Source: Candidatus Aminicenantes bacterium | GTDB taxonomy: Bacteria; Acidobacteriota; Aminicenantia; Aminicenantales; UBA8522 | Length of the DNA: 64,000 nucleotides | Assembly (NCBI GenBank): GCA_037444845.1 | Contig: JBBILQ010000008.1 | Span: forward strand, 385 to 64,384 | Direction: 5' to 3' | Shown here: one piece after another, positions 1 to 64,000 of the stretch | Numbering within the stretch: position 1 is the stretch's first letter | How the letters are laid out: each line of letters starts with the position of its first letter | Notes under the pieces: model-generated | What the model saw: only the letters and a program-made list of their open reading frames with translations | Databases searched by the model: none | Told to the model about the DNA's origin: nothing | Program-made: the position numbers and the translations under genes

Positions 1-53
1 CCCCCGATAAGCTTAAGGAAGTCATGGATGAGCCCGGAATATATGACGTTTAA
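1..53 (+). CDS. 3' end of probable antitoxin (partial, runs off window start)
   Basis: Frame 3 reads PDKLKEVMDEPGIYDV* (TAA 51-53) and overlaps the ATG at 43 of the PIN gene, the usual type II TA arrangement. Identity inferred from position only. Confidence 0.45.
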   Translation, partial: PDKLKEVMDEPGIYDV

Positions 54-546
54 AGATATTCAGGAGGGAGCGGAAGTCTTTGTTGATGCCAGTATTTTTA
101 TTTATCATTTCACGGGAAATTCTGACGAATGTTCGGATGTCTTAGCCCGCTGTGAAGCCGGCGAATTCAATGGAGTGACATCGGCGATCGTCGTGGCCGA
201 AGTGGTGCATCGGCTGATGTTAGCCGAAGCCAGCCTTAAGAAACTCGCCAAAGCTCCCCAAATTGCACGAAAGCTCAAAGAACGGCCAGAGATTGTCTGC
301 CGGTTAGCGGATTATTTTGTTGCCGTCCAGGCGATTTTTGAAATGGGCATCAAGGTCTATCCTTTAACGCCGGAGTTGATTTTGAGCAGCCAGGCCATCC
401 GCTCCCGCTACGGACTGATGGTCAATGACTCGTTGATTGCGGCGACCATGAGAGAGGCAGGCGTTGAGGCTCTGGCGACGAACGACGTTGGATTTTCCAG
501 AGTGGAATGGATCAAAGTCTACAGGCCGGGGGACTTGAAGGAGTGA
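43..546 (+). CDS. vapC: PIN-domain ribonuclease, VapC-like toxin
   Basis: VFVDASIFIY, VVAEV, GLMVNDSLIAA and ATNDVGF carry the conserved acidic PIN residues. Start 43 preferred over 28. Confidence 0.85.
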   Translation: MTFKDIQEGAEVFVDASIFIYHFTGNSDECSDVLARCEAGEFNGVTSAIVVAEVVHRLMLAEASLKKLAKAPQIARKLKERPEIVCRLADYFVAVQAIFEMGIKVYPLTPELILSSQAIRSRYGLMVNDSLIAATMREAGVEALATNDVGFSRVEWIKVYRPGDLKE

Positions 547-553
547 GAATGAA

Positions 554-1378
554 ATGAGATTTTCATTCATTCTTGCTCTGAGCCTGGCCTTCATCAACTG
601 CGCGTCGGCTCCCCGGGAGAAGCCAACCCTTCCCAAAGAAAAAGATCCTCAATATCAATACGAATTGGCTCAGACAGCCCTGCGCTACGGCCTGGAGGAT
701 GAAGCGATTAAATATCTGAATCAGGCGACAACCCTGGACCCTAACCATTATCCTTCTTTTTATCTGCTTGGGGTCATCCAGTCGCAAAAACGCAATTTCT
801 TGGAAGCAGAAAAAGCCTTCCTCAAGTGCCTGGAGTTGAAGCCCGACCAGGCCGACGCTCACCTGAGGCTTGGCGTCGTCTTCGAGGAAATGCTGGAACC
901 TGCCAAGGCGGAAGAGGAGTATAAGAAGGCTTACGCCATTAACGGGAATGTTGAATCCCTTATTAACCTGGCCAAGCTTTATTATGACCAGAAGAAGCTT
1001 GATCTGGCCCTGGAGACGGTTCAAAAAGCCACCGAGAAGGAAAATCCTCCCTTTCCAGCTTTTAACTTGCAGGGCGTCATTTTGAATGAACTCGGCCGGT
1101 ATCCGGAGGCCATCTCCAGGTTTCAGAATGCCCTGAGAATTGACCCGCAGAGCGATGTCGCCAGGATCAACCTGGCCGTTGCCCTCGTCAATAACGGGAA
1201 TTTGAACGAAGCCCGTGAGCTTTTGGAGAAAACACTCGAACGGATGAAAGATCAGAACCTTAAGAAGCGGATCCTTGAATACCTGGAGAAAATCAAGAAG
1301 CTAAATTCAGGGGACACGATCCCAATTCCAGAGAATTTGGTCATGTCCCCTGAGTTACTCTCGATTCTTACGCGCTGA
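554..1378 (+). CDS. TPR-repeat lipoprotein
   Basis: Signal peptide with lipobox-like AFINC followed by about 6 TPR repeats. The last ~25 codons run through a palindromic element. Confidence 0.85.
   Translation: MRFSFILALSLAFINCASAPREKPTLPKEKDPQYQYELAQTALRYGLEDEAIKYLNQATTLDPNHYPSFYLLGVIQSQKRNFLEAEKAFLKCLELKPDQADAHLRLGVVFEEMLEPAKAEEEYKKAYAINGNVESLINLAKLYYDQKKLDLALETVQKATEKENPPFPAFNLQGVILNELGRYPEAISRFQNALRIDPQSDVARINLAVALVNNGNLNEARELLEKTLERMKDQNLKKRILEYLEKIKKLNSGDTIPIPENLVMSPELLSILTR
1304..1356. repeat. REP-like palindromic element (GGGGACA...TGTCCCC type)
   Basis: AATTCAGGGGACA (1304-1316) pairs with TGTCCCCTGAGTT (1344-1356) with one G-T; inner AATTC/GAATT stem. Confidence 0.7.
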
Positions 1379-1381
1379 ACC

Positions 1382-2845
1382 TCATTTGATGATGCCGGCC
1401 CTCTCCTTATCGATGATGCTCTTGAGGTCGATTTCTTCAACAGGTCCAAAGTCATCCAGCGGCTTGTCGAACCTCTTCTTGTCGCCGCAGACAACGATCA
1501 TCATCCGGCCGGGTTCGAGGTGTTTCTTGGCCGCTTCCAGCACGCCCTCCTTGGTCACCCTTTTGATGTTTTCGACGTATTTTTCCAGGTAGTCCTCAGG
1601 ATAGCCCTGCAGGGCATAATTTATTTTTTGCATGAGGATGGAAAGCTTCGATTCGAACCGGAAGACGAAGCTGTTGATCATGTAGTTTCTGGCCTCTTCC
1701 ATTTCCTCATCCTTGATCAGCCCGGCCTGCATGCTTTTGACAATCTCTTCGATGAGCGGCAGGGCTTCGCCGAGGCTATCGGCCTTCAAGGTGGAAGCAA
1801 TCGTGAACGAGCCCCTGTCCCTACCAGAGCCGGCCCCGCCGTAGATGCCGTATGTCCAGCCGCGGTTGGAACGGAGTTCCCGCATCAGCCTCGAGCTGAA
1901 CCCGCCTCCGCCGAGGACGTAGTTCATGACCTCCAGCTTGTACTGGTCGGGGTGGTTGCGGCGGACGCCGAAGTGGCCGAGAGCGATGTTGGCCTGGGGA
2001 GTGTCTTTGTACACATAGTAGACGATTTTCCTGACGTCATCCTGAACAGGCGGGACGGGCAGGTACTCTATCTTTTTCGGCTCCCATTTCTTGAAGGTTT
2101 TGTCGAGAAGCTTCTTGACCTCGGCGCTGGAGATGTCTCCGGTGACTCCGATGGTCGTGTTGTTGGGAGCAAAATATTTTTTATGGAAAGCAATCAAATC
2201 CTCCCGGCTGATGTTGTCAAGCGTGGCGAACGCGGTTCTTCTGGCATAGGGGCTCTCGGCGCCGTAGAGCTTTTCATTGAAAATCAGGTTGGCCACGGAG
2301 AAGGGCATGTCCCATCGCCGCCTGATCGTCTCCTTCATTTGGTTTTTGGCCAGGTCTATCTTTTCCTGGCTGAAGGCCGGAGCGGTCAAGATGTCCGAGC
2401 AGACCTCGAGAACTCTGGGGAAGTCTTTTTTCAGACAGGATAGGCTTACCAGACCGAATTCCGAGCCGATGTTTGTTTCGACCCTGGCAGCCAGGAACTC
2501 GAGCTCTTCGTCGATCTCATCGCCGGTCATCCTAACTGTTCCTCCCGTCCTCATGACCGTTCCCACCAAGCTGGCCAGGCCGGCCTTGTCAGCCGGCTCA
2601 TAAAGAGAGCCGGTCTTGAAGTACCCGATCAGGCTGACGGTGGGAAGTTCCCGGTCTTCTATGTAATAGACTGTGATTCCCCTGGCAGCCAGGAACTTCT
2701 GGATAGCCGGCGGAGTGAACTTGAGGGGCTCCGGTTTCCCGAGGTCGGAGGGATGCTTCTGAGCCTGGAGAAAAATTCCGCAGGCAAAGAGGAGAAAAAA
2801 TATGGCTATGCCCAGGAAAATTTTGTCGTTCCTTCTTTTCTTCAT
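1382..2845 (-). CDS. M16 family peptidase, non-catalytic subunit, secreted
   Basis: M16 fold motifs (GLASLVGTVMRTGG, LGGGGFSSRLMRELR) without HxxEH; signal peptide; GGAGG RBS before ATG 2845. Confidence 0.88.
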   Translation of the reverse strand: MKKRRNDKIFLGIAIFFLLFACGIFLQAQKHPSDLGKPEPLKFTPPAIQKFLAARGITVYYIEDRELPTVSLIGYFKTGSLYEPADKAGLASLVGTVMRTGGTVRMTGDEIDEELEFLAARVETNIGSEFGLVSLSCLKKDFPRVLEVCSDILTAPAFSQEKIDLAKNQMKETIRRRWDMPFSVANLIFNEKLYGAESPYARRTAFATLDNISREDLIAFHKKYFAPNNTTIGVTGDISSAEVKKLLDKTFKKWEPKKIEYLPVPPVQDDVRKIVYYVYKDTPQANIALGHFGVRRNHPDQYKLEVMNYVLGGGGFSSRLMRELRSNRGWTYGIYGGAGSGRDRGSFTIASTLKADSLGEALPLIEEIVKSMQAGLIKDEEMEEARNYMINSFVFRFESKLSILMQKINYALQGYPEDYLEKYVENIKRVTKEGVLEAAKKHLEPGRMMIVVCGDKKRFDKPLDDFGPVEEIDLKSIIDKERAGIIK

Positions 2846-2855
2846 TTTCTCCCTC

Positions 2856-4385
2856 CTATTTTTTGACATCGGCCTGTTTTTTGATCAGGCAAGCGACAGT
2901 CCTGTTTTGCACGGTGAAATATTCCTTGGCCGCCTCCATGATGTCCTCAGGCCCGACCTTGGCGATTTCTTCCTTATACCGCAGCATGTTCCTCCAGTCG
3001 CCGAAGAAGAGCTGTTCTCTCATCAGCCGGAAGGCCATGCCGAAATTGCTCCTGAGACTCAGGATGAAGGATGCCTCGATCTGGTTCTTGATTTTTTCCA
3101 GCTCTTTGGCCTCGACGGGCTCGACTTTGAGTTTTTCCAGATGCTCGGAAACGGCGTTTTCTACGTCTTCGTTGGTGTGCGGATGCCGGGGCGTGACTGA
3201 AATCATGAACAGGTTGTCGTACCGTATGCCCGGGAACGAGGCGGTCGCCGAGACGCTCACGGCTACCTGCTTCGTTTTCACTAAGTCTTTATACAGGCGG
3301 GAGCTTCTTCCGGTAGTCAAGATGGAGGCGATGACGTCCAGGACATGAGCGTGTTTATGGGGGTAAGTGGGCTTGTGAAAACCGATGAGAATCTGCGGCT
3401 CAGCGTCGAAAGCAATCTTGGCTCTTCGCTCGCCGAGTTGTTTCGGCTCCTTTGTCCGCAGGATTGGAGGCTCGGGACCGCGGGGGATGTCGGCGAAATA
3501 TTTCTCGATGAGGGGAATGGCCTTTTCCGGGTAGATGTCACCGACTAAGGCAACGACGCAGTTGTTGGGCGTGTAATACTTGCTTTTGAATTCTACCGCC
3601 TCCTCCAGAGTGACGGAGTTGATGTCTGAAGCCCAGCCGACCACGGGATGGCCGTAGGGATGAGCAAGGAAGGCCGCCGCCAGGAAGATTTCGGAGAGCT
3701 GCCGCATGGGAATGGCTTCAGTTGTCTGTTTTCTCTCTTCCTGGACGACACCTCTCTCGGTGTAGAACTCGCGGAGGACGGCGTTCTTGACCCGTTCTGA
3801 TTCCATCAAGCAGAAAAGATCGAGCTGGTTTGAGGGCAGGCTGATGAGGTAAAAAGTAGCGTCCGTCCCCGTTCCGGCATTAAGCCCGACCCCGCCGGCG
3901 TTGGAGTAGATCTGGTCGATTTCATCCTTGACGATGTATTTCTTCTGCTCTTTCTCGAGTTCGGCCATTTCTTTCTTCAGCTTTTCGACCTTTCCCTTGT
4001 CTGCCAGGTCTCCTTTAATCAGTTCTCTGGAGATCTCGGCGCCGAGCGCGTTTATTTTCTCCATGATAATTACTTCCTTTTCGAAATCCCTGGTGCCGAT
4101 CCGGGGAGTCCCCTTAAAGGCCATGTGCTCGAAGAGGTGGGCCAGGCCGGTTATGCCGGGGACCTCGTCGACGCTCCCAACCTTGAACCCGTACACGGCG
4201 CTGAAAACGGGGACTTCGTGCCTTTCCATGAAGATGAACGTCAAGCCGTTGGCGAGCGTATGGACTTTGACCCTGGGTTCAATATCCTGGCCAAGAAGGG
4301 ATGGCATCGGCCAGATGAGCATGAAGAAGAGCATAAAGATCAGGCAGGCCTTCGGCCTTGTCGGATTACTCGATGGCATAGTCAT
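2856..4385 (-). CDS. M16 family zinc peptidase, catalytic subunit, secreted
   Basis: GLAHLFEHMAFKG (HxxEH), NAGT and HPYGHPVVG motifs; GGAGG RBS before ATG 4385. Confidence 0.92.
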   Translation of the reverse strand: MTMPSSNPTRPKACLIFMLFFMLIWPMPSLLGQDIEPRVKVHTLANGLTFIFMERHEVPVFSAVYGFKVGSVDEVPGITGLAHLFEHMAFKGTPRIGTRDFEKEVIIMEKINALGAEISRELIKGDLADKGKVEKLKKEMAELEKEQKKYIVKDEIDQIYSNAGGVGLNAGTGTDATFYLISLPSNQLDLFCLMESERVKNAVLREFYTERGVVQEERKQTTEAIPMRQLSEIFLAAAFLAHPYGHPVVGWASDINSVTLEEAVEFKSKYYTPNNCVVALVGDIYPEKAIPLIEKYFADIPRGPEPPILRTKEPKQLGERRAKIAFDAEPQILIGFHKPTYPHKHAHVLDVIASILTTGRSSRLYKDLVKTKQVAVSVSATASFPGIRYDNLFMISVTPRHPHTNEDVENAVSEHLEKLKVEPVEAKELEKIKNQIEASFILSLRSNFGMAFRLMREQLFFGDWRNMLRYKEEIAKVGPEDIMEAAKEYFTVQNRTVACLIKKQADVKK

Positions 4386-4615
4386 CTTTTTTCCTCCTTC
4401 TTTTATTTTGAATTCCCGATAAAAATAAAAATAATCACCTCCGAACAAATGATCGTTCCCGCTTAAAGCCTCAGAATTTTTTTGACCCCTAAATAGAATA
4501 TCGCTTCGGGCTGACAAATGTCAATAGACGGAGCCTGAACCGGTTGAGGTTCTCTTTGGACTATGATACATAATAAAAGATCATTCTGTCGAATGCCATC
4601 ATAAGGAGTCATTTT

Positions 4616-5704
4616 ATGGCCAAGTTTGAAGGAGTGAAGTGGGCGCCCCGGCAGATGAGATACACCCTGACAGAAAAGCAGTTCGAGATCGCCGAGCCCG
4701 ACGCCAGGGTTTTTGCCGTCTCCCGGTCCATCCACTATGGACTGTTCCTGGCCTTCGAGGGCATCCGCTTTTACTGCAAGAAAAACGGCCGGGGAGACTG
4801 TGAGGTCATATTTCTCAACTGGCACAAGAACCTCGAACGGTTCCAGAAGGGGATCGCTTTTAATTTGAGCAGCGACCAGCAAGCGCTTGTCCCGGAGATC
4901 GAGGAGCTGGAGCATCTGTTCATCCATCTTTACTTCAAAGAACCCGCCATGAGGGCGTTCTTGGAGGAGATGGCTGGACTCGGAGCCCAGGGCTACCTCC
5001 GGCCGTTCACGGTGGATGAAGAGCAGAGTATCGGCGTGACCTTTCCCGCTCAGCCTTCCATCCGGGCCATGGCCTGCCGCTACGACCGATACCTGGGAGA
5101 GCCCTTTTGCGGGGCTGTGGTTCCCCATCTGGTCCGCGCCGTTGGCGTCAACAAGACCGGCTGCCTCAAGCTGGGCATCAACTATCTCATGAGCGTTAAG
5201 GCCATAGACGAGGCGAAAAAGCTCTGCCCGGAAGCAGCCTCAGCCCTCTTCCTGGATGACAACCCGCAGGCCCCGATTGCCGAACGGCAGGTCAGCGAGT
5301 GGGATTCCTCCTGTTGCTTGTTTGGCCTCCGCGAGGGGAAGGTGATCAAGATTCCGGAGAGCAGCCTCATCCTCCCTTCGGTGACAATCCAGGGAATCGT
5401 GGCGATCCTGAGGGAAATGGGCGTGCCTGTGGAAGAAAGACCCTTGACCTACGGAGAGCTTGTTGATCGAGTGAAGGCAGGAGAGCTTGTCGTGGCTTCG
5501 AGCGTCGGCACAGCCGGCATCCTGAACAGGTGCGCAAAGCTTGTGTTAGTCGATGACAAAGGCGGTATTCTCACTACCCATACGCCTGACGCGAGCCATC
5601 CGCTTTTCGAGAAACTGGGGAAGGCAAGAGAGACCTACCGGGACATCTATCAGGAGAAGGTGAAAGTCCCGGCCGGTCTCAGACTCTTTAAATACGTCCT
5701 CTGA
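4616..5704 (+). CDS. Divergent class IV PLP aminotransferase (IlvE/BCAT-like)
   Basis: HYGLFLAFEGIRFY, YLRPF, LKLGINY (PLP lysine), VSE, ILPSVT and SVGTAG align with BCAT motifs. Confidence 0.8.
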   Translation: MAKFEGVKWAPRQMRYTLTEKQFEIAEPDARVFAVSRSIHYGLFLAFEGIRFYCKKNGRGDCEVIFLNWHKNLERFQKGIAFNLSSDQQALVPEIEELEHLFIHLYFKEPAMRAFLEEMAGLGAQGYLRPFTVDEEQSIGVTFPAQPSIRAMACRYDRYLGEPFCGAVVPHLVRAVGVNKTGCLKLGINYLMSVKAIDEAKKLCPEAASALFLDDNPQAPIAERQVSEWDSSCCLFGLREGKVIKIPESSLILPSVTIQGIVAILREMGVPVEERPLTYGELVDRVKAGELVVASSVGTAGILNRCAKLVLVDDKGGILTTHTPDASHPLFEKLGKARETYRDIYQEKVKVPAGLRLFKYVL

Positions 5705-5798
5705 AGGACGGACTTTTGGCGCCCTCCCCTCGAGTTTTTTTCCTTATCTTTTTTCATAAAAATCCGCTTTTCGCCGAGATCCAAACGACGCGATATCG

Positions 5799-5827
5799 TT
5801 GACACGGCTTTCTTTCGCTTATATAAT
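5799..5827 (+). promoter_or_regulatory. Consensus sigma70 promoter for the csgG-like gene
   Basis: TTGACA (5799-5804), 17-nt spacer, TATAAT (5822-5827). Confidence 0.75.
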
Positions 5828-5850
5828 CCTGCCGTGATGAGGAGGGAAAC

Positions 5851-6603
5851 ATGAAGAAGGCGCTTATTCTATTTTCTCTTGCAACGATCTTCGGATTCTT
5901 GATGTCCTGCGCTCCCACGGCCACGGTGACCTCAGGCGGAGGCCCGTCGATCGCCGAAGCCAGAGCTGAACGGTATGATGGCCCCAAAGCTCGACTGGCC
6001 GTCGGCGAGTTCAGGGACAAAACAGCCAGGGGAGAAGGCCCGACTGGCTGGTTCGGGATGTTCGGCATCCATTTCAAAGAAATCGGCGATGGCATGAGAG
6101 ACATGCTGACCACGGCGCTTTTCAACTCCAACCGCTTCATTGTTCTGGAGAGAGAACAGTTAGACACCGTCCTCCAGGAACAGGACCTCGCGGCCTCAGG
6201 CAGGGTCAAGAAAGGGACCGAAGCTCCTACGGGCGAGATTTATGGCGCCGACTTGATCATCACGGCCGCCGTGACCGAGTTTGAAGGCGGAGCCAAGGGC
6301 GTCGGCGGCGAAACGCGGGTCCTGGGCGTGACTGTTGGAGGCGGGCTGACGAAAGCTCATATTGCCATAGACCTCAGGATCATCGATGCAACAACTTCCC
6401 AGATTGTCGCGGCGACGACAGTGGGAGGGAGCGCGACAAGCTTCGGAGCCGAGGGAGAGACAAATATCGGCGGAAGCCTCCCTGTAGCGCTGGGCGGATT
6501 TTCCAAAACCCCGACAGAAAAAGCTATCCGGGTCTGCATTCAAAAAGCCGTTGAGTACATCGCCAGCCGGACTCCGGCCGAGTACTACCGCCATAGGAAA
6601 TAA
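5851..6603 (+). CDS. CsgG/HfaB family lipoprotein
   Basis: Lipobox FLMSC; RLAVGEF, LTTALFNSNRFIVLEREQLD, GADLIITAAVTEFE and IDLRIIDATT motifs. Confidence 0.85.
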   Translation: MKKALILFSLATIFGFLMSCAPTATVTSGGGPSIAEARAERYDGPKARLAVGEFRDKTARGEGPTGWFGMFGIHFKEIGDGMRDMLTTALFNSNRFIVLEREQLDTVLQEQDLAASGRVKKGTEAPTGEIYGADLIITAAVTEFEGGAKGVGGETRVLGVTVGGGLTKAHIAIDLRIIDATTSQIVAATTVGGSATSFGAEGETNIGGSLPVALGGFSKTPTEKAIRVCIQKAVEYIASRTPAEYYRHRK

Positions 6604-6612
6604 TCGGCTCCC

Positions 6613-6627
6613 CGAGCTTCAAGCTCG
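6613..6627 (+). terminator. Short hairpin after csgG-like gene
   Basis: CGAGCT-TCA-AGCTCG followed by a T-rich tract; weak stem. Confidence 0.35.
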
Positions 6628-6647
6628 ATCTTTCTCTACCTACTTAC

Positions 6648-6747
6648 TATTATCCACGCAATTATTTATAAGGCGCCCCTCTTCCTCCCCCCTCGAGAGG
6701 AGAGGGAAAGGCTGGGGTGATATAACTTATTTATCGCGTTAATAATA
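6648..6747. mobile_element. 100-bp MITE-like element
   Basis: Ends TATTATCCACGCAAT and ATCGCGTTAATAATA are inverted repeats (12/15) with TA at both outer ends; GC-rich core related to the one at 13607-13695. Confidence 0.55.
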
Positions 6748-6805
6748 TTTCTGGACAAAGTCTCAGCGCTGGGCATTGATTGAGTAATTGATTCAGGGGC
6801 TTTGT

Positions 6806-8098
6806 TCAGAGCAGCAGCTTCTTTCGCCGGAACTTGAGCTTCATGGTCAGAACTCTGTCGGTGGAAAAGATGCGGGCAGCGATAAGGATCAGGGCGATAA
6901 AAAAGACTAACATATAAAGAAGGCCGCCAAAGACGGCGGTATAATTTTCCAGGAGCAGGTTCTGCGTCGTCAGGAAGGGATGAGAAAAGGGGATGGCATA
7001 AACGAAGAGTTTAACTGGAAGGGAAAGGTTTTTGATATCGGAGAAGAAGGAGAGGAAGTAGGGGATCATGACGAGAAAAATCAGCGGCATGATCAGGCTT
7101 TGGGCGCTCCGGTAATCTTCGGCCAGAACGCCGAGAATTGTGGCCATGGCCAGGGCGCAGAGGATGGCCAGGAAGAGAGAAATTCCGAGGATGAGGTAGC
7201 TGTTGGCGGTCGGGGCAAGGCCAAGCTCCTGGATGACCCTGCCCAAGCCCGCTGAGTCTACTGCCTGTCGCACATCGCCCATAAAACCTCCCATGTAATA
7301 CCTGAACCCGAACATATAGATGACGGCGGAAACCAGCCCGACGACAGCCGAGGCTAACATCTTGGTCGTGACGATGGACGTTCGGCTGATCGGGACGGTG
7401 AGCAACGTCTCTAAGGTTTTATTCTGCTTCTCCATGGCGATGGCCGAGATGACCATCTGCGAAGAATAGATAATGATCATCATCAGGATGATGGGGAGAA
7501 AAACGGATTGGGCGGAGACGAACCCTGCGATCGACGAGGCCGACCCTTCGGCCATCCTGGCTTTGACGATGACGAAATCCTTGCTCCGGACCGGTTTCTT
7601 GAGTTTTTCCGGGCTGAAGTCAGGAATTTTCTTTTTTAAGAAGTCATCGGAGATGTAGTTGTTGAGCGCGGATATGACGCTCCCCAAGATGACCGAACTC
7701 CTGCTTCCTACGAGGGAAAAGCTCCTCAAGAAAGAGTAGGTTTCCATCTCCTTCAACTCTAAGGCCGACAGGGATTCGCCGAAACCGGGGGGAATGACCA
7801 AAAGGAGGTTGATATCGCTTGCTTTTGTCCATTCCACGGCTTCCTCTTTGGATTTGCCCTGGAGCTTTTCTACGTGGAAACGGGCCATGTTGAGGCTATC
7901 GGTTAGCTGTTGGGAAAGTGTTGACGCGTCCAGGTCGAGGACCGCAATTTTCTGGGTCCGCATGGCCCTCTTCATCTCGCTTTTGGCCATCTGGCCGATG
8001 AAATAGAAAAGGAAAACCGTAAAAAGCAGAGAGATGAAGAGTTGCAGGGTGATAAGCTCTCTGATTTCCTTTGCCAGGAGGTTGAGGAATTTTTTCAT
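6806..8098 (-). CDS. ABC-2 type exporter permease (NatB-like)
   Basis: N-terminal TM, large loop, IAMEKQNKTLETLLTVPISR motif, several C-terminal TMs. Confidence 0.9.
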   Translation of the reverse strand: MKKFLNLLAKEIRELITLQLFISLLFTVFLFYFIGQMAKSEMKRAMRTQKIAVLDLDASTLSQQLTDSLNMARFHVEKLQGKSKEEAVEWTKASDINLLLVIPPGFGESLSALELKEMETYSFLRSFSLVGSRSSVILGSVISALNNYISDDFLKKKIPDFSPEKLKKPVRSKDFVIVKARMAEGSASSIAGFVSAQSVFLPIILMMIIIYSSQMVISAIAMEKQNKTLETLLTVPISRTSIVTTKMLASAVVGLVSAVIYMFGFRYYMGGFMGDVRQAVDSAGLGRVIQELGLAPTANSYLILGISLFLAILCALAMATILGVLAEDYRSAQSLIMPLIFLVMIPYFLSFFSDIKNLSLPVKLFVYAIPFSHPFLTTQNLLLENYTAVFGGLLYMLVFFIALILIAARIFSTDRVLTMKLKFRRKKLLL

Positions 8099-8817
8099 CT
8101 GAGGGCACTCCTGAAGACTTCTTCTAAGTTTCCGGCCTGGTATTTTTCTTTAAGCTCTTTCGAAGTGCCGGAATCCAGGATGACTCCCTTATCGATGAGA
8201 GCGACCCTGTCGGACAGGAACTCGATCTCGAGCATGTTGTGCGAGGACAGGAGCACGGAGATGCCTTCGGCGGCGAATTTCTTGATGATCTCTCTCACCT
8301 CCAGCGCGTTGATAACGTCGAGGCCTGAGGTGGGTTCGTCCAGGATGGCCAGGTCCGGCCTGGTCATGAGGGCCCGGCCGAGGAGGAGTTTCCTGACCAT
8401 CCCCTTTGAATACGTGCCGGCCTTCTCGTTGATCCGATTTCCCAGTCTGGCGATCGATTTGGCTCGATCCACAAACTCGCGGGTTTTCTCGTCGGAATCG
8501 GCGTAGAACCTGGCCATGAACTTCAAATAATCGATGCCCTTGAGGTTTCTGTACGCTCCGGCTTCTTCAGGAAGATAGCTGATTTTTTCACGGAATTTTT
8601 CCGGTTCCTTTTTCAGGTCGAAACCAAGAAACGTGACTTTGCCACCGGTGGCGGAGAGGAGAGTGGCCACGATGCGGAGAGCTGTCGTCTTTCCGGCCCC
8701 GTTCGGGCCGATGAGGGCGAAGATTTCTCCCGGTTTGACCTGGAAGTTGATGCCTTTGAGGGCTTCCAGGCTGCCGTAATTTTTTCTTAGGCCTTCGACT
8801 TCGAGGACTGAATCCAT
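8095..8817 (-). CDS. ABC exporter ATP-binding protein (NatA-like)
   Basis: GPNGAGKT Walker A, YSKGM signature, ILDEPTSGLD Walker B; 4-nt overlap with permease. Confidence 0.92.
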   Translation of the reverse strand: MDSVLEVEGLRKNYGSLEALKGINFQVKPGEIFALIGPNGAGKTTALRIVATLLSATGGKVTFLGFDLKKEPEKFREKISYLPEEAGAYRNLKGIDYLKFMARFYADSDEKTREFVDRAKSIARLGNRINEKAGTYSKGMVRKLLLGRALMTRPDLAILDEPTSGLDVINALEVREIIKKFAAEGISVLLSSHNMLEIEFLSDRVALIDKGVILDSGTSKELKEKYQAGNLEEVFRSALR

Positions 8818-8880
8818 ACAAACCTCCCGTTCTTCATACGCAGAGATTCTAATAAAGTTTGGGCCGATTTGCAAAACAGG

Positions 8881-10827
8881 TCAAGATTTGACGATGACAG
8901 CCAGCGATTCCATGTGCGGGGTGTGGGGGAAAAAGTCGAAGATGGAGAGCTTCTGGAGCTTGTAACCGTGCTGGGCAAAAAGGCTCAGGTCGCGCGCCAG
9001 GGCAGCCGGGTTGCAGGAGACATAAATGATGGCCGGAATGTTCAAGGCTGTGATGTGTTTAAGTCCTTTGTTGCTGATCCCAGCCCGGGGAGGGTCGAGC
9101 ACAACGAGGTCAAAGCCGCGGAAGTCGCTCTTCTTGAGAACCCGCTCGACGCGGCCTTCGATAAAGCGACAGTTAGAGATGCCGTTCGTCCGGCAGTTTT
9201 CCCTGGCCGTCGCGATGTTCATCGGTTCAGAATCGACGCCGACGACTTCGTCTGCGGTCCGGGATAGGAAGATCTCGATCGACCCCGGCCCGCAGTAAAG
9301 GCCCAGGACTCTCCGGCTTGCTCTGGCGTTTGCTTCGGCCGCAATTTTGCTGTAAAGAATCTCCGCCGCCTTCGGGTTAGGCTGGAAGAAGGATTCAGGA
9401 GAGATTCGAAACCGAAACCTTCCCATCGTATCCTCGATGAATTTCTGGCCGGAGATGTGTTTTTTCGCGGTGTAGTCGACGACATCGGAAACCCGGTCGG
9501 TTTCCACCCACCAGAAGCTCTTCATCCGGGACATCTCAAGCTCCAGCCTTTCGGCGAGCCGCCAGACTTCTGGCTGCCGGCCGCTCTTCGTTCCCAGGAT
9601 AGCCAGGATATCGCCGCTTGCTTTTCCTTCTCTCAAGACGAGATTCCGGAAATAGCCTTCCCGCCGGGTCGGGTCGTAGGCGGGGAGTCCCGTCTCTTTG
9701 GCAAAGCCGGCAACAAGGGGAAAAATCTCTTCGGCAGCGGGGCTGAAGATCGGGCATTTTTTGAGCTCAACAGTGCTTCTTTCGCCTTTTGCCAGAGGAG
9801 AAGCGCGGCGGCGAAGGCCAAGAAAGACGCGGCGGCCTTCTCCTCCGAAGGCAAACTCCATCTTGTTCCTGTAGAAATAAATATCCGGCGAAGGGATGAT
9901 GGGCTCTTTTTCCAGCCCGGTTGCTTCGATTTTCCCGATTGTCCTCAGGGTTCGAAGGAAATAATTCTCTTTGAGCTCGAGCTGCTTGGAATAAGCGAGG
10001 TTCTGGAAGGCGCAGCCGCCGCACTCGCCGAAATGGGGACATTCCGGCTTGACCCGAAAAGGTGAACGAGAGTTGAAGTTGATCATCCGGCCGAAAAAAT
10101 GTTTTTTCCTTTTCCGCGCCACCCTGATTGTGACCTGATCGCCGACGATGGTCCCGGGGACAAAAGTGACTGCCTTGTCGATCATCGCCACACCCCAGTC
10201 GTTCGGGAAAGCGATATCGGTGATAGTGACGGAATGCTCCGCGCTCAAGAACTCGGCCAGCAGCCTCTTGACTCTCTTAACGGGAAGGCCGACGACATTG
10301 TCGTAGTCGCCTTCGAGTTTTTCGACAAAGGCATCCCCGACCTTTTGAATGGCGTAACCTCCGGCTTTGTCAGCGAACTCGCCGGTCGCGAGATAGCCTT
10401 CGATCTCTTCGTCGCTTAACGGCTTGAAGCGGACGTGGCTGATCTCGCAATCGGCGAGGAGCCTGTCCTCGTCTTTCTTGTAAAAGGCGACGGCGGTGAT
10501 AACGCGATGCCTTTGGCCGGAGAGTTTCTTGAGCATCTGCCTGGCGTCAAGCCTGTCTTTGGGCTTTCCGAGGATTTCCTTTCCCAGACAGACGAGAGTA
10601 TCAGCCCCTAAGACCAGCGCAGACGGAAATTTCTCGGCCACATCCCGCGCTTTGGCTTCGGCAGCATGGAGGGCAAAACGCACTGGGTCTTGTTCTCGGA
10701 AGGTCTCTTCGTCCACTTCGCTCGGGACAACCTGGAAGCGGCTGACGATTCTCTTGAGGAGCTCTTGTCGTCGCGGCGACCGAGAGGCAAGGATGATCTC
10801 TAGACCGGTCTCAGGATTTGTCCGCAT
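8881..10827 (-). CDS. rlmD: Maf nucleotide pyrophosphatase fused to 23S rRNA m5U methyltransferase RlmD
   Basis: N-terminal ~195 aa: ILASRSPRR, GADTLV, GKP, DKAGGYAIQ, NVVGLP. Then TRAM domain, CPHFGECGGC Fe-S motif, YRNKMEF, SFFQPN, DPPRAG, YVSCNP, FFPHTPHME. One continuous frame. Confidence 0.9.
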   Translation of the reverse strand: MRTNPETGLEIILASRSPRRQELLKRIVSRFQVVPSEVDEETFREQDPVRFALHAAEAKARDVAEKFPSALVLGADTLVCLGKEILGKPKDRLDARQMLKKLSGQRHRVITAVAFYKKDEDRLLADCEISHVRFKPLSDEEIEGYLATGEFADKAGGYAIQKVGDAFVEKLEGDYDNVVGLPVKRVKRLLAEFLSAEHSVTITDIAFPNDWGVAMIDKAVTFVPGTIVGDQVTIRVARKRKKHFFGRMINFNSRSPFRVKPECPHFGECGGCAFQNLAYSKQLELKENYFLRTLRTIGKIEATGLEKEPIIPSPDIYFYRNKMEFAFGGEGRRVFLGLRRRASPLAKGERSTVELKKCPIFSPAAEEIFPLVAGFAKETGLPAYDPTRREGYFRNLVLREGKASGDILAILGTKSGRQPEVWRLAERLELEMSRMKSFWWVETDRVSDVVDYTAKKHISGQKFIEDTMGRFRFRISPESFFQPNPKAAEILYSKIAAEANARASRRVLGLYCGPGSIEIFLSRTADEVVGVDSEPMNIATARENCRTNGISNCRFIEGRVERVLKKSDFRGFDLVVLDPPRAGISNKGLKHITALNIPAIIYVSCNPAALARDLSLFAQHGYKLQKLSIFDFFPHTPHMESLAVIVKS

Positions 10828-10908
10828 CGGTCCACACTATATGACCGGAGAAGTGCCGATGTCAACGCCGGACATTCGAACGTTCGATGAGAAGGGCAAC
10901 ATTCTTGG

Positions 10909-10937
10909 TTGACAAGAGGGGAGAGAATTTCTATAGT
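10909..10937 (+). promoter_or_regulatory. sigma70-type promoter for POT transporter
   Basis: TTGACA, 17 nt, TATAGT. Confidence 0.6.
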
Positions 10938-10974
10938 AGTCCGAGCCAGCTCGAACCAACAAGGACGGTGAGCC

Positions 10975-12657
10975 ATGTTCAAAGGGCATCCGAAGGGTCT
11001 CTTTGTCGCCTTTTTTTCCAACATGGGCGAGCGGTTCGGGTTTTACACGATGATCAGCATCTTTGTCCTCTTCCTTCAAGCCAAGTACGGCTTTAACGCC
11101 GCCCAATCGAGCTTAGTTTATGGAGTTTTTCTTTTCTGTGTTTATTTTTTCCCGCTGCTCGGGGGAGTGGTGGCTGACAGGCTGTTAGGCTACGGGAGGA
11201 CGATCAGCCTTGGTCTTGTCGTCATGTTCTTAGGCTACATGATGCTCGCGATCCCGAGCGTTAGGGAGACGAATTTCGCTCTCGTTATCGCCGCCCTGGC
11301 CACGATAGCCCTGGGCACAGGGTTTTTCAAGGGCAACCTCCAGGCACTCGTGGGGAACCTGTATGATGACCCCCATTACGGCGCCTTGCGCGACAGGGCG
11401 TTCAATATTTTTTACATGGGGATCAACATCGGCGCGATGTTCGCGCCGACAGCCTCGGAAAAGGTCAGCAACTGGATTCTGGCCGCGTCGAACTATGTTT
11501 ACGACGCAAGGATTCCAGCGCTGGCCAACGATTTCCTGAAGGGAAAACTGGCCGAGGCGGGCGAGTATCTCTCCATCGCCCGGCTCCAGGACCCGAGCGT
11601 CACCCTGGAAACGCTCGCCGGGTTTTCGGAGAGATACATCAACGCCCTGAGCAAATCCTACCACTACGGCTTCGGAGTGGCCTGCGTCAGCCTGATCATC
11701 TCCATGCTCATCTTCTGGGGTTTCCGGAAGTTTTACCGGCAGGCCGATTTCACCGAAAAACAGAAAGCCAAGTCTGAAGCGCTCAAATCTCAAGTAGTCG
11801 AACTGACTCCCCAGCAAACAAGGGAACGCCTGGTCGCCCTTGTTCTCGTGTTTTTGGTCGTCATCTTCTTCTGGATGTCTTTCCACCAGAGCGCGGTCAC
11901 GATGACCTATTTTGCGAGGGATTACACTGTGCCGAGCGTGGGCAAGATCGCCAACTTGCTTTTTGACCTTTTCGGCCTTCTGGCCGTCTTCCTGGCCGTC
12001 GTGGGCCTTGTTTTCCTGCTCAGGAAAAGTTCTGGCACCGGAACGCGGTTGCTCGGAGGGCTGGCTCTTGTCGGGTTTGGACTCCTCGCCCTCCAGAGAT
12101 ACAAAAGCTACGGGGAGGTCAACCCGTTCACTCCGCAAAAATTCCAGCATTTCAACCCGTTTTTTATCGTCGCTTTAACCCCGCTCGTTGTCGGCCTGTT
12201 CGGCTATCTGAACAGGAAGGGGAAAGAGCCCTCGGCGCCGAGGAAAATCGGTGTCGGCATGCTCATCACCGCGGTCGGCTTCCTCCTGCTCGTTTTTGGG
12301 TCGTTCGGGTTGCCCAGCCCGAAAGAACTTGGCGGACAGGTGGCGCCGGCCGGAGACCTTGTTTCCGTCTACTGGCTGATCGCGACGTATTTTTTGCTGA
12401 CGATTGCTGAGCTCTTCCTCAGCCCGATGGGGATTTCTTTCGTTTCGCGAGTGGCGCCTCCAAAGTACAAAGGAATGATGCAGGGCGGATGGTTTGCCGC
12501 GACAGCCATCGGGAACTATCTTGTCGCCGTCATCGGCTATTTCTGGTTGAGGGTGCCCTTATGGTCGTTGTGGTTGATCCTGGTTGTTTGCTGTCTTCTT
12601 TCTGCCGGGTTCATCTTTGCGGTGATGAAAAGGCTTGAGCGGGTGGCTCGAGCTTAG
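10975..12657 (+). CDS. Proton-dependent oligopeptide transporter (POT/PTR, MFS)
   Basis: ERFGFY, GGVVADRLLG, FYMGINIG and TIAELFLSPMG motifs. Confidence 0.92.
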   Translation: MFKGHPKGLFVAFFSNMGERFGFYTMISIFVLFLQAKYGFNAAQSSLVYGVFLFCVYFFPLLGGVVADRLLGYGRTISLGLVVMFLGYMMLAIPSVRETNFALVIAALATIALGTGFFKGNLQALVGNLYDDPHYGALRDRAFNIFYMGINIGAMFAPTASEKVSNWILAASNYVYDARIPALANDFLKGKLAEAGEYLSIARLQDPSVTLETLAGFSERYINALSKSYHYGFGVACVSLIISMLIFWGFRKFYRQADFTEKQKAKSEALKSQVVELTPQQTRERLVALVLVFLVVIFFWMSFHQSAVTMTYFARDYTVPSVGKIANLLFDLFGLLAVFLAVVGLVFLLRKSSGTGTRLLGGLALVGFGLLALQRYKSYGEVNPFTPQKFQHFNPFFIVALTPLVVGLFGYLNRKGKEPSAPRKIGVGMLITAVGFLLLVFGSFGLPSPKELGGQVAPAGDLVSVYWLIATYFLLTIAELFLSPMGISFVSRVAPPKYKGMMQGGWFAATAIGNYLVAVIGYFWLRVPLWSLWLILVVCCLLSAGFIFAVMKRLERVARA

Positions 12658-13475
12658 GCGAGTTTCTTGAGGACATAGAAACAGCGATCTCTGTAAAGAA
12701 AATCGACTGCCGCATAACCGCGCCCGAAGTATCTCCGCATGGCTCTGCGAAGACGATCCTGCCAGGCTGCGATGAAAGCACGCGCCGTACGGCTTGTGTT
12801 TATTTCCTGCGGGACCTCGGCCAGGATGATTTTATCGTCAAGGTTGAGTCTTACTTTGCCCGGCCAGGAGTCTGGGGCAGTGGATTTTCTCTCAAGAGCC
12901 CTTGGTAGCCTATTTTCGTCATACCGATCAAATCTATCCTGCCGGTGCCTTTCAACCCGGGCTGTCCTTATCTGCCACTCGACCAGAAACCGGTCGGTCG
13001 GGATGTGCAGGCCGTGGGTCAGGGAGGATGTCGTCCCGTAAAAATTCGGCCAGTAGGTCCTGGTCATCGCGCCTAAGGTGTGCAGGTTGAGGTTGGCATT
13101 CCTGGCGACAAGAGGGTCAAAGGTCCAGGTAATCAGGTCGTATCCCAGCCTCAGGGCCCATCTCCGCTGCGCCCATTTCAGCTTTTTGCCGATCCCAAGG
13201 CCTTGGTAATCCGGGAGGACAGCCAGAAGGTGAGAATGCTGGCGCGGCTTGTTGTCGAAGATTGCGGGGAAGGAATAGACAAAACCGGCGAGTTCCTCTT
13301 CGACGTAAGCCCCCAGGAGGATTGCTCCCATCCGGGAGGTGATGGAGAACTGATGGGTGGGAGTAAGGTCGATGTCATCGTGTTTCCAGACGGTTTTCTG
13401 GATACGGACGAGCTTGGCGAAATCGGCGTGGCTCGTCAGCTTTCGGATTCTGACCTGGAGCCTTCTCTTTTTCAT
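12654..13475 (-). CDS. GNAT acyltransferase, COG3375-like
   Basis: HSHLLAVLPDYQGLGIGKKLKWAQR, WTFDPL, NANLN, DRFLVEW. Start MKKRR at 13475 preferred. Confidence 0.8.
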   Translation of the reverse strand: MKKRRLQVRIRKLTSHADFAKLVRIQKTVWKHDDIDLTPTHQFSITSRMGAILLGAYVEEELAGFVYSFPAIFDNKPRQHSHLLAVLPDYQGLGIGKKLKWAQRRWALRLGYDLITWTFDPLVARNANLNLHTLGAMTRTYWPNFYGTTSSLTHGLHIPTDRFLVEWQIRTARVERHRQDRFDRYDENRLPRALERKSTAPDSWPGKVRLNLDDKIILAEVPQEINTSRTARAFIAAWQDRLRRAMRRYFGRGYAAVDFLYRDRCFYVLKKLA

Positions 13476-13546
13476 CGGTTTCGCTTCTATTCCTGCAGAA
13501 TATATCTTTAGCGGGAAATCCATGTCAAGTTAATAGGGGTTAATAG

Positions 13547-13750
13547 GGGGACAGCATACGCAATTCACTTAACCTGATCTATTCACAAAATGATACGATA
13601 AAACGCCCCCTCCCCTGGCGGGAGGGGATAGAGGGGAGGGGGAATCTTTGAATGATCCCCCTCACCCCGACCCTCTCCCACATGGGGAGAGGGGATTTTT
13701 TCCTTTCATTTCGTGAATAGTCCAGGTTAATTGAGGGCAACGTATGCCCG
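13547..13750. repeat. REP-like GGGGACA hairpin interrupted by a MITE
   Basis: GCATACG (13554-13560) and CGTATGC (13741-13747) form one hairpin once the 154-bp insert is removed; left arm GGGGACA..AATTC resembles 1304-1356. Confidence 0.5.
13573..13726. mobile_element. 154-bp MITE with 21-bp terminal inverted repeats
   Basis: CCTGATCTATTCACAAAATGA versus reverse complement CCTGGACTATTCACGAAATGA (18/21); flanked by TTAA at 13569-13572 and 13727-13730; GC-rich internal palindromes. Confidence 0.8.
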
Positions 13751-14155
13751 GTTTACTAATTGCGGCAGCATAGAAAGTGGGGCATATTCAATTGGTGAGA
13801 GAGACGAAAAAAATCTCGTGATGAGGTCGGGACTCATGGGCCGGTCCATGAAGCCCCGCGACTCGAGGACGAATTCCTTTCCTTCTCGGCTGAAATCGGC
13901 TTGATCCCGGATGGCGATAAATTGATACGTCAGGCCATGCCTGTCTTTTTTCCCGCCGTAAGAGAACTTGTCGAGAGGCAGAGAAAGGGAGCGGGATAAA
14001 AAACGAATCAGGTCGAGAGTGTTCCAGTGCGATTTTTTGAGAAGGTAAACACGGTGCTGTCCTCGGGGCCGGAGGCGAAGGGCTGCCCTCTCTTCGACAA
14101 CAAAACCCTCCGAAATTGACTTGATCGCGGGACGCCCGGGTTTATCTCCAGACAT
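13727..14155 (-). pseudogene. truD: 3'-truncated tRNA pseudouridine(13) synthase TruD
   Basis: IKSISEGFVVEE, YLLKKSHWNTLD and YGGKKDRHGLTYQ (catalytic Asp motif). Similarity stops near 13820, where a GNxF motif should follow; 142 codons versus >300 aa expected. Confidence 0.8.
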
Positions 14156-15014
14156 TGTATTTCTTAACCAGGTGGTGGGGATAGTAGGACATTTTGGCCC
14201 GGCGCAGGCCGGCAACGCCAATATCCTGCTCCCGGTTGATGAACCTGAAGCCCGCCCATTCATGCCTGACGAATTCGCGGTTGATGAGCTGACTGAGGCC
14301 GTCATAACCAGGGCTGGCGATCTCGATGTGGATGACGGCCGTGTCAGCATTCAACCTCCCCCCGATCGAAAAAGCTTCAATCTGTCCTTCCACCTCGATC
14401 GCCCCGCCAACAAGCTCCAGATCCTTGAAGTGAGCGAGAGCTTCGAGGATGGCCGTTTTCTGCTCTTCGCCCACGGGCTGCCGCTGTTCTGCTTTTTCTC
14501 CCACCCACTTTTCGAAGAGATGCCGGCAGCCCTGAAGATGCTCAGGAGAGAGCGTCACGTATCTGTGGCTGTAGCTTTTTTCAAATTTCCTGATCCTGTT
14601 TCGCTTTCCGTCGTATTTCTTCCCCCTGAGTGAGATCAAGTCTGAGGTTAGATAAACATAGTCAAAGTTGTTTGGGTCCTGATCGTGCGCGAACCCGCTG
14701 CAGTAGCGCTCGACGAAGGCTTCTGGAACCCGGGAAAGCCGTGGCGAAAAAGAGAGGCAGGTTTCGACCGTTTCCCGGATGTCGGTATGGCCGAGCGGCT
14801 GCAAAAAATAAGCGGGCTCGGAGGGAGGTTCACAGAGGAAGCAGAGGTTGCCGTTTATCGTCGTCATCTTGGGGTGCTCGAAATTCCGCCAGATAAAAAT
14901 ATTGGCAAAGCTGATCTCGCACGCTTCTGAAGGAAAGCGACGGATGAAGCCCAAAATCGTCTCCTTGTCCTCGAGCCCGACCAGCTTGAATTCCGGAAAA
15001 CGTGGCAGGGTCAT
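14142..15014 (-). CDS. DUF2156 / LPG-synthase C-terminal-like tRNA-dependent transferase domain protein
   Basis: SFANIFIW, DYVYLTSDLISLRGKKYDGKRNRI, HIEIA, FINREQDIGVAGLRRAKMSYYP. Confidence 0.88.
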   Translation of the reverse strand: MTLPRFPEFKLVGLEDKETILGFIRRFPSEACEISFANIFIWRNFEHPKMTTINGNLCFLCEPPSEPAYFLQPLGHTDIRETVETCLSFSPRLSRVPEAFVERYCSGFAHDQDPNNFDYVYLTSDLISLRGKKYDGKRNRIRKFEKSYSHRYVTLSPEHLQGCRHLFEKWVGEKAEQRQPVGEEQKTAILEALAHFKDLELVGGAIEVEGQIEAFSIGGRLNADTAVIHIEIASPGYDGLSQLINREFVRHEWAGFRFINREQDIGVAGLRRAKMSYYPHHLVKKYNVWR

Positions 15015-15418
15015 CCTCGTTTTTTGATCATGATCGTGCAGCGGTCGCGGCTGCACTCCGCGCACCAGTCGACTTTCTTGATCATCGAGGCGGGGATAGA
15101 ACCAGATTCTTCAAACCCGAGTTTTCTGAAAAATTCCGGGATGATTGTGGCCAGGTAGATATCGCCGGATGTTTCCTGGAGGAGAGTCCGGACAAGTTGC
15201 CTTCCCAAGCCCCTTTTCTGGAATGTTTCATCGACGCCGAGCGAACAAAGCTCCCTGCAGTCCGGATGCTTCTTGAGTCCGCAAATGCCGATGATTTTGT
15301 CGCCTTCCGAAGCCACCCAGAAATCATCCGCTGCCATGTTCTCGTAATCGAGGTTGTGCTTGGCCGCGAGAGCGCTGATTTGAGGCAAGTCGTCTTTTAC
15401 AGCTTTTCGGATGGGCAT
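15011..15418 (-). CDS. Short GNAT N-acetyltransferase (ArgA-like)
   Basis: ELCSLGVDETFQKRGLG, PEFFRKLGF, C-terminal WCAECSRDRC; ATGA overlap with DUF2156 gene. Confidence 0.85.
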   Translation of the reverse strand: MPIRKAVKDDLPQISALAAKHNLDYENMAADDFWVASEGDKIIGICGLKKHPDCRELCSLGVDETFQKRGLGRQLVRTLLQETSGDIYLATIIPEFFRKLGFEESGSIPASMIKKVDWCAECSRDRCTIMIKKRG

Positions 15419-15588
15419 GCGAGTATTTTACCATAAAGCCCCGGATCTCCTTGCCAAGAAAAAGAACAGGCCCGGGCCCCAAGTTGAGGAAAGATATGCG
15501 TTCAGTTTAAATAAAAGACCTTTTTATTTGACGAATCAGACATGTCCATGTTAATAGTTATTTGCATTTAATAAAGGAATAAACGATT

Positions 15589-16626
15589 ATGGGCAGCAGC
15601 GAATTTGCAGGAACTTACCTGGACAGCAAGATCCGGTCGTCATCAAGAGGACACCGACGTTCGATATCAGCGAGACGGAGCCTTTCTCTGGGCCTGCGAG
15701 GGCTCAAAAATTCCATCCGAAGAAGGCCATTGACCATATCCTTTGAGATTACCCACGCCTGCAACGCAAAATGTCGTCATTGTCATCTCGGAGGGGGAAT
15801 AAAGGAAGACCGGGCCTCTCCTCAGGCCTATGCGGAGATCTGCCGCAGGGTTAAGCCCGTCATCGCCCAGTTTTCTGGCGGCGAGCCGCTTCTCCGCCAG
15901 GACCTCGAGGAGATCGTCCGGGCGGTTCGCGTCCGTGACCGCGCGCCTTATGTCGTGGTTACGACCAACGGAGCCCTGCTCACAAGAAAACGCTACGACG
16001 GCCTCCGCGAGGCCGGGGTCGACGAGTTCTCGATTTCGCTGGATTATCCGGACGAGCGGCATGATGCGTTCCGGCGGATCCCCGGTCTGTTCGGCCGCAT
16101 CAGGGCTCTGGTCGAAGGCTTGATCCCGTCAGAGAGGAGCCACATCACGCTTTGCTGTGTCATCCAGCGTGACAATTTTAGAGACCTTCCGCGGATGTCA
16201 GAGCTTGCATGGAAATGGAGCGTTGCCATCAACTTCAGCTGCTACACACCGCTCCGGACTCATGACCGGAGTTACATGATTCCTCGGGAAGAGCTGGGCG
16301 AATTCCAGGAGATCACCAAACGGCTCGTTGCTTTCAAGAAGCAACACGACACCGTCTTCACATCGGAATATTTTTTTAAGAACATGACGAACTATTTCGA
16401 GCGGGGCTATTTTCCCCGCTGCCGTACTGGAGAGAAGTTTTGCAACGTCAATCCCAACGGGACGTTTTCTCCCTGCGGCCTGATCATCACAGATTTCAAG
16501 ACACTGGAAGAACTGAAAACCGGCTTTTCAAGGACGAACACCTGCGCCTACTGCCTGACGAGCACCCGGGCCAATTCCGAACAGCCGCTCTGGCGGTTAG
16601 CCTGGAATGTGCTGGAAAACTTTTAA
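15589..16626 (+). CDS. Radical SAM enzyme with twitch/SPASM-like domain
   Basis: CNAKCRHC, SGGEPLLR, TTNG, SLD; C-x12-G-x4-C plus CAYC. True start may be downstream of 15589. Confidence 0.9.
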   Translation: MGSSEFAGTYLDSKIRSSSRGHRRSISARRSLSLGLRGLKNSIRRRPLTISFEITHACNAKCRHCHLGGGIKEDRASPQAYAEICRRVKPVIAQFSGGEPLLRQDLEEIVRAVRVRDRAPYVVVTTNGALLTRKRYDGLREAGVDEFSISLDYPDERHDAFRRIPGLFGRIRALVEGLIPSERSHITLCCVIQRDNFRDLPRMSELAWKWSVAINFSCYTPLRTHDRSYMIPREELGEFQEITKRLVAFKKQHDTVFTSEYFFKNMTNYFERGYFPRCRTGEKFCNVNPNGTFSPCGLIITDFKTLEELKTGFSRTNTCAYCLTSTRANSEQPLWRLAWNVLENF

Positions 16627-16647
16627 GGATGGCCGTCACGCCGGACC

Positions 16648-17343
16648 ATGCCCATAGGAAACAAAAAACAAGCGCCGTCTCCAGGATCATCGACGTTTGG
16701 CCCCGTTACAGGGCTGAATAAACACGCGCGGAACATCCTTTTTGCGCTGCAGTTCCTGTTCATCGGAACTCTCGCCGTTATCTGGATCAGTTCGGGCCTC
16801 ATTCAAAAAAGCACGAATCTTCTGGTGCTCTTTTTCTACAGCTTTCCCTCCGAATTTGTTATCGGCATGCTTCCCCACGAGCCCGCCCTCATCTATTTCG
16901 GCGCGTTTTTCGATCCGTTGACGGTGACCTGGGTGGCTCTCTTGAGCACAGTCTTAGCGGAAATAGGTAATTATTTTGTCATTCGCCGCATCTTTGATTT
17001 TCGGGCCTTGCAGAACTTCCGGACAAGCGCCACGACCAGCAGGATTATGAGCCTTTTTAAAAGGGCCCCCTTTCTGGCTGTCTGGATCGCCGGATTCACT
17101 CCCATCCCCTTCTTTCCCTTTCGGTTTCTCGTCGTGCTGGCCGAATATCCTGTTTGGAAATACGCGTTGGCTGTGGCGACCTCTCGCGGGCCTCGATTCT
17201 ACCTCCTGGCGCTCGCGGGAAAGCTGATGAAAATTCCCGATATCGTCTTGATCTTATTCTCTGTGATTATTGTTCTGACGGCCAATTTCCCTTTTATCAA
17301 AAGTTTCGCGAGAAAAAGACTTTCCAGGAAAACGACCCCTTGA
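16648..17343 (+). CDS. VTT/DedA family membrane protein
   Basis: LPHEP re-entrant motif, GFTPIPFF and SRGPRF motifs; hydrophobic. Confidence 0.75.
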   Translation: MPIGNKKQAPSPGSSTFGPVTGLNKHARNILFALQFLFIGTLAVIWISSGLIQKSTNLLVLFFYSFPSEFVIGMLPHEPALIYFGAFFDPLTVTWVALLSTVLAEIGNYFVIRRIFDFRALQNFRTSATTSRIMSLFKRAPFLAVWIAGFTPIPFFPFRFLVVLAEYPVWKYALAVATSRGPRFYLLALAGKLMKIPDIVLILFSVIIVLTANFPFIKSFARKRLSRKTTP

Positions 17344-17362
17344 TCAGGAACGGTCAAAAGGA

Positions 17363-18271
17363 ATGAAACTCGGGTCATGGTTCACGCGGCGATACGGGCA
17401 GGTGCGGTTCCGGCTTGTGGACATCAACTGTTTGGCGTATTTCGGAGGGATTGCCTTTCTCCTCATTTTCTTTCACCGGACCGTTCCGGCCTGGCCAAAG
17501 CATGTGTTGACCCATACCTTGGTCATTGTTGCCATCCTGGAAATTGTCCGGCTCGGCGAATCTCTTCCCGGAAGGAAGGGGATCTGGTTTCTAAGGACTT
17601 TCTACCCTGTGGCCGCAATTCTCATCGGGTGGAGCGAGGTCGACGCTCTGGCAAGGATGTTCTTCGGCAGTTACTGGGCGACGGACCTCCTCATCCGCGC
17701 GGATGTGACGGTTTTTGGGGTGCACCCGACGGCCTGGGTCCAGAAGTTTTACCGTCCCTGGCTCGACGAGTTGATGGCCATTTTTTATTCCGGCTACTAC
17801 CTGTTTCTGCCTCTGGCCACGCTCCCGCTGTTCATCAAGAAAAAATATGAAGAGACGTTGGCGGTCTTTTCCGTCGCCACATTTGTCCTGTTCATCAACT
17901 ATTTTCTCTTTTTCCTAATGCCAGTCCTCTCACCGGTAATGACCGAGTCGCTGGACGCGCTGCACACCGCGAGGTATTCGGGGTTTATCGTGGCAGAAAT
18001 CACCCGCTTTATCCAGACCCACGCTTCTGTGCGCGGAGGAACATTTCCCTCCTCCCATGTTTCCCAAGCCCTTATTTGGGCGTTGATGGCTTTTCGCTAC
18101 AACAGAAAGATGGGCAGGATTCTTCTGTTAGCGGTGCCGGGGATGGCTGTTTCGACAGTTTATCTGGGCTATCATCATGCGTTGGACCCCATCGGAGGAC
18201 TCCTCCTGGGGGTATTGCTCTATCCGGTCGGAATAAAGATCATCGAGGTCCGGCGTGAAGACCCGCGGTAA
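17363..18271 (+). CDS. PAP2 superfamily membrane phosphoesterase (Aur1/IPC-synthase-like)
   Basis: FYSGYY, FLMPVLSP, GTFPSSHV and LGYHHALD (HxxxD); no KxxxxxxRP C1 motif. Confidence 0.85.
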   Translation: MKLGSWFTRRYGQVRFRLVDINCLAYFGGIAFLLIFFHRTVPAWPKHVLTHTLVIVAILEIVRLGESLPGRKGIWFLRTFYPVAAILIGWSEVDALARMFFGSYWATDLLIRADVTVFGVHPTAWVQKFYRPWLDELMAIFYSGYYLFLPLATLPLFIKKKYEETLAVFSVATFVLFINYFLFFLMPVLSPVMTESLDALHTARYSGFIVAEITRFIQTHASVRGGTFPSSHVSQALIWALMAFRYNRKMGRILLLAVPGMAVSTVYLGYHHALDPIGGLLLGVLLYPVGIKIIEVRREDPR

Positions 18272-18277
18272 AACCAA

Positions 18278-19909
18278 TCAGAAGCCGCGACCGAACATCC
18301 CCCAGAATTTATCTCCGAGCTCCCAGTACTTGCTCATGGCAGCGCGGGCGAAATCGTTGGTGTATTTTGTCAGGTATTTCTTTGTCCGGGCAATGTTTTC
18401 CTCAGAGTCACCCTTGCCGTAGAGCTCGAGGGCAATTGTCTCGACATGGGGAAGCTCGGCGAAGGCTCTGTCCTCAAACTCGCGGATCGCTTCGACGATA
18501 AACTTCTCCGCTTCCCCCCATCTCACCGTGGCCAGACGGTTGGCCCGGCGGAAATGCCAGCAGGCCGAATCGGTGCGGAAGCGGTTCTGGGCGCAAACCT
18601 CAAAGTTAGGCGGAAGCTCGGTTGTGCCGGCGAAGATGGGAATTCGGGCGCTCTGGCCGGGGTTGTCGAAGGCGAACCAGCAGACGCCGCCCACAGGGTC
18701 GGGAAGCCAGCTGCGGCACTGGATGATGTGAGAATAGGAGCAGCCGGCAATGGCGATCGTCCGGCTGCGCTCGATGACGCCGGGTTTCAGGGTGTTGAGG
18801 AGCTCGGCCATGTCCCTCGATATCCAGGGGTTAGCCACCGGGCTTTTAATGAGCTGATCGCTGCGTCGGTCCTTGACCATGAGGTTTTTGGTCATGTCGA
18901 AATCTGTCCCCGCGTAGGTCTCCCGGTAGAGCTTCATGATGTCCCTGACCGATACTCTTTTATCCGGCTTCACCGAGAAAGGAAGCTCCTCAGCGTTAAT
19001 GTCGAGTTTGAGGGATGGGGCCAGGGTGTTGAGAACATAATATTCCCGGGTTGAGAACGGCTTCTGGCCGCTGTATGCCTTCCAGAACTTGAAGGGCTCG
19101 CCGCTCTTTGGGTCCCACCAGCCTTTCTCGATGGCCAGCGAATGGACATTGTCCGAAGCCATGAAGCGGTCCGGGTCCTTCAGATTAAGCTCGCTGATCC
19201 TGGGGATATTGGCTGAGATGCCGACGTGATCGTCGGGGATGCGCACGGCTGCCCAGACTGCGCCCTTTTCCTTGAGGCCGGCGCCGAAGATTTCTAAGTG
19301 CCAGACCTCTTTTTCGTCGGCGATGGTAATGCATTCTCCCCAGTCGCCATAACCGTGTTCCCTAACCAATTGACCGGCCAGCTTGATGGCGTCGCGCGCG
19401 TTCGTGCATCGCTCTAACATGATCCGTTCGAGCTCCTCAATCATGAACATGCCGGCGCCGTTGTAGAGCTCTTTCCGGCCGCCGATGGTCGTCTCGCCGA
19501 TGGCCAGCTGGTGCTCATTCAGGCAGGGATAGGCCGTGTTGAGGAAGGCAAAGGTTACCGCGCTCTGGGGAATCTCGCCTTTTTCGGTAACGTTCCTCAT
19601 ATCCGTCGATGTCTCGGTGTGCATCTTCCCCGCGTAGACCTTGTTCATGGAACCCTCGAAGTGTTTGGCGCGAGGGACGACGTTCAGCCAGGTCCGGTAG
19701 TTCCCGTCGCAGGAATGGGCCGTGATGACCGAACCGTCGGCCGTGGCCAGTCGGCCGGCCTGAATGCTCGTGCAACCGGCTTCCTGTTCCTCAAGGACAT
19801 GGCTGCTCTGTTGGGAAGCGAGGAGGACAACATAAGCGACAAAGATGACAATGCAGAGCGAAAAAATCGAGGCAAACCCGAATCTTTTGACAAACGTTCG
19901 CCCTTTCAT
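18278..19909 (-). CDS. C69 family dipeptidase (Ntn hydrolase), secreted
   Basis: Signal peptide, then CTSIQAG nucleophile motif, LNEHQLAIGETT, DHVGISANIPRI. Confidence 0.9.
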   Translation of the reverse strand: MKGRTFVKRFGFASIFSLCIVIFVAYVVLLASQQSSHVLEEQEAGCTSIQAGRLATADGSVITAHSCDGNYRTWLNVVPRAKHFEGSMNKVYAGKMHTETSTDMRNVTEKGEIPQSAVTFAFLNTAYPCLNEHQLAIGETTIGGRKELYNGAGMFMIEELERIMLERCTNARDAIKLAGQLVREHGYGDWGECITIADEKEVWHLEIFGAGLKEKGAVWAAVRIPDDHVGISANIPRISELNLKDPDRFMASDNVHSLAIEKGWWDPKSGEPFKFWKAYSGQKPFSTREYYVLNTLAPSLKLDINAEELPFSVKPDKRVSVRDIMKLYRETYAGTDFDMTKNLMVKDRRSDQLIKSPVANPWISRDMAELLNTLKPGVIERSRTIAIAGCSYSHIIQCRSWLPDPVGGVCWFAFDNPGQSARIPIFAGTTELPPNFEVCAQNRFRTDSACWHFRRANRLATVRWGEAEKFIVEAIREFEDRAFAELPHVETIALELYGKGDSEENIARTKKYLTKYTNDFARAAMSKYWELGDKFWGMFGRGF

Positions 19910-20063
19910 GATGCTCCTCCTTTGTTTTTTCGCTGAGACGAGGCAGGCAATTTGCTCTGATGATTCACGGAGGGATATCTTATGTCAAAGCCAAGAGAGA
20001 ATGCAATCCTGAGTGGTTGTCATATTGACGGCAAATTGGTATGCTTGGCGGCGGAGGAAATAC

Positions 20064-20663
20064 ATGGGTCAGGATGCAAAAGAAAAGGTTTTGTCATTGT
20101 TCAAGGAATGCAATGCCCTTCTTGAGGGGCATTTCAAGCTGACATCCGGGAAGCACTCCGCCTGGTATTTTGAGAAGATCCGTCTCATTGAAAGGCCTGA
20201 AGTTCTCGAGCGAATCGTCGACCTCCTGGTTGAAAAGATCAAGAACGACAATCTGGCTTTTGATTATGTTGTCTCGCCCGCTTACGGGGCCATCGCCATC
20301 GGCTTCCTAACTGCGCTCAAGCTCCGCAAAAAATTCGCCTTCACCCAGCGCGTCGAGGAAAAGATGGCTTTCCGGCCCGGCTGGACAGGACTCGAGGCCG
20401 GCGAGCGCGCCGTCATCGTCGAGGATATCCTGACCACGGGCGGGTCAATCCAGGAAGTCATCGAAGCGTTGAAACAGAGAGGAGTCTCAGTCGCTGGCGT
20501 GTATGTCCTGGTGGACCGGACGGCCGGCGAAGTCCTGATCGAAGGCAAGCCAGCGGGGAGTCTCCTGGCTCTAAAGGTCGAGGCGTTCGAGCCTGAAGCC
20601 TGCCCGTTCTGCAGGCAGGGAATACCCCTTACCAAGCCGGGCGCTTCTGATAAAAAAGCTTAG
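20064..20663 (+). CDS. pyrE: Orotate phosphoribosyltransferase
   Basis: GHFKLTSGKHS, VIVEDILTTGGS PRPP loop; GGAGG RBS. Confidence 0.92.
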   Translation: MGQDAKEKVLSLFKECNALLEGHFKLTSGKHSAWYFEKIRLIERPEVLERIVDLLVEKIKNDNLAFDYVVSPAYGAIAIGFLTALKLRKKFAFTQRVEEKMAFRPGWTGLEAGERAVIVEDILTTGGSIQEVIEALKQRGVSVAGVYVLVDRTAGEVLIEGKPAGSLLALKVEAFEPEACPFCRQGIPLTKPGASDKKA

Positions 20664-20707
20664 GTTCTGGCCCGAAGCTTAATCTGAGATAACGCCGGTG
20701 ATTTCTT

Positions 20708-21601
20708 TTATTGGTATCCCGCAAGCGCGATCACGGCACGCATGATTTTGAAGCCTTCGATAAAATCATCGGCTGTGAAGGCGACCGAGCGAGCCCCGGT
20801 GCGCTTGACCTTGGGCAGGAGCGCCGGCATTTCTGCGTGATTGCTGCTGTGGAATTCGAGCTCAAAGGCGTACGGTGGCTTCAAACGAAGCGGCGCGATT
20901 TTGTTTCTTTTGAGCAGGGCTTCTTTGGCGCTGTCGCGGAGGCGCTTTCTTGCTTCTTCTTGCGGGAGGAGTTTAGCCGCGTACCTTCCGTAGCTTTCCT
21001 TGACGGCCACTGTGACAACGTCGCCGCCCAGGATCGATTTTGCCTGAAGGCAAGTCTCGGTGTCACCGCTGAGCATGATGACCGGCACGCCAAAAACAGC
21101 AGCGATAGCCGCGTTGAGGCCGAGCTCGGGGAGCTCGAGGTTATTGACCTTGATCGAACGGATAGTCGCGCCAGAATAGGTGTGGTCAAGGACAGATTCC
21201 GCTGTCCCAGCCCTGGCATGGTAGCCGACGAAGATGCAGGCGTCGAAGGTGTTGTCGATCCCCTGCATCATCGAGAGCGGCTTGGGCGAGCCGGTGATGA
21301 GAGAAACGCGCGGGTTTAAGTCCTGGGCCAGGATGTTCCTCATGCTGCCGTGCGAATCGTTGACGACGATTTCCGAGGCGCCGGCCTCGAAAAGCCCTTC
21401 GATGACGGCGTTCACGTCCTCAGCCATCCATTTTCTGGCCGGACCGTAGTCGTGGCCCTGAGCCGAGACCTGGTCGCCGTGGACGACTCCCCAGATTCCT
21501 TCCATATCGACCGAAATGAAGACCTTTGGGCCCGTTTTTTCGGCCGCAAGCAGGCCAGTCAGAAAAACCAGCACAAAAAAAGCTGGAGCAATCTTTTTCA
21601 T
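20708..21601 (-). CDS. dppA: M55 family D-aminopeptidase, with signal peptide
   Basis: ISVDMEG, VNDSHGSMRN, GYHARAG, LDHTYS, ELGLNA, LSGD. Confidence 0.92.
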   Translation of the reverse strand: MKKIAPAFFVLVFLTGLLAAEKTGPKVFISVDMEGIWGVVHGDQVSAQGHDYGPARKWMAEDVNAVIEGLFEAGASEIVVNDSHGSMRNILAQDLNPRVSLITGSPKPLSMMQGIDNTFDACIFVGYHARAGTAESVLDHTYSGATIRSIKVNNLELPELGLNAAIAAVFGVPVIMLSGDTETCLQAKSILGGDVVTVAVKESYGRYAAKLLPQEEARKRLRDSAKEALLKRNKIAPLRLKPPYAFELEFHSSNHAEMPALLPKVKRTGARSVAFTADDFIEGFKIMRAVIALAGYQ

Positions 21602-21696
21602 TAAAACCTCCTTCCTGCGGAATGACACGTTTAAAGTTTCAGGCTGATTTTATCAAAAGACCAGCGGCCGCACAAATTTCTGGGCTCTGAGGTGGA

Positions 21697-21744
21697 GAAT
21701 TTCATTTGAAATTCACTCTTTAATAGATGAAATATATATCTATT
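21697..21744. promoter_or_regulatory. Two palindromes upstream of Rrf2 gene (candidate operators)
   Basis: GAATTTCA-TT-TGAAATTC (21697-21714) and AATAGAT-N9-ATCTATT (21722-21744). Confidence 0.5.
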
Positions 21745-21771
21745 TTGCATATTAAACCTTGGAAGGCAAGC

Positions 21772-22176
21772 ATGAAGTTGACCAAATCTCTGGACATCGC
21801 CCTGATGATTCTTGTCCAGCTGGCGGCGAAACGGAAGCAGTTGAGCACGGCCGACTTGGCCCGGCTTCTTGACGCGCCGCGCAATCATGTTATGAAAGTC
21901 GTCCAGATACTGACCCGCGGCGGATACATCCGCACGCTGCGCGGCAAAAGGGGAGGAGTCCAGCTGGCCAGGTCGCCTGAGCAGGTATCCCTTCAGGAGA
22001 CTGTCGACCTTGTCGAAGGGCCTACCTACTTGATGGAATGCACACTCAACCCGGGCGTCTGCCCTTTTTCCTTGCACTGCCGGCTGAGGCTGAAGCTCGG
22101 GGAAGCGCAGGAAGGCATGATGAAAGTCTTCCGCGCCACTGCTCTCACGGACCTGATTCCGGCGACAAAAAAATGA
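21772..22176 (+). CDS. Rrf2 family transcriptional regulator with three Cys
   Basis: MKLTKSLDIAL, RGKRGGVQLARSPEQVSL, ECTLNPGVCPFSLHCRL. Confidence 0.9.
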   Translation: MKLTKSLDIALMILVQLAAKRKQLSTADLARLLDAPRNHVMKVVQILTRGGYIRTLRGKRGGVQLARSPEQVSLQETVDLVEGPTYLMECTLNPGVCPFSLHCRLRLKLGEAQEGMMKVFRATALTDLIPATKK

Positions 22177-22234
22177 AGTGGAGTCGGAATCAAACTAAGA
22201 TAAGGTTCCTTTTAAGAAATAGCGGGTTCTTTTT

Positions 22235-22828
22235 TTATTTTTTCCGGGCCGCCCGGTACTCCAGCGACTTAAACTCCTTCCCGTCAGGGCCGATCATGTA
22301 CATCTCGTAGGTGAATTCGTCCGGGCCGACGAGTGTGGTCAGGCCACGCACGTTTATCGTGCCGCCCGTCATCGGGTCGGGCCAGAGTCCGGTATCGATG
22401 GTGACCTTTCCAGCGGCTTCCCGGGTTCCCTCGGTCAGGTAGAAAGCCGTGCTGGTGTTGTCGATCCAGAAGGTGATGCACTTCTTTTTCATGTTGTCAT
22501 AGCCGGCGATCTGCAGCCCCTCGAAAGCCTGGCCGAACATCGTGCCTTTGAATTCCATTTTGAGGAACCGGCCCCCCAGGATTACCTCTCCCTTCAAGGA
22601 GCCCTCGCTGCTTTCGGAAGGGGCGCCAGGCTGCATCCAGGCTTTGGTCGAGACGCTCCACTCGCCGGCAAAGATCTTCAAATAAGCATGGTTTTCATTT
22701 GTCTCCATCATCTTCATATAGGCTTCCGTCGCCTTCTGCTGGTCCTGCTGAGATTGCTGCGCTCCCGCAGCCAAGGCAATAAAGAGAATAGAAGCCAGCC
22801 CGATTCGCAAGACATTTTTTCGTGACAT
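22235..22828 (-). CDS. DUF1579 family secreted protein
   Basis: Signal peptide; AGEW, ILGGRFL, GYDN, FWIDNTST. Confidence 0.85.
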   Translation of the reverse strand: MSRKNVLRIGLASILFIALAAGAQQSQQDQQKATEAYMKMMETNENHAYLKIFAGEWSVSTKAWMQPGAPSESSEGSLKGEVILGGRFLKMEFKGTMFGQAFEGLQIAGYDNMKKKCITFWIDNTSTAFYLTEGTREAAGKVTIDTGLWPDPMTGGTINVRGLTTLVGPDEFTYEMYMIGPDGKEFKSLEYRAARKK

Positions 22829-22985
22829 TCGTGCTCCTTTCAGAAATGAGGATAAGATAAGGATAATAATTTTGTTTCTGGCTACGCTGGCCGACCGAGC
22901 CTTTTTGTGACCATTTGTCCCTCCGGTCGTCCTGGGAGAGTATAAATCGCGGATTATGAGATATCAAATTCAGTTGGGAAGATAG

Positions 22986-23294
22986 AAACCGGAGAAAATT
23001 TACCTCACGGACCTAATCCATATCTTCCATGGTCCGGTTGAGCTCGCCGATTGCGTCTTCAAGGACAAAATCTGTCCCGACATCAAGACGTGCCCGCTGC
23101 GCAAAAAAATCCTGAGGCTGCAGAAATTCGTTCTGTCTGAGCTCCGGTCCATCACGATTGCCAGTTTGCTGAAAGAAGGTGGATACAGGCGTCCCGGCCT
23201 GACCCGGGCGTCAGCAAAGAGCCGACCGGACGGAGGCTGGCGCAGGATGAAACCGGGGAGGGAAAACCTGGTTATTTCAGAAATAGCTCGATAA
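22986..23294 (+). pseudogene. C-terminal remnant of a second Rrf2 regulator
   Basis: Frame reads KPEKIYLTDLIHIFHGPVELADCVFKDKICPDIKTCPLRKKI...ITIASLL directly after an in-frame TAG; HTH half absent; not in ORF track. Confidence 0.75.
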
Positions 23295-24654
23295 CGGGCA
23301 CGGTGACGTTGGGCTTCTGGACAGGAAGACGAAGGGCCAGCGTCCGGCGAAAGGTTTCTTCTCTCTCTCCGGGCATGAGCCCGGGCTCAGCGCCGGTCTT
23401 TGGTTCGATGCGCTTTATTTCCGAAGCGTCGTTGAGGAGCTGGGCATATTCCACCCGGCCAGCCAGGCCGTCACAATTGAGAACACCCATCGGCCACTCT
23501 AACACGTGGACATAGAGCCGTCTGAGGCCGGGGTTGTAGGTAAGAAGACAGTTGGCGGGCGCCTGGAATTCATCCGGCGCCTGGGTGCAGCCGTAAATAG
23601 AGCGGCCGTGAAGAGCCATCCACTGGCCGATCCCCTCGAGCCTTTCAGTGGCCCTCTCATCGAAAGTGCCGCGCGCCGTCGGCCCGACATTTAAAAGCAG
23701 GTTTCCTCCTTTACTCACCGTCTCGATGAGCATGACAACGAGCTGCCGGACGCTCTTCCAGGTGGCCTCATCCCGGTGATACCCCCAAGATCCTGAAAAT
23801 GTCTGGCAGGTTTCCCAAGGAACGCGGTGGCTGTCCATCACGACCCATTCCCGGGGCATAAACTGCTCGGGCGTCCGGTAGTCCCACCCTCCCGGGACAT
23901 CGAGGAGGTCAAGGCGGTCGTTAAGGATGATTTCCGGCTGGAGTTCGCGGATCATCTTGAGGAGTTTCTCAGACTGCCAATCCTTCCGGCCTTTGCCGTT
24001 TTCCCCGGGAAAGGAGAAATCCATGAACAGGCAATCCACGCGGCCGAAATCGGTCAGAATCTCTCTAACCTGGTTGTGGAGGTACTCGGCGTATTTCCGG
24101 ATGTCGCGGCCCTTTGCTTTCTCCCGGAACTCCAGGTTATTAAACATCGGGTGGAACCTGTCGATCGTGTACTCCGGATGATGCCAGTCAAGAAGAGAGT
24201 GGTAGAACCCGACGCGAAGGCCTTCGGCCCGGAAGGCTTCGACCATCGGCCTGATCAGGTCTTTCTGGTAGGGCGTTTTGGTGGCCTTGTAATCCGTGTA
24301 TTTCGAATTCCAAAGGCAGAAGCCATCGTGGTGTTTGGTCGTGACGACAAAGTATTTCATCCCCGCCTTCTTGGCCAGCCGCGCCCACTCTTTCGGCTCG
24401 TAAAGGTCGGGGTTGAAATGCTTAAAATACTGCTCGTAAGCCTCATCTGTGATCGCCTCGCGCTGCTTGACCCACTCATGGCGAGCGGGGAGGGCATAGA
24501 GTCCCCAGTGGATAAACATTCCGAAGCGGGCCTCGGTCCACCACTTCATCCGGGCTTCCCGCCGGGCGTCAGTTTCCTCGCTGGGGAGGATGGGCGAAGA
24601 AGAGGCCAGCCAAACAAAAGATCCGATTAAAACGATAGCACCGATCGTTTTCAT
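23272..24654 (-). CDS. Alpha-L-fucosidase (GH29), secreted
   Basis: RFGMFIHWGLY, TKHHDGF, YHSLLDWHH, WETCQT, GGNLLLNVGP. Confidence 0.95.
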   Translation of the reverse strand: MKTIGAIVLIGSFVWLASSSPILPSEETDARREARMKWWTEARFGMFIHWGLYALPARHEWVKQREAITDEAYEQYFKHFNPDLYEPKEWARLAKKAGMKYFVVTTKHHDGFCLWNSKYTDYKATKTPYQKDLIRPMVEAFRAEGLRVGFYHSLLDWHHPEYTIDRFHPMFNNLEFREKAKGRDIRKYAEYLHNQVREILTDFGRVDCLFMDFSFPGENGKGRKDWQSEKLLKMIRELQPEIILNDRLDLLDVPGGWDYRTPEQFMPREWVVMDSHRVPWETCQTFSGSWGYHRDEATWKSVRQLVVMLIETVSKGGNLLLNVGPTARGTFDERATERLEGIGQWMALHGRSIYGCTQAPDEFQAPANCLLTYNPGLRRLYVHVLEWPMGVLNCDGLAGRVEYAQLLNDASEIKRIEPKTGAEPGLMPGEREETFRRTLALRLPVQKPNVTVPVIELFLK

Positions 24655-24707
24655 AGAATTACTCCTCAATGGGTATTTCGTTGATTTTTTCCCAAAATGG
24701 CTAAGAG

Positions 24708-24736
24708 TTTATACCACAGGTTGCGGCGGGTGTCAA
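24708..24736 (-). promoter_or_regulatory. Extended -10 sigma70 promoter for fucosidase
   Basis: Minus strand TTGACA, 17 nt, TATAAA with TG upstream of -10. Confidence 0.65.
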
Positions 24737-24813
24737 AAAAGCGGCTTCAGGACGACCTCCCGCACTCGGCACAAAAATCGCCTCTTTTGAGATTCTTCCC
24801 AGCTCAGAGAATC

Positions 24814-25327
24814 TCAGGCCTCTTGTCTTTTCTTTCCCTTCCTGCCTTCGAAAAGGGAATAGACAACCGGCATGATGATCAAGGTAATCAGAGTCGAGCT
24901 CACCAGGCCGCCGACGACAGCCCGGACGGCTGTTTTTACTTCCAGGAATATCTGTTGTTCCTGGGTTTCTTATTCTCAGGTTGGCCTGTTCGAGGTTGAG
25001 CTTTGCCTTCGCGTAGAAAGCCCGAGAAAGAAGGTTATTCAGGGGAACGGAAAGGCTCAGGCCGACAGACCAGTTATTGTACTTGAAATCGAGGACATCC
25101 TTGAGGGCATCAGAGCTTTTTCCAGGGATTTTTCCGATAACCTTGCTCGTCAAAGCGTTCCCGCCCTCATACAAAACCCGGTCTCCCGAGACTCCCGGAC
25201 TCCAGCAGGAAGCCTGAAGCCGGAGATCGGGAAAGAGCTGATTTCGGGCATAGCTCAATCAGATAGTCGGTAAGTCACGCATCTCCGGAGTCAGCGCCTC
25301 AACGACCAGGCCAAGGAGAACCATCAT
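24814..25327 (-). pseudogene. Chimeric remnant: TolC-family fragment joined to RND (AcrB-like) C-terminus
   Basis: LSYARNQLFPDL...WSVGLSLSVPLNN...AKLNLEQANLRI, 1-nt frameshift near 24964, QEQQIFLEVKTAVRA, then VVGGLVSSTLITLIIMPVVYSLFE...* (stop 24814-24816). Confidence 0.75.
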
Positions 25328-25376
25328 TTTCTTCCCTCTTTTGCTGGTTAAATTCTTGGTAAGCGCAGAATTTCTT

Positions 25377-25490
25377 TTAAGGCTTGGGCTTCGTTTTCGT
25401 CGCTTCTCTCCGCGAGGTGCGAATGAGAAGATAGATAAAACCGCCCCAATTGATCGCCAGCATGATCGTCATCCAGAAATACGTTTTCAT
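25377..25490 (-). CDS. 37-aa single-TM protein, MetS-like partner of the NSS transporter
   Basis: MKTYFWMTIMLAINWGGFIYLLIRTSRRE; GGAGG RBS; starts 2 nt after the NSS stop. Confidence 0.65.
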   Translation of the reverse strand: MKTYFWMTIMLAINWGGFIYLLIRTSRREATKTKPKP

Positions 25491-25491
25491 T

Positions 25492-26958
25492 TCAGTCCAC
25501 CTCCGGAGGAGATGCCTTGACCCATCTTGCCAGAAGCCTGGTAGCGGCGAGCAGGACAACGAGAAGGATGGCCCACTGGAAGAGGACAGTCATCGTCGTG
25601 AATGTGCCGAAGGGCTTCCACCAGTTTTTCGGGTTATCAACGATTCCCCTGTAGAACCACCAACAGGTGAGAACCAGGAACACAACAGGCGAAACGAACT
25701 TGATGATGAAACTCCACCAGCGGCCCATTTTGATGTCGGCGCTCGGGTTAATGAGCTCGGTCCGGACTTTTTCCGCGCCATACTTCCAGACGGCCAGGAT
25801 GACGAAGAATCCGCTCAGGAGGAGAGCCACGCCCCAGACCCAGTCCTGGTTTTCGAGGAAGGACGGAAAGAAGGCAGAGGGGAGGCCCAGGAGAAAGCAG
25901 CCGGCGACGACGGCCACGGCGCTCTTCTTCCTTCCCCAGCCGGCGTCGATGAACGACCGGACCCCAACCTCTACCATGGCGATGAGCGAGGTGAAGGCAG
26001 CGAAGACCAGGGCCAGAAAAAAGACAGGAGCGATGATGACCCCGCCGGCCATTTTCGGAATAAGCTGGGCCAGGGAGATGAAGGTCAGGCCGGTGTTGCC
26101 GCTGGCCATGGCGGCGTTGGCTTGTTCAAGGCTGGGAGAGAGGGCGAAGATCGTCGGAATGATGGCCATCCCTGCCAGGAGGGCGACCGACTGGTCGCCG
26201 AATCCCACGAGGAGGCAGTTCTGTGAGATATCCTCCTTCTTTGTGGTGTAGATGGCGTAAGTTAGGAGCAGGCCCCAACCGGCGCCGGTCGACCAGGCAG
26301 ACTGGGTAAAAGCTTGGAGCCAGGTTGCAGGCTGGCCCAGCTTCGACCAATCGGGGACAAAAAGATAACGGAGTCCCTCCCCGGCTCCAGTGAGCGTAAC
26401 GGCCCGCGCGGCCGCGACGACAAGAAAAATGAAAAGCGCTGGAACCATCAGCTTGGCAACCTTTTCCACTCCGCTCTGAATGCCCCTGTAGATGACCAGG
26501 CCGCACAGCCCGATGGCCAGCGCATGAAAGAGGACTGTTTCAAAAGGCTTTGAAAGAAAATCATTCCACAAAGCCGTTGTGTCAACGCCTTCTTTGAACG
26601 CTCCTTGCATGGCCAGAACGAAATACTTAAGGCAGTATCCTGTGACGACCGAATAATAGAAGGTGATCAGCATGCAGACCGTGGCCATCCAGGCGCCCAT
26701 CCACGTGCAGCGCCGGTCTAAAAAATCGCGAAAACCGCCGATCGGCCCGCGGCGCGTTTTTCGGCCGATAGCCATCTCACTCATGAGCAGAGGCGCCGAC
26801 CACAAGAAGAGAGCCAGGGTGTACGCAAGGATAAAAGCGCCGCCTCCGTATTGGGCTGCCATCCGGGGAAAACGCCAGATGTTGCCCGTGCCGATGGCCA
26901 TGCCGATGGCAGCAGCCAGGAAGCCCCATCGGGACAGGAATTGGTCCTTGGTGCTCAA
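25492..26958 (-). CDS. Sodium-dependent transporter, NSS/SNF family
   Basis: AIGTGNIWRFP, GGGAF, FYYSVV, GNTGLTFISL; TTG start with GGAGG RBS. Confidence 0.93.
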   Translation of the reverse strand: MSTKDQFLSRWGFLAAAIGMAIGTGNIWRFPRMAAQYGGGAFILAYTLALFLWSAPLLMSEMAIGRKTRRGPIGGFRDFLDRRCTWMGAWMATVCMLITFYYSVVTGYCLKYFVLAMQGAFKEGVDTTALWNDFLSKPFETVLFHALAIGLCGLVIYRGIQSGVEKVAKLMVPALFIFLVVAAARAVTLTGAGEGLRYLFVPDWSKLGQPATWLQAFTQSAWSTGAGWGLLLTYAIYTTKKEDISQNCLLVGFGDQSVALLAGMAIIPTIFALSPSLEQANAAMASGNTGLTFISLAQLIPKMAGGVIIAPVFFLALVFAAFTSLIAMVEVGVRSFIDAGWGRKKSAVAVVAGCFLLGLPSAFFPSFLENQDWVWGVALLLSGFFVILAVWKYGAEKVRTELINPSADIKMGRWWSFIIKFVSPVVFLVLTCWWFYRGIVDNPKNWWKPFGTFTTMTVLFQWAILLVVLLAATRLLARWVKASPPEVD

Positions 26959-27079
26959 CTTAACCCTCCGTGGATAGAAATCGCTTGAATGACAATCCTC
27001 TATTCAGTCCTGCATGTAAAAACATGTGGCTGAATTATACTTATAGTCATGGCCGGCCGCAATCGAAAAAGCTGTCCAT

Positions 27080-27937
27080 CTATTCTTTCTTTTTGATTTT
27101 CTTGAGCTGTTCGGCGGCCGTTTCAACGGCCTTCTTGATTTCGACGTTATCCGGGTCGAAAACCAGCAGGCCCTGCCAAAGGAAGATAGCCTCAGTCAGG
27201 TTTCCCCTCCTGTACTGCTCTAATCCTTTTCTCGTTAGCTGAATCCGGCAGGTATTGATGGCATTGTCGAGGTCGGCGCGGGAAAAGGGCAGCTCTGCAC
27301 CGGTCTTCTTCAGGAGCGGATAACCTTTCAAGAGAGCATAGGAAGCTTTTCCCGCGACAGCATAATCTTCCCTCGCCAGGGCGAGGTCAGCCGCTCTCTT
27401 GATGTCACGGCTGAGGCTAACCAGGCTTGTCAGCACATCTGGATCGCCTGAATAGATCCGGACAAGCGATTGCATTTCGGCGAGAGCCAGGTCAAACTCC
27501 CCGGCTTTAAGAGCCTGACGAGCTCTTCCCTTAGCTGGGGCAACGCGGCAATCTTTGATCCGGTCGTTCAGGTATTTCTCAGAGAAGGCCAGCAATTCTT
27601 GAAGATCTCTGATGCTGCTCAGGTTCTCGAAGAGAAGGGAATAGGTTTTTTCTGCCAGGGAATAGTCCTTTTTCTCGAAGGCTTGGTCAGCCGACTGTCT
27701 GATTCTTTCTAAACATCTGACAAACGCGTCCCTTATAGCCGTATCGCCGGGATGCGCCCGGTAGGCCGAGTCAAAAGCGGCGATGGCCTGCCTGTATTCG
27801 CCAGCTTCAAGGTGCTGCTGGGACAAGATGAGAGGCTGTTCAGGAGGAATCTTTTTCTGGGCGGCGCATCCATAATAGAGGAGGCCTAATGTCGCTAAAA
27901 AAGAGAGCCATGCCTTCTTTTTTAGGGTGCGTTTCAT
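27080..27937 (-). CDS. Helical-repeat (TPR-like) lipoprotein
   Basis: Lipobox LLYYGC; repeated helical units; 4-nt overlap with HD-GYP gene. Confidence 0.75.
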   Translation of the reverse strand: MKRTLKKKAWLSFLATLGLLYYGCAAQKKIPPEQPLILSQQHLEAGEYRQAIAAFDSAYRAHPGDTAIRDAFVRCLERIRQSADQAFEKKDYSLAEKTYSLLFENLSSIRDLQELLAFSEKYLNDRIKDCRVAPAKGRARQALKAGEFDLALAEMQSLVRIYSGDPDVLTSLVSLSRDIKRAADLALAREDYAVAGKASYALLKGYPLLKKTGAELPFSRADLDNAINTCRIQLTRKGLEQYRRGNLTEAIFLWQGLLVFDPDNVEIKKAVETAAEQLKKIKKKE

Positions 27938-29307
27938 GTCCTGCCTTGATCCCAGCCTTTTATCTCAGGCATCTTTTTCTCCATGGTCCAGATGAAGATT
28001 TTCACCAGGTCTGGATGAAATTGCCTTCCCGCGAGTTCCGTGATTTTCTGGCGTGACTCCTCTCCGGTCAGAGCCTCGCGGTAGGGCCTGTCCGATGTCA
28101 TGGCGTCGTAGACATCAGCGAGAGAAATGATGGCTGCTGCCAGCGGGATTTCGTCCCCGCTTATCCCGTCGGGATAGCCTGTGCCGTCGTGCCATTCATG
28201 ATGATGCCTGACAGCAGGGATGTACTTCAACAGAGATGGTGCTTTGCTGAGGATCTCGGCCCCGTATTCAGTGTGCCTGGCCATCTCTCTGTGTTCGAGC
28301 GGGTCGAGCTTCCCTTTTTTCAGCAGGATAGCGTCAGGGATTTTTATTTTTCCGACATCGTGGAAGAGGCAGGCGATTTCGAGGTCTTCGAGCTCGGCAC
28401 TTCGGAGCCCGATCTCCTTGCCCATCTCGACGGAAAGCTGAGCCACCCGGGTTGAGTGGCCGAGCGTGTAGGTGTCCCGAGCGTCGATGGCCGCGGCCAA
28501 CACTCTCACCGTGGAAACATAAGCGTCCTCGAGGTCTTGAGCGTATTTGCTGAGCTTGTCCTGCTGAGACGTGATGAGGGCGGTCATCTCGTTAAAACTC
28601 TGGGTTAGCCGTCCGAGTTCATCTCGCGAATAGACGCGCAGCGGCTGTCGCCTTTTTCCTTCTTTAAGCTCAGCGACGCCAACGGACAGCTCCTGAATGG
28701 GCTTTGTCAAGAATGAGGAAACGAGAAAGCTGCTGGCAACGCCGAGCAAAAGAACCGCCGCGAAAACGAAGGCAATTTTCTCTCGCGCCTCCTGCTGGGC
28801 CGTTATCAGAACCGATTTGTTGATATCAATAATAACCACCCCGAGGCGCCTATTCATAAACCGTATGGGGCTGGAAACCTGAAAAAAGCTACCGGAAGCG
28901 CCGGTCGCTTCTACGATCACCGTGGCGTCTGGTTCTTGCTTAAAAACAATTCCTTCTGCGGGGGTGAAGGGTTCACCCGATTTTTGGATATCGCTGTGAA
29001 CGATGATCCGGCTCTCTGTGTTGACCAGAGCAATAGATTCGATGTCAGGGTTTGAGCTCTTTATCCTGAAAACGATGTTGTCGAGCCCGAGGAGATCCTG
29101 AGAGAGAAGGTTGTAGCCGGCTGTCGAGGCGATGCTCCGACTGAGCGATTCAACCCTTTTGATGAGCTCGTCGAGGACCCGGTTGTTCACGAACCGAACC
29201 GTGACCAAGTAAAAAATGAGTGTCGTTGAGACGAGAAGAAGCAGGACGAAAAGCGAAGCTTTAACTCGGATCCTCTGGAAGGAGGCGAGCCAGAATTTTT
29301 TTGTCAT
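27934..29307 (-). CDS. Membrane HAMP + HD-GYP phosphodiesterase
   Basis: Two TMs around a sensor domain, HAMP (DELGRLTQSFNEM), GHSTRV, FHDVGK, HHEWHDGTGYP. Confidence 0.9.
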   Translation of the reverse strand: MTKKFWLASFQRIRVKASLFVLLLLVSTTLIFYLVTVRFVNNRVLDELIKRVESLSRSIASTAGYNLLSQDLLGLDNIVFRIKSSNPDIESIALVNTESRIIVHSDIQKSGEPFTPAEGIVFKQEPDATVIVEATGASGSFFQVSSPIRFMNRRLGVVIIDINKSVLITAQQEAREKIAFVFAAVLLLGVASSFLVSSFLTKPIQELSVGVAELKEGKRRQPLRVYSRDELGRLTQSFNEMTALITSQQDKLSKYAQDLEDAYVSTVRVLAAAIDARDTYTLGHSTRVAQLSVEMGKEIGLRSAELEDLEIACLFHDVGKIKIPDAILLKKGKLDPLEHREMARHTEYGAEILSKAPSLLKYIPAVRHHHEWHDGTGYPDGISGDEIPLAAAIISLADVYDAMTSDRPYREALTGEESRQKITELAGRQFHPDLVKIFIWTMEKKMPEIKGWDQGRT

Positions 29308-29582
29308 GACGAGTCCTTGCTCCAGACGCCGCCCGAATCGACGTACTTCTTCACCGAAGCCAGCGCCGCTTCGATCATCGTCTTCCCGTTGGCTGTCTGA
29401 GTTAGGCTTTTAGGATGGATAATTTCGCCGCGGATAAGTTCTTGTCTTTTGTCGAACCCGAGACCGGCCATCCCATCCGGCCCGAAATCAGGCATCTCTT
29501 GAGAGAAGGCCCCAAAGAAAGGCAGAAAAAAGAGAGAAAACCCCCCTCGCGCGGTTCCCCTGAGAGTTCGTGTTCTCCTCAT
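29304..29582 (-). CDS. Short hypothetical ORF or remnant coupled to HD-GYP gene
   Basis: 92 codons, signal-like hydrophobic stretch, ATGA overlap with HD-GYP start; no family recognised. Confidence 0.3.
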   Translation of the reverse strand: MRRTRTLRGTARGGFSLFFLPFFGAFSQEMPDFGPDGMAGLGFDKRQELIRGEIIHPKSLTQTANGKTMIEAALASVKKYVDSGGVWSKDSS

Positions 29583-29628
29583 GGGTTGAGAATTAAAAAA
29601 TATCCTGCCTGGCGAGCTGCGTCAAGCC

Positions 29629-30570
29629 TCAACAGATGAGCTTCAGAGCCCTCGGGATGACCCTAACCTGGATTTCTGAGAAGACAGCGGGGGTTCGCCA
29701 CCCGCCGACGATCTCGCCGTCTGCCTGGACAGTGAACTGTTGCTCTGATCGGACGGTGAAAACGGGGGAGCGGAGGCAGACGGCTTCCCCGGCCGTGATG
29801 TGTTTTCCGTTCTTAGCAAGAAGGGCCAGGTGAATGAGGCGCGGCAGGGAACAAGCTCGGATAAGGCAGGCGTCAAGATTTCCGTCATCAACTCGGGCGG
29901 CGGGGTTGATCAGTCTTCCTGTTGCCCAGTAGCGGATGTTGCTGAAAACAGCCGCCGCGAACTCTCCCTCTGTCCTTCCCTCAACTGAATCGATCTTCAG
30001 GCGCAAAGGAATTTTTCCCGACCGCTGGGCGTTGATGATGCCGAACAGGCCAGCGATTTTTTGCCTTCTTCCCAGCCTCGGCCTTCGGTCTGAGAGCTTC
30101 TCGATATATTGGTTCACAATCGCTCCGAGACCAATGTTTGCCTGTCCCAGAAAGTAGAGGAGGGCTTCTCCTTCGAGGCCAAGGCAGCCGAGGTCGATTG
30201 CTTTTATTTCTCCCCTTTTCAGGGCAGAGCAGGCTTTGTCCAGACTTTCCACCCGGAATTCCCTGGCGATATCATTGGACGAACCCAGCCCAATCAAGCT
30301 GAGATTGGGGCCGCCTCCTGCCTTCATGACCTCGTCAATGATGATCTGAAATGTTGAATCTCCGCCGACTCCGACAAGAGTGTCATATTGCCGCGAAGCG
30401 CGCCGCGCCAGCTCTCTTAAATCCCAGACGCTCTGGGTGATGTAGAAATCGTGGAGGATTTCGTGCTCAAGGAGGAGCCGGTCCAGTTGCTTTTTGGCCT
30501 TGATCGCCCTTCCTTTTCCCGCGGCCGGGTTGAAGAGGAAGGCAACTCTGTCTTGTCGCGTCACACTCAT
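29629..30570 (-). CDS. Diacylglycerol kinase family lipid kinase
   Basis: FNPAAGKG, GVGGDST, LGSSNDIAR, QADGE. Confidence 0.88.
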   Translation of the reverse strand: MSVTRQDRVAFLFNPAAGKGRAIKAKKQLDRLLLEHEILHDFYITQSVWDLRELARRASRQYDTLVGVGGDSTFQIIIDEVMKAGGGPNLSLIGLGSSNDIAREFRVESLDKACSALKRGEIKAIDLGCLGLEGEALLYFLGQANIGLGAIVNQYIEKLSDRRPRLGRRQKIAGLFGIINAQRSGKIPLRLKIDSVEGRTEGEFAAAVFSNIRYWATGRLINPAARVDDGNLDACLIRACSLPRLIHLALLAKNGKHITAGEAVCLRSPVFTVRSEQQFTVQADGEIVGGWRTPAVFSEIQVRVIPRALKLIC

Positions 30571-30594
30571 GCCTTACCTGAAGCCATCTGGCCC

Positions 30595-31695
30595 TCAGAT
30601 GGCCTGGAGTTTCGCCGTCAGTGTCTTTTGTCTGCCGCCCCTGATAACGTCAACTTTGACTTCATCGCCCACCTGCTGGCCGTCGAGAATTTTGTAAAGA
30701 TCGTCGACGGATTTAACCGGCTGTCTATTGATGGCCACGATGATATCTCCCAGGACGACATTCCCATCTTTGTCGTAGCGGGTTGGCAAAATACCCGCAC
30801 TGGCTGCCGCTCCCCGGGGGTCGACATCGACCACGAGAACACCCTCAACTCCGATTTCCCGGGCGAGGTAGTCTTCAGCGGGCTGAATGCCGAGCCCCGG
30901 CCTGATGACTTTTCCGTATTGGATGAGCTGGGGCACGATGCGGTTGACCGTATCGACAGGCACAGCAAAACCGACCCCGGCGTAGGCACCAGACGGGCTG
31001 TAGATAGCCGTGTTCACGCCGATGCACCGGCCGGCGCTGTCCAGGAGCGGCCCGCCCGAGTTCCCCGGGTTGATAGCTGCATCTGTCTGGATGACTCCCT
31101 GGATGGGACGGCGGGAGAGAGATTCGATTTCCCGGCCGAGGGCGCTGATGACTCCTGTCGTGAGGGTTTGGTCAAGGCCAAAAGGGTTGCCGATGGCAAA
31201 CACAAACTGCCCCACCTTAAGGTCCTTTGACGTCCCCAGGCGGATCGGCCGCAGCTTTTTTTTTGGCGGGTCAATTTTGAGAACGGCCAGGTCTTTGTCG
31301 GGCGCGTAGCCCACGAGTTTCGCTTCCCATTGGGTGTGGTCTGACAGCGTCACCCGAACCTGCTGAGCCCTGTAGATGACATGGAAGTTGGTGACGATGT
31401 GCCCGCGTTCATCCCAGATAAACCCGGAGCCGGTTCCCTGAGGGATTTCAAAAATGTTAAAGGTGAAAAGGTCTCTCCTGAAAACGAGAGTGGTAATGAA
31501 GACGACAGAGGGCCGGGCCTCTTCGAAGATAGCGATGGCCGCCTCCTCGCCGGGCAGCAGAGGGCCGCGGGGAGAAACTGGACGGGAAGGGAATTTCTCC
31601 TGGGCCTCTGAGAGAAGGCCGACCGAGGAAATGGCAGCGGTCAAAATAAGGGCAGCCCATTTCTTGAGTTCCCGGCGTTTGTGGCGATTGACCAT
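30595..31695 (-). CDS. HtrA/DegP-like serine protease with one PDZ domain
   Basis: IVTNFHV, DLAVLK, TDAAINPGNSGGPL, PDZ C-terminus. Confidence 0.93.
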   Translation of the reverse strand: MVNRHKRRELKKWAALILTAAISSVGLLSEAQEKFPSRPVSPRGPLLPGEEAAIAIFEEARPSVVFITTLVFRRDLFTFNIFEIPQGTGSGFIWDERGHIVTNFHVIYRAQQVRVTLSDHTQWEAKLVGYAPDKDLAVLKIDPPKKKLRPIRLGTSKDLKVGQFVFAIGNPFGLDQTLTTGVISALGREIESLSRRPIQGVIQTDAAINPGNSGGPLLDSAGRCIGVNTAIYSPSGAYAGVGFAVPVDTVNRIVPQLIQYGKVIRPGLGIQPAEDYLAREIGVEGVLVVDVDPRGAAASAGILPTRYDKDGNVVLGDIIVAINRQPVKSVDDLYKILDGQQVGDEVKVDVIRGGRQKTLTAKLQAI

Positions 31696-31823
31696 GACTC
31701 ACCTCCCTCGGTTTTCTATCGGCGAGGCCACAGATCCTGACATCGGCTTCTCCTGGAAGTATATTCCTGCTCTCCCTGCCCGTCAAGAAAGGAGGGGATT
31801 TGTGGAAAAGCCAAGTCTTTGCT

Positions 31824-34349
31824 CTACTTGAGGAAAAAACCTGCCCTGAAAAACTCATGGAGAGAAAGCAAAAAATAGTTGAAGAGACAAACCAAAACAA
31901 AAAAACCCAAAAAGAGGTTTCGGACCACAGCCTTTAGCCGCTCCTTTTGGGAAATAAACGCAAGGATTAGAAAAACAAAAAGTTCGGAGGTTGTCCGAAC
32001 CCCATTGTCAACGTGTTCCCAGATCTTGGTGTAGTTTAGCAGGAGAGAGACAAGGGAAAAGAAAAACAGTCCCAGGCTTAACGAATCAATCCTTTTCCAG
32101 AAAAAATAGAGCGTAAAGAGAAAAATAATGACCAACAGGATGGGATAAGCCAGGGCGGCGAGAGCGAGATCTTTGAAATAGTCCCCGGCCAGAACTTTCT
32201 TATACAGCGCCGCGAAACCGGAAAAAGGCAGGCCGAAATCCCCCGGCTGGGAAAAGAAAGTTGCCCAGCCATAGCAAGGGAAAAACCTCAGGGTCAGGAA
32301 GATCCTCCAGAATAAATAGGGGAGAATGGAGGCGCCCAGAAGAGATGCCGTCTTAAAGCTCCTTTTCTTGAATAGCTCATAAAGAACAACAGCCACGATG
32401 AAGAATCCCGTCGTCTCCCGGACAAGGATAGATGCCGCGAAGAGCAAGGAGGCGACAGGAATTTTCCGTTTCAGATAAAAATAAAGTCCGGCTAAAAGAA
32501 AGGCCAGACCGATGGGTTCGGGCAAGGCCCGATACAAGGATAGCTGAAAACCTGGGATCAAAGCATAAAAAAAAGTCCAGAGCGGGCTGTGTTTGAAAAA
32601 TTGGACGATTTTAAGGAGAAAAAAGGCTCCGATGAAATAGGAAACCAGGACGAGCCAGACCATCGTCTTGGGATAATTTTCAGGCCTGTCGAGGGAAAAT
32701 GTTTTTATCAGCAATGGGAAGCCGATTCTCCCGAAACGGTAGGCCGGTTCATCCACGACGCCCCGGTACTTTATGGGATTATCTTTGAACCGGGATAGAA
32801 ACGGGTCATTGGTAATGAAGTAATAGTATTGCCCGTCAAAGCCGCCCTTATCCGTGAAGAGCCTTTTTTTAATCTTGTCTATCCGGCCTTCCTGGTAATA
32901 ATGGAACCAGTCGACATTGAGACAAGGCCAATGAAAAACGTGGCTGTACTCGGCCGTGATCACGATCTGGGCTGTTTTTCCAACCCATCGGCGAACGTTC
33001 CAGAGGCGAAGCTCCATGGACTCTTCGTTTTTTCCTCTCTCTTCGCGGACGATTTTGCCGTTCACTGAGAGAGTCACAGATTGTCTGGCAAAGTCTTTTT
33101 CCCCCATAAAACTGCCACCGCTATTGAGAAAGCCAATGACGTTTTTCTTGATAACGAAAGGGGCAGATGTCAGCGTCCCCTGCGCCCTGAATTCTTGTGT
33201 TTCTCTGGCTCTGTTGCAGGCTTTGATCATGTGCCGGCCCTGATAGACGAGAGGCTTGGCGCCTCTATAGGGAACGTATTTGAGGGCGTCCTTTGGCGTA
33301 AGCTGAAAAAGGACGTCGTTTCCGGTCGCCGTCCAGTTTTCCAGCGTTCCGTTTTCAAAATCTGAATTGGGGAATAGAAGATCGGCCGAAGTGTTCCAAA
33401 AAATGGGGTTGCTGGATACAAAATCCCGGGCAAAGCAAACAAACCTGCTGTAGTCCCCTTGAAACAGGCTAAGCGTATGATGCATGATGTTGAGAAAGAA
33501 TAGGAAAACAGCCAGAGGAACAAAGACGGCAATCAGGAGTTTTTTTCTGGAGCGCAGTTGTGAAACGGCGGCTTGCATAATTCTCCAGCCAAAGGCGAGA
33601 GCAGCATGTCCACGTTCATAGACACTCTTTGAGAGGCTCGGGATGATTCCGAAGTATAGCCAGAGAAGGAAAAGCCAGGAGCTTTTCAGGGAAAATAGCA
33701 GCCTGTATTGAGAAATGGCTGGAAGAAAGGCTGCGCCGATAAGAACCAGCCAGGCCGAGGAGCTAAAGACAAGAGAGAATCGACTGATGGCCGATTTTTT
33801 GGGGATCATTACAGCAGAAATCCACCCCAAGAGAAAGAGCAGGATACCCACAGCTGGCAAAAAAAGCCGCGGAATGCTCTGATACATTTTATTGATCTTG
33901 GGGATGGCGACAAAAGTAAACAAACCCGTCGAGTATCCATAGATATTTTTTATTTCCAGGTCCAGAAGCTTCCATCGCCCGCGACTTCCCTTAAGCTCGA
34001 TCCTGTTGTCTGGCCAGAGATGTCTTTGGTCCAGGTCCAGAAAGTATTCTCTTGTCTTAGCCGGCTTGAGGTGGATCTCCCCGAGATCCTCGGCATTGAG
34101 CTTGACCCAGACGGTTTTCGGCTTATTTTCGCTGTTGTTTATTTTTAGCCCAAACAACAGAGGGCCGTTCGGTTTTTCTTTGGGTCCCTCGAAGTCGAGG
34201 ACCAGACGTTGTCCCTCGGGAGCGAGAGTCCCCGCGGTGACTTTTTTTCTGAACTTGACAAAATCCGTGTAGATGACCTGCGAAAAGAGTGAAGTCAATA
34301 AAAAAGCCTGAAGAAAATATGCTATAAACCGCTTCGCCTTTTTTTTCAT
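31824..34349 (-). CDS. Large membrane protein, GT-C-like glycopolymer formation family with inserted carbohydrate-binding-like domain
   Basis: GFDGQYYYFITNDP and YRFGRIGFPLL, RALPEPIGL, LVRETT, multi-TM C-terminus; insert DFENGTLENW...GTLTSAPF...WNVRRWVGKTAQIVI. Confidence 0.72.
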   Translation of the reverse strand: MKKKAKRFIAYFLQAFLLTSLFSQVIYTDFVKFRKKVTAGTLAPEGQRLVLDFEGPKEKPNGPLLFGLKINNSENKPKTVWVKLNAEDLGEIHLKPAKTREYFLDLDQRHLWPDNRIELKGSRGRWKLLDLEIKNIYGYSTGLFTFVAIPKINKMYQSIPRLFLPAVGILLFLLGWISAVMIPKKSAISRFSLVFSSSAWLVLIGAAFLPAISQYRLLFSLKSSWLFLLWLYFGIIPSLSKSVYERGHAALAFGWRIMQAAVSQLRSRKKLLIAVFVPLAVFLFFLNIMHHTLSLFQGDYSRFVCFARDFVSSNPIFWNTSADLLFPNSDFENGTLENWTATGNDVLFQLTPKDALKYVPYRGAKPLVYQGRHMIKACNRARETQEFRAQGTLTSAPFVIKKNVIGFLNSGGSFMGEKDFARQSVTLSVNGKIVREERGKNEESMELRLWNVRRWVGKTAQIVITAEYSHVFHWPCLNVDWFHYYQEGRIDKIKKRLFTDKGGFDGQYYYFITNDPFLSRFKDNPIKYRGVVDEPAYRFGRIGFPLLIKTFSLDRPENYPKTMVWLVLVSYFIGAFFLLKIVQFFKHSPLWTFFYALIPGFQLSLYRALPEPIGLAFLLAGLYFYLKRKIPVASLLFAASILVRETTGFFIVAVVLYELFKKRSFKTASLLGASILPYLFWRIFLTLRFFPCYGWATFFSQPGDFGLPFSGFAALYKKVLAGDYFKDLALAALAYPILLVIIFLFTLYFFWKRIDSLSLGLFFFSLVSLLLNYTKIWEHVDNGVRTTSELFVFLILAFISQKERLKAVVRNLFLGFFVLVCLFNYFLLSLHEFFRAGFFLK

Positions 34350-34549
34350 TTTTGCATGGTTCGATTCGACCCAGCGGAAAAATATATAAACAGAAAAAAT
34401 CTGTCAAGTGAAAGGACGCGTCCATTCCCCTCCTTAAAGTCGGTATTCCCTAATGATCTCCGGAATAATCAGAGGCGAACTCCGGGCTGGATTGTAACAG
34501 GGTTTTTTTTATGTTATAAACACAAACCCAAGCTAGAAAGGAGTCGTCG

Positions 34550-35941
34550 ATGGAACAATTTTATGATAACCTGGCGAGATGGGTTGACCACACGGCCTAT
34601 AACATCTGGTCCTACCTTCTCTTTCTCCTTCTTGGCGTGGGTATCTGGCTCACCGTAAGAACAGGATTCATCCAGTTTCGGCGGCTTGGGGATAGTTTCA
34701 AGCTGATTTTTGCAGGATTCCTGGGGAAAAAAGCGAAAGGAAAGGAAGGGGATGTGTCTCCGTTTGCGGCTCTCTCGACTGCCCTGGCGGCGACCGTCGG
34801 AAACGGGAATATCGGCGGTGTGGCCACAGCGCTTTTCACAGGAGGGCCTGGCGCTATTTTCTGGCTCTGGATCTGCGGCCTCGTGGGGATGGCCACGAAA
34901 TTTTCCGAAGCCTTGCTGGGAGTGAAATACCGCGAAAAATACCCCGATGGAAAAATTGCCGGAGGGCCGATGTACTACATAAAGAACGGGTTCAAGAACA
35001 AGAGGCTTGCTGCGGTTTTAGCTCCTGCGTTCGCCGTCTGCGGCGCTCTGGCCACGCTTTTCGGCACCGGCAACATGATGCAGGCTAACCAGATGGCCTT
35101 AGCCTTCCACAGCGAATTCGGAATTCCCAAGGCGTTGATCGGTGGCATCGTCACCTTCTTTGTGGCCCTGGTGGTTATCGGCGGCATCAAGCGAATAGGC
35201 GCCGTGGCGGCAAAAATCGTGCCGGCCATGCTGATCGTCTATTTTGTCTTCGGCTTTATCGTCATTTTTGCCCACGTCACCCATGTTCCGGACGTCTTCC
35301 TTTTGATTTTCAAGCATGCGTTCACGCCGGCCGCTGCTGTTGGCGGCTTTCTCGGAGCGACTGTCAAGCGCGGCATCCAGATGGGCTTCCGCAGGGGGCT
35401 GCTCACCAACGAGGCCGGCCTGGGCAGCGCTCCGATCGCCCATGCTGCCGCCCAGACGCCCTCCCCAGTTCATCAAGGATTGATGGGCATCGGCGAAGTT
35501 TTTATCGACACACTCATCGTCTGCACAATGACAGCGCTCATTAACTTGTCCACGGGCATGTGGCTGAGCGGCCTTAACGGAACGGCCATGACCGCTGCCA
35601 GCTTTTCCAAAGCCGTGCCTGTCGCCGGCGGGCTGGTCGTGGCTCTTTCTTCCTTCCTTTTCGGCTACACGACTCTCATCGGCTGGTACTATTATGGCGA
35701 GCAGTGCATGAAGTACCTCTTTGGTATCAAAGTCACCTATCCCTACAGAGTGATCTACGTCATCCTCGTCTTCACGGGTTCGATTATTTCTATCGAGCTC
35801 GTCTTTTACATCGGCGACATTGCCAATGCTTTCATGGCCTTCCCGAATCTGGTCGCGCTGATAGTTCTGAGCGGCACAGTGGCCGCGACGGCGAGGGAAT
35901 TTTTCAGGAAGTACCCTCGGATCGAGGATTTCGATAAATAA
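34550..35941 (+). CDS. Alanine/glycine:cation symporter (AGCS)
   Basis: ATVGNGNIGGVA, GGPGAIFW, GGPMYY, TNEAGLGSAP, VFIDTLIVC. Confidence 0.95.
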   Translation: MEQFYDNLARWVDHTAYNIWSYLLFLLLGVGIWLTVRTGFIQFRRLGDSFKLIFAGFLGKKAKGKEGDVSPFAALSTALAATVGNGNIGGVATALFTGGPGAIFWLWICGLVGMATKFSEALLGVKYREKYPDGKIAGGPMYYIKNGFKNKRLAAVLAPAFAVCGALATLFGTGNMMQANQMALAFHSEFGIPKALIGGIVTFFVALVVIGGIKRIGAVAAKIVPAMLIVYFVFGFIVIFAHVTHVPDVFLLIFKHAFTPAAAVGGFLGATVKRGIQMGFRRGLLTNEAGLGSAPIAHAAAQTPSPVHQGLMGIGEVFIDTLIVCTMTALINLSTGMWLSGLNGTAMTAASFSKAVPVAGGLVVALSSFLFGYTTLIGWYYYGEQCMKYLFGIKVTYPYRVIYVILVFTGSIISIELVFYIGDIANAFMAFPNLVALIVLSGTVAATAREFFRKYPRIEDFDK

Positions 35942-35966
35942 GGATACCGAAGACGTATTGGCGGCA

Positions 35967-36091
35967 AGGCTCCAAAAGGAAAATTCTTTCAGCCGCCGAC
36001 CCAACCGTGGCGCGATTGAAAAAAACCGGGAAATATTTGCCGTCGGCCCACGGGCCGATAAGGTCGGCATGTATTTCTTCTCTTCACTCAC
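35967..36091 (-). pseudogene. C-terminal remnant of a penicillin acylase family (S45) gene
   Basis: 36071-35967 reads HADLIGPWADGKYFPVFFNRATVGSAAERIFLLEP; GGAGG and GTG codons lie just upstream in other frames. Confidence 0.55.
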
Positions 36092-36151
36092 CCTCCACGT
36101 TCACGTGGTCTCCTCAATGATCGAGATGCTGAGGAAAATGACCGAATGGAA

Positions 36152-37003
36152 CTAAAGTGAATCTTCCGGCTTTTGCAGGATGTAGCTCAGATAGACAGAT
36201 TCGCCGGTCTTGAACCGGTTGTAGACTCTCGTTCCCCTGCAGCCGGCAAATTCCTCGAAAAATCTGGCCAAGTATTTCGGAGCTGCCTTTCGGATAAAGG
36301 CGACCTTCTGGTTATGGCTTGTTTCCAGAGCCGTGATGACATTGGCTGTGATATCGAATTTCCTGATGATAATCATCCCGGAGCGCTCCATCTGTTTTTC
36401 AAGAAGGTGAACATGCTGCCGATCGCGAAAGTCGGTGAAGAGGAAATATCCTCCTGGACGAAGGACCCGCTTGACTCCCGAGAGAAAATTGTTCATGTCG
36501 GCATAGCAGTGAGAGGATTCGACGTTTATCACGGCGTGGAATCTTTGATCGGAAAAGGGAAGGGCTTCGGCATCGCCGGCAATGAAAACCAGCCCTTGAG
36601 CCTGATAAGTTTTCCGGCAATGATTCATGGTCGTTTCTGAGGCATCAAGGCCGACAACATCTTTGGCTTTCAAGTAACGTTTGAGATAGTCCAGTCCTCC
36701 TCCCCGGCCGCAGCCGATATCAAGAATCCTGTGGCTGTCAACGTTGATCGAGCGGATGAGGTGATCGTAAAGCTGGATAAAACAGCGGTTTGGTTCGTCT
36801 GATGGATCAAGCTGCGGAGCTTCCTGAACGTCTTTTATAAAAACGTAGCCATAGTTCATGAACTTCCAGCTATCCATCTGGGCTGAGTGAGCGAGATACT
36901 GGTAGAAAAAATACTTGGAAACCTTTTTAAAACGAGGTGAGAAATTGATCAAGCGCGAGTAAACTGCAAAAAACATCGCTCTTCTTTTAAGCTCCGCACC
37001 CAT
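36152..37003 (-). CDS. Class I SAM-dependent methyltransferase (mycobacterial lipid O-methyltransferase-like)
   Basis: FMNYGY, LDIGCGRGGG, GDAEALPF, NVESSHCY, LRPGG. Confidence 0.88.
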   Translation of the reverse strand: MGAELKRRAMFFAVYSRLINFSPRFKKVSKYFFYQYLAHSAQMDSWKFMNYGYVFIKDVQEAPQLDPSDEPNRCFIQLYDHLIRSINVDSHRILDIGCGRGGGLDYLKRYLKAKDVVGLDASETTMNHCRKTYQAQGLVFIAGDAEALPFSDQRFHAVINVESSHCYADMNNFLSGVKRVLRPGGYFLFTDFRDRQHVHLLEKQMERSGMIIIRKFDITANVITALETSHNQKVAFIRKAAPKYLARFFEEFAGCRGTRVYNRFKTGESVYLSYILQKPEDSL

Positions 37004-37080
37004 TCAGAGATGAGAGGATTTTGTTAGAGAATCGAGATCCCAAAGAGGAAGTCTGAATTTCCATCAAAAATCCTCCACAG

Positions 37081-37109
37081 TTTATAGACTATTCATCTAC
37101 TCTTGTCAA
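37081..37109 (-). promoter_or_regulatory. sigma70-type promoter for methyltransferase
   Basis: Minus strand TTGACA, 17 nt, TATAAA. Confidence 0.6.
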
Positions 37110-37140
37110 TGACCGGAGAATTTAGCGACACGTGATCGAA

Positions 37141-37194
37141 AACGACGCCGTCCCCCTCAAACTCCCCCGCCGTGGCGCGTCTTGAGGGATCGTT
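37141..37194 (-). terminator. Imperfect hairpin downstream of gltS-like gene
   Basis: AACGA/TCGTT and CCCTCAA/TTGAGGG arms. Confidence 0.35.
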
Positions 37195-37205
37195 CCAAAG
37201 CCAGG

Positions 37206-38609
37206 TTATTTACGAGACGCGCCACTGGGAAAAGAGTGAACCCAGCCACTGAGGAAAGCCACTCCAATGGCCGCGGTGAGCGAAGCTACGGCCATGCCGA
37301 AAGCAGGTAAAACGCCGAAATTTGCGATCAGAAGGGGAGATGCTGCCGTGATGAACCCGCCGCCCAGCATCGGCTCGTAGAGGATCTGCTTGAACCCGAA
37401 GGACCGCGCGGCCGGTGTTTCAAAGTGCGGGTCAGCCACGCGGAGGAGAAGCAAACCAAGGGCTGTGACGCCGGTCTGCATGCCGTACTCGGTGATGCTC
37501 CGCTCAAACCAGGCGTCCGGGAGCATCCGTGGCGCGATGAACCAGGTACAGGAGATCACCCAGGCGAGCCCCACGAGCATGAGGATGGAGAACGGCCAGA
37601 AATAGGCCAGGAACACGTCCAGCTTGATGGAAGCGATGGCTGAGACAACCAGAAAGTCGAGCGCCATCCCCAGAATCCGGTCGAATGTTCTGCGGTCAAA
37701 ATAGCGGGCGAGCCCTGTCTTGAGGGCGGCAAATTGGATGATAATCCCGCCGATCATCGCCAGGGGGAAGAGAGGGAAGCTCCTGAAGAGATCTGGCTTC
37801 ATGCCGGCGCTCAGGCTTTTGATGCCAGTGAGGATGAACCAGCCGATCAGGATGGCTAAGCCGACAAAAGCGGCATGAAAGGCGAAGGGCTCGAGCGCGT
37901 CTGGCGAGACGGTATTAAATGAGCCGGGAATTCTCCTTGTCTCGGGGACAAGGCCTCTATCGGATTCAAGCGCTAGTTTCTTGGGTGATTTGATAATCCT
38001 GGTGTAGCCGCGGCGGGCGGCGATGTTGATGAGAAGCATACCGAAGACGACGGCGCTAACGACCCCGACTGTAGCCGACATCAAACCGAGGTCCGAACCA
38101 GCGCTAAAAGCCAGGTCAGAGAACGCTTCTTTCATGCCTGCCGCCGTCCCGTGGCCGCCCGAGAAGCCGATTTCAAGAAGGCAGCCGAAGTAATAGGGGA
38201 CTTTGAACACTGGCGTGAGCAGGACCATGGTTATGCCCAGTCCGACAACATACTGCCCCATGCCAACCAGCCAGCCATAGCATAGCTGCGGCCCTCCTTC
38301 GCGCCAGATTGTTCTCAGAGAGGGGATGGAAATTCCGAGAAACAGGCAGGCAAAAACGACGTTAATCAGCCGTCCCGGCAAGTGCGACCATGAGCTGACC
38401 ATGTCTTGAGGAATGACGGAGAAGAGATACTGGCCGAAAATGCTGGGGCCAAGAACGAGCCCGATAAACCCGGCGATGATTGAAGCTGGCAGGAAGAGCC
38501 TTTGGAAGAGGGCAAAGCGGACGCGCAACCATTTGCCCAGAAGAAGAAGAACACAGAGCCAGCAGAAGTCAATCATGAATTTGGTTACTTGGGCGCCCGT
38601 GATTTCCAT
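37206..38609 (-). CDS. Sodium/glutamate symporter (GltS/ESS family)
   Basis: LPASIIAGFIG, GFSGGHGTA, FPLFPLAMIGG, YGMQTGVTALG. Start uncertain (38609 or 38577). Confidence 0.9.
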   Translation of the reverse strand: MEITGAQVTKFMIDFCWLCVLLLLGKWLRVRFALFQRLFLPASIIAGFIGLVLGPSIFGQYLFSVIPQDMVSSWSHLPGRLINVVFACLFLGISIPSLRTIWREGGPQLCYGWLVGMGQYVVGLGITMVLLTPVFKVPYYFGCLLEIGFSGGHGTAAGMKEAFSDLAFSAGSDLGLMSATVGVVSAVVFGMLLINIAARRGYTRIIKSPKKLALESDRGLVPETRRIPGSFNTVSPDALEPFAFHAAFVGLAILIGWFILTGIKSLSAGMKPDLFRSFPLFPLAMIGGIIIQFAALKTGLARYFDRRTFDRILGMALDFLVVSAIASIKLDVFLAYFWPFSILMLVGLAWVISCTWFIAPRMLPDAWFERSITEYGMQTGVTALGLLLLRVADPHFETPAARSFGFKQILYEPMLGGGFITAASPLLIANFGVLPAFGMAVASLTAAIGVAFLSGWVHSFPSGASRK

Positions 38610-38779
38610 GCTGAGGGTCCTTGTCTGAAATCGCCAGTCAATGAAGGAATTTCTCTTCAAAAATATATGGTTGACCAAGAGAATGTCAACAGAAATTGTT
38701 TTCGCGAGCCCAAGTCCTTAAAGCCGCGTCATTGCCGTCCGGCCCATCGCCCCGGACGTCGGGCATCCCGAGAAGAAGT

Positions 38780-39121
38780 TCAAGCAAAGCTTTGGAGAGC
38801 CTGATCCTCTGTGTCGAAAGTCTCGATAATCTTGGTCAGCCCGGAGTAATTGAAAATGAGCCAGATCTTGCTGGTAAGGCGGGAAACTTTCAGCTTTCCG
38901 CCTTTTTCCTGGGTAGAGACGTAGGCCGCCAGGACATCGCCCACACCGTAACTATCGAGGAAATCGACCTTCTCGAAATTGAGCAGGATCTTCTTTTTGC
39001 CTGCGGCAAGCTGATCTTTAACTGAGGCCTGAACTGAGGGTGGGTTTTCGGCGGTGAGCCTGATCTCTCCAGCGAGGTCTAAGATGGTGACGTCGCCCTT
39101 TTCTCTGACTCCGAATAGCAT
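38780..39121 (-). CDS. STAS-domain anti-sigma factor antagonist
   Basis: LNFEKVDFLDSYGVG with phosphorylatable Ser; GGKLK; IETFDTE. Confidence 0.88.
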   Translation of the reverse strand: MLFGVREKGDVTILDLAGEIRLTAENPPSVQASVKDQLAAGKKKILLNFEKVDFLDSYGVGDVLAAYVSTQEKGGKLKVSRLTSKIWLIFNYSGLTKIIETFDTEDQALQSFA

Positions 39122-39177
39122 AACTTCCCTCTCTCGCCTTATTATGGAAAATCCCGGAGGAGTTGGCAAGCGTTTTG

Positions 39178-39699
39178 TTATTTCTTCAAGGCAAAGGTCG
39201 TGCAGGCGGGCGCAGGCTGAAACTCGCTGAGGTCATCGGTAAAATGATTGACGCAAATTTGACTCCCTGTGTTGCTGCTGGGGTTCGCACTGGTAACTTT
39301 AAGCTGGACCACGGCGAGCGCGCCTTGGCTGTCTTTTGGAACCACACTTCCCCCGCCGGAAAATCCTCCAACCCTTAACGTGCCGGGGCTGATTTCGTTC
39401 GCGTCAACGGCTGTCCAGCCACCTGTGAGGTTGCCGCTGATGATCTCCTGGTATTGGAATATTTTCGGGTCAAAAGACATCTCTAAGCCGAAAACGCGGA
39501 CTTCCCTGGAGTTTTCAGCGATGAGCACAGCGACGGCGATCGTTGTGTCACGTCCGCCTGAGGCTGGATTGCAGGCGACAAGGATCGTATTCTCTCCGAG
39601 GTTGATTGTGGCTGTCGTCGGGGTTTTTTTGCAGGCGAACAGAAAAATCACCGCCGAAATGAGTAGACAACTCCCCGAAACGAATCTCTTAGCGGCCAT
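39178..39699 (-). CDS. Lipoprotein with cohesin-like beta-sandwich
   Basis: Lipobox FLFAC; FGLEMSFDPKIFQY, GTLRVGGF, GALAVVQLKV. Confidence 0.7.
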   Translation of the reverse strand: MAAKRFVSGSCLLISAVIFLFACKKTPTTATINLGENTILVACNPASGGRDTTIAVAVLIAENSREVRVFGLEMSFDPKIFQYQEIISGNLTGGWTAVDANEISPGTLRVGGFSGGGSVVPKDSQGALAVVQLKVTSANPSSNTGSQICVNHFTDDLSEFQPAPACTTFALKK

Positions 39700-39806
39700 T
39701 TTCTTGCCCTTCCATTATAGCTTTATTCTCGTCTCGAGGGAAGCAAAAAGCCGTCTTCTCTGTTGTCTTTTCGCGAGACCAGCCCGGTAGTTTGATAAGA
39801 GGCGCT

Positions 39807-39929
39807 TCAACCGAGAAACTCAAAGGCTCTGTCCATGTCTTGGTGGCTGGCCACAAGGACGAGAATGTCGCCTTCCCGGATTTGAAAGTCCGCGGCTGGA
39901 CTGGTGAAGGACTTTTCGTCCCAGATGAC
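39807..39929 (-). pseudogene. C-terminal remnant of a TrkA-C (RCK_C) domain gene
   Basis: VIWDEKSFTSPAADFQIREGDILVLVASHQDMDRAFEFLG*; a TVLS piece lies just upstream out of frame. Confidence 0.6.
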
Positions 39930-40021
39930 GGACCGAGAAGGTCCCCGAGAGGACCGTTTCCGCTGGCAGGCTTTACTTATCAGATGGTATGAATTATCAT
40001 AATGGAAAAGTAGGTGTCTGA

Positions 40022-40549
40022 ATGATTGAATCCACGACTGTCATCTGTATCCGCCACAAGGGCCAGGTGGCCATGGGCGGGGATGGGCAGGTCTCCATGG
40101 GCCAGACCATCCTTAAACAGACGGCCAGGAAAATCAGGCGGCTTTATAAAGACAAGGTTCTGGCCGGGTTTGCTGGCGCCACGTCCGACGCCTTCGCCCT
40201 GTTCTCCCGGTTCGAAAACAAGCTCGAGGAATACCGCGGCAACATGTCCAGGGCTGCCATCGAGCTGGCCAAAGACTGGCGGCTGGACAAGGCCCTCCGA
40301 CAGCTCGAGGCGCTCCTCATTGTTGCCGACAAAGAGAGCTCCTTTCTTATCTCCGGGACGGGCGATGTCGTCGAGCCGGATGACGGGATTATCGCCGTGG
40401 GCGCCGGGGGGCCTTACGCGCTGGCTGCCGCGCGAGCTCTGATCAGCCATACCAACCTCTCAGCAAGGGAGATTGTCCTTGAGGCGATGAAAATCAGCGC
40501 GGACATCTGCGTCTACACGAATGACCATATTGTCATCGAGGAGCTCTAA
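40022..40549 (+). CDS. hslV: ATP-dependent protease subunit HslV
   Basis: [26 protein letters not shown]. Confidence 0.97.
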
Positions 40550-41941
40550 ATGGCCGTTGCGCTTGTCAAGGCTGCCGAAAAAACCGCTGATGAATCAAGG
40601 GAAAGCGAGCTAACGCCTCAGGAAATCGTTGCCGAGCTGGACAAATTCATCATCGGCCAGAAAGCGGCAAAAAAGGCTGTGGCCATCGCCTTGCGGAACC
40701 GCTACCGCCGTCGAAAACTCCCCCCCGAGCTGGCTGATGAAATCGCGCCCAAGAACATCCTGATGATCGGGCCGACCGGCATCGGCAAAACGGAAATCTC
40801 ACGCCGCCTGGCGAAACTGACCTCCTCGCCCTTCCTCAAAATCGAAGCAAGCAAGTTCACCGAAGTCGGCTATGTGGGCCGCGACGTCGAATCCATGATC
40901 AGGGATCTTGTCCGGATCTCTGTGGACATGGTTAAACAAGAAAAGATCGAGGAGATCCGGGAAAAGGCTAAAAACAATGTCGAGGAAAAGATCCTCGACC
41001 TTCTTCTCCCGCCGATGAGAAGACGAGAAAGCGCTATGGCCGACGTCGACCAAAGCCATTTCCAAGAGACGCGAGAAAAGCTGCGCAAACAGCTCAGCGA
41101 CGGCCTTCTGGAGGATCGACTTGTCGAGGTTGAAGTCAAGGAGAAAGTGGCTCCTCCCTTCGAAATCTTCTCCAACACCGGGGTTGAGGAAATTGGCATC
41201 CACATCCAGGAGATCCTGCCCGGGTTTCTGGGCGGCAAGTCCAAAAAGAGAAAGGTGAAGATCAAGGAGGCCCGAGAATTCCTGACGGAAGACGAGCAGA
41301 AACGCCTTATCGATATGGATCAAGTCGCCCGGCTCGCCGTGGAAAGAGTGGAGCACTCTGGCATTATCTTCCTTGACGAGGTTGATAAGATAGCCGGACG
41401 GGAATCAGGACGAGGCCCAGAAGTGAGCCGAGAAGGCGTGCAGCGCGACCTCTTGCCCATCATCGAGGGCACAACCGTCAACACCCGCTACGGGCTTGTC
41501 CGGACCGACCATATTCTTTTTATCGGAGCGGGCGCTTTCCATGTGTCCAAGCCGGCCGACCTCATTCCGGAACTCCAGGGCAGGTTTCCCATCCGCGTCG
41601 AGCTGACGTCTCTCGATAAGGGCGATTTTATCCGTATCCTCACCGAGCCTGAAAATGCCCTGATCAAGCAGTATAAAGCGCTCATGGAAACAGAGGGCGT
41701 GCTGGTTGATTTTACCAAGGACGCGGTCGACGAGATCGCCGAGATCGCCGAGAAAGTGAACGAAGATTCGGAAAACATCGGCGCCCGGCGTCTGCACACG
41801 ATCATAGAGAAGGTTATGGAAGATATTTCCTTTGCTGCCCCCAACATCAAAGAAAAACGCATCTTGATCGATAGGAAATACGTCCAGAAACAGCTCCGGG
41901 ATGTCCTAAAAGACCAGGACTTAAGGCGTTTCATTCTCTGA
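40550..41941 (+). CDS. hslU: ATP-dependent protease ATPase HslU
   Basis: [38 protein letters not shown]. Confidence 0.97.
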
Positions 41942-43026
41942 TGAAGAGGAGTTTCCCCGTCATCCTGCTTCTCTTCGTCCTCGTCTCCTTTTCCGCTTGC
42001 GGCAAGAAAGGACCCCTCTCGCCCCCTCCACTCAGGATTCCTCAGAGCGTTGAGAATTTCAGCCTGTCCCAGCGGGGTGAAGGGTTCATTCTCAGATGGA
42101 CCAATCCTTCTGCTTATGTTGATGGGTCTCCGATAGAGGAAATCTCAGAAATTGAGATCTGGCTGATGGAAGAAGGCAGCAGGGGAGCTGGACAGAGAAA
42201 AATCGCCAGGCAAGAATTCGAGGACAAAGCGCGCATCATTGCCAGGATCCTCAAGCAGAACTTTTCCCTCTTTCATGAGACGGGGAAAGCGACTTCCCGC
42301 CTAATCTTTATCTATCGGCCGGAGAAAGGAATAAGGATGAAGGAAACGTACACCTTTGCCCTCAGGGTCAGGGATGAGAGGCGAAGAGTCTCTGAATTTT
42401 CTGATCCCTTCTCTATTGTGACTCAAGCTATGCCCCTGCCGCCCGTCAATGTCCGAGCCACGGTCTTTGACAATCATATCCTCCTTCGCTGGGATGCCCC
42501 CCTCAAGAGCAGCGATCAGTCCATGCCGGCTCAGGTTGTAGGATATAACCTCTTCAGGTCCTCGGATAAAGAACCACCCTTTGTCGTCAATCCTTCGCTC
42601 GTTAAAGAAATCGAGTACAAAGATACCGATTTCGCTTTTGGCCAAACATACCGCTATTTCATTCGGGCTGTGACTTCTGAGGGGCCCCCTCTCCTGGAAA
42701 GCGATGATTCAGAAGTGGTGGAAGTCTTGGCCCGGGATACATTCCCTCCGTCAAGCCCTTCGGGTCTTGCTGCTATTGCCGGGACTGATTATATCGCTTT
42801 GAGCTGGGAGGCCAGCAAAGAAGCCGACGTCGCCGGCTACAAGGTATGGCGGCAGGAAGCTGGGAGGACTGAATTCGTCTTGATTGCGTCGCTCGGTCCG
42901 GCAGATCATTCCTTTGCTGATTCGGCAGTTGAAAAGAACAAGAGATACGATTATGCTATTACTGCTCTGGACAGCGCAGGGAATGAAAGCCAGAGATCAG
43001 CGCCGGTACCCGCCGTTATCAGGTAA
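41941..43026 (+). CDS. Lipoprotein with fibronectin type III domains
   Basis: Lipobox FSAC then GKKGPLSPP; Fn3 motifs LRWTNP, GYNLFR, YEYKDT-like, YDYAITALDSAGNES. Confidence 0.8.
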   Translation: MKRSFPVILLLFVLVSFSACGKKGPLSPPPLRIPQSVENFSLSQRGEGFILRWTNPSAYVDGSPIEEISEIEIWLMEEGSRGAGQRKIARQEFEDKARIIARILKQNFSLFHETGKATSRLIFIYRPEKGIRMKETYTFALRVRDERRRVSEFSDPFSIVTQAMPLPPVNVRATVFDNHILLRWDAPLKSSDQSMPAQVVGYNLFRSSDKEPPFVVNPSLVKEIEYKDTDFAFGQTYRYFIRAVTSEGPPLLESDDSEVVEVLARDTFPPSSPSGLAAIAGTDYIALSWEASKEADVAGYKVWRQEAGRTEFVLIASLGPADHSFADSAVEKNKRYDYAITALDSAGNESQRSAPVPAVIR

Positions 43027-43034
43027 GAGCCTCG

Positions 43035-43802
43035 ATGAGGATTTTTCGGTTTAGATACAGGAACAGAGTTCTCTGGGGGATTCTAAAGGAAGAGAGCATT
43101 TATCCAGTCCGAGGGTCTATTTTTGAGGATTTTCGCGTCGACGAGAAAGGCCTACCCATCGGGTCTGTCTCTCTTCTCCCGCCCGTCCGGCCGTCTAAAA
43201 TTGTGGCTGTTGGGGTTAATTACAAAGACCATGCCCTGGAGATGGGACGGCCCTTGCCGGAAGAGCCGCTGCTTTTTCTCAAGCCCCCTTCAGCCGTGAT
43301 TGGCCCTGGCGAGGAAATCGTTTATCCCCGTCAAGCCAAAAGAGTTGATTACGAAGGAGAAGTGGCCGTGGTCATTAAGAAAACGGCCCGGTTGTTGGCT
43401 GAAGACGACGATACAGACCCGTATGTCCTGGGTTATACCTGCTTTAACGACGTCACAGCACGGGACCTTCAACTTAAAGATGTCCAGTTCACCCGGGCCA
43501 AGTCTTTTGACACATTTGCCCCTATCGGCCCCTGCATCGCCGTCGATGTGGACCCCGGACATCTCAGGATAAAGACGTTTCTCAACGGAAAGCTGAAGCA
43601 ATCATCGACCACCAAAAACTTGATTTTTTCCGTGCCCACTCTAATCAGGTTCATCTCTGGAATCATGACCCTCTGTCCAGGGGACGTTATCACCACGGGA
43701 ACTCCGGCCGGCGTGGGCCCGATGATGCCAGGGGACAGGGTCGATATCCAGATCGAAGGCATCGGGACTCTCTCGAATACCGTAAAAAAAATCGAGCCTT
43801 AG
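43035..43802 (+). CDS. Fumarylacetoacetate hydrolase family protein
   Basis: NYKDHALE, FLKPP, VDYEGE, NDVTARD, TTGTPAGV. Confidence 0.92.
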   Translation: MRIFRFRYRNRVLWGILKEESIYPVRGSIFEDFRVDEKGLPIGSVSLLPPVRPSKIVAVGVNYKDHALEMGRPLPEEPLLFLKPPSAVIGPGEEIVYPRQAKRVDYEGEVAVVIKKTARLLAEDDDTDPYVLGYTCFNDVTARDLQLKDVQFTRAKSFDTFAPIGPCIAVDVDPGHLRIKTFLNGKLKQSSTTKNLIFSVPTLIRFISGIMTLCPGDVITTGTPAGVGPMMPGDRVDIQIEGIGTLSNTVKKIEP

Positions 43803-43856
43803 GGTTAGGACCCGCAGGGCTGTTGTTTTGGTGACATAAACAGGAGGATAAAGGAG

Positions 43857-44501
43857 ATGAAGTTTTTTCTGGATACAGCGAACCTGACCGAGATCAAGGA
43901 AGTGGCGGGCTGGGGAATCTTGGACGGCGTGACCACGAACCCCTCTCTGGTTGCCAAAGAGGACGTCAAGTTTGAGGACCTGATAAAAGAAATATGCCGG
44001 CTTGTGCCCGGGCCGGTCAGTGTCGAATGCGTGTCCACGCGAGCTGAAGAGATCATACTGGAAGCGCGGCAGATAGCCCAGCTTGCGCCGAACGTTGTCG
44101 TAAAGATCCCTATTTGCATTGACGGGTTGAAAGCAACCCGTGTCCTTTCCCAGGAAGGGATCGGCGTCAACACGACTCTGATTTTCTCCCCGACCCAGGC
44201 TCTTCTGGCTGCCAAGGCTGGCTCTCGGTATGTCAGCCCGTTCATCGGACGTCTCGATGACATTTCTCATGACGGGATGGAACTCGTGGAGCAAATCCTC
44301 GTTATCCTGGATAACTACGGGCTGGAGACTGAGGTTATTGTGGCCAGCATCCGTCATCCCCGGCACGTCGTAGAAGCCGCTCTCCTCGGCGCTGACATCG
44401 CCACGGCGCCTTACGCGGTTATGGAAAAGCTGGTCAAGCATCCGCTGACTGATATCGGTCTGGAAAAATTTCTACAGGACTGGGCAAAGGCAAAAAAATA
44501 G
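43857..44501 (+). CDS. fsa: Small transaldolase / fructose-6-phosphate aldolase
   Basis: [38 protein letters not shown]. Confidence 0.92.
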
Positions 44502-44523
44502 CAGATCTCTTGGGCAGGTGAGC

Positions 44524-46074
44524 ATGAGCATCCAAAAGAAATTAGAAAGCCTGAGGGAAAAGAATAAGCTGTCTGAGCTCGGAGGCGGAAAGGAACGAAT
44601 CCAAAAACAGCACCAGGCCGGCAAGCTGACGGCTAGAGAAAGGATCAGCGTACTCCTGGACGAGGGATCCTTCGAGGAAATGGACAAACTGGTCGTCCAC
44701 CAGAGTCACGATTTTGGCATGGAAAAAAAGAGGATCTATGGTGACGGTGTGGTCTCGGGCTACGGCCGCATTGACGGTCGGCCGGTTTTTGTCTTCGCCC
44801 AGGACTTCACTGTTTTTGGGGGGTCTTTGAGCGGCGCCAACGCGGCCAAAATCGTCAAGATCATGGATTTGGCCATGAAAATCGGCGTTCCCGTGATCGG
44901 CCTCAACGATTCCGGCGGTGCCCGGATTCAGGAGGGAGTGGCCAGCCTGGGAGGATACGCGGACATTTTTCTGAGGAATGTCCTGGCATCGGGCGTCATT
45001 CCCCAGATTTCTGCCATCATGGGTCCCTGCGCCGGCGGGGCTGTGTATTCGCCCGCGATCACTGATTTTATCATCATGACCAAAGAGGCGAGCAATATGT
45101 TCATCACAGGCCCTGAGGTCATCAAGGCCGTCACTCACGAAGAAGTCACCATGGAAGAACTCGGCGGGGCCGAGACCCATAATGTCCTGAGCGGAGTCGC
45201 CCACTTCGCCGCCGAAAATGAGCAGCATGCGTTGGCCCTGATTCGGGAGTTGCTGTCTTTCATCCCCAATAACAACCTGGAAAGTCCTCCAGAGAAGGAG
45301 AGCTCAGATCCCTGGGACAGAGTCAGCGAAGACATCGATTTCTTGGTTCCAGACGATCCTTATCAGCCCTACGACATCCGAAAGGTCATCCGGGAAGTCG
45401 TCGATGACAACTATTTTTTTGAGGTGCAAGCTGAATATGCCAAAAACGTTGTCATCGGGTTCGGCCGTTTGGCAGGAAAACCTGTGGGGATCGTGGCCAA
45501 CCAGCCGGACCATCTGGCCGGGGCCCTGGACATCAACGCCTCTGTCAAGGGAGCGCGTTTTGTCCGCTTTTGCGACGCGTTTAATATCCCTCTCATCACC
45601 TTCGAGGATGTCCCCGGGTTCTTGCCCGGAGTCGACCAGGAACACGGAGGAATCATTCGCCATGGGGCAAAGCTTCTCTACGCTTTTGCCGAGGCCACCG
45701 TGCCCAAGATCACCGTGATCACAAGGAAAGCTTACGGAGGGGCCTACTGCGTCATGGCCTCCAAACACATCCGGGCGGATATCAACTATGCGTTTCCGAC
45801 AGCCGAGATTGCTGTCATGGGGCCCGAGGGCGCTGTAAAGATCGTTTACGGGAGGGAATTGGAGGGGACGGAAGAATCGTCATCGATCATCCAGGATAAG
45901 ATCGCCGAATTCAGAGAAAAGTTTGCCAACCCTTATGTGGCGTGTGAAAAGGGTTATCTGGATGAAGTCATCGAGCCGCGTCTTACAAGACAAAAGCTCG
46001 TCGGCGCTCTGCGCCTGCTGGAGAACAAACGGGATAAAAATCCCCCAAGGAAGCACGGTAACATCCCGCTGTAG
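44524..46074 (+). CDS. pccB: Acyl-CoA carboxylase carboxyltransferase (beta) subunit
   Basis: [42 protein letters not shown]. Alternative GTG start at 44518. Confidence 0.93.
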
Positions 46075-46095
46075 GGGGATGGGCCGAGTGGAAAG

Positions 46096-47604
46096 ATGAG
46101 CCGTATGTTCAAAAAAATTTTGATCGCTAACCGTGGCGAGATCGCTGTCCGGGTCATCCGCGCCTGCCGAGAGATGGACATCATCCCAGCGACTGTCTAT
46201 TCGGCTGCGGACCGCCGGGCCCTTCATGTAAGACTTGCAGAGGAGGCTTATGACATAGGGGACGCCAAGCCAGCGGAGAGTTATCTCAACATCGAGAAGA
46301 TTGTGGACGTAGCCAGACGCTGCGGAGCTGAAGCCATTCACCCCGGCTACGGCTTCCTGGCCGAAAACCCAAGGTTCGTCAAGATGTGCGAGGAAAAAGG
46401 AATCGTCTTTATCGGACCTCCCTCAAAACCCATGGAAACAATGGGCGAGAAAACGTCCTCACGCCGGGTTATGCTCGAGGCTGGAGTGCCGATTATCCCC
46501 GGGACTCTTGAATCGATCAAGGATGAACCTGATGTCAAGAAGCGAGCCCGGGAAGTGGGTTTTCCGCTCCTTCTCAAAGCCTCAGCAGGTGGAGGAGGCA
46601 AAGGATTGAGGCTGGTAAGGGAGGAAAGCGACCTGCTTTCCGCCTTCAAGCTGGCACAGTCGGAAGCCCTGTCCAGCTTCGGCGACCCGACCGTCTACAT
46701 CGAGAAATACATCGAAGAGCCTCATCACATTGAAATCCAGATTCTGGCCGATCATCATCGCCATGTCGTTTATTTGGGAGAACGAGAATGTTCCATGCAA
46801 CGGCGCTACCAGAAGGTCCTGGAAGAGACGCCATCCCCGTTTCTTGATGAAAGAACGCGCCGGGCCATGGGCGAGACGGCAGTGAAAGCAGCAGTTAGCA
46901 TCGGCTACCGGAATGCCGGGACGGTCGAGTTTATCGTTGATAGAGAAAGAAATTTCTATTTTTTGGAGATGAACGCCCGGCTTCAGGTGGAACATCCGAT
47001 CACCGAGATGGTGACGGGCATCGATCTGGTGAAATGCCAGGTTGAGATTGCGGCCGGGAAGGCGTTGCCGTTCGCGCAGGAAGAGATCAGACCTCAGGGG
47101 TTTTCTATCGAATGCCGGATCATGGCGGAGGACCCTTTCAACGGCTTCATGCCTTCACCGGGAAAGATTATCTTCCTCCACACGCCGGCCGGACTGGGAG
47201 TGAGGGATGACAGCGGCGTTTACGAAGGTTACGAGGTTCCGCTGGATTATGACCCGCTCCTCTCCAAGCTCATCACCTGGGGAAAGACAAGAGAGGAGGC
47301 CATCCGCCGGATGCTGCGGGCGCTGGCAGAATACCAGGTTTACGGCATCAAGACGACCATCCCGTTTTTTAAAAGAATCCTTCTCCACCCGCAATTCTTG
47401 GCCGGCCGGTATAACACCCATTTCATCGCTGACCTCGAGAGAGAATCGGATAGAGAAAACCCCGAAGAAGAGACGGCCGCTCTGATCGCGGCTGGGGTTA
47501 AGAGCTATCGGGATTCTCAAGGCCTTGCCGGGCCGCCGGCCAAGGGCAAAGAGAACCCGTGGAAAATCCAGGGAAGGATCCAGAACTTGGCCAACAGGTT
47601 GTGA
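46096..47604 (+). CDS. accC: Biotin carboxylase subunit
   Basis: ANRGEIA, HPGYGFLAEN, GGGGKG, ERECSMQRR, EMNARLQVEH. Confidence 0.93.
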   Translation: MSRMFKKILIANRGEIAVRVIRACREMDIIPATVYSAADRRALHVRLAEEAYDIGDAKPAESYLNIEKIVDVARRCGAEAIHPGYGFLAENPRFVKMCEEKGIVFIGPPSKPMETMGEKTSSRRVMLEAGVPIIPGTLESIKDEPDVKKRAREVGFPLLLKASAGGGGKGLRLVREESDLLSAFKLAQSEALSSFGDPTVYIEKYIEEPHHIEIQILADHHRHVVYLGERECSMQRRYQKVLEETPSPFLDERTRRAMGETAVKAAVSIGYRNAGTVEFIVDRERNFYFLEMNARLQVEHPITEMVTGIDLVKCQVEIAAGKALPFAQEEIRPQGFSIECRIMAEDPFNGFMPSPGKIIFLHTPAGLGVRDDSGVYEGYEVPLDYDPLLSKLITWGKTREEAIRRMLRALAEYQVYGIKTTIPFFKRILLHPQFLAGRYNTHFIADLERESDRENPEEETAALIAAGVKSYRDSQGLAGPPAKGKENPWKIQGRIQNLANRL

Positions 47605-47605
47605 G

Positions 47606-48097
47606 ATGAACTTTTCATTCTGGCTGGAACAGAAGGAATACAGAATCAACGTCGAAGAGAGGGCTAAACATAACCTTCGTGTTGCTGTTAATGAGAAAGG
47701 CTTCGATGTCTCGGTTGATTGCATCGGCAAAAATGAGCTTCTCCTGAAAATAGACGGCCGAGTCTACAACGTTGTCGTCAACTCCGATTCTCTCTCCCAT
47801 TCGGTCTATGTCAACGGCAGGCTGTTCAAGATCGAGAAGCGGTCAGCGCTTGAAATCCTGAAGGGAGAGAAGGGAAGGTCGAAGAAAAGAGAAATCAAAA
47901 TCAGCATGCCCGGCCGGGTCGTTCAGGTCATCGCCCAAGAAGGGGAGGAGGTCCAAGAAGGCCAGGCCATTCTGGTCCTCGAGGCGATGAAAATGCAGAA
48001 CGAAATCAAATCTCCTCAAGCGGGAAAAATCAGCCAGATCCGTGTCCAAGCCGGGGATTATGTCGAGGCAGGCGCCGTTCTTTTTGATGTTGAATGA
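47606..48097 (+). CDS. Biotin carboxyl carrier protein
   Basis: EAMKMQNE biotinylation motif. Confidence 0.9.
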   Translation: MNFSFWLEQKEYRINVEERAKHNLRVAVNEKGFDVSVDCIGKNELLLKIDGRVYNVVVNSDSLSHSVYVNGRLFKIEKRSALEILKGEKGRSKKREIKISMPGRVVQVIAQEGEEVQEGQAILVLEAMKMQNEIKSPQAGKISQIRVQAGDYVEAGAVLFDVE

Positions 48098-48177
48098 ATG
48101 GCCTGCCCGCGGCCTGCTTTTAGGGGGAGAAAATTTATTTTTTAAGCTGATAGTGGTATATTGAATAACGCTCCAAT

Positions 48178-51100
48178 ATGACCAAAAAAAGGCTCCGGGC
48201 TCTTGTCGCCTTCATCGTTTTGGCGGTCATCCTGCTCAGCGGGGGAATTTATCTCCGCAATTTTTTTCTCTCTCAAGCGAGGAAAAGAATCCAGTCTGTG
48301 GTTAACTATGAGCAGGCCCATCTCAGGTTTTTTCCTCTTTCGGTTGTCCTCGATAATGTCCAGACCGTCTCTCCATCTCCCTTTTTTTCGGCCAAGCGGA
48401 TAGTTGTTGAGCTTCCCTTTGCCTCACTGTTCAAGAGTGAAAAGCCACTGACGATCTCCATCGACCAGCCGGTCGTCCGGGTCATGGCCGGAGCAACCGA
48501 GCCTGGACACGGCCGCACGGCCGGGATTTCGCTGAGCCTCCCTTTTGCTCTTGAAAGAGCTCTTCTCAGAGGAGGAGAGTTCTATTACGGAGGGGCTAAC
48601 GTCCAGTTTCAGGCTGGAGGAATCCAGGCTCTTCTCCAGCGAAAGGGAGAAGGCTTTTCTTTGAGGATGGAAATCGATCACAGTTCTCTCCTGCTTAATC
48701 CGGACAGGATGCCTCTCCGGGGAAAGATGAAGCTGAATCTTGAGAACAGGGGAAACAGACTCCTCGTGAACAGGTTCGTCCTGGACGGCCCTGAAGTCAT
48801 CATTAAGGCGAAAGGAACCCTGACAAACCCGCGCAACCCAGAGGGGACTCTTCAGGTTTCATTCAAGACAGGGATGGATGCCCTGTCTGGGATTCTTAAA
48901 ATTCCTTTCCGCTGGAAGGGAAGGACTGAAGGCAGAGGAGAGATCGTCAGGGTAAAGGATGAGATCACATACACGACGTCCTTTTCGAGCGAAAGCTTAC
49001 GGTTGAACGAAATTCCTCTGGAGAAGGCGCGGGGACGTGTTGTCTACGCGTTGAAGAGCGGCTTTTCCGTGGACATGGCGATCCTGAAAAAGTCGGGGCT
49101 GCGGGAGGAAATAAGAATCAGGTCTGAAGCAGGAAAAACGAGCGGAGACTTGAGAGGTTTTCACCTCGATCCTGTGCTTTCTTATTTCTTCCTGCCTTGG
49201 CCGGTCCGCTCAGCCGTCTGGGGGAACTTTAGCATAGACGACAGACAGCTCGTTGCAGATTTTGAATTCAGGGAGGAAGCTTTCACGGTCGAGGCTGAAA
49301 GGTATCCGTTTCGGGGGCCGGCTCGATTCACCTGGGACAGGAAGCGGGATATAGCCTTCTCGCTTCCTCGGCTGGAGACGAGCTTTGGCCTGATGGATGT
49401 TAACGGGAAGGTGTCTGTTGGCGGTCCCATCGATGTATCAATCAAGGGCGATTTTACCGATGTCAAGATGGCTCGCGAGTTTACTTCTGTCGTGATGTCA
49501 AACCCGTTCAACATACCTGAGATCAGGGGAGCGGGCAGCGTCACGACGCAGATCGGCGGGACTTACTCCGATCCCCGGGTGAGGCTGGATTTCGTCCTAT
49601 CGCCCGCCGGCTTCGCTAATTTCGACCTCGCCTCTTGCCAGGGATTTGTTGAGCTGGTTCAGGGCGCGACGGCTGGGCAGGTCAGGTTTGATGACCCTTC
49701 CTACAGAGGAGAGCTCACCCTTCTTTCAAACCCGAACGAGCTTGATGTCCAAATCAAACTGGCCGAAGGAGCTGCGGAGAAAATTCTCCCTCGCCTGAAC
49801 ATCGGACTTCCTCTTCGAGGAGCGACTTCCGGGTATTTCCGGGTTAGCCAAAAGGATCGGACCTTTCGGGTTGAAGGAAGGTTTTCCAGCTCCCGGATGA
49901 AGTTCGGGTTTGCAGACCTCAGGTCAGTGGCGGGAAGGTTAAGTTGGGAGGACGGGATTTTCTCTTTTCCCGAGCTTGCTTTCGATTTTTATGGCGGCAA
50001 AGTTAAAAATATATCACGCCTGGATTTTGCCAAAGGCCTTATTGAGATCAATCTGGCCGCGGAAAACCTGGACCTTTCGTCCATCAGTCGGCGGCTGGCG
50101 GGACAAATTTCTTTTGACTTTCAGGGCCAGGGGAGGCTCGGTGGAGAAATTGCATCGGGCAGGCTGGGCGTCAGGAACTTGCACTGCGCGCCCCTTCAAA
50201 CCATGGAGGCTGAGGGTGAGCTCAAGCTGAGCGTTGCCGACAGGATCATTGGCTTAAAGGTCAAGGGAAATTTCTTGCCCGGACAAAACGATTTTTCTGT
50301 CGAGGCAGGAATTCCCTTGTCTGGAGAAAACATTTCTTTTGACATCAAGGGCGGTTTTTCCAACCTCGACCTGTTGCTGCCCTGGAAGGGAGTTATGGGC
50401 AAGGTCAACTATCTGGCTGAAGTCCGCGGCCTTCCCGCTTCCCCGCGCCTGGACGGGGCTGCAGATTTTCAGGGACCTCTCCTTCCCTTCCCCCGGTTTG
50501 CTCAGGCCCTGACCGACTACACAGGTCTCGTTTTTGTTCAGAATAATAGAGTTTCGGTCCGTTCCTTCAAGGCGAAGTTAGGAGGAGGAAACCTCCAGGG
50601 CGCGGGAGAGATCCTGCTGGGGAAACGAGGGGTTGACAGTATCCGCTTTAATCTCGACGGCGAGGATTTGTTGCTTTCCCCGCTGGAGAGAACGAGGGTG
50701 CTGGCCGATGCCTCGTTGAGGCTGGTCAAGGATAACGGCCGCTTCGTTTTGGAGGGGAATATTGATACGGAAAAGCTTTCCTGGCGCCGGGAAATCTTTG
50801 AAAAGCTGGCTTTTTCCTCGAGTCCCTATCCCGAGACGGGAAGGGAGCCGGGCATTTTTGATGATCTCACGCTCAATATCCGGCTGAAGGCAGAGGATAA
50901 TGCGTGGATGGAAAACTCCTTGGGTCGGATTAGAGGTCGGTTTGATCTGACGGTCACAGGGAGCGTCAAAGCGCCGATCGTCTTAGGTGAAATAGAGGCT
51001 CTTGGAGGAGAAGCGTATTTTCAGGACAGAAAATTTCAGGTCCTGAGGGGACGCGTCAGCTTCTACAACCCGGCTGCGATGGAGCCCTACCTCAATTTCC

Positions 51101-51585
51101 GGTGTGAAACGCACGTCAAGGATTTCCGGGTGACACTCAACCTGACGGGCCTTGCCAGTCAGGTCAGGCCCGAGTTTGCTTCCTCTCCTCCTTTGCCCCC
51201 GGAGGATGTTTTGGCCCTGCTGGCTTTGGGAGAGGCATTTAAGAGGCCGTACTCCACGGAAACCAGCGCCCAGATGAGCACGGCCTCGTTGTTGTCTTTC
51301 GAGCTCACGGAAGAGGCCCAGAAACGGGCGGAAAGACTTTTCAGCCTGGACCGGTTTCGGATCGACCCTTTTCTCATGGGCTCCTCGGCAGAGATGACCG
51401 CTCGCCTGACCGTGGGGAAGAAGATTTCGCGCGACTTCTCCATCTATTATTCGACAAATTTAACCAGGCAGACAGAAGAGATTGTCCGCCTGGAATGGGA
51501 CCTGAGTAACGAATTTTCTTTAGTGGGCACGCGAAATGAATTGGGAAGAATCAGCTTTGACTTCAAAATCCGAAAAAGATTTTAG
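48178..51585 (+). CDS. tamB: Translocation and assembly module TamB
   Basis: N-terminal TM, long beta-taco repeats, C-terminal DUF490-like region (GEIEALGG, RLTVGKKIS). Confidence 0.88.
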   Translation: MTKKRLRALVAFIVLAVILLSGGIYLRNFFLSQARKRIQSVVNYEQAHLRFFPLSVVLDNVQTVSPSPFFSAKRIVVELPFASLFKSEKPLTISIDQPVVRVMAGATEPGHGRTAGISLSLPFALERALLRGGEFYYGGANVQFQAGGIQALLQRKGEGFSLRMEIDHSSLLLNPDRMPLRGKMKLNLENRGNRLLVNRFVLDGPEVIIKAKGTLTNPRNPEGTLQVSFKTGMDALSGILKIPFRWKGRTEGRGEIVRVKDEITYTTSFSSESLRLNEIPLEKARGRVVYALKSGFSVDMAILKKSGLREEIRIRSEAGKTSGDLRGFHLDPVLSYFFLPWPVRSAVWGNFSIDDRQLVADFEFREEAFTVEAERYPFRGPARFTWDRKRDIAFSLPRLETSFGLMDVNGKVSVGGPIDVSIKGDFTDVKMAREFTSVVMSNPFNIPEIRGAGSVTTQIGGTYSDPRVRLDFVLSPAGFANFDLASCQGFVELVQGATAGQVRFDDPSYRGELTLLSNPNELDVQIKLAEGAAEKILPRLNIGLPLRGATSGYFRVSQKDRTFRVEGRFSSSRMKFGFADLRSVAGRLSWEDGIFSFPELAFDFYGGKVKNISRLDFAKGLIEINLAAENLDLSSISRRLAGQISFDFQGQGRLGGEIASGRLGVRNLHCAPLQTMEAEGELKLSVADRIIGLKVKGNFLPGQNDFSVEAGIPLSGENISFDIKGGFSNLDLLLPWKGVMGKVNYLAEVRGLPASPRLDGAADFQGPLLPFPRFAQALTDYTGLVFVQNNRVSVRSFKAKLGGGNLQGAGEILLGKRGVDSIRFNLDGEDLLLSPLERTRVLADASLRLVKDNGRFVLEGNIDTEKLSWRREIFEKLAFSSSPYPETGREPGIFDDLTLNIRLKAEDNAWMENSLGRIRGRFDLTVTGSVKAPIVLGEIEALGGEAYFQDRKFQVLRGRVSFYNPAAMEPYLNFRCETHVKDFRVTLNLTGLASQVRPEFASSPPLPPEDVLALLALGEAFKRPYSTETSAQMSTASLLSFELTEEAQKRAERLFSLDRFRIDPFLMGSSAEMTARLTVGKKISRDFSIYYSTNLTRQTEEIVRLEWDLSNEFSLVGTRNELGRISFDFKIRKRF

Positions 51586-54334
51586 GGGCCAAGACGGGAA
51601 CCTTCGGGTCTTCTTGGCCCATCTCAGCGCGGCTTCGTTTATCCTGTTTTTTCTTCTTTCCTTCGCGTTCGCCCAGAAGAACGAGCCCCCGCTTATCTCG
51701 GGAGTTGAGGTCTGGGTCGATGACCTTCCCGCCAGCGACGAACTGAGGGGTTTGATCTCAGCTAAAGAAGGAGAACCGTATTCCTTAAAGACCGTCACCG
51801 AGAATGTCAAACAAGTCTGGAAGGCGGGCCTTTTTTCGGATGTCCACGTGATCAAGATTGGTGAAGATCCGGTCCTGTTGAAGTTCATGCTGACGAGAAG
51901 GCTTCATGTTCGGGAAATCCACTTCCGAGGTCCCAAAAGCTTATCCGGGAGGAAGCTAAAAGAGAATTTGTATTCATTTCGCTCAGACAGCGCGTTTTCA
52001 GAAGAAAAACTCGTTCGGGCACAAGAAGAGTTGAAAAGAGCTCTGAAACAGGAAGGCTATTTCCAACCAGACGTGAAAACGGCGGTGAGAAGGCGGCCGG
52101 ACGTCCCTGAGGTGGACGTGACGTTCACGATCTCTGCCGGAGAAATGTTTATCATCAGGAATATTGACATTGTCGATGCCGGAGGCATCCCCGCAGGAGA
52201 GATCAAGAAGAAGATGAAAAGCCGGGAAGGAGATGTCTACATCCCATCGCGGTTGGAGGGCGACCTCATCAGGCTCAAAGACCTCTATTTTTCGCGTGGA
52301 TACAGACGGGCGGAAGTCAATCTGGCAGAGGAAAAATTCGACCAAGCCACGAGATCCGTCGACCTTGGGCTGAAAATAACTCCCAACGAACGGATCGAGG
52401 TTGTCATCAAAGGAGCGGAGATACCCGTAAGCCTTGTCGAACCGATATGGGAGGAAAGGATTTTTGAAGAGTGGGGAGTGACTGAAGGAGAGTCCAGAAT
52501 CCTGACCTACCTGAGAGACAAGGGATTCATCTTTGCTTCGGTGACGTCGTCGGTCGAAAAGACGGAATCAGAGATCCGGGTTATTCATTTAGTCAACTCC
52601 GGCCAAAAACATAAGATCAAGGAAATCCGGTTTGAGGGGGTTCATTATTTTACGCCCGACGAAATAAAGGAAGAGTTGGGCATTGTCGAGCGTATCCTTC
52701 TGTTCCGGCTGCTTGACGGGAAAAGAGTCTTTGAGCTGCCGGGTGACATCCGGTCTTTTTACCAATCCCGGGGTTTTGCCGATGTCCAGGTCGATTTACA
52801 TTTTGTCAGGGGAGATAAGGATTTGACGGCTGTTTTTTATGTCCACGAAGGAAAGCAGCAGATCATTAAAGAAATCGCCATCAGGGGGGCGGTTTTATTC
52901 GAACAGGAGACGCTCAGGAGTCAAATCAGCCTGGTTGAGGGCGGTCCCTATTTCCCGCCTGATGTTCAGAGGGAAGTCCAGAAACTGGAAGTATTTTACC
53001 AGAATGAGGGAGTCAGGGGCACCATAATCGAGGCTCAAGCCGAAGGTTTGGAAGACAATCTTTTCCGGGTTGTCTTGAATATCCAGGAAGGACGCCGGAC
53101 AAGAATCGGGAACCTCATCATTTCCGGGAACTCCGTCACCAAGATGAGCGCGATTCTAAGAGAACTGAAGTTTCAAGAAGGCGATTATGCCTCTTATGGC
53201 TCGATCGTTGCCTCCAAGCGAAACCTGGAAAACCTTGGCATTTTTTCGGAAGTAAAAATCGAAGAGATTCCGATAGCCGGCGAAAAGGAGAGCCTGGTCA
53301 TCACGGTTCGCGAAGGGGAGAGAAACTATGTCGGTCTGGGAGTGGGGATCGAGACCAAGAATGAGCCATGGAAGTCTGCTCTTTTTGACGTCAGTCTCAG
53401 GCCGAGAGGAACGGCTGAGTTCATGAGGAGCAATGTTTTCGGCAGGGCGGCCCATCTCAGCTTTGTCAGCCAGTTCAGCCTGGCTGAAAAAAGGGCGGTC
53501 ATCACCTGGGAACAGCCGTACTTCCTTTTTGATTTTCCTCTTGAGACGTACATGAACGCCTGGATAGAAGAAGAGGATCGGCAGAGTTTCGGGCTCGAAC
53601 GGGAAGGTCTCAGCCTGTCGTGGATAAAATCCGTCTCCCCTCACATGACCTTGCTGGCCACTCTGAGATATGCCAGGACAACGCTGACTTACTTGAAAAT
53701 AACTCCTTCTCAAATTGACCGCCAGTTCTATCCCTATTCGACGACATCGGTATTTTCAAGTTTCATCCGGGAGAAGAGGAACGACCCGTTTAACCCGGAA
53801 ACAGGGCATTTTTCCAGCATGGCTTTGGAATGGGCCTTTCCTCTTTTTGAGACAGAATCCGACTTCCTGAAGGCCGTGCTCAAGCATCAGCGCTTTTTTA
53901 GACTCGTCCCCGGAGTGAATTTCAGCTCAACCATTCGTCTGGGTCTCGGCATGGGCAAAATGCCTATCCACGAGCGTTTTTTTGCCGGAGGGAGCAATTC
54001 GTTTCGCGGCGAAGAATTTGATGAACTCGGACCGAAGGACCCTTCTTCGGCCAGGCCGATCGGCGGAAAGGCCGTCCTTTTGCTTAACATCGAACTAACC
54101 TTTCCGATCGTCTCTTCCTTGTCGGATCTGGCAGGGGCTGTTTTTTACGACACGGGCAATGTCTTCTACAACCGAAGCGACTTCGACTTGAAGGACTTTG
54201 AACATGCGCTTGGTCTCGGGTTGCGCTACCGGACTCCGCTCGGGCCGGTGCGCCTTGAACTCGGCTGGAACCTGAGCGATTCCGGCCGAAGAGGAAGGCC
54301 TTTGGCTTTTATCACCATCGGTCATGTTTTCTAA
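51536..54334 (+). CDS. Omp85 family (BamA/TamA) protein with multiple POTRA domains
   Basis: POTRA repeats, ERFFAGGSNSFRG, GLGLRYRTPLGPVRLELG, C-terminal F. Start uncertain (ATG 51536 or TTG 51614). Confidence 0.92.
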   Translation: MNWEESALTSKSEKDFRGQDGNLRVFLAHLSAASFILFFLLSFAFAQKNEPPLISGVEVWVDDLPASDELRGLISAKEGEPYSLKTVTENVKQVWKAGLFSDVHVIKIGEDPVLLKFMLTRRLHVREIHFRGPKSLSGRKLKENLYSFRSDSAFSEEKLVRAQEELKRALKQEGYFQPDVKTAVRRRPDVPEVDVTFTISAGEMFIIRNIDIVDAGGIPAGEIKKKMKSREGDVYIPSRLEGDLIRLKDLYFSRGYRRAEVNLAEEKFDQATRSVDLGLKITPNERIEVVIKGAEIPVSLVEPIWEERIFEEWGVTEGESRILTYLRDKGFIFASVTSSVEKTESEIRVIHLVNSGQKHKIKEIRFEGVHYFTPDEIKEELGIVERILLFRLLDGKRVFELPGDIRSFYQSRGFADVQVDLHFVRGDKDLTAVFYVHEGKQQIIKEIAIRGAVLFEQETLRSQISLVEGGPYFPPDVQREVQKLEVFYQNEGVRGTIIEAQAEGLEDNLFRVVLNIQEGRRTRIGNLIISGNSVTKMSAILRELKFQEGDYASYGSIVASKRNLENLGIFSEVKIEEIPIAGEKESLVITVREGERNYVGLGVGIETKNEPWKSALFDVSLRPRGTAEFMRSNVFGRAAHLSFVSQFSLAEKRAVITWEQPYFLFDFPLETYMNAWIEEEDRQSFGLEREGLSLSWIKSVSPHMTLLATLRYARTTLTYLKITPSQIDRQFYPYSTTSVFSSFIREKRNDPFNPETGHFSSMALEWAFPLFETESDFLKAVLKHQRFFRLVPGVNFSSTIRLGLGMGKMPIHERFFAGGSNSFRGEEFDELGPKDPSSARPIGGKAVLLLNIELTFPIVSSLSDLAGAVFYDTGNVFYNRSDFDLKDFEHALGLGLRYRTPLGPVRLELGWNLSDSGRRGRPLAFITIGHVF

Positions 54335-55010
54335 GAAGAATCTGCTTTTTGCCGGCGTGATCTGCTTGATCTCGTTTATCGTCTCTGTTTCCGGCCCTGG
54401 TTTTTCCCAAGTTGTTGACTGCATCGCGGCCAAAGTCAACGCGGACATTATCACTCTGTCCGACATCAGGATTCTTCTGGCGTTTGGCATCGGGAAGGGA
54501 GAACCCGGGAGGGTGGGCGCCCAGACTCTTCAGCAGACTCTGGAGCAAACGGTCAACAGGAGAGTGGTGATCGAACTCGTCCCGGAGAACATCGTTGTAT
54601 CAGCCGACGAAGTTGACCAACAGCTCCAGAGGTTAAGGGAAAACCTTGACCCCGGGGAATGGCAACAAAAGTTAGATGAGTTTGGGCTAAAAGAAGACGA
54701 TCTAAAAGCGTACTTGAGAGAAGTGCTCGTCTATGATAGAATCATATCCCTTCGTTTCAGCCAAAGCGCTGCAGTCAGTCTCAAGGAGATCGAAAATTAT
54801 TATAAAGACGTTTATCAGCCCGCTCAAAAAGTCAGGGGCGAAGAGCCTAAGCCAATGATCCAAATTCTCGATGACATAGAATCAGAGATCAGGAAGGAAA
54901 AGATGGAGAAACAGATCTCTGTGTGGATAAAGAATCTCCGGCAACAGGCTGAAGTCTCGATCAATCTTCGTTGTCTTGAGCAGGCCTGGCCGCCTGGAGA
55001 AAAGCGATGA
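54324..55010 (+). CDS. SurA N-terminal domain-like periplasmic chaperone
   Basis: Signal peptide, VDCIAAKVNADIITLSD, WIKNLRQQAEV. Confidence 0.75.
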   Translation: MFSKKNLLFAGVICLISFIVSVSGPGFSQVVDCIAAKVNADIITLSDIRILLAFGIGKGEPGRVGAQTLQQTLEQTVNRRVVIELVPENIVVSADEVDQQLQRLRENLDPGEWQQKLDEFGLKEDDLKAYLREVLVYDRIISLRFSQSAAVSLKEIENYYKDVYQPAQKVRGEEPKPMIQILDDIESEIRKEKMEKQISVWIKNLRQQAEVSINLRCLEQAWPPGEKR

Positions 55011-55939
55011 GTCTCGTCGCCTATCTCTTCCCCGGCCAGGGATCGCAAAAGGTGGGCATGGGGAGAGATTTTTTCGAGGGTTCTTCCTTAGCCAGGGAGA
55101 TTTTTGGCCTGGCGGATGACATCCTCGGGTTTAAGATCAGCCAGATTTGTTTTGAAGGTCCGGAAGAGACACTGAGGTTGACTCCCAACACCCAGCCGGC
55201 TCTCCTCACGGTCAGCACCATTGCTTTCCGGATCCTGGAAAGACCTCCGGACATCGCAGCGGGTCACAGCCTGGGTGAGTACTCTGCTCTTGTCGCAGCA
55301 GGCGCCCTGCGGTTTGAGGATGCACTCCGTCTTGTCCATAAACGGGGCTTGTATATGCAGGAGGCTGTTCCTGTGGGAGTGGGAGCCATGGCTGCGCTCG
55401 TCGGGGCTTCATTTGACGACGTCCAAAAGGCCATCGGTCAGGCCAGAAAAGGAGTTGTCGAAATCGCTAACTGGAACAGCCAGGACCAGGTTGTGATTGC
55501 GGGACACAAAGAAGCCGTGGAAGAAACGCTGGGCCTGATCAAAGGAGTGCGGTTCGTGATGCTGCCGGTTAGCGCGCCCTTCCATACGTCCTTGATGAAA
55601 AGCGCCGAGGAGAAGCTGGCCGCAGACTTGGATGCCGTGGAATTCAGGGCCCTGGACTTTCCGGTCATCACCAACGTGGCCGCGAAAATTATCCGTCAGG
55701 CTGAAGAGGCGCGCGAGTCTCTCAAGCGGCAAGTTAGCCGTCCTGTGCTCTGGCACGATTCCATGGTCAAGCTTGGCCAGGAAGGAATGAGGACAGCGGT
55801 TGAAGTGGGACCGGGAAAGGTCTTGGCCGGGTTGATGAAACGGATCAGCCGGGGCTGGCCTCAGCCCCTGACGTTGGTCAACGTCGAAGACCAGGAATCC
55901 CTGGCCCAATGCAGGGAGACCCTGTCAGGTTCGGCTTGA
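55007..55939 (+). CDS. fabD: Malonyl-CoA:ACP transacylase
   Basis: FPGQGSQ, TQPA, GHSLGEY, VSAPFHT. Confidence 0.96.
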   Translation: MSLVAYLFPGQGSQKVGMGRDFFEGSSLAREIFGLADDILGFKISQICFEGPEETLRLTPNTQPALLTVSTIAFRILERPPDIAAGHSLGEYSALVAAGALRFEDALRLVHKRGLYMQEAVPVGVGAMAALVGASFDDVQKAIGQARKGVVEIANWNSQDQVVIAGHKEAVEETLGLIKGVRFVMLPVSAPFHTSLMKSAEEKLAADLDAVEFRALDFPVITNVAAKIIRQAEEARESLKRQVSRPVLWHDSMVKLGQEGMRTAVEVGPGKVLAGLMKRISRGWPQPLTLVNVEDQESLAQCRETLSGSA

Positions 55940-56467
55940 GACGACAGCCCGGCCAAACCTCAAGGAGTATTCCGCAGCTGAAACGACGGCCACCAGGATG
56001 ACCAGCCAGAGCCCAACCCGAGAGAGGATGAAAAGCGGGCCCAGTATTTTCTCCCCTAAAAGCAACAAATAAATCGTGAATGTCTCCAGGATCATCTTGA
56101 TCTTGCCGAGGACAGAGGCCGGGATGTTGATCCCTTTAGATGCAGCCATGGCCCGGAATCCGCTCACGGCCATTTCCCGGCCGATGATAATCACGGCCAT
56201 CCAGGCAGGCACCGCTCCCATCTCAACGAGGCAGATAAGGGCCGAGGCAATCAACAATTTGTCTGCGGTCGGGTCCAGGAGCTGACCCAGAACAGTCGTC
56301 AGCCTTTTTCTTCTGGCCCAGAATCCGTCCAGCATATCCGTGAGGGTGGCGATGAAGAAGATGGCAAAGGAAACAAGCTCTTTTCCCCGGAAGTTCGAAA
56401 GAAGCACGACGACCAGGATGGGGATGGCAGCGATGCGGAGGGATGTCAGAACAAGAGGCGCATTCAT
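55925..56467 (-). CDS. pgsA: CDP-diacylglycerol--glycerol-3-phosphate phosphatidyltransferase
   Basis: TDMLDGFWAR, GQLLDPTADK, GREMAVSGFR. Confidence 0.92.
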   Translation of the reverse strand: MNAPLVLTSLRIAAIPILVVVLLSNFRGKELVSFAIFFIATLTDMLDGFWARRKRLTTVLGQLLDPTADKLLIASALICLVEMGAVPAWMAVIIIGREMAVSGFRAMAASKGINIPASVLGKIKMILETFTIYLLLLGEKILGPLFILSRVGLWLVILVAVVSAAEYSLRFGRAVVSSRT

Positions 56468-56544
56468 TTTTTCGACATATACTATACCCCTTTTGGGTTG
56501 TCAATTTGAAAAAACAGATAGCTCCGGGTATAGTTGGAAAGACG

Positions 56545-59181
56545 ATGCCCAAGGACAATCTGACCACTCCGATGATGGTGCAGTACCTGCGCATCAAAAA
56601 GCGCTTTCCCGATGCTATCCTTTTTTTCCGGCTGGGTGATTTTTACGAGATGTTCTACGAGGATGCGCAGATAGCCTCGCCGATTTTAGAGATCGCCCTG
56701 ACCTCCCGCCAGAAAGTACCGATGTGTGGAGTTCCTTATCATGCTGTGAACTCCTACCTGGCAAAGCTTCTTAAGCAAGGTTTCAAGGTGGCCGTCTGCG
56801 AGCAGGTCGAAGACCCCAAGGCGGCCAAAGGGGTGGTCAAGCGCGAAGTGGTCAAAGTCCTGACCCCCGGGACGGCCATCGAGGTCGAGCTCGAGAGCGC
56901 GAAGGAAAACGTCTTCATCGCCGGCCTGCACCTGGACAAAGAAGGCTGGGGACTGGCTCTCATCGACCTGGCTTCTGGAGGAATAAACGCAACAGAAGGA
57001 CGAGTCGATGAGATGAAAATCCTTGCCGACGAATTCTTTCGCGCCGCGCCCAAGGAGGTCGTCTTTGCCGAAGGCCAGGAAGAAAGGGTTGACTCCCTCG
57101 CCGCTCGCAGCACCGTGCCTGTTTTTCTCAAGAGCCCTGTCGAGAGCTGGACGTTTGACTTGGCTCACGCAGAAAACGAGCTCAAGAATCATTTCAAGGT
57201 GTCTTCCCTGGCCGCGTTCGGTCTGGAGGACAAAAACAGGGCCGCCACAGCGGCCGGAGCCCTCCTCTATTATCTCAAAAAAATAAGGAAAGATTCTCTG
57301 GCCCTTGTCGGGCGACTTTCTTATTTTCACTCCAGCCAGGCGATGATGCTCGACGCCACGGCCATCAAGAACCTGGAGGTGTTGAGAAACCTCAGGGATG
57401 GGAGGGTTAAGGATTCGCTCCTCGATACAATTGACTACACGGTGACATCGATGGGGGGGAGGCTGCTCAAGGCCTGGCTCCTCCATCCTCTCCTTGCGAG
57501 CGCCGCGATTCAGGAGCGGCTCGATGCGGTCGAGGAATGGATCAAGCAACCCGTGGAGAGGCAAGAACTTCGGGAGAGCCTCAAGGGCATCCTCGACCTC
57601 GAGCGCCTGACAGGAAAGATATCCCTGGCCGCAGCCCATCCACGCGATTTCATTGCTCTCAAGAGATCGCTTCTTCCGCTGCCGAAAATAAAAAGTTTGC
57701 TGACCCCGCTTGTGTCCCGATTGAACGCCGATATTTTCTGCCAGTGGGATAACGGCCAAGATATTGTCGAGCTCATTGACAGGGCGATCATGGATGAGCC
57801 GGCTTTCCTGCTGACCGAAGGCGGCATCATAAAGGACGGCTACGACGGGGAACTCGATGGCCTGAGGGAGATCAGCCGGTCTGTCAAGACGGTCATCTCG
57901 CTTCTCGAGAAAAAAGAGCGAGAGAGGACGGGCATCTCTTCGCTCAAAGTCCGGTACAACAAAGTCTTCGGCTATTATATCGAGGTCACAAGACCCAACC
58001 TGCCTCTGGTGCCTCCCGATTACATGAGAAAACAGACTCTGGTGAGCTCGGAGAGGTTTCTCACGCCGGAGCTCAAGGACTATGAGGAAAAAGTCCTGAC
58101 CGCCGACGAAAAGATATCCGCGCTCGAGCTTCGGCTTTTTGTCGAGGTCAGGGAGAAGATTGCCAGCGAGACGGAAAGGCTTCAGCGCATCGCGGCGGCC
58201 GTTTCACGGCTCGATGTCCTGTCTTCCCTGGCTGAGCTGGCCGCTCAAAGGAATTATCGCCGTCCTCTCGTTGATGATGAAGACAGGATTTTGATCCGGG
58301 AAGGGCGACATCCCGTCATTGAAAAAACCACTGGCGAGCCGTTCATCCCCAACGACACCTTGCTCGACCGGGGTGAAAATCAGATCTTGATTGTGACCGG
58401 GCCGAACATGGGAGGAAAATCAACATACCTCAGGCAGGTGGCGCTCATATGCATCCTGGCTCAGGCGGGCTCTTTTGTGCCTGCCGCAGAGGCGAAGATC
58501 GGGGTTGTCGACCGCATCTTTACGCGGATCGGAGCGATGGACTTCTTGAATGTCGGTCAGTCAACCTTCATGGTCGAGATGTTAGAGACGGCCAACATCT
58601 TGAACAACGCCACTTCTCGCAGCCTCATCCTTCTCGATGAGATCGGCCGGGGGACGAGCACTTTCGATGGGCTGAGTATCGCCTGGGCAGTGGCCGAGTA
58701 TCTCCATGAGAGAGAAGACATTCTGCCAAAAACCCTTTTTGCCACTCATTATCATGAACTGACGGACCTGGCCCTGACCATGAAGCGGATAAAGAACTGC
58801 CACGTCTCGGTTAAGGAATGGAAGGACGACATCGTCTTCCTCAGGAAAATTATCCCAGGCCCCTCTGATCAGAGCTACGGTATTCATGTCGCCAAACTCG
58901 CCGGTATCCCTCGGTCGGTCATCGAGAGGGCCAAGGAAGTTCTTTTCAACCTGGAGAAGCTCGAACTCGACGAGAGCGGCCTGCCCCGCCTTGCCTATCG
59001 ATCAAGGCGCAAAAGGGATAAAGCCCAGCTCCTTCTTTTCAAGGAGGAGAGGGAGCAGGAGAAGCTCCGGGAAATCAGGGAGGAGATCGACTCCTGTGAC
59101 CTCTCTCAGTTGACCCCCCTTGAAGCTCTCAATTTTTTGAATGAGCTAAAAGAAAAATTCAAGGAATTCGGCCGGGAATAA
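56545..59181 (+). CDS. mutS: DNA mismatch repair protein MutS
   Basis: TPMMVQY, RLGDFYEMF, GPNMGGKSTY, STFMVEM, DEIGRGTST, ATHYHEL, SYGIHVA. Confidence 0.97.
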   Translation: MPKDNLTTPMMVQYLRIKKRFPDAILFFRLGDFYEMFYEDAQIASPILEIALTSRQKVPMCGVPYHAVNSYLAKLLKQGFKVAVCEQVEDPKAAKGVVKREVVKVLTPGTAIEVELESAKENVFIAGLHLDKEGWGLALIDLASGGINATEGRVDEMKILADEFFRAAPKEVVFAEGQEERVDSLAARSTVPVFLKSPVESWTFDLAHAENELKNHFKVSSLAAFGLEDKNRAATAAGALLYYLKKIRKDSLALVGRLSYFHSSQAMMLDATAIKNLEVLRNLRDGRVKDSLLDTIDYTVTSMGGRLLKAWLLHPLLASAAIQERLDAVEEWIKQPVERQELRESLKGILDLERLTGKISLAAAHPRDFIALKRSLLPLPKIKSLLTPLVSRLNADIFCQWDNGQDIVELIDRAIMDEPAFLLTEGGIIKDGYDGELDGLREISRSVKTVISLLEKKERERTGISSLKVRYNKVFGYYIEVTRPNLPLVPPDYMRKQTLVSSERFLTPELKDYEEKVLTADEKISALELRLFVEVREKIASETERLQRIAAAVSRLDVLSSLAELAAQRNYRRPLVDDEDRILIREGRHPVIEKTTGEPFIPNDTLLDRGENQILIVTGPNMGGKSTYLRQVALICILAQAGSFVPAAEAKIGVVDRIFTRIGAMDFLNVGQSTFMVEMLETANILNNATSRSLILLDEIGRGTSTFDGLSIAWAVAEYLHEREDILPKTLFATHYHELTDLALTMKRIKNCHVSVKEWKDDIVFLRKIIPGPSDQSYGIHVAKLAGIPRSVIERAKEVLFNLEKLELDESGLPRLAYRSRRKRDKAQLLLFKEEREQEKLREIREEIDSCDLSQLTPLEALNFLNELKEKFKEFGRE

Positions 59182-59206
59182 ATGACATTCCGGCGGATAC
59201 GTTTCT

Positions 59207-59539
59207 TCAGTAGGAGTCTGATTCGTCCTCGACGTCGAGTTCTTCCTCTTCCTCCTCCTCGTAGTCTTCCTCATAAGCGTGCTCCTCCTCTTCGTAAGGA
59301 GCTTCGCCGGTCTCTTCCTTGCGCTGCTCTAAGGCCATGTCAAACTCGTCTCTGTCCTCGTAACGGCGCAAGTAATTGGCTGCCGAGTCGCTGTAGCAAA
59401 GCTCAAGATAGTCGTCCTCGATAATGCAAAAAATGGACATGCTGTGGCCGGTCTGGAGATTCCCGACTGTCTCCACTACTTCCGCCTTCTTCTTGAGGGC
59501 ATCCAACGTCAGCCAGCTCATGATTTCAATCTCTTCCAT
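59207..59539 (-). CDS. Small highly acidic hypothetical protein
   Basis: 110 codons, GGAG RBS, ordered-looking N-terminus and E/D/Y-rich tail. Confidence 0.7.
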   Translation of the reverse strand: MEEIEIMSWLTLDALKKKAEVVETVGNLQTGHSMSIFCIIEDDYLELCYSDSAANYLRRYEDRDEFDMALEQRKEETGEAPYEEEEHAYEEDYEEEEEEELDVEDESDSY

Positions 59540-59657
59540 GACCCACTCCGAAGAAATTAAAGGAAGTTTTTTGTTAATTGTCAAGAGAAATATTTTTCCG
59601 CTTTTCTTCCCTTAACGGGGAGTTTTTTGGCATACTTATAGGAAGGAGCATGAGAAC

Positions 59658-62252
59658 ATGAGAGGGGATAAATTCACCGTGATGTCGCAGGAAGCCTTTC
59701 ACTTGGCCCAGAGGAAAGCGGAAGACCTGGGCCACCAGGAGGTGAGACCCGAGCACCTGCTGTGGGCCTTCCTCAGCCAGGAAGAAAACGTTGTCCCGGC
59801 TGTGCTCGCCAAACTCGGCGCCAACCCGGCGAAGATCCGACGCGATCTCGAAGAAGCGCTGGCCAAGATGCCCAAGGTGCACGGCGGGGAAGTCTACCTT
59901 TCCTCATCGTTGCGCCAGGTCATGAATGAAGCGCAAAAAGAAGCAGACAAATTGAAGGATGAATATATTTCAACTGAACATCTTCTTATGGGCATGCTCA
60001 AGGCTATGTCGGGCCAGGCCGGACGCATTCTCGAGGCGAACGGCGTGAGCGAAGACGCCGTGATGAAGGCTCTGGCCTCGATTCGAGGGACACAGCGGAT
60101 TACAGACCCCCAGCCCGAGGGCAAATACCAGGCGCTCGAGAGGTATGCTCGAGAGCTCACAGAGTTGGCTGGCCAGGGAAAACTGGATCCGGTCATCGGC
60201 CGCGAGGAGGAAATCCGGCGTGTCATCCAGGTTCTGTCGCGCCGCACCAAGAACAACCCCGTGCTCATTGGCGAAGCAGGGGTTGGGAAAACGGCTGTCG
60301 TTGAAGGGCTGGCTCAGCGGATTGCCAATGGAGATGTGCCGCAATCTTTGAAGAACAAACGGCTCATCGCCCTGGATATCGGGGCCCTGGTGGCCGGCAC
60401 AAAATACAGGGGAGAATTTGAAGACAGGCTTAAAGCGATTCTCAAGGAAATCAAGGAGGCGGGCGGAGGGATCGTCCTGTTCATCGACGAGCTGCACACG
60501 ATTGTCGGCGCGGGCGCCGCTGAAGGAGCCGTAGATGCCTCGAACATGCTCAAGCCGGCTTTGGCCAGGGGAGAGCTCCGCTGTGTGGGGGCGACCACCC
60601 TCAATGAATACAAGAAGTATATCGAAAAGGACGCTGCTCTGGAGCGCCGGTTCCAGCCCGTCTTCGTGGACGAGCCATCGGTCGAGGAGACGATTTCCAT
60701 CCTCCGCGGTTTGAAGGAGAAATACGAGCTCCACCATGGTGTAAAGATCAAGGATTCGGCCCTCGTGGCCGCGGCCACTCTTTCCAATCGCTACATTTCC
60801 GGGCGCTACCTGCCCGACAAGGCTATCGACCTTATCGACGAGGCCGCCTCACGCATCCGGATTGAAATCGACAGTATGCCGGAGGAAATAGACGAGTTAG
60901 AGCGCCGCATCCTCCAGCTTGGAATCGAGAGGCAGGCTCTCAAGAAAGAAAATGACGCCGCTTCCCGGGAGCGGCTGGATAAGCTGAATCAGGAGCTGGC
61001 CGAGCTTGGAGAAAGAAGCGCTTTCCTGAAAGCCCGCTGGCAGAAAGAAAAGGACCTGATCGAGGCCATGAACAAGCTCAAGGAAAAGCAGGACGGCCTT
61101 AAGGTAGAGGAACAGAACGCCGAGCGCCGAGGGGACCTGGAAAAAGCGGCAGAAATTCGTTACGGGAAGCTCATTGAAATCGCCAATGAGATGGACAAGA
61201 TATCGAACGAGCTGGAAGAAGTTCAAGAAAAAGGGAAAATGCTCAAGGAAGAAGTGGACGAAGAGGATGTGGCCGAGGTCGTGTCGCGCTGGACGGGCAT
61301 TCCCGTATCCAAAATGCTCGAGGGAGATGTCGAGCGGCTGATCAAGATGGAAGAGAGTCTTCGGAAGAGAGTCGTCGGTCAAGACCATGCCCTGAGGACA
61401 GTCTCTGACACGATCAGGAGGGCACGGGCGGGAATCCAGGACGCGGCCCGGCCTTTGGGGTCGTTCATTTTCCTCGGACCGACCGGGGTGGGGAAGACAG
61501 AGCTGGCCCGGGCTCTGGCCGATTTTCTTTTTGACGATGAAAGAGCCATGGTCAGGCTTGATATGTCAGAATACATGGAAAAGCACACCGTTTCCCGTCT
61601 CATCGGCGCGCCACCCGGGTATGTTGGCTACGAGGAAGGAGGCCAGCTGACCGAAGCCATCAAGCGTCGTCCTTACTCGATCGTCCTTCTCGATGAGATC
61701 GAAAAGGCACATCCCGATGTCTTCAACATCCTCCTCCAGATTCTGGATGACGGCCGGCTGACCGACGGGAAGGGCAGGACGGTTGATTTCCGGAACACCA
61801 TCATCATCATGACCTCGAACCTGGGCAGCAGCGAGATCAAGGAATTCAGCCAGGACTATGAGACGATGGAACATGAGGTCAAGAAAATCCTGGAGAGCTC
61901 GTTCCGCCCGGAATTCCTCAACCGCATCGACGAGGTCGTCATCTTTAGAGCTCTGGACAAAGGATCTCTGCTCAAGATTGTCGATATCCAGATTGAGCAA
62001 CTGCGGCGGAGGCTGGAGGAGAGGAAAATCAGGGTTGACGTCAGCCAGAAAGCCAAAGAACTTCTGGCTGAGAGAGGTTATGACCCGGTCTACGGTGCCC
62101 GGCCCCTAAAAAGGACAATTCAGCAGGATATTCAAAATCCGTTGGCTCTTCAGCTTTTAGAAGGAGTTTTCAGAGAGGGCCAGACGATCCGCATCGAAGT
62201 TGATAAGGGCAAGATTTTTATTTTTAAAAAAACGCTGCCCCCGGCATCATGA
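59658..62252 (+). CDS. clpB: Chaperone ClpB
   Basis: Two AAA modules ([16 protein letters not shown]), middle coiled-coil domain, GYVGYEEGG. Confidence 0.96.
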
Positions 62253-62409
62253 GCCCGCCGTGTTCGAGCAAAGGCAAGAAGCCAAGGGCCGGCGTGTTAA
62301 AAGGAGAAAAAGAATGAAAGAAGACGTTCGAAATGCCATCGAAACGGAGTTTTGATTGACAAGTCTTTCTGGAATATAATAATCATATAAAAATTGTAAG
62401 GAGGTTCGA

Positions 62410-63723
62410 ATGATCAAGAAATTGACGGCGTTAGTCGTTCTAACGCTTTTCTTTGGCTTGAGCTCCCTCGCTCTGGCCAACGGGTTGAACCTCAACAGCC
62501 TGGGCAGCCGGGCCCTGGCCATGGGCGGTGCGTTTGTCGGGCTGGCCGACGATTACAGCGCCATTTTCTGGAACCCGGCCGGGATGACGCATTTTTCGAC
62601 CACATATTTCGGGTTTTACGGGACGGACGTGATTCCTTCTGGCAGTTACAAGCTCCAGGTTCCCACTCAGTTGGGACTCGTGACGCTGGTCGACGCAAAA
62701 ACCGAGGCGAAGCATTACCTTTCCGGCCTGGCTGCTTATTATCATCCGATCAACGAGTATGTAGTGGCGGGAATCGGGGTTTATGTTCCGTCGGGCCTGG
62801 GAGCAGCCTGGGATGGCAACGATTTCACGGCAGTGTCTGGCAAAGCTGCCTACCAGTGGGAATCCCGGATCGGCCTCGTGACCGTTGCCCCGGCCATCGC
62901 TTATAAAATCAACGACATGGTTTCTGTGGGCGCTGCTCTGAACATCAATTACGGCATGTTTTCCCTAAAGACACACGCGGGAACGGCAAGACCTCCCCAG
63001 GTGCCTGTCGAGTTAGACCTTGGCCAGTACGAAGACAATCTTAAAGGCTGGGGTTATGGGGCCACGCTTGGAGTTCACGTCAAGGCCAACGAGATGCTCA
63101 GCTTTGGTGCAACCATCCGGACGCCCAGCAGGATCAAATTCAGCGGGGAGTCGATCATCTCCAACCTCGACCTGCTGGGCCTCAAGGAGAAATCCGATTC
63201 TGAACGGGACGTCACCTGGCCCTGGTGGATTGCCGGGGGAGTTGCCTTCCGGCCGATAGAAGGTCTGATTCTGACTGGCGATCTGCAGTGGACTCAGTGG
63301 AGCTCAATCAACGAAATTGAAACGAAATACATCGATCCGTTCTGGAGTCTCTTTATGACTGCTTCTGGCCGAAATGTTCAGCCGATGAAATGGGAAGACA
63401 CGTTGCAGCTCCGGTTCGGAGCGGAATACATGTTCCGGGAAAACCTTGCCCTTCGAGGCGGGTATTATTATGACCCGACGCCAGCGCCCAACAAAACTCT
63501 GAATGTACTTCTCCCGAGTTACACTTTTAATGCTTTTACGCTGGGCATGGGATATAACTTGAACGGGCTGGCCATCGACTTCGGGTTCGAGGTTCTCTTA
63601 GGCAAGCAGCGCGAAGTCGACTATGCCAAGGTGCTTTATGACCCGGCCTTCGAATCGGCGCAACCCGGCATCTATAAGATGAAGATCTACGTTCCCAATA
63701 TTTCCATCAGCTACAAGTTCTGA
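62410..63723 (+). CDS. FadL/OmpP1 family outer-membrane protein
   Basis: ANGLNL, RALAMGGA, DYSAIFWNPAG, C-terminal YKF. Confidence 0.88.
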   Translation: MIKKLTALVVLTLFFGLSSLALANGLNLNSLGSRALAMGGAFVGLADDYSAIFWNPAGMTHFSTTYFGFYGTDVIPSGSYKLQVPTQLGLVTLVDAKTEAKHYLSGLAAYYHPINEYVVAGIGVYVPSGLGAAWDGNDFTAVSGKAAYQWESRIGLVTVAPAIAYKINDMVSVGAALNINYGMFSLKTHAGTARPPQVPVELDLGQYEDNLKGWGYGATLGVHVKANEMLSFGATIRTPSRIKFSGESIISNLDLLGLKEKSDSERDVTWPWWIAGGVAFRPIEGLILTGDLQWTQWSSINEIETKYIDPFWSLFMTASGRNVQPMKWEDTLQLRFGAEYMFRENLALRGGYYYDPTPAPNKTLNVLLPSYTFNAFTLGMGYNLNGLAIDFGFEVLLGKQREVDYAKVLYDPAFESAQPGIYKMKIYVPNISISYKF

Positions 63724-63784
63724 GCGGGTCGCAGAAATAGACATTGCTTTTCGATTGTGCCTTTTTTCCTGAGAGGGAAGGTCT

Positions 63785-64000
63785 ATGAGTGTCAGAAAAG
63801 CCATCATTCCGGCGGCTGGGTTCGGGACGCGTTTTCTTCCGGCCACCAAGGCCATGCCGAAAGAGATGATCCCTGTCATCGACAAGCCCTTGATCCAGTA
63901 CACGGCCGAGGAGGCGGCGGCGAGCGGAATCAGCGAGATCGCCGTGATCACGAGCCGGGGGAAAGCGGCGCTCGAGGACCATTTCGATAGGAGCCCCGAG
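63785..64000 (+). CDS. galU: UTP--glucose-1-phosphate uridylyltransferase (partial)
   Basis: [39 protein letters not shown]...LEDHFD; runs off window end. Confidence 0.93.

Follow-up and report, generated by a model that had tools for sequence, protein, structure and literature searches.

One gene in the 64-kb window, the whole stretch of DNA that was analysed, encodes a Maf domain followed in the same frame by a TRAM/[4Fe-4S]/RumA-family m5U RNA methyltransferase portion (Table 1). The preliminary description had reported a 648-residue frame that joins a complete Maf domain to a complete TRAM/[4Fe-4S]/methyltransferase near nt 10240 and carries the motifs SCNP and PHTPHME. All of this was recovered: both halves are full-length by profile, the junction falls at about nt 10242, and the motifs occupy residues 604-607 and 634-640. 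The only start codon upstream of the conserved Maf N-terminus is the ATG at 10827. The putative promoter in front of it matches the consensus at 11 of 12 positions and ends 8 nt ahead of the ATG. We infer promoter function from this pattern match, and its position implies that the fusion mRNA would be leaderless or nearly so. No second Maf or RumA gene was found inside the window, and a search for conserved operon partners around the fusion gene found that neighbours are kept in the closest relative only.

Table 1. Features of the fusion gene and contigs that cross its junction (positions in the window).
Feature	Position	Strand	Details	Basis
Whole fusion gene	8881..10827	minus	648 codons + stop (8881-8883)	ORF list and translation
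Putative sigma-70-type promoter	10836..10865	minus	TTGACA, 18 nt, TATAGT	consensus scan
Maf domain, YhdE subtype	10249..10800	minus	residues 10-193	Pfam PF02545
Junction	10219..10248	minus	residues 194-203	AF2 secondary structure
Predicted TRAM-like beta-barrel RNA-binding domain	10069..10242	minus	residues about 196-253	NCBIfam PyTRAM
Cys-x5-Cys-x2-Cys	10012..10041	minus	C263/C269/C272, three of four predicted [4Fe-4S] ligands	
C358	9754..9756	minus	predicted fourth [4Fe-4S] ligand	aligns to RumA C162
SAM-dependent catalytic domain	8902..9420	minus	residues 470-642	Pfam PF05958
F480/Q482 in FFQPN; GxGxG-type motif GLYCGPG 509-515; DPPRAG 578-583			within catalytic domain	
Nucleophile C605	9013-9015	minus	RumA C389 equivalent	
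General base E640	8908-8910	minus	RumA E424 equivalent	
Logan contig X1	9908-11000		0 differences	
Logan contig X4	10127-10277		1 difference	
Logan contig X2	10181-10519		0 gaps at junction	
Logan contig X7	10110-10664		0 gaps at junction	

The Maf half covers the whole PF02545 model (positions 1-187 of 187; E 6.6e-62, 209 bits against a cut-off of 27) and scores 187.8 bits against TIGR00172 (cut-off 117.15). Its PDB matches include B. subtilis Maf (2.2e-41) and E. coli YhdE (4.9e-38), and its fold in the AlphaFold2 model agrees with 4heb at a TM score of 0.92. Alignment to these two proteins places the catalytic signature at S17, R20, E40, K59, D76 and K88, which in YhdE is formed by Ser10, Arg13, Glu33, Lys52, Asp70 and Lys82 (PMC3899018). 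Among 119 fusion homologues, with identities as low as 51%, the six residues are fully or almost fully invariant. Two subfamilies are told apart by the motifs R-T-Q (YhdE) and W-Q-E (YceF) (PMC3899018); the fusion has R19, T77 and Q161, conserved in 115, 119 and 119 of the 119 homologues, so that the YhdE subtype proposed from the initial reading holds. E. coli YhdE and B. subtilis Maf (BSU28050; 4P0E, 1EX2, 4HEB) have the same fold as the Maf half (target TM 0.89-0.92, 41-44% identity), an identical S-R-E-K-D-K signature and an identical R-T-Q motif, but they are stand-alone proteins of about 190 residues, whereas the C-terminal Maf helix of the fusion continues into the TRAM domain. From what we take to be the chemistry of the family, the Maf half would convert dTTP/UTP, m5UTP, pseudo-UTP and m5CTP to the NMP and PPi, and by this analogy it is probably active on pyrimidine or modified NTPs. 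In vitro, m5UTP, pseudo-UTP and m5CTP are all substrates of YhdE-type Mafs (PMC3899018).

The methyltransferase portion comprises residues 196-648 and matches TIGR00479 (rumA) over residues 212-640 (model 7-432 of 432; 298.5 bits, cut-off 183.55). NCBIfam PyTRAM is found on residues 196-246 (E 3e-08), and beta strands span residues 197-253 in the AF2 model. The Pfam TRAM model stays below the reporting level in this protein (E <= 0.01), and PF01938 is precomputed on many of the fusion homologues. C263, C269 and C272 align to C81, C87 and C90 of RumA, and together with C358 they are invariant in the 119 homologues. The catalytic domain matches PF05958 with an E value of 5.6e-24 (85.3 bits, cut-off 23). 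RumA residues F263, Q265, D363, C389 and E424 correspond in the alignment to F480, Q482, D578, C605 and E640, all of them invariant among the homologues, so that the four Fe-S cysteines, the nucleophilic cysteine and the general-base glutamate of RumA all have counterparts in the fusion. A Foldseek comparison with RlmCD extends over about 460 alignment columns at a target TM of 0.92 and takes in the three-domain fold. The same TRAM/central/catalytic fold is found, at target TM values of 0.87-0.92, across the RumA family: E. coli RlmD/RumA (1UWV, 2BH2), S. pneumoniae RlmCD (5XJ1, 5ZQ0), the P. abyssi tRNA-U54 enzyme PAB0719 (2JJQ) and the P. horikoshii U747 enzyme (8Z62). These characterised enzymes are only 25-29% identical to the fusion, and none has an N-terminal Maf domain. 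We consider it very probable that the C-terminal half makes m5U in RNA.

The preliminary description had called this enzyme RlmD, an identity that turns out to be annotation only. The RlmD equivalog model NF009639 matches in two pieces with 224.7 bits, where the cut-off is 458, and by sequence the best relatives of solved structure are archaeal, the tRNA-U54 and 23S-U747 enzymes rather than E. coli RumA. In a quick tree, with many deep forks unresolved and B. subtilis YfjO absent, the 26-row clade of the query (SH-aLRT 99) contains none of the six characterised references (E. coli RlmD, RlmC and TrmA, S. pneumoniae RlmCD and both archaeal enzymes), and RlmD and RlmCD are placed in another clade (SH-aLRT 99). 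Stand-alone methyltransferases and fusions are interleaved in this tree. With none of the references tested falling in its subfamily, the sequence does not disclose which RNA site is the target, be it 23S U1939, U747, tRNA U54 or some other; target prediction within COG2265 is known to be unreliable (PMC7226160). We consider 23S U1939 a candidate, at less than even odds.

The two halves adjoin directly in the model: the last Maf helix (residues 183-194) continues directly into the first TRAM strand (residues 197-201), and pLDDT is 89-93 across residues 181-210. The segment from P182 to D204 keeps a length of exactly 23 residues, with one exception among the 119 homologues (118 of 119). The AlphaFold2 model of the entire fusion has a pLDDT of 90.1 and a pTM of 0.80, which together with the ordered junction suggests that the predicted halves adopt a defined arrangement. 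Conservation per 20-residue block is alike in both halves, about 0.5-0.9, and this similarity, with catalytic residues that are invariant or nearly so, indicates that both halves are equally constrained.

Could the frame be an artefact, that is, two genes joined by an assembly or sequencing error, or a pseudogene? The one observation in favour is the automatic gene call P0002, a truncated database version of 600 residues that begins at an internal GTG at residue 49. We rejected this call because conserved catalytic residues precede its GTG start, and a near-consensus promoter stands immediately before the ATG at 10827. The Maf-methyltransferase architecture recurs in more than 120 protein clusters at 90% identity, each of about 640 residues, mostly labelled Aminicenantes and 51-87% identical to the query. 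At 50% identity there are at least nine full-length representative clusters, the lowest of them 36% identical to the query. The taxonomic spread is known from a few source labels only. The labels 'Eubacteriales bacterium' and 'Clostridiales bacterium' look unreliable, as the proteins that bear them are 62-87% identical to Aminicenantes-labelled ones. Reads across the junction had been proposed as a check on the fusion, and Logan contigs of four independent runs, each belonging to a different metagenome study, cross it without gaps; the only contig indels listed, at 8868 and 10875, lie outside the ORF. With independent clusters, conserved residues and junction-spanning contigs all against it, an artefact or pseudogene is refuted to within a negligible chance, and the claim of a true fusion stands. 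The possibility raised earlier that relatives carry two separate genes applies only to distant relatives and to the nearest stand-alone methyltransferases. The fusion is therefore lineage-specific rather than false. It is almost certainly a real, conserved bifunctional protein, and we infer that both enzymes of this single polypeptide are catalytically competent.

The fusion is not an isolated case among bacteria. Dehalococcoidia have fusions in the reverse order, methyltransferase before Maf (P0173, P0200, P0221, P0245, P0153; locus L033), which form a separate clade (SH-aLRT 99) within the RlmD/RlmCD group. They combine the same two families, with a YhdE-type Maf and intact catalytic residues, but differ in domain order, in a methyltransferase drawn from an RlmD/RlmCD-related clade and, in most cases, in having no recognisable Pfam TRAM domain. 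Elsewhere, separate maf and RumA-type genes lie close together on the same strand, in either order: side by side in Clostridia (L005-L007), where the methyltransferases are RlmCD-type (2.6e-97 to S. pneumoniae RlmCD), and in Chloroflexota (L021, L047, L068), and one or two genes apart in Eggerthellaceae (L008, L009). At least two independent events have joined Maf to RumA, each in its own domain order and with a different RumA subfamily, and adjacency is seen in three or more additional lineages. The linked Maf domains are YhdE-type (R-T/S-Q) in 27 of the 27 that aligned; P0135, misaligned in the residue table probably because of the domain cut, has a full Maf domain by Pfam. YhdE is the usual Maf type in bacteria, which makes its occurrence in all the linked cases weak evidence. 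Among the 600 Maf-pattern loci listed, only 13 have a RumA-type gene within 6 kb, in a ranking biased by placing loci with a RumA-type neighbour on top. In this biased sample 11 loci are fused or directly adjacent, whereas a rough estimate for random neighbours, with 1-3 RumA genes taken for every 3000 or so genes, gives less than one locus in 600. P0127 and P0132, the closest stand-alone methyltransferases, both lack a Maf neighbour (0 of 2).

Our literature searches found no paper describing a bacterial Maf-m5U methyltransferase fusion, in agreement with the earlier statement that no characterised one is known. The analogy drawn there with ASMTL holds for domain order: human ASMTL, like other eukaryotic Maf-methyltransferase fusions, has an N-terminal YhdE-type Maf and a C-terminal methyltransferase (PMC3899018), and its Maf domain (2P5X) is a clear structural match (3.7e-33 in the PDB search; 38-39% identity by structure match). 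The C-terminal half of ASMTL is, by its name, presumably acetylserotonin-O-methyltransferase-like and not of the TRAM/Fe-S RNA uracil-C5 type. With that class taken from the name, ASMTL and the bacterial fusion look independent.

What might be gained by the fusion is suggested by the fate of m5U. The C-terminal enzyme, an RNA uracil-C5 methyltransferase of the RumA family (COG2265), would write m5U into structured RNA. RNA turnover would set m5UMP free, kinases could convert it to m5UTP, and m5UTP would then be open to random insertion by RNA polymerase. The N-terminal YhdE-type Maf, as an NTP pyrophosphatase, would destroy that m5UTP, and fusing the writer to the destroyer would make them co-inherited and co-expressed at 1:1. 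Substrate channelling is unlikely, because the two reactions have no common metabolite. In Arabidopsis, 5-methyluridine from RNA turnover re-enters mRNA, and growth is reduced if it is not removed (PMC10415118). ASMTL, together with a gene pair in archaea, had already prompted the suggestion that Maf and methyltransferases are functionally related (PMC3899018). The coupling of m5U writing to m5UTP clearing gains comparative support from the independent fusions and from adjacency in other phyla; recurrent linkage speaks for a 'writer plus sanitiser' relationship that may run through m5UTP, but falls short of proof. We regard the m5U life cycle as the leading reason for the linkage, at somewhat under even odds. 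For the explanation as a whole, two active halves and a selective reason for joining them, we estimate a probability of about 0.5; what the data show directly is the architecture, the conserved residues and the recurrence, while every activity and the selective reason are predicted.

The main competitor is that neighbouring housekeeping genes lost an intervening stop, that the two halves work independently and that the fusion survives only by being harmless. Several observations speak for such a neutral fusion and also against the m5UTP reading: the reactions share no substrate or product, linkage is rare among the listed Maf loci, P0127 and P0132 lack a Maf neighbour, no conserved operon surrounds the gene, and the tree interleaves fusions with stand-alone enzymes, as if fusion and fission were cheap. 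Chance loss of a stop accounts poorly for at least two independent joinings in opposite orders with different RumA subfamilies, for adjacency in at least three more lineages, or for the excess over random neighbours, rough and drawn from a biased sample as it is. The constant junction length in 118 of 119 proteins and the confident placement of the domains (pTM 0.80) also argue against it, and we judge a neutral origin unlikely, if still worth serious consideration.

Two further readings keep a function for the linkage without m5UTP. A role in cell-division arrest has been proposed for YhdE, and the Maf half might trim the canonical dTTP and UTP pools and, through a link to ribosome or tRNA maturation, signal the growth rate. 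Both dTTP and UTP are hydrolysed by YhdE, and cells that overexpress it grow more slowly (PMC3899018; PMC4319933), and the R-T-Q pocket accepts thymine and uracil alike (PMC3899018). The linkage, however, is specifically with uracil-C5 methyltransferases, from three RumA subfamilies, which points to the methylated base and makes a canonical-pool function distinctly improbable. Features of the sequence itself are the same under the canonical-pool and m5UTP readings. Maf could instead be a module without catalysis, one for binding nucleotides or RNA or for dimerisation, recruited to aid the methyltransferase in binding its RNA. The short, rigid junction sets it beside the TRAM RNA-binding domain, and Maf proteins are reported to form dimers (PMC4529217). 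A pure scaffold would not be expected to keep every catalytic residue, whereas S17, R20, E40, K59, D76 and K88 are invariant or nearly so in the 119 homologues; a non-catalytic Maf is accordingly very improbable.

To our knowledge, no physiological role of Maf proteins has yet been firmly established. The case for house-cleaning of modified NTPs is based on in-vitro kinetics (PMC3899018). The fusion, with the independent fusions and gene pairs, offers comparative-genomic evidence pointing to m5UTP, and provides a single protein in which the Maf-m5UTP idea can be tested directly. The methyltransferase half, for its part, points to a sizeable subfamily of RumA enzymes that automatic annotation routinely names 'RlmD', a label that warrants caution. 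More speculatively, the repeated, independent joining of Maf and RumA, in two fusion orders, three RumA subfamilies and no fewer than four lineages at phylum level (going by MAG source labels), might be read as a 'Rosetta stone' in which m5UTP from RNA turnover is the physiological substrate of YhdE-type Mafs, the two enzymes form writer-sanitiser modules and Maf is brought to the site of maturation, a generalisation that we hold to be doubtful. If it is true, bacteria would keep stochastic m5U out of RNA through writer-sanitiser modules, and the rigidly attached Maf would also act where the methyltransferase docks, at rRNA/tRNA maturation.

The Maf-methyltransferase (MTase) fusion is real. 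A word-indexed search finds more than 120 clusters of ~640 aa, all with PF02545 and PF05958 and 51-87% identity, in NCBI, JGI, ENA and Logan assemblies (one on a 4.3-Mb contig); homologues are labelled Aminicenantes, Aminicenantales or Acidobacteriota. In Logan, contigs of four runs, each from a different study (subsurface, sediment, hot-spring and soil metagenomes), span the junction with 0 gaps, and the indels reported for them all lie outside the ORF. In 118 of 119 aligned homologues the segment running from Maf P182 through TRAM D204 has the identical length, 23 residues. GC content does not shift along the gene. The clusters, contigs and fixed junction bear out the single frame seen in the preliminary description, which had also put the junction at the domain boundary found here. 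The likelihood of an artefact is negligible.

Features of the fusion gene and its surroundings (nt, window positions; residues, fusion protein)
Feature	Position	Strand	Details
Fusion ORF	8881-10827	-	648 codons, single frame
Maf domain	residues 10-193		Pfam, model 1-187/187, E 6.6e-62, complete
Junction	residue ~195, nt ~10242
TRAM-like segment	residues 196-246		PyTRAM, E 3e-08; N-terminal of the RumA-type match
RumA-type methyltransferase	residues 212-640		NCBIfam TIGR00479, model 7-432/432, complete; 298.5 bits vs cut-off 183.55
Putative sigma-70-type promoter of fusion gene	TTGACA(10865)-18-TATAGT(10836)	-	11/12 consensus matches; ends 8 nt before ATG 10827
Putative second sigma-70-type promoter	TTGACA(10909)-17-TATAGT(10937)	+	near consensus; upstream of POT-family transporter gene at 10975
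Divergent intergenic region	10828-10974		147 nt
ABC transporter ATPase gene	8095-8874	-	follows fusion gene
ABC transporter permease gene	6806-8098	-	stop/start overlap

The sole usable start 5' of the conserved Maf N-terminus is ATG 10827. A public call for the same gene, P0002, is 600 aa long because it takes the GTG at residue 49 as its start, which removes the conserved Maf catalytic residues S17, R19, R20 and E40; we reject this version as an artefact. Since the promoter, a consensus pattern match, ends so close to the ATG, the mRNA is implied to be leaderless or nearly so, and the miscalled start is probably due to this and the missing Shine-Dalgarno sequence. The divergent intergenic region holds both near-consensus promoters back to back. 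Comparison of flanking genes across relatives reveals conservation only with the closest one, L001, which shares the ABC ATPase and permease arrangement (75-81% identity); three other fusion loci, L002-L004, do not.

The METHYLTRANSFERASE half, the C-terminal RumA-type part, was aligned to E. coli RlmD (RumA) from the K-12 record. The cluster ligands C81, C87, C90 and C162 of RumA map to C263, C269, C272 and C358 of the fusion, and F263, Q265 and D363 to F480, Q482 and D578; C605 corresponds to the nucleophile C389 and E640 to the base E424, and all are invariant across homologues. Judged by sequence, the name RlmD used in the preliminary description is not justified. With the equivalog model specific for RlmD the protein falls far short of the cut-off of 458 (224.7), and sequence comparison with solved enzymes ranks P. 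abyssi PAB0719 (tRNA U54) and a U747 enzyme from an archaeon first, ahead of RumA. In a tree of 156 MTase domains, the window protein belongs to a 26-row clade (SH-aLRT 99) of fusions and stand-alone proteins, with none of the six characterised references inside; RlmD and RlmCD form a separate clade (SH-aLRT 99), and RlmC lies elsewhere, with the archaeal enzymes. Target shifts are documented in COG2265, and target predictions have been contradicted by experiment (PMC7226160).

Maf proteins carry the signature S-R-E-K-D-K (Tchigvintsev et al., PMC3899018). An R-T-Q motif marks the YhdE subfamily, with the substrates dTTP, UTP, m5UTP, pseudo-UTP and m5CTP, and W-Q-E the YceF subfamily, with m7GTP (PMC3899018). 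When the domain is aligned with YhdE and B. subtilis Maf, the signature residues are S17, R20, E40, K59, D76 and K88 and the subtype residues R19, T77 and Q161, all invariant or nearly so across 119 fusion proteins. Among solved structures, B. subtilis Maf (2.2e-41) and YhdE (4.9e-38) match best, with YceF far behind (4.9e-24), and the YhdE subtype proposed earlier is upheld by both motif and match. The domain is constrained as expected for an active enzyme; a non-catalytic Maf domain is contradicted by the conservation of its catalytic residues and is very unlikely.

In a confident AlphaFold2 model from 94 homologues (pLDDT 90.1, pTM 0.80), the C-terminal 450 residues superpose on RlmCD with a target TM of 0.92 (rmsd 2.2 Å), on RumA with 0.87 and on the archaeal enzymes with 0.87-0.88, and the N-terminal part on B. 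subtilis Maf with 0.92. Comparison of the model against the PDB gave no entry spanning both halves. The fixed-length ordered junction and the pTM hint that the two domains may be held in a defined mutual orientation. A single stretch inside the model has low confidence, residues 151-170 (window 10318-10377; pLDDT 54-70). This is the Maf DKAGGYAIQ substrate-pocket loop carrying Q161, and its low confidence is consistent with a mobile lid (cf. the open and closed YhdE structures, PMC4319933).

An exhaustive search on 50%-identity cluster representatives reveals full-length proteins of Maf-MTase order in at least nine clusters (36-59% identity to the query) and the opposite order, confirmed by Pfam, in five. 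Species-representative genomes were also scanned for loci seeded by Maf motifs, and the best 80 of 600 were kept by total score, a ranking that favours loci carrying both genes and biases the sample. Maf is alone in 67 of these 80. Maf-MTase fusions occur in L001-L004 (L004 labelled Omnitrophota) and an MTase-Maf fusion in L033 (Dehalococcoidia). Separate adjacent or overlapping genes, MTase then Maf, are present in three loci labelled Chloroflexota (L021, L047, L068). In gut Clostridia the genes are adjacent, with Maf first in L005 and L007 and MTase first in L006, and in Eggerthellaceae (L008, L009) they lie one or two genes apart. About 13 of the 600 loci scanned (~2%) are thus linked, compared to a rough random-neighbour expectation of <1 in this biased sample. 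The reverse fusions and Chloroflexota neighbours form their own clade inside the RlmD/RlmCD group, and the partner in Clostridia is of RlmCD type (match to S. pneumoniae RlmCD at 2.6e-97; SH-aLRT 97). These separate tree positions imply Maf partners from at least three different RumA subfamilies, and the opposite domain orders imply at least two independent fusions, as one event cannot give both. For the Maf-first fusions the tree is compatible with repeated gains or with gains and later fissions. Of 28 linked Mafs, 27 were aligned, all YhdE-type with intact catalytic residues. Neither of the two closest stand-alone methyltransferases has a Maf neighbour.

Some homologues are unusual. In a MAG labelled 'uncultured bacterium' (L003:4726-8196) the fusion lies within a 1156-aa stop-to-stop frame, with ~425 stop-free residues before Maf and a partial match to the MTase catalytic domain (PF05958, residues 888-974); sequencing frameshifts or real decay could account for this. 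In an Eggerthellaceae MAG (L008:7451-9193), a 580-aa stop-to-stop frame has Maf at residues 376-571 and no Pfam match over its first ~370 residues; this may represent a further Maf fusion or an upstream gene that went unrecognised. Seven representative clusters of 340-560 aa (P0123, P0128, P0131, P0140, P0193, P0220, P0260) combine Maf with the TRAM/central domain but lack the catalytic domain. Most likely these are pieces of fusions cut off by contig ends; less probably, they are naturally truncated forms.

Maf converts NTP to NMP and PPi, and the MTase converts SAM and RNA-U to SAH and RNA-m5U. No small molecule is common to both reactions, so channelling is unlikely. The data fit a link through the life cycle of m5U as put forward for Maf in PMC3899018, where modified NMPs released by RNA turnover regain their phosphates and have to be cleared before polymerases can use them. 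On this reading, the MTase half would write m5U, RNA turnover would free the modified NMP for re-phosphorylation to the NTP, and the Maf half would clear this NTP ahead of polymerases; fusion would ensure that writer and sanitiser are inherited together and expressed 1:1. The hazard is real, since blocking 5-methyluridine removal in Arabidopsis leads to m5U in mRNA and slower growth (PMC10415118). Coupling through the dTTP/UTP pools is improbable, and a neutral fusion, in which the joining serves neither activity, is somewhat unlikely.

Both domains belong to well-known families. Eukaryotic ASMTL also fuses Maf with a methyltransferase, so such fusions were already known there, and a functional relationship was inferred from ASMTL-type fusions in 2013 (PMC3899018). 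Databases carry the bacterial Maf-RumA architecture under the automatic names 'RlmD' and 'RumA/MAF protein', and our literature search found no paper describing or testing it. The recurrent independent linkage provides comparative support for the view that YhdE-type Mafs have a house-cleaning role directed at m5UTP, and the fusion offers one protein in which this role may be tested.

Follow-up and report, generated by a model that had tools for sequence, protein, structure and literature searches.

Gene organisation of the locus

We analysed a window of 64,000 nucleotides from an uncultured subsurface Aminicenantes bacterium and found that genes for a radical SAM (rSAM) enzyme, a VTT/DedA-superfamily protein and an Aur1-like PAP2_3 protein form a putative co-transcribed trio (Table 1). 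The sequence-only reading had described three co-directional genes with gaps of 21 and 19 nt behind an AT-rich leader. The open reading frames (15589-18271) reproduce this spacing, with 21 nt between the rSAM and VTT genes and 19 nt between the VTT and PAP2_3 genes, and the leader has a GC content of 37.6% (26% in its last 99 nt) compared with 54% for the operon. An AAGGA sequence lies 12 nt 5′ of the rSAM ATG. We infer that the leader contains a promoter; a scan of its + strand for the sigma-70 consensus gave no match. Terminator-like sites within the operon were not in excess (7 versus 4.7 +/- 2.0 expected), and a transcript search found the locus absent from RNA runs. The arrangement of the trio is not due to chance, because the same trio occurs in relatives with differing flanks, with 4-nt overlaps between the VTT and PAP2_3 genes.

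Table 1. Features of the locus, numbered by position in the window
Feature	Positions	Strand	Length	Remarks
AT-rich leader, probable promoter region	15419-15588	+		common to the operon and a divergent GNAT gene
rSAM ORF	15589-16626	+	345 aa	
VTT/DedA-superfamily ORF	16648-17343	+	231 aa	membrane protein; conserved rSAM partner
PAP2_3 (Aur1-like) ORF	17363-18271	+	302 aa	membrane phosphotransferase candidate

Family assignment of the three proteins

The first protein belongs to the Radical SAM superfamily, as indicated by its match to Radical_SAM (PF04055; E 1e-18, 68.5 bits versus a cut-off of 29.5), its CX3CX2C cluster motif (C58, C62 and C65), the SAM-binding motif GGE (G97-G98-E99, residues 97-99) and the alternating beta/alpha core of its AF2 model (pLDDT 89.5). 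Both motifs were invariant in 117 homologues, as were C190 and four C-terminal cysteines, spaced C278-x12-G-x4-C296 and C319-x2-C322. The residues conserved across these homologues are mostly polar. The first ~25 residues are unconserved and modelled with low confidence (pLDDT below 50 for residues 1-22). A full SPASM motif reads CX9-15GX4C...CX2CX5CX3C...C, and the twitch motif is its shortened version for a single cluster. The CX5CX3C part is missing from the rSAM protein, which makes it twitch-like, as had been claimed from the sequence. By sequence, the enzyme is thus a member of the SPASM/twitch subgroup with one twitch-like auxiliary-cluster motif, the four C-terminal cysteines being candidate ligands of a putative cluster.

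The enzyme fell below every curated NCBIfam cut-off, in agreement with the earlier view that it can be assigned to no characterised family. The best score was for AhbD (79 bits versus 500), followed by NirJ2 (68 versus 500), PqqE (66 versus 381), mycofactocin maturase (64 versus 265) and HpnH (49.9 versus 225). With scores so far under the cut-offs, we rejected its assignment as a maturase of heme, heme d1, PQQ, mycofactocin or peptides (RiPPs), and MoaA and HpnH were likewise set aside. Genes for tetrapyrrole, molybdopterin, PQQ or nucleoside-antibiotic pathways, or for precursor peptides, were found near rSAM in none of the best 80 loci, so neither scores nor neighbourhoods place the enzyme in a heme, PQQ or peptide maturase cluster. 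The nearest folds to the model were BlsE, SkfB, SuiB, PqqE and MoaA (TMq at most 0.66, for BlsE), whose substrates are nucleosides, sugars, peptides and cofactors rather than lipids. A profile search of PDB sequences gave only weak matches to the core, among them Tes (7tol; E 7e-7, profile positions 27-129 only; TMq 0.46-0.48). We rejected membership of the Tes/Mss family because the similarity is confined to the core and the protein, at ~320 aa, does not have the ~500-aa architecture with lipid pockets. The comparison with HpnH, Mss, Tes and AhbC/D thus placed the enzyme in none of these families.

The second protein matched VTT_dom (PF09335; 44.4 bits versus a cut-off of 33.9), which confirms its proposed place in the DedA superfamily. 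Sixty orthologues share three conserved motifs, LPHEP, E105-x2-NY and TPxPFFPFR, which resemble a re-entrant loop. No NCBIfam model matched the protein, and single-sequence PDB searches with VTT, PAP2_3 and the CDP-alcohol transferase described below also gave no match.

The third protein belongs to the PAP2_3/Aur1-type transferases by profile (PF14378; 58.9 bits versus a cut-off of 27), by its His/His/Asp residues and by fold; the activity itself is predicted. Its C2 (P229-S230-x-H232) and C3 (H271-x3-D275) motifs are invariant, as is G279. The C1 motif KX6RP is missing from the protein, and 111 homologues have no conserved Lys/Arg-Pro block, so the pattern of C2 and C3 without C1 noted earlier is confirmed. 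The Aur1 likeness proposed with it also stood: the profile matched yeast AUR1 across C2-C3 (E 5e-4), and a Foldseek search with the AF2 model (pLDDT 96) returned two Aur1 structures, 9ivc_A and 9vj4_A, as its top matches over the whole length (TMq 0.53-0.54), ahead of Bacillus subtilis PgpB and LpxE. Eight TM helices are predicted, and the modelled helices together with the positive-inside rule put C2 and C3 on the predicted outer face. Assignment as a PAP2 lipid phosphate phosphatase of the PgpB, BcrC/UppP or LpxE type was rejected because KX6RP is lacking and the scores were far below the cut-offs (undecaprenyl-diphosphate phosphatase, 27.6 bits versus 229; PgpB, 22 versus 261).

A conserved rSAM–VTT core with a variable third partner

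At least 544 species-level genomes contain a relative, and the protein clusters found number at least 1,600, all of them from uncultured lineages (Aminicenantes, KSB1, Calditrichota and others); a search for a cultured host of the module found none. In every one of the 17 related genomes that have a full-length rSAM ortholog, the VTT gene adjoins rSAM directly downstream. Among 57 well-flanked loci from Aminicenantes, KSB1, Calditrichota, Vicinamibacteria and other groups, 47 had VTT within 5.5 kb of rSAM. The conserved core is therefore the rSAM–VTT pair and not the trio, which had been taken as the conserved unit and which is confined to one monophyletic Aminicenantes clade that includes the window (five rows of the rSAM tree, support 100/99). 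Within this clade, the trio has stayed together at 64-86% identity and occurs with at least four sets of flanking genes.

A recognisable phosphotransferase was present in 39 of the 57 well-flanked loci. The usual third partner is a ~200-aa CDP-alcohol phosphatidyltransferase encoded directly upstream of rSAM (36 of 84 tree rows), which is one of the neighbours that the sequence-only reading had proposed looking for. In two KSB1-type loci, a PLD-type protein (PLDc_2) is encoded just after VTT, and gene overlaps between rSAM and VTT and between VTT and PLD occur in other variants of the module. A DAGK-type lipid kinase gene lies downstream of VTT in about 33 loci. The neighbours of rSAM–VTT are thus overwhelmingly head-group enzymes (CDP-alcohol phosphatidyltransferase, PLD-type, PAP2-type and DAGK-like kinase), as expected from the lipid context that had been claimed.

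PAP2_3 is found beside rSAM only in loci that lack the CDP-alcohol transferase. The PAP2_3 partners fall into two subfamilies that are 33% identical, and according to the rSAM tree their adjacency to the module arose only once or twice. PAP2_3 orthologues (45-55% identity) also occur without the rSAM–VTT pair in KSB1 and other lineages, and one relative (G022) carries the CDP-alcohol version of the module with a PAP2_3 orthologue elsewhere in its genome.

Several loci depart from the common arrangement. One relative (G013) has rSAM and PAP2_3 without VTT, and in four others that retain VTT, rSAM gave no match at E <= 1e-20 and was also absent from the fetched region around VTT. In one Aminicenantes clade, rSAM lies beside an MTTB-family gene with VTT at another site, which indicates that rSAM and VTT are separable. 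This rSAM–MTTB adjacency has a single origin in the rSAM tree, and we discarded it as a functional clue because MTTB and its downstream gene lie ~5 kb apart on one host contig without rSAM. Two delta/Myxococcota loci combine rSAM with two CDP-alcohol transferases, an NTP transferase, a Wzx-like flippase and MMPL-PgpA, VTT being replaced. Among apparent gene fusions, only that of VTT to a DAGK-type lipid kinase (L016) looks real; fusions of the CDP-alcohol transferase to rSAM (L040, L069 and L086) are artefacts that arose from long open frames or from frameshifts in the assemblies, and a PAP2 match in L010 is a spurious 100-aa fragment. A VTT–PAP2 fusion directly upstream of an rSAM orthologue (L026) has canonical C1, C2 and C3 motifs and was excluded from the count of Aur1-type partners because of its C1.

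In the host genome, a myo-inositol-phosphate synthase gene directly adjoins a CDP-alcohol transferase gene, which makes an inositol phospholipid donor plausible. Judging from these genes, the host probably makes inositol phosphate and a phosphatidylinositol-type donor. An SPT-like protein of the host scored 503 bits, below its cut-off of 640, and sphingolipid neighbours are absent. Four usual neighbours of the module (c2, c4, DAGK and DUF429) lie together on a host contig that does not contain it, so we do not consider them obligatory parts. Their retention without the module implies that the lipid context is in part no more than a neighbourhood in which the module tends to insert.

Proposed function and alternatives

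Our proposal, to which we give about even credence, builds on the observed gene order, family assignments, conservation, similar folds and swapping of partners. In it, the operon is one clade's form of a widespread module with three parts, which would produce an unusual membrane (phospho)lipid and bring it into position by tailoring, flipping and transfer. The soluble rSAM enzyme would work on the cytoplasmic side with a 5′-deoxyadenosyl radical and one auxiliary Fe-S cluster, its substrate being either a lipid, modified in its polar portion, or a soluble precursor of the head group. The VTT/DedA protein would then flip the lipid through the cytoplasmic membrane, and PAP2_3, with its His-His-Asp site outside, would move a phospho-head group onto a lipid alcohol, with a phospholipid as donor and diacylglycerol as the released product. 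In most other lineages, the last step would instead fall to the cytoplasmic CDP-alcohol phosphatidyltransferase encoded just upstream of rSAM, and in a few to the PLD-type transferase. We infer a common pathway for the three proteins with the steps in this order, a flipping role for VTT and an rSAM substrate that is polar and not an acyl tail. A scheme of tailoring, flipping and transfer had already been suggested from the sequence; it fits the predicted topology, with a soluble rSAM and PAP2_3 motifs on the predicted outer face, and fails in treating the trio as a conserved unit. The product is probably an undescribed membrane lipid. More tentatively, rSAM–VTT may represent an unrecognised widespread pathway in which radical chemistry gives rise to a new phospholipid head group or head-group modification. 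Three unrelated transferase superfamilies (CDP-alcohol, PLD and Aur1-like PAP2), recruited interchangeably, would install it, and DedA would export it to the outer leaflet.

One alternative is that the genes are co-transcribed without forming one pathway: rSAM would convert a small polar metabolite, the DedA-type protein would transport it, and PAP2_3 would be an independent Aur1-type head-group transferase, such as a BT_1522-like inositol-phospho-lipid synthase, that came to lie downstream in this clade. The single origin of the trio and the lone PAP2_3 orthologues in other lineages and elsewhere in G022 are consistent with this explanation, as are the clade in which rSAM adjoins an MTTB-family gene, with neither VTT nor a transferase beside it, the soluble substrates of the closest folds to rSAM and its numerous invariant polar residues. 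We nevertheless consider it unlikely, as the trio is kept at the identities given above through four flank contexts with overlapping stop and start codons, two PAP2_3-type recruitments of differing subfamilies occurred only in an rSAM clade that has lost the CDP-alcohol transferase, and VTT has lipid kinase and lipid phosphotransferase genes as fusion partners or neighbours. The polar character of the conserved rSAM residues, in turn, argues against an enzyme of the Tes, Mss or Grs kind that modifies acyl chains by C-C coupling, cyclisation or similar chemistry, with the transferase supplying only a recognition head group. This possibility draws on the known lipid rSAM enzymes, whose substrates are whole phospholipids that bear defined head groups (archaetidylglycerol in the crystallised Tes; PMC13459092), and on the presence of Tes among the fold matches of rSAM. 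It appears quite unlikely because the Tes match covers the core only, the window enzyme, at ~320 aa, is shorter than the Tes chain (526 residues) and lacks an additional lipid-binding domain, a B12 domain is absent and HpnH scored only 50 bits against its cut-off of 225. The host also belongs to the Acidobacteriota, a phylum discussed as a source of branched tetraethers, which would suit such tail chemistry.

We judged very unlikely a third explanation, in which the genes form an undecaprenyl recycling set, with PAP2 as an outer-face C55-PP phosphatase, DedA as a UptA-like C55-P flippase and rSAM as an accessory enzyme in the synthesis of a cell-envelope glycopolymer. DedA proteins (UptA) recycle C55-P, DedA–PAP2 pairings and fusions are common, the L026 fusion with canonical motifs lies upstream of an rSAM orthologue, and the delta/Myxococcota variant contains a Wzx-like flippase. 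By contrast, the window PAP2 lacks the KX6RP of phosphatases, falls far short of the undecaprenyl-diphosphate phosphatase cut-off and matches the Aur1 fold better than PgpB or LpxE, and the commonest partners of the core (CDP-alcohol phosphatidyltransferase and DAGK_cat kinase) are glycerolipid rather than polyprenyl enzymes.

If our proposal of a head-group pathway is correct, the combination of rSAM, head-group transferases and a DedA-type translocator would constitute a new branch of bacterial lipid biochemistry. Membrane-lipid rSAM enzymes are few and mostly recent finds (Tes, Mss, Gms, Grs, Cds and HpnH/J), almost all acting on hydrocarbon tails. DedA/VTT proteins, whose substrates are a long-standing question, would gain a defined pathway context, and Aur1-type transferases would extend beyond Bacteroidota. 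The host phyla are abundant in anoxic sediments and bioreactors, and their lipids are essentially uncharacterised and serve as environmental biomarkers. Three transferase classes swapped around a fixed rSAM–VTT core also offer a clean handle for heterologous reconstitution.

Comparison with known systems

Literature searches for rSAM together with a CDP-alcohol transferase and DedA, and for Aminicenantes lipids, returned nothing relevant, and none of the papers listed contained the term aminopentanetetrol. A 2026 review of lipid rSAM enzymes describes no such system, and its text does not contain DedA, flippase or phosphatidyltransferase (PMC13459092). The enzymes that it covers (Tes, Mss, Gms, GrsA/B, Cds, HpnH and HpnJ) resemble the window rSAM as auxiliary-cluster rSAM proteins among membrane-lipid genes, and Cds and HpnJ show that radical chemistry can be directed at the head groups of lipids (PMC13459092). 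The window enzyme differs from them in meeting no family model, in its smaller size, in the missing B12 domain and in its pairing with VTT/DedA, which is undescribed for any of them. BlsE, MoaA, AhbD/NirJ and PqqE share its fold class and cluster motifs, whereas it scores far below their family cut-offs and their pathway genes are absent nearby.

For the transferase, the closest known systems are Aur1 and its bacterial homologue BT_1522, experimentally shown to be a phosphoinositol-dihydroceramide synthase (PMC9246714). Both share with the window PAP2_3 the Pfam family and the C2 (FPSxH) and C3 (STxYLxxHxxxD) motifs without C1, and Aur1 is its best whole-length fold match; however, the sequence similarity to Aur1 is weak and a Kei1-like partner is absent. 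An inositol-phosphoceramide synthase transfers inositol phosphate from PI to ceramide and needs both in the cell; for the ceramide acceptor, the host genome has only the below-cut-off SPT-like gene. Unlike the window PAP2_3, Aur1 and the BT_1522 cluster have no link to rSAM or DedA. DedA–PAP2 pairs and fusions and UptA-type flippases likewise place VTT beside PAP2 and share the logic of flipping combined with outer-face phosphoryl chemistry; in the window, by contrast, the PAP2 protein is Aur1-like and C1-less, and the most constant partner of VTT is rSAM.

Gene order and conservation of the core pair

The operon comprises three co-directional ORFs encoding a radical SAM protein (rSAM), a VTT/DedA-superfamily membrane protein (VTT) and an Aur1-like membrane phosphotransferase candidate (PAP2_3), with ORF calling giving gaps of 21 nt (rSAM/VTT) and 19 nt (VTT/PAP2_3). 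Its 170-nt leader (37.6% GC, with 26% in the final 99 nt; operon, 54%) contains AAGGA upstream of the rSAM ATG. A consensus scan revealed no convincing promoter and no convincing internal terminator, and a convergent C69 peptidase gene lies 6 nt from the operon end. The descriptive statements of the sequence-only reading (the ORFs and gaps, the AT-rich leader, the twitch-like cysteines and the PAP2 motifs C2 and C3 without C1) were all correct.

Coordinates of the operon and of related features in the window, in other contigs of the host genome (C) and in loci with rSAM relatives (L)
Feature	Sequence	Position	Strand	Details
rSAM ORF	Window	15589-16626	+	345 aa; Pfam Radical_SAM, E 1e-18
VTT ORF	Window	16648-17343	+	231 aa; Pfam VTT_dom 44.4 bits, cut-off 33.9
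PAP2_3 ORF	Window	17363-18271	+	302 aa; Pfam PAP2_3 58.9 bits, cut-off 27
GNAT and DUF2156/LPG_synthase_C genes	Window	14142-15418	-	135 aa and 307 aa (latter E 2e-46)
ORF at truD position	Window	13727-14350	-	207 aa
Weak-GNAT protein	Window	12654-13523	-	289 aa; paralogue of c2 family, 28% identity
CDP-alcohol phosphatidyltransferase	Window	55985-56467	-	PF01066, E 1.7e-36; one of three in genome; unrelated to module-type enzyme
c2, c4, DAGK, DUF429	C61	5194-10512		Nothing between c4 and DAGK
CDP-alcohol transferase and MIPS	C14	25249-26929		
AONS-family PLP enzyme	C39	15521-16585	-	
Apparent VTT–DAGK fusion	L016	6982-8622		546 aa; VTT domain 24-220, DAGK_cat 241-541
PsiE-family gene	L036	7037-7396		
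PsiE-family gene	L037	5496-5981		
rSAM beside MTTB	L001, L020, L023	~6000-6970		
rSAM beside MTTB	L014	~2590-3500		
rSAM beside MTTB	L018	~2410-3310		

Of the trio-bearing loci examined, the closest relative (L006/L007) alone shares the divergent GNAT and DUF2156/LPG_synthase_C genes 5' of the operon; we therefore do not count these genes as parts of the module. At the truD position, the syntenic TruD of this relative (L006) has 384 aa; because the window is ~770 nt shorter between the flanking genes, its truD may be truncated.

Among 61 genomes, namely the host (an Aminicenantes-like subsurface-metagenome MAG) and 60 relatives, rSAM was found in 19, host counted. All 17 genomes with a full-length rSAM orthologue carried a VTT orthologue immediately 3' of it in the same orientation, and among the 60 relatives PAP2_3 adjoined the pair only in the host's own genus and two other genera. 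Scanning species-representative genomes yielded at least 544 rSAM relatives. The best 80 loci, which we analysed, come from MAGs of Aminicenantes, KSB1, Calditrichota, Vicinamibacteria, Stahlbacteria, Spirochaetota, Myxococcota and Thermoleophilia; where flanking DNA sufficed (57 loci), VTT lay within 5.5 kb of rSAM in 47 and a recognisable phosphotransferase was present in 39. Two Calditrichota-type loci carry, between rSAM and VTT, a gene for a membrane protein of the PsiE (phosphate-starvation-inducible E) family.

Elsewhere in Aminicenantes, four genes mostly flank a CDP-alcohol transferase–rSAM–VTT module: c2 (unknown family, usually upstream; neither Pfam nor NCBIfam gave a match for its L041 representative), c4 (a CehA/McbA-type metallohydrolase, secreted and ~840 aa long), DAGK (a DAGK_cat lipid kinase) and DUF429. 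All four lie together without the module on contig C61 of the host genome; we therefore rejected them as obligatory parts and regard them as a preferred neighbourhood. The core genes also occur apart. Four relatives hold c4–VTT–(SDR)–DAGK with neither rSAM (no match at E <= 1e-20) nor CDP-alcohol transferase, and one monophyletic Aminicenantes clade has an MTTB-family gene beside rSAM and keeps VTT at the c4 site. In that clade, the rSAM orthologue is 58% identical, the MTTB-family (trimethylamine methyltransferase-like) gene follows within ~30 nt in the place of VTT, and VTT is still found within c4–VTT–SDR–DAGK. On one contig of the host genome, ~5 kb separates MTTB from its downstream gene, without rSAM.

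Exchange of the third partner

The commonest order was a ~200-aa CDP-alcohol phosphatidyltransferase (PF01066) followed by rSAM and VTT. It occurred in 36 of the 84 rSAM tree rows, with the transferase, a neighbour that the sequence-only reading had suggested as one to look for, directly upstream of rSAM and ending ~40-160 nt ahead of the rSAM match; stop/start overlaps were frequent. In Aminicenantes, VTT was usually followed by a lipid kinase of the DAGK_cat/YegS type, sometimes with an NAD-epimerase-type SDR between the two. At two KSB1-type loci, rSAM–VTT was followed by a two-HKD PLD-type protein, and two delta/Myxococcota loci without VTT placed rSAM amid two CDP-alcohol transferases, an NTP transferase, a Wzx-like flippase and an MMPL–PgpA fusion. 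PAP2_3 occurred only at loci without CDP-alcohol transferase. It adjoined the pair in the window clade; at two loci (L015 and L021), a PAP2_3 of another subfamily (33% identical) lay 4.4-4.7 kb downstream on the opposite strand.

Trio-bearing sequences formed one five-row clade of the rSAM tree (support 100/99), nested in a 22-row group entirely without CDP-alcohol transferase. Conservation of the trio holds within this clade, in at least four distinct flanking contexts, and in relatives VTT and PAP2_3 overlap by 4 nt; beyond the clade, the third partner differs. Window PAP2_3 orthologues (45-55% identical) also stand by themselves in KSB1 and other lineages, one of them with PEMT and DAGK genes. 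The VTT–DAGK fusion at L016 appears to be real and possibly represents a natural tie of a DedA-type protein to lipid phosphorylation. A VTT–PAP2–LssY_C fusion upstream of one rSAM orthologue has C1 in its canonical form; it is probably a phosphatase of the ordinary kind.

The rSAM and PAP2_3 proteins

All 58 NCBIfam matches of rSAM scored far under curated cut-offs, including AhbD (79 versus 500 bits), archaeal MoaA (72 versus 325), PqqE (66 versus 381) and HpnH (50 versus 225), which ruled out a heme, PQQ or peptide maturase. Its profile showed only core similarity to PDB sequences, best to MoaA (5e-11), then AbmM, BlsE and CteB and, at lower ranks, Tes (7e-7; with HpnH and AhbD, a comparator named beforehand), PqqE, BtrN and viperins. 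The AF2 model (pLDDT 89.5, pTM 0.87; residues 1-22 disordered) most resembled BlsE (TMq 0.66), followed by SkfB, SuiB, PqqE, MoaA, viperin and Tes. On this evidence, rSAM lies outside every characterised family; the sequence-only reading had likewise been unable to assign it to one. Invariant residues across 117 homologues (53-88% identical) include C58/C62/C65, G97-G98-E99, the non-cluster C190, C278, C296, C319 and C322; because the second half of the SPASM motif is missing, rSAM is twitch-like. Polar or charged side chains are common among the invariant positions (E53, T55, Q94, D105, N127, D145, D152, D159, R162, Q193, N196, Y219, R223, R327 and E331).

For PAP2_3, P229, S230, H232, H271, D275 and G279 were invariant across 111 homologues, none of which contained the KX6RP block (C1), consistent with the motif pattern noted in the sequence-only reading. 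The family profile aligned with yeast AUR1 across C2-C3 (GAFPSxH...STxYLxxHxxxD, E 5e-4). By contrast, it aligned with Bacillus subtilis PgpB only round C3. The best fold matches of the AF2 model (pLDDT 96, pTM 0.92) were two Aur1 cryo-EM structures over the full length (TMq 0.53-0.54), with PgpB and LpxE ranking below them, and the assignment as Aur1-like was thereby upheld. Laying the positive-inside rule on the modelled helices predicts an N-in topology with eight helices, in which C2 and C3 both face outwards.

A candidate lipid pathway and its alternatives

The best-supported reading, which we hold with middling confidence, places rSAM tailoring, VTT translocation and phospho-head-group transfer in one pathway. 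Soluble rSAM would tailor the polar part of a lipid, or a head-group precursor, in the cytoplasm; VTT would carry the lipid across the membrane; and a transferase would put on or swap the phospho-head group, this being the outer-face Aur1-like enzyme in the window clade and a cytoplasmic CDP-alcohol transferase or PLD-type enzyme elsewhere. The main argument for a head-group role is that non-homologous head-group transferases have repeatedly been exchanged round a fixed rSAM–VTT core. It is doubtful, though conceivable, that rSAM–VTT and PAP2_3 have independent functions. Modification of lipid tails by rSAM seems improbable; were acyl tails alone modified, there would be no need for a dedicated transferase. 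A set for recycling polyprenyl phosphate is the least probable of these alternatives. Modification of the polar part is weakly favoured by the polar nature of many invariant residues and by structural relatives that act on sugars and nucleosides, and we speculate that C190 could donate a hydrogen atom, as in rSAM epimerases.

Lipid-modifying rSAM enzymes were reviewed in 2026 (PMC13459092); that article covers Tes, Mss, Gms, GrsA/B, Gmm, Cds, HpnH/J/P/R, Jaw5 and ladderane candidates, and partners of the DedA, flippase or phosphatidyltransferase kind do not appear in it. We found no description of the module in literature on rSAM with CDP-alcohol transferase and DedA, or on Aminicenantes lipids. 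The named homologues are without exception from MAGs or metagenomes, which makes heterologous reconstitution the route to test.

PAP2_3 may possibly have an inositol-phospho-lipid function, given that BT_1522, an Aur1 homologue from a bacterium, has been proven to be a phosphoinositol-dihydroceramide synthase (PMC9246714) and that the host genome encodes myo-inositol-1-phosphate synthase (MIPS) directly downstream of a CDP-alcohol transferase (contig C14), together with a serine palmitoyltransferase-like protein. The latter, an AONS-family enzyme on contig C39, best matches the serine palmitoyltransferase model NF047600 (503 bits versus a cut-off of 640), with BioF and Kbl scoring lower; the genes around it have no link to lipids. 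Of the 61 related genomes, 47 encode MIPS. A carboxypeptidase-regulatory-like protein is encoded beside the C14 pair, a gene set that recalls bacterial inositol-lipid clusters.
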